5,899 nt of DNA, taken from contig JADFSZ010000113.1 in the NCBI GenBank assembly GCA_022560555.1, forward strand, positions 1 to 5,899. The letters run 5' to 3'. The DNA comes from PVC group bacterium (GTDB lineage Bacteria > GCA-001730085 > JADFSZ01). The translations under genes were made by a program, and so were the position numbers. The first letter of the stretch is position 1. Every line of letters starts with the position of its first letter. This document shows positions 1 through 5,899 of this stretch, piece after piece. Under the pieces are notes generated by a model. That model had not been told where the DNA came from and did no database searches. It saw nothing but the letters and a program-made list of their open reading frames with translations.

Positions 1-9
1 CTGAAACTG

Positions 10-1245
10 TCAATCTCCTTCCTTTTTCTTCAATTTCATCTGTTCTAAAACCCAGTCTTCCATATCAAAAATATCTTTAGCCGGCAACGCCCTCCAGCCG
101 CCCAAGGATTCTGCCGAAAGTATGGCCGGTATGGTATGCTCAACGATATCCGCCACTATGGATGCCCCTCGATAGGATTCTCCAAAACTGATAATTCCTT
201 TGCCCTGCCAAACAGCCCATCTTGGAGCCCCATCCAGACAGGTTTGATAACCGTTGGCATGTTTCTGAAAATACTTTTTGTAGGATTGTGAAAAATGCTG
301 GATATCTTTCTTAGGGTTTTTACCTAAAATAACCGGAATCGGTTTCGTGCGGATCACGTGATCCGGTGTTAGAGGACCTCGACACGCAATCGATTTTAAC
401 TTAGGATGTTTTGAAAACGCGCTTGATGAGGCATCTGTATTCAACAAGGCCATCATGGGTGACCCTTTGAGAATTGAGACCATCTTTCTAATTTTCGCAA
501 GTTCAATACAATCTGATTCCGTTAGCTTATTTTGAGAAATTTTTCGATTGTTTTTAAGAACGCCTGGCCTGCGATTTTTCTTCAGATAATTCTCAGCCTT
601 TGAAACGATTTGTATCATCGCATCATAACTTGTCTTCGCGCTTTTACCCCACGTAAACACACCATGATTCAGCAAAATCATTCCCTCATAGTTCTCCCAA
701 TGTATGTTTTTCGTAAGTTCATACACTTTTTTGGCCAGAATAAATCCGGGCATAATATACGGAACAATGATGATATGCGTCCCGTAAATCTCTTGAACAA
801 TCTTTTTTCCGTGAGGGGTATTTGTCAGGGTGACAACAGCATCGGCGTGTGTGTGGTCCACATAATCAAAAGGGATAATCGCATGCAGGATGGCTTCCAC
901 CGAAGGATTCGGTGCATTTGGATCCGTCATGTTTGATCTCTGAAGACTTACCATCTCCTCATCGCCCAAACATTCTAACTTAGCCATTTTTTTTAAGGCA
1001 GACAAGCGGACAGGAGAAAACCCCTTGGATTCTATCGTCGCCAAATCCGCTCCGCTTCCTTTAACATAGAGTATTTTCTCTGATTCCCCAAAGCGATTTA
1101 TGATGCAAGCTTTTACGGATGTGTTTCCTCCTCCATGTAAAACTAGATTCGGCTCCTGCCCAATAAGTCTTGAGGAATAAACCCGCATCCTGAGAGGATT
1201 GTTCCTGTGTTTTTTTGCTTCTTGAGAGTTCCAAATATTTTTCAT
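10..1245 (-). CDS. Class II aldolase/adducin-domain protein. It corresponds to the aldolase half of the 'bifunctional aldolase/short-chain dehydrogenase' (YuxG/RhaEW-like) family and has no fused SDR domain.
   Basis: The open frame spans 10..1341. I place the start at the ATG at 1245..1243, which has AAAGGA 5 nt upstream. The 32 codons before it are Arg-rich junk and overlap the end of the upstream gene. Family-typical motifs are LHGGGNTSVK, YVKGSGADL, VDHTHADAV (metal-binding His cluster), ILLNHGVFTWG and LTPDHVIRTK. The protein ends ...EDWVLEQMKLKKKEGD*, with its stop at 10..12. Confidence 0.8.
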   Translation of the reverse strand: MKNIWNSQEAKKHRNNPLRMRVYSSRLIGQEPNLVLHGGGNTSVKACIINRFGESEKILYVKGSGADLATIESKGFSPVRLSALKKMAKLECLGDEEMVSLQRSNMTDPNAPNPSVEAILHAIIPFDYVDHTHADAVVTLTNTPHGKKIVQEIYGTHIIIVPYIMPGFILAKKVYELTKNIHWENYEGMILLNHGVFTWGKSAKTSYDAMIQIVSKAENYLKKNRRPGVLKNNRKISQNKLTESDCIELAKIRKMVSILKGSPMMALLNTDASSSAFSKHPKLKSIACRGPLTPDHVIRTKPIPVILGKNPKKDIQHFSQSYKKYFQKHANGYQTCLDGAPRWAVWQGKGIISFGESYRGASIVADIVEHTIPAILSAESLGGWRALPAKDIFDMEDWVLEQMKLKKKEGD

Positions 1246-1274
1246 GTAAATCCTTTTATCTAACCTTCGGACAA

Positions 1275-2267
1275 CTAAATGGCCCCGTGGCATTCTTCGT
1301 ACGGCACCCCGCTTCCGCACGGACAAAGGCCGTCGCCGCAAGCCCCCTCACTACTTCCCTGATCATGAGAGACAGGAACGGATATGTGCACCTCCGGGGC
1401 TCCAAAAGAGTCATACGCATCGCCTGTATAAGCACCCTCGGCGGGAGGTTGTCCAACATTCATGTCACTTATGGCTTCATGATCTTGGAGCATATTTTGT
1501 TTATCGGAAATTTCTTTCGTGACCTGATCAAAAGTTTGTGACTGGTCCGAAACAGGAACACCCGGAATCGCGATTGATTCACCGTAAGGCTGCCAGCCGT
1601 CGGGAGGCATATAGCTTGTCTTTGTATCCTTTGGACAAGGATATAAATTTCGGGCATTAGTAACATCATCATCCTCAATAGGAGAATGTCGCGCGGTCCG
1701 CGGAAGCCGTTTATACATCACGGCATTGGATTTTGTGCTGTGCTTTAAGCCAAGAGCATGCCCCGCTTCATGCGCCATGGCTGACTGTAAATCATTGGCC
1801 ATCGCCCCGGGGAAATTGACATAGAGGCCATCCCCCCCCATTCCTAAAAATGCTTCGCCCCAAAAAATCACGTCAAACTCATCGCCGACTTTTTTTGTTA
1901 CGGCCAAAGCATCCCCGGCACCAACACGTTTTTGGATTTTTTTAAATCCATCTTCATCCATGGTGAGATAAACTACATTGACTTTATCTCCGGATTTGTA
2001 TTTCGCGTTTGAAAATCCCACATATTCGAATTTCACGCAAACATCCGGCAGTCCGTTCCAAGCGTTAAATCCTCCAACGATGCGGTCCACAATTTTCTTC
2101 TTTTGTTTGGCGCTGATCCTGAAATTATCTAATTCGTAGATATTAATTGCGTATTGGTACACTTTCACATCCCCTTTCGCGAACACAAGAGAAAAATCAA
2201 ACACACCTTCCATGAAGACTAAAGAAAGTATTCCGAGCAACAAGTATTTTGCTGATTTCATTATCAT
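1275..2267 (-). CDS. Secreted matrixin-like (M10/metzincin) zinc metalloprotease with an acidic linker and a C-terminal SEC-C-type zinc-binding motif.
   Basis: The ORF is 330 aa. The ATG at 2267 has AAGGGGA 5 nt upstream. The N-terminus MIMKSAKYLLLGILSLVF...SLVFA|KGD resembles a signal peptide. The zinc site HEAGHALGLKH (1740..1772) is followed by the Met-turn AVMY and DDDVTNARNLYP, as in matrixins. The C-terminal residues CPCGSGVPYEECHGAI (1278..1325) fit the SecA CxCx8CH pattern. Confidence 0.85.
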   Translation of the reverse strand: MIMKSAKYLLLGILSLVFMEGVFDFSLVFAKGDVKVYQYAINIYELDNFRISAKQKKKIVDRIVGGFNAWNGLPDVCVKFEYVGFSNAKYKSGDKVNVVYLTMDEDGFKKIQKRVGAGDALAVTKKVGDEFDVIFWGEAFLGMGGDGLYVNFPGAMANDLQSAMAHEAGHALGLKHSTKSNAVMYKRLPRTARHSPIEDDDVTNARNLYPCPKDTKTSYMPPDGWQPYGESIAIPGVPVSDQSQTFDQVTKEISDKQNMLQDHEAISDMNVGQPPAEGAYTGDAYDSFGAPEVHISVPVSHDQGSSEGACGDGLCPCGSGVPYEECHGAI

Positions 2268-2279
2268 GGGTATCCCCTT

Positions 2280-2630
2280 TTATTGAGTCTCAACGCTATT
2301 CTTCTCTTCGATCAATTTAATGATTTTGATTTCGACAGGGATGCCCCACATTTGTATTGTCATCACATCCGCCGGCACGGCTTCGAAAGAGACCCTCAGG
2401 CCGTCTTTCTTGTATTCTTCTTCTAAGTTGAGCGGGTAATATTTATCACCTTGGTCTGAAACGATCCCGTAAAAGCCTCCTTCAAATTCCATATACCGCA
2501 CTTCCCCAACACCTGCAATCATGCTTTGGGCCTGCCCGCGGCATGACGTCAAAAAGACGAACAGAATAACAAACAAAAGTTTTGTTTTCATACCACATCT
2601 CTTTGATGTCACTCTCATAAAGTATTTCAT
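2280..2630 (-). CDS. Small putative lipoprotein of unknown function with a beta-rich mature domain of about 85 aa.
   Basis: The ORF is 116 aa. The ATG at 2630 is preceded by AAAGGG 6 nt upstream, and an alternative ATG lies at 2591 (MKTKLL...). The hydrophobic segment LLFVILFVFLTSC ends in the lipobox-like L-T-S-C. The stop (2280..2282) lies 12 nt before the protease ATG, and the protease SD sits in that gap. I recognise no family. Confidence 0.6.
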   Translation of the reverse strand: MKYFMRVTSKRCGMKTKLLFVILFVFLTSCRGQAQSMIAGVGEVRYMEFEGGFYGIVSDQGDKYYPLNLEEEYKKDGLRVSFEAVPADVMTIQMWGIPVEIKIIKLIEEKNSVETQ

Positions 2631-2796
2631 AGAGAACCCTTTCGTTTGGCGGGAAACAAAAACAATGAAAACACTGAGGAATAAACCGATTAAAACTTCT
2701 CAATTAAGAAATCAAATTTCGGATAATCCATGTAAGATTTTTACCCGCACAATTATCATGTTTTGTAATATAGATTTAGATCTTAATTAAATGAAT

Positions 2797-2825
2797 AGTG
2801 TAAGATACGATGAATATAGTGTCAA
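2797..2825 (-). promoter_or_regulatory. Candidate sigma70-type promoter for the lipoprotein/metzincin (and possibly aldolase) transcription unit.
   Basis: On the minus strand the sequence reads TTGACA (2825..2820), a 17-nt spacer, then TACACT (2802..2797). It lies in the AT-rich gap upstream of the lipoprotein gene and implies a leader of about 160-200 nt. Confidence 0.3.
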
Positions 2826-2861
2826 TATGCTAAATATAACAGAGAGAATTCAGAGCTTGTG

Positions 2862-3350
2862 TCAATTTTCACCAATTCTTTTATAGATGTAAGTTTCTGA
2901 TGAAATGAGCATTGTGATAGAAATAAAGAGCATAAAGCTGAGGCCGATCTTGGCGTCTTTAAAATGGTTGAGCCATCCTAAGTCCAATGCTTTCATCACA
3001 TTGTACTGAGTTCCATTGGGAAGCACAAACATAGAAAATTTTACCCACAAGAGCTTTAGGTGCGTTAAAATTGGAGAGTAACCGGGATGAAAAAGAACAT
3101 TGTTATATGCACCGTAGTCGTACTCACTATAAAACAAGGTTGTGTGCTCCGTGAAGCTCACTAGTACTCCGAGAAGATTGACGGCCACTCCGGCCGCAAA
3201 CAGCCCCAAGGCCCATTTTCTCCATTTGGGTTCTTTCCGAAGCAGCGAAGCTATCGGTAACATTAACAACGAGACAACAGGATATAGAAATCGGGGGCCC
3301 CATGAAATACCGCCGCCCCAATTGATCCAAAGAGACGTTCCGAGTAAAAT
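2862..3350 (-). pseudogene. C-terminal remnant of a polytopic membrane protein of the GT-C/ArnT-PMT-like glycosyltransferase type. The N-terminus is missing.
   Basis: The listed ORF 2862..3269 begins at a TTG, and the first ATG is at 3263 with no SD. The same frame stays open for 27 more codons upstream and reads ILLGTSLWINWGGGISWGPRFLYPVVS, which looks protein-like and contains no start codon. An in-frame TGA lies at 3351..3353. Only about 80 nt separate that stop from the desaturase stop. The hydrophobic segments and the WGPR(F/Y)L and HPGYSPI motifs resemble the tail of about 500-aa GT-C enzymes. It might alternatively be expressed as a 133-135 aa product. Confidence 0.5.
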
Positions 3351-3435
3351 TCAGAAAAAAACCCGCTTAAGGAAATCATATCCAAAGTAAAGTTTCTCTT
3401 AGGGGGATAAGCTCGCAAGGTCCTGCGAACTCATA

Positions 3436-4479
3436 TTAAGCCAGGGCTTTTTTAAGAAAACGGAAACTCACCATTTTGCGTTGATTTTCGTCCCACAGTC
3501 TCCAGCGAAGAGATTTTAAACTTTCCCTAAGCCCGATAGAACGGGCATCCTGGAACATGGCGTGGCTTTCATGGCACTTATTCAACAGGTAATTAGGGAT
3601 CTTAGGACTTAAATGATGAACATGATGAAACCCAATATTTCCGGTAAACCAGTGAAGGATTTTTGGCAAGCGATAAAACGAACTTCCCTCAAAAGCCACC
3701 GCGGTGTAATCCCAGCTCTTGCTGTTTTCCCAATACATATCCTCAAACTGATGCTGGATGTAAAACAACCATACCCCGCACGTCGAATACACAATGAGTA
3801 TCGGCAGCTGGATCATGATGAATGCCTTAAACCCAACAAGCCAAGTCATGAGTCCAATCACACACAGTATCCCAATATTCGTTACATGAACATTTTTACG
3901 TATATGACGGCTAAATTTCTTTACAGGTATACGATGGATCACGAGGGCTAGCATAAGCGGCAAAACAAGAAAAAGCATCACCGGATTGCGATACACCCGA
4001 TACTTGAAACGCATCCAGCGCGAAGCGTCCGTGTATTCCCGAACCGTCATTGTCCAGATATCCCCCACCCCGCGTTTTTCCAAATTACCGGCACAGGCGT
4101 GATGCACAGCGTGCTCGTGTCGCCATTGTAAATACGGCGTCATCACTAGCATACCCAGGAAACTTCCGAGATAATCGCTGACCTTTTGGGACTTGAAAAA
4201 AGCTCCGTGTCCGCAATCATGAAAAATGATGAAGAGACGTATCAGCAATCCTGCCGTGGGAAGTGCGATGAGCAGGGTCAGGACGTAAGAAATCTTAAGG
4301 GTTTGAACCATCAAGGCCCAGAGTAAGATATAGGGAACAAATGTATTGATCAGTTGAAACAGGCTGCGCCTTATATGCGAACCTTGAAACTCCTTGATAA
4401 CGTCCTGCCAGAATCCCTTTTTTAAAGGATCTTGAGCCTCTGCCTGTGTTTTCTCCAGTTTTGTCTCATGAGTGTTCAT
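3436..4479 (-). CDS. Membrane fatty-acid desaturase (di-iron, three histidine boxes; acyl-lipid/Delta12-FADS-like type).
   Basis: The ORF is 347 aa. The His boxes are HDCGH, HEHAVHH and HHVHH, in the canonical order and spacing. Several hydrophobic spans flank them, and WFTGNIGFHHVHHLSPKIPNY is typical of the family. The ATG is at 4479..4477. Confidence 0.9.
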   Translation of the reverse strand: MNTHETKLEKTQAEAQDPLKKGFWQDVIKEFQGSHIRRSLFQLINTFVPYILLWALMVQTLKISYVLTLLIALPTAGLLIRLFIIFHDCGHGAFFKSQKVSDYLGSFLGMLVMTPYLQWRHEHAVHHACAGNLEKRGVGDIWTMTVREYTDASRWMRFKYRVYRNPVMLFLVLPLMLALVIHRIPVKKFSRHIRKNVHVTNIGILCVIGLMTWLVGFKAFIMIQLPILIVYSTCGVWLFYIQHQFEDMYWENSKSWDYTAVAFEGSSFYRLPKILHWFTGNIGFHHVHHLSPKIPNYLLNKCHESHAMFQDARSIGLRESLKSLRWRLWDENQRKMVSFRFLKKALA

Positions 4480-4488
4480 AATGGCAGT

Positions 4489-4497
4489 ATATTACCA
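4489..4497 (-). promoter_or_regulatory. Possible extended -10 promoter element (TGgTAATAT) immediately upstream of the desaturase ATG.
   Basis: The minus strand reads TGG TAATAT actgccatt ATG. The -10 hexamer ends 9 nt before the start codon. There is no purine-rich SD in between and no convincing -35. Confidence 0.25.
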
Positions 4498-4801
4498 GAC
4501 TTATCCCAATAAATACAGAAAAAAATAATAATTCTTAACTCATTTACTCTAAAAGCATTCGGAATGAGAGGAACATTGAACCTCTTTCAAAATAGGGGCA
4601 ATAAGCGAGTTCACAAGATTTTGAGAAACTCATATCAAGCCATGAGTGCTTCGCCTCCGTACGGCCCCCAGGCATCAGCATGATCTACAGACACGAAACG
4701 GCCAAGATAATTGCAATGCAAACGAGCGGTTTGTTCACTGCTGGAAGCCCTTATTTTTGAGGAAAAGATGGGGTTGCTGACTAAACCACATTCGCACTTG
4801 T

Positions 4802-5160
4802 TTAAGCAAAGGAATTTTGAAGATACTGAATGATACTGTTTGAATCATACATCCATTGAACCCTACCGTTTTCTTCGATACGCAGGCACGGGACTTCGCG
4901 TTTACCACCTTCCTTTAATAATTCATTTCCGATTTTGGCAGTTTTGGCATCATGCAGTTCGATGTCGACATTCAATTTGTAAAGCACCCGACGCACCGGG
5001 AACTAAACGGACAGGCATGAAACTGATATAAGGATAAATTCTTAGATCGGCGGTCCACGTCCCTTTGATCATCTTGGGATCTCTGTATCGACTTCTGACG
5101 AGTTATGACATCAAAAATAACAATCAAGACGCCTAATATGTTTCGGATATATTTCATCAT
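4802..5160 (-). pseudogene. Membrane-anchored glutaredoxin/GST-N-like thioredoxin-fold gene interrupted by a 1-nt frameshift.
   Basis: ORF 4972..5160 encodes a TM helix (ILGVLIVIFDVI) and then LSLYQFHACPFSS, before running into a nonsense tail. ORF 4802..4996 lies in the -1 frame relative to it. That ORF continues (V)RRVLYKLNVDIELHD...GGKREVPCLRIEENG..WMYDSNSIIQYL, the rest of the fold including the cis-Pro VPCL. A strong SD, GGGAGGT, precedes the ATG at 5160/5157. The two frames join at the CCCGG run at 4996..5000. Confidence 0.7.
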
Positions 5161-5240
5161 TCAACCTCCCGGTCAGACCTGTTTCATTCATCACTTGGGA
5201 TATGTTCCTAAATTATATACATACAAAAAGAAAGGGGTCC

Positions 5241-5519
5241 TTATTCATCTTGAGAAATAGGCGAAGTAATCACTTCGGCTGTACCTTCGCCAATTTGACC
5301 CACACCGCGAGCGGTCCCCTTAAAAGTCCCTGTCACAGTTCCTGTTATAGGATCCTGCTCTTTAACATCTTCGGAGATACCCTTCACAATTTCTACCGGT
5401 GCCGTGGCAATTTTTTGGACCCCTCTGGCAATCCGTCCAAGCAACCCTTTCGCATACACTATGCCTGTTGAAAAAAGGATCATCGCTGCAAGTGAAATGA
5501 TCGTAACAATGATTTTCAT
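5241..5519 (-). CDS. Small secreted protein resembling the exosortase system-associated TIGR04073 family.
   Basis: The ATG at 5519..5517 has GGGAGG 5-6 nt upstream. The longer ORF extending to 5573 lacks an SD. The signal peptide is MKIIVTIISLAAMILFSTGIVYA|KG. The mature part, LGRIARGVQKIATAPVEIVKGI...GTFKGTARGVGQIGEGTAEVITSPI, follows the G/K/R-x-G..EIPK..G..KG....G.GxxExxTxP pattern I recall for TIGR04073. This assignment is from memory, not a search. Confidence 0.55.
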   Translation of the reverse strand: MKIIVTIISLAAMILFSTGIVYAKGLLGRIARGVQKIATAPVEIVKGISEDVKEQDPITGTVTGTFKGTARGVGQIGEGTAEVITSPISQDE

Positions 5520-5649
5520 ACGAACCTCCCTTTGGTTAATTTTGATTGAAAAATATTTTACAGAAATACACATAATTGAAACATCTTTTAATAGTAACTA
5601 CTCCCAACTCCTATTCCTATTTTAATCTCAAACTCAAAATATGGTAGTT

Positions 5650-5899
5650 TCAGTTTTTTAACGCAACACCCGTGAGATTTTGAAAAGCTTCGTAGGGTGT
5701 GTTCCAGTTCAAAACATTCCGTGGTCTTCCGTTTAGCAAATGCTGTACGCGTTTTATTTCCCGAAGCGATATTTTGTTAAAGTCTGTTCCTTTCGGGAAG
5801 AAATCCCGGATCAATCCGTTGGTGTTTTCATTCGTTCCCCTCTCCCAGGGACTAGCCGGATGCGCAAAATATACCTTCATTCGTGTTTCTTTTGTGAAT
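5650..5899 (-). CDS. IS30-family transposase, C-terminal part. The CDS continues past the right edge of the window.
   Basis: The frame is open from the edge (FTKETR MKVYFAHPASPWERGTNENTNGLIRDFFPKGTDF...LNGRPRNVLNWNTPYEAF). The W(E/Q)RGxNENTNGLxRxxFPKGTD and LNxRPRK..L...TP signatures are diagnostic of the IS30 DDE transposase C-terminus. The stop is at 5650..5652. Confidence 0.85.
   Translation of the reverse strand, partial: FTKETRMKVYFAHPASPWERGTNENTNGLIRDFFPKGTDFNKISLREIKRVQHLLNGRPRNVLNWNTPYEAFQNLTGVALKN
5650..5899 (-). mobile_element. Partial IS30-family insertion sequence (its transposase-distal end).
   Basis: This call follows from the transposase CDS above. The terminal inverted repeat should lie somewhere in 5574..5649. 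It cannot be defined because the other IS end is outside the window. Confidence 0.6.

What the first reader, a model, noticed from the sequence alone, without database searches (positions are those of the whole stretch)
1275..2267. Exported matrixin-type metzincin ending in a SecA-type SEC-C zinc knuckle
Seen in sequence: an N-terminal signal-like peptide; a complete matrixin catalytic core (HEAGHALGLKH, Met-turn AVMY, DDD..NLYP) with no PRCGxPD cysteine-switch propeptide; about 100 aa of acidic, low-complexity linker; and the final 16 residues CPCGSGVPYEECHGAI, preceded by another Cys (GACGDGL). The CxCx8CH spacing and the CPCGSG string match the metal-binding domain at the C-terminus of E. 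coli SecA (CPCGSGKKYKQCHG). That domain is known as a cytoplasmic zinc/iron-binding module that docks on SecB and ribosomes, and it also occurs in YecA and YchJ. Finding it on a protein that appears destined for export is topologically odd. The basic KKYK patch that contacts SecB is also replaced here by VPYEE. Inference: the tail could (a) act as an intramolecular, C-terminal 'cysteine switch' that caps the catalytic zinc and substitutes for the missing propeptide, (b) act as a self-contained export or holding signal, or (c) bind metal in the periplasm. I know of no characterised metzincin with this architecture.
Basis: partly seen in the sequence, partly recalled or inferred. Interest (0 to 1): 0.7.

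Follow-up and report, generated by a model that had tools for sequence, protein, structure and literature searches.

The report
Exported MMP-like protease with SecA-type knuckle
A secreted zinc protease from an uncultured PVC-group bacterium really does end in the small metal-binding knuckle normally found on the cytoplasmic secretion motor SecA, but the protease's few relatives have all lost or broken the knuckle, so it is a rare, optional add-on and its role is still unknown.

Summary
The 330-aa ORF at 1275..2267 (minus strand) passes both Pfam cutoffs: Peptidase_M10 at 44.5 bits (cutoff 24) and SEC-C at 24.7 bits (cutoff 20.4). Its model matches MMP catalytic domains. The signal peptide, with an AxA|K cleavage site, is conserved in 7 of 7 relatives with complete N-termini. 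There is no propeptide. The 120-aa acidic tail is predicted disordered.

The knuckle (C315, C317, S319, Y323, C326, H327) carries every SecA metal-binding-domain hallmark in register.

New here: the family is tiny, 8 clusters among 5.8 billion proteins, and only the window keeps the knuckle intact. Two relatives hold disabled copies beyond their annotated stops:
- L001: CP-TGA-KSG, then a 2-nt deletion, then PYAECCGAI*.
- L006: CH-TGA-GSGKSYDHC-TGA.

Synonymous sites are saturated between these lineages, so the knuckle is ancestral and was long under selection. It has nonetheless been lost repeatedly, which argues against a required export signal. A terminal Cys on the acidic tail is kept in 7 of 8.

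AlphaFold2 shows no tail docking, so the cysteine-switch idea stays untested. Reading the recurrent TGA as selenocysteine got no SECIS support.

Verdict: a real, rare architecture of unknown function and moderate interest.

The parts
1275..2267 (-). Complete CDS, 330 aa plus TAG stop at 1275..1277. It equals NCBI MCH7505213.1, 'matrixin family metalloprotease [PVC group bacterium]'.
2274..2279 (-). Shine-Dalgarno-like AAGGGG, 6 nt upstream of the ATG. The upstream gene's TAA stop is at 2280..2282.
   Evidence: read from the sequence
2178..2267 (-). Signal peptide, residues 1-30: MIMKSAK, then a hydrophobic core, then VFA|KGD.
   Evidence: Two Lys, KD10 2.9 and a V-x-A|K site. The same layout and cleavage position are conserved in 7 of 7 relatives with N-termini. 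AF2 models a helix at 6-19 followed by a low-confidence stretch. SignalP was not available.
1623..2171 (-). MMP-like catalytic domain, residues about 33-215.
   Evidence: pLDDT about 90. Foldseek top hits are the catalytic domains of MMP-9, -3, -11, -13, -12 and karilysin, with target-normalised TM 0.6-0.69. Pfam PF00413. dN much lower than dS against relatives.
1737..1772 (-). Zinc-binding motif HEAGHALGLKHS, residues 166-177.
   Evidence: H166, E167, H170, H176 invariant in the family; aligned to MMP-9
1713..1724 (-). Met-turn AVMY, residues 182-185.
   Evidence: M184 is invariant and aligned to the MMP-9 ALMY.
1341..1622 (-). Acidic, disordered linker, residues 216-309.
   Evidence: Composition and pI 4.1. 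pLDDT below 50. An acidic tail of 77-120 aa is present in the window and all 7 close family members; only the distant P0008 has a basic C-terminal region instead.
1338..1340 (-). Extra Cys310 (…EGACGDG…). It resembles the …EEC[DQ]GD ends of the knuckle-less relatives.
1287..1325 (-). SecA-type (SEC-C) metal-binding knuckle: C315-P-C317-G-S319-G-V-P-Y323-E-E-C326-H327. It is followed by G-A-I and the stop.
   Evidence: Pfam SEC-C at 24.7 bits for the whole protein and 30.0 bits for the tail alone. PDB SecA MBD peptides. Register of ligands, Ser and Tyr as described in 10.1101/613315. Homologous disabled copies in L001 and L006.
2280..2630 (-). Small lipoprotein gene immediately upstream, probably co-transcribed. 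The likely start is the MKTKLLF… ATG at 2591, and the lipobox is LTSC. It is not a conserved partner of the family.

Best explanation
SHOWN. This is a genuine gene for a Sec-exported, propeptide-less, MMP-like (matrixin-type) zinc endopeptidase. Its 120-aa acidic, disordered C-terminal tail ends in a bona fide SecA-type CxCxSGxxYxxCH metal-binding knuckle. The knuckle was already present in the ancestor of this very small family and was kept under selection for a long time. It is nevertheless dispensable: every other lineage with readable DNA has truncated, frame-shifted or deleted it, while keeping the signal peptide, the catalytic domain, the acidic tail and usually one terminal Cys.

INFERRED. 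Relatives are still built for export without the knuckle, so it is not the export signal. It most likely works after export, as an accessory metal/thiol module on a flexible tether.

My preferred mechanism, at about 25-30% on its own, is as follows. The conserved terminal Cys or thiolates on the roughly 100-residue acidic tether reach back and reversibly cap the catalytic zinc. That would be a C-terminal counterpart of the N-terminal cysteine switch, supplying latency to an enzyme with no propeptide. The full knuckle would add metal- or redox-dependence to that cap.
For: Identity: Pfam M10 and SEC-C both score above their cutoffs. The AF2 catalytic domain has pLDDT about 90 and matches MMP catalytic domains and karilysin. 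All SecA MBD hallmark residues are in register.

Export: the n-region, h-region and AxA|K site are conserved in 7 of 7 members.

Ancestry of the knuckle: L001 reads CP-TGA-KSG, a 2-nt gap, then PYAECCGAI*. L006 reads CH-TGA-GSGKSYDHC-TGA. The repaired tails score 25.0 and 19.2 bits on SEC-C, while four control read-throughs score nothing. Synonymous sites are saturated between the window and all relatives (pS 0.70-0.83), so unselected DNA would not be recognisable. The L001 tail differs from the window by synonymous changes (CCG/CCC, AGC/AGT, CCG/CCT, GGG/GGA) and a ligand-preserving His-to-Cys swap.

Dispensability: L004 has lost the tail, and L007 and L018 end …EEC[DQ]GD-TAA.

For a thiol-tether role: there is no propeptide in any member. 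An acidic tail is present in the window and all 7 close members. A Cys lies within the last 2-5 residues (the last of several, at 5 from the end, in the window) in 7 of the 8 tails examined among the window and close members. All known metzincin latency works by a Cys or Asp ligand capping the zinc (PMC6949598).
Against: AlphaFold2 does not dock the tail in the window protein or in knuckle-less P0004. The final blocks have pLDDT 42-47 and 45-46.

A fully metal-loaded four-ligand knuckle would have no free thiolate to give to the catalytic zinc.

P0007 has neither a terminal Cys nor a signal peptide.

Repeated loss of the knuckle shows that whatever it does is not essential.

No experiment, SignalP run or InterPro architecture query was possible. 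The family comprises only 8 clusters, so the comparative inferences rest on few lineages.
Confidence: 0.5

Rival explanations
1. The knuckle is simply a second, independent metal site used after export, with no inhibitory contact with the active site. It would bind Zn or Fe in the periplasm or outside the cell. It might capture or hand over metal to the Sec-exported, initially metal-free catalytic domain, or tether the enzyme to a partner or surface.
For: All ligand, Ser and Tyr hallmarks of a metal-binding SEC-C are intact. AF2 shows no docking to the catalytic domain. The enzyme is exported unfolded and must acquire zinc outside the cytoplasm (inference from the Sec signal).
Against: Cys-rich metal sites are uncommon in oxidising compartments. 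The same contig encodes an O2-dependent fatty-acid desaturase, so the organism sees oxygen. Relatives do without the knuckle. This reading does not explain why one terminal Cys is retained after the knuckle is lost.
Confidence: 0.22
2. The knuckle acts before export, in the cytoplasm. Like the SecA and YecA metal-binding domains, it would dock on ribosomes, SecA or a holdase, or keep the C-terminus busy. The dangerous, propeptide-less protease would then stay unfolded or inactive until it is translocated.
For: SEC-C domains of SecA and YecA bind ribosomes or SecB and support Sec translocation (abstracts of 10.1101/613315 and 10.1101/2020.07.21.215244). The module is otherwise known from cytoplasmic proteins.
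Against: Relatives keep the signal peptide and catalytic domain but have lost the knuckle, so export does not depend on it. The basic KKYK patch of SecA is VPYEE here. A C-terminal module emerges only when synthesis is finished.
Confidence: 0.1
3. In the window too, the knuckle is a relic with no present function. It would simply be the last intact copy of an accessory that the family is shedding.
For: Five other lineages have lost or disabled it. In the closest genome (L003, 93-97% nt identity) the whole gene is cut at residue 184.
Against: In the window all six hallmark residues, the reading frame and the GAI* ending are intact, despite saturated synonymous divergence from L001 and L006. That pattern implies purifying selection in this lineage until recently.
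Confidence: 0.13
4. The TGA at the second-Cys codon in relatives is decoded as selenocysteine or otherwise read through. The family tail would then be C-x-[C/U]-x8-C-[C/H], and the database proteins are mis-truncated.
For: TGA sits exactly at the Cys2 codon in L001, L006 and L004, which belong to two clades with saturated dS. In L006 a SEC-C-like sequence follows in frame (19.2 bits). L004 and L006 (dS 0.59) seem to share the TGA by descent, yet the L006 tail still reads G-S-G-x-x-Y-x-x-C. A Cys/TGA alignment with conserved flanks is the classic selenoprotein signature (own knowledge).
Against: There is no Rfam SECIS match. The hairpins after the TGAs fold no better than shuffles (z 0.04, -1.32, -0.05), and their loops (AUAC, AAUG) lack the loop G that I recall from published bacterial SECIS models (own knowledge). 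Both tails carry a second lesion: a 2-nt deletion in L001, and TGA at ligand 4 with loss of the GAI ending in L006. In L004 nothing SEC-C-like follows, and the next gene starts 18 nt later. TGA is an ordinary stop in neighbouring genes.
Confidence: 0.08

Closest known systems
Bacterial MMP-like matrixins (MEROPS M10A), e.g. karilysin of Tannerella forsythia, and mammalian MMP catalytic domains
   Same: HExxHxxGxxH-S zinc motif, Met-turn, DDxxxxxxLY motif, overall fold (Foldseek TM 0.6-0.69 to MMP-9/-3/-11/-13/-12 and karilysin) and secretion by a signal peptide.
   Different: There is no N-terminal pro-segment: neither the PRCGxPD cysteine switch of MMPs nor the 14-residue aspartate-switch peptide of karilysin. 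No His lies N-terminal to the HExxH, so the MMP structural-zinc site is absent. It has a long acidic C-terminal tail with a SEC-C knuckle in place of hemopexin or other C-terminal domains.
SecA C-terminal metal-binding domain (SEC-C, PF02810), also found in YecA and YchJ
   Same: CxCxSGxxYxxCH, with all four ligands, the conserved Ser and the aromatic residue in exact register. It sits at the extreme C-terminus after a flexible linker, as in SecA.
   Different: The host protein carries a cleavable signal peptide, so the knuckle ends up outside the cytoplasm. The basic SecB-contacting residues (KKYKQ) are VPYEE here. Metal binding, and ribosome or SecB binding, are untested.
Cysteine-switch zymogens of metzincins (pro-MMPs, promirolysin, promyroilysin)
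   Same: A Cys, often in a Cys-Gly context, on a flexible segment could cap the catalytic zinc. The window has C310-G and C317-G.
   Different: All described switches are N-terminal pro-segments (PMC6949598). Here the candidate is C-terminal, and no docking is predicted. This is a resemblance in possible mechanism only.
Minigluzincins proabylysin and projannalysin
   Same: A precedent for a metallopeptidase being self-inhibited by a C-terminal tail that occupies the active-site cleft.
   Different: They belong to a different clan (gluzincins), are cytoplasmic or archaeal, have no Cys knuckle and have a short tail.

Membership tests
Matrixin / Peptidase_M10 (PF00413, MEROPS M10A) | Profile match above Pfam's gathering score | tested here: met
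   44.5 bits against a cutoff of 24, but only profile positions 103-158 align. Relative P0001 aligns over positions 9-158 at 51.6 bits.
Matrixin / Peptidase_M10 (PF00413, MEROPS M10A) | HExxHxxGxxH with Ser after the third His, plus a Met-turn | tested here: met
   HEAGHALGLKHS at residues 166-177 and AVMY at 182-185. They are invariant in the family and aligned to MMP-9.
Matrixin / Peptidase_M10 (PF00413, MEROPS M10A) | MMP catalytic-domain fold | tested here: met
   The AF2 domain has pLDDT about 90. All top 50 Foldseek PDB hits are MMPs or karilysin, with E 3e-7 to 1e-5.
Matrixin / Peptidase_M10 (PF00413, MEROPS M10A) | Second (structural) zinc site of MMPs (three His plus Asp in the S-loop) | tested here: not met
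   There is no His anywhere N-terminal to H166. The equivalent loop (residues 141-160) is the least confident part of the domain.
Matrixin / Peptidase_M10 (PF00413, MEROPS M10A) | N-terminal pro-segment with a PRCGxPD cysteine switch (animal MMPs) | tested here: not met
   The motif is absent. The predicted signal cleavage lies 3-4 residues before strand 1.
Matrixin / Peptidase_M10 (PF00413, MEROPS M10A) | Zinc-dependent endopeptidase activity | not testable with these tools
   Needs enzymology.
SEC-C / SecA-type metal-binding domain (PF02810) | Profile match above Pfam's gathering score | tested here: met
   24.7 bits for the whole protein and 30.0 bits for the tail alone, against a cutoff of 20.4. 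SecA MBD peptides 1tm6, 1sx0 and 1ozb_I match at E 2e-4 to 1e-3.
SEC-C / SecA-type metal-binding domain (PF02810) | Four ligands C-x-C-x8-C-[H/C], plus the conserved Ser (+2 after Cys2) and the aromatic residue (+6) | tested here: met
   C315, C317, S319, Y323, C326 and H327 correspond to E. coli SecA C885, C887, S889, Y893, C896 and H897.
SEC-C / SecA-type metal-binding domain (PF02810) | Binds Zn or Fe | not testable with these tools
   Needs ICP-MS or spectroscopy on the purified tail.
SEC-C / SecA-type metal-binding domain (PF02810) | Cytoplasmic location and docking on SecB or ribosomes through basic residues | tested here: not met
   The host protein has a conserved cleavable signal peptide. 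KKYKQ is replaced by VPYEE. Binding itself was not testable.
Sec signal peptide (signal peptidase I type) | Basic n-region, hydrophobic h-region, small residues at -3 and -1 | tested here: met
   K4 and K7; a 10-residue window with KD 2.9; VFA|K. The layout and site are conserved in 7 of 7 members. This used rule-based criteria only, because SignalP was not available.
Bacterial selenoprotein (applies to relatives L001 and L006, not to the window) | In-frame TGA aligned with Cys in a homologue, with conserved sequence on both sides | tested here: met
   L006 is in frame. L001 is in frame for 3 codons, then has a 2-nt deletion.
Bacterial selenoprotein (applies to relatives L001 and L006, not to the window) | SECIS stem-loop just downstream of the UGA | tested here: not met
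   There are no Rfam SECIS hits. Hairpin z-scores are 0.04, -1.32 and -0.05.
Bacterial selenoprotein (applies to relatives L001 and L006, not to the window) | selA/selB/selC/selD present in the genome | not testable with these tools
   Only short metagenome contigs are held.

The most novel reading that the evidence does not exclude
This small family uses a C-terminal latency device: a thiolate carried on a roughly 100-residue acidic tether caps the catalytic zinc of a propeptide-less MMP-like enzyme. The device would be the SecA-type knuckle in the window and a single terminal Cys in relatives. This would be the first C-terminal cysteine switch in a metzincin, and the first job for a SEC-C knuckle outside the cytoplasm. 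A still more exotic add-on, at about 8% or less, is that the recurrent TGA at the Cys2 codon in relatives is selenocysteine.
Probability: 0.2. Interest if true: 0.75.

Novelty: new variant of a known kind. Interest (0 to 1): 0.45.

Why it matters
If the tail is functional, it would show a SecA-type metal knuckle working outside the cytoplasm. It could also reveal a new, C-terminal way of keeping a secreted metzincin latent; all described mechanisms are N-terminal. That bears on how propeptide-less bacterial MMP-like enzymes avoid damaging their producer.

The comparative result also matters practically. Database proteins of this family are annotated as ending at a TGA that sits on a metal-ligand codon, which hides a conserved domain remnant. 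The repeated loss gives a natural deletion series (intact, truncated, deleted) for testing the tail's role.

If the tail is an optional relic, the finding is just a curiosity of domain shuffling in an uncultured PVC-group lineage.

Tried and rejected
1. Looking for more family members. The single-protein search, the family-profile search and the exhaustive 1.84-billion-representative search give only 8 clusters. The metagenome, genome and viral contig scans were swamped by generic HEAGH patterns and returned only distant M10 proteins or nothing.

2. Searching with the tail alone to list architectures carrying similar knuckles. The third found no candidate sharing three 5-mers.

3. Alternative genetic code (TGA = Trp or Gly). 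Rejected, because TGA ends several neighbouring genes.

4. Selenocysteine. There is no SECIS by Rfam or by shuffle-controlled folding, and both tails carry second lesions.

5. Programmed +1 frameshift at CCC-TGA in L001. The product lacks CxC and does not match SEC-C (protein 4). Rejected as unnecessary.

6. Conserved partner or inhibitor gene. The upstream lipoprotein is shared only with the near-identical L003. Other loci have unrelated neighbours, and it has no Pfam or PDB match.

7. C-terminal sorting signal (MYXO-CTERM, GlyGly-CTERM). The NCBIfam hits are only to the catalytic core and lie far below the cutoffs. The tail has no C-terminal hydrophobic helix.

8. Tail docking by AlphaFold2, in the window protein and in knuckle-less P0004. 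The tails have pLDDT below 50, so this gives no support. AF2 does not model metals, so it is also not a refutation.

9. Assembly artefact. Rejected, because the same tail, including the GAI* ending, sits at the same gene end in independent samples.

10. Literature on the source MAG or on SEC-C plus protease. Nothing found.
Full report
**Observation**

The window is an entire 5,899-bp contig of an uncultured 'PVC group bacterium' MAG. The ORF at 1275..2267 lies on the minus strand and encodes 330 aa. It is identical to NCBI MCH7505213.1, which is annotated only as 'matrixin family metalloprotease'. A Shine-Dalgarno-like AAGGGG sits 6 nt upstream of the ATG, and the stop of a small lipoprotein gene lies 12 nt upstream.

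Pfam gives Peptidase_M10 at 44.5 bits (cutoff 24) and SEC-C at 24.7 bits (cutoff 20.4). The last 31 residues alone score 30.0 bits on SEC-C. They also hit the solved SecA metal-binding peptides 1tm6, 1sx0 and 1ozb_I at E 2e-4 to 1e-3.

**Anatomy**

*Signal peptide.* Residues 1-30 have two Lys, a strongly hydrophobic core and VFA|KGD. The same layout, with an (A/V)-x-A|K site at the aligned position, occurs in all 7 family members that have complete N-termini. This is good comparative evidence for a cleavable Sec signal. SignalP was not available.

*Catalytic domain.* Residues about 33-215 fold with pLDDT about 90 into an MMP-like catalytic domain. The 50 best PDB matches are all MMP-9, -3, -11, -13, -12, -2 or -7 or karilysin. 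HEAGHALGLKHS, the AVMY Met-turn and the DDD…LYP motif are invariant or nearly invariant in the family.

*Departures from classic MMPs.* There is no pro-segment. There is also no His upstream of the HExxH, so the structural-zinc site is missing.

*Tail.* Residues 211-330 are acidic (19 D+E against 4 K+R, pI 4.1) and predicted disordered.

*Knuckle.* It reads C315-P-C317-G-S319-G-V-P-Y323-E-E-C326-H327. This reproduces the four ligands, the conserved Ser and the aromatic residue that define the SecA metal-binding domain (10.1101/613315). The basic SecB-contact residues are acidic here.

**What the relatives show**

The family is tiny. Three searches, of 5.8 billion proteins and of 1.84 billion representatives, give 8 clusters. 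None of 154 retrieved M10 relatives has a CxC…C[HC] tail. No annotated family protein has the knuckle either. The DNA beyond their annotated stops is informative:

| Locus | Reading at the gene end |
|---|---|
| window | C P C G S G V P Y E E C H G A I * |
| L001/L002 | C P TGA K S G, then one base where a codon should be, then P Y A E C C G A I * |
| L006 | C H TGA G S G K S Y D H C TGA |
| L004/L005 | C Q TGA, then unrelated sequence; the next gene starts 18 nt later |
| L007, L018-L020 | …EEC[DQ]GD-TAA |

With TGA read as Cys and the 2-nt gap closed, the L001 tail scores 25.0 bits on SEC-C and the L006 tail scores 19.2 bits. Four control read-throughs score nothing. The strict knuckle pattern occurs nowhere else in six-frame translations of about 155 kb of held DNA.

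Synonymous sites are saturated between the window gene and every relative (pS 0.70-0.83), so unselected DNA would be unrecognisable. The L001 tail differs from the window by several synonymous changes and a His-to-Cys ligand swap.

Three conclusions follow:
- The knuckle is ancestral to the family.
- It was maintained by selection for most of the family's history.
- It has been lost or disabled independently in the other lineages.

It is intact only in the window. In the window's closest genome (L003, 93-97% nt identity) the gene is cut at residue 184 by a rearrangement or an assembly join, so that genome says nothing about the tail.

**The recurrent TGA**

TGA sits exactly on the Cys2 codon in three relatives from two deeply diverged clades. 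That is the classic look of a Cys/selenocysteine pair, so I tested the idea.
- TGA is an ordinary stop in neighbouring genes, which excludes codes 4 and 25.
- No Rfam SECIS model matches.
- The hairpins after the TGAs are no more stable than dinucleotide shuffles (z 0.04, -1.32, -0.05).
- Both tails carry a second lesion.

Decay is therefore the simpler reading. One point stays unexplained. L004 and L006 (dS 0.59) seem to share the TGA by descent, yet the L006 tail is still SEC-C-like. I put selenocysteine or read-through at about 8%.

**Mechanism**

*Shown.* This is an exported MMP-like enzyme without a propeptide. Its SEC-C knuckle is real, ancestral and dispensable. The family-wide constants are the signal peptide, the catalytic core and the acidic tail, and a Cys lies near the C-terminal end in 7 of the 8 tails examined among the window and its close relatives.

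*Inferred.*
- Relatives remain export-competent by sequence without the knuckle, so the knuckle is unlikely to be an export or holding signal.
- Knuckle-less relatives also lack a propeptide but keep a terminal Cys. Any switch would therefore need only one thiol, with the knuckle as an elaboration.
- All described metzincin latency mechanisms use a Cys or Asp from an N-terminal segment to cap the zinc (PMC6949598). A C-terminal version is plausible and would be new.
- AlphaFold2 does not dock the tail in the window protein or in P0004. AF2 also cannot model metal-mediated contacts.

I therefore commit to 'accessory metal/thiol module on a tether, acting after export, most likely in reversible capping of the catalytic zinc'. 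The mechanistic part has only 25-30% confidence. The rivals are a plain periplasmic metal site (about 22%), a relic (about 13%) and a cytoplasmic pre-export role (about 10%).

**Context**

The lipoprotein gene upstream is probably co-transcribed. A promoter-like site lies at 2825..2797, and there is no terminator between the two genes. However, it is conserved only in L003, and other family loci have unrelated neighbours. The protease is therefore a stand-alone gene with no conserved partner.

**Novelty and score**

Both domains are well known. Their combination on an exported protein was not found in any relative or in the searchable literature. I could not query InterPro architectures.

I file this as a new variant of a known kind. 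Interest is moderate (0.45). The architecture is genuinely odd and the comparative pattern is curious. Against that, the knuckle is evidently optional, its function is untested, and SEC-C is a promiscuous motif.

Noticed in passing
window 4802..5160 (-): A glutaredoxin/GST_N-like gene is split over two reading frames near 4990-5000 (…LYQFHACPFSSRC…* in one frame, …VRRVLYKLNVDIELHD… in another). It could be a frameshift, a pseudogene or an assembly error.
   Followed up: partly
window about 2849..3265, holding the 135-aa membrane ORF at 2862..3269 (-): This roughly 417-bp segment is absent from the 97%-identical relative L003. The junction shows only short microhomology. The ORF has no family match.
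   Followed up: partly
L003 2700..3387, corresponding to window 1721: In the closest genome (GCA_022561295.1), homology to the window stops inside the protease just before the Met-turn. The annotated protein P0002 ends …NAAT* at residue 184. Unrelated DNA follows, with a 205-aa ORF on the other strand and no Pfam hit. This is either a rearrangement or a chimeric assembly.
   Followed up: partly
window 2280..2630 (-); promoter-like site at 2825..2797 (-): A small lipoprotein (lipobox LTSC) is encoded 12 nt upstream of the protease and is probably co-transcribed. It has no Pfam or PDB match and is conserved only in L003. Whether it is a protease partner or inhibitor is unknown.
   Followed up: partly
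L018 10923..11654 and L019 1849..2580: An Rce1-like/CPBP intramembrane protease gene starts 20 nt after the stop of family member P0156. That protein ends …EECQGD, a C-x-x-x end reminiscent of a CaaX box. The gene is not present next to other family members.
   Followed up: no
L017 978..1730: Family member P0007 has no signal peptide and no terminal Cys. It starts 4 nt after a DUF192 gene and is possibly a cytoplasmic or degenerate variant.
   Followed up: no
window 5650..5880 (-): A weak integrase-core (rve_3) fragment lies at the contig end, suggesting an IS remnant.
   Followed up: no
L006 992..1501: A DsbD/CcdA-type thiol-reductant transporter gene lies about 330 nt upstream of the family member that has the CH-TGA-GSGKSYDHC tail. 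Such a transporter could keep exported cysteines reduced, but the linkage is not conserved elsewhere.
   Followed up: no
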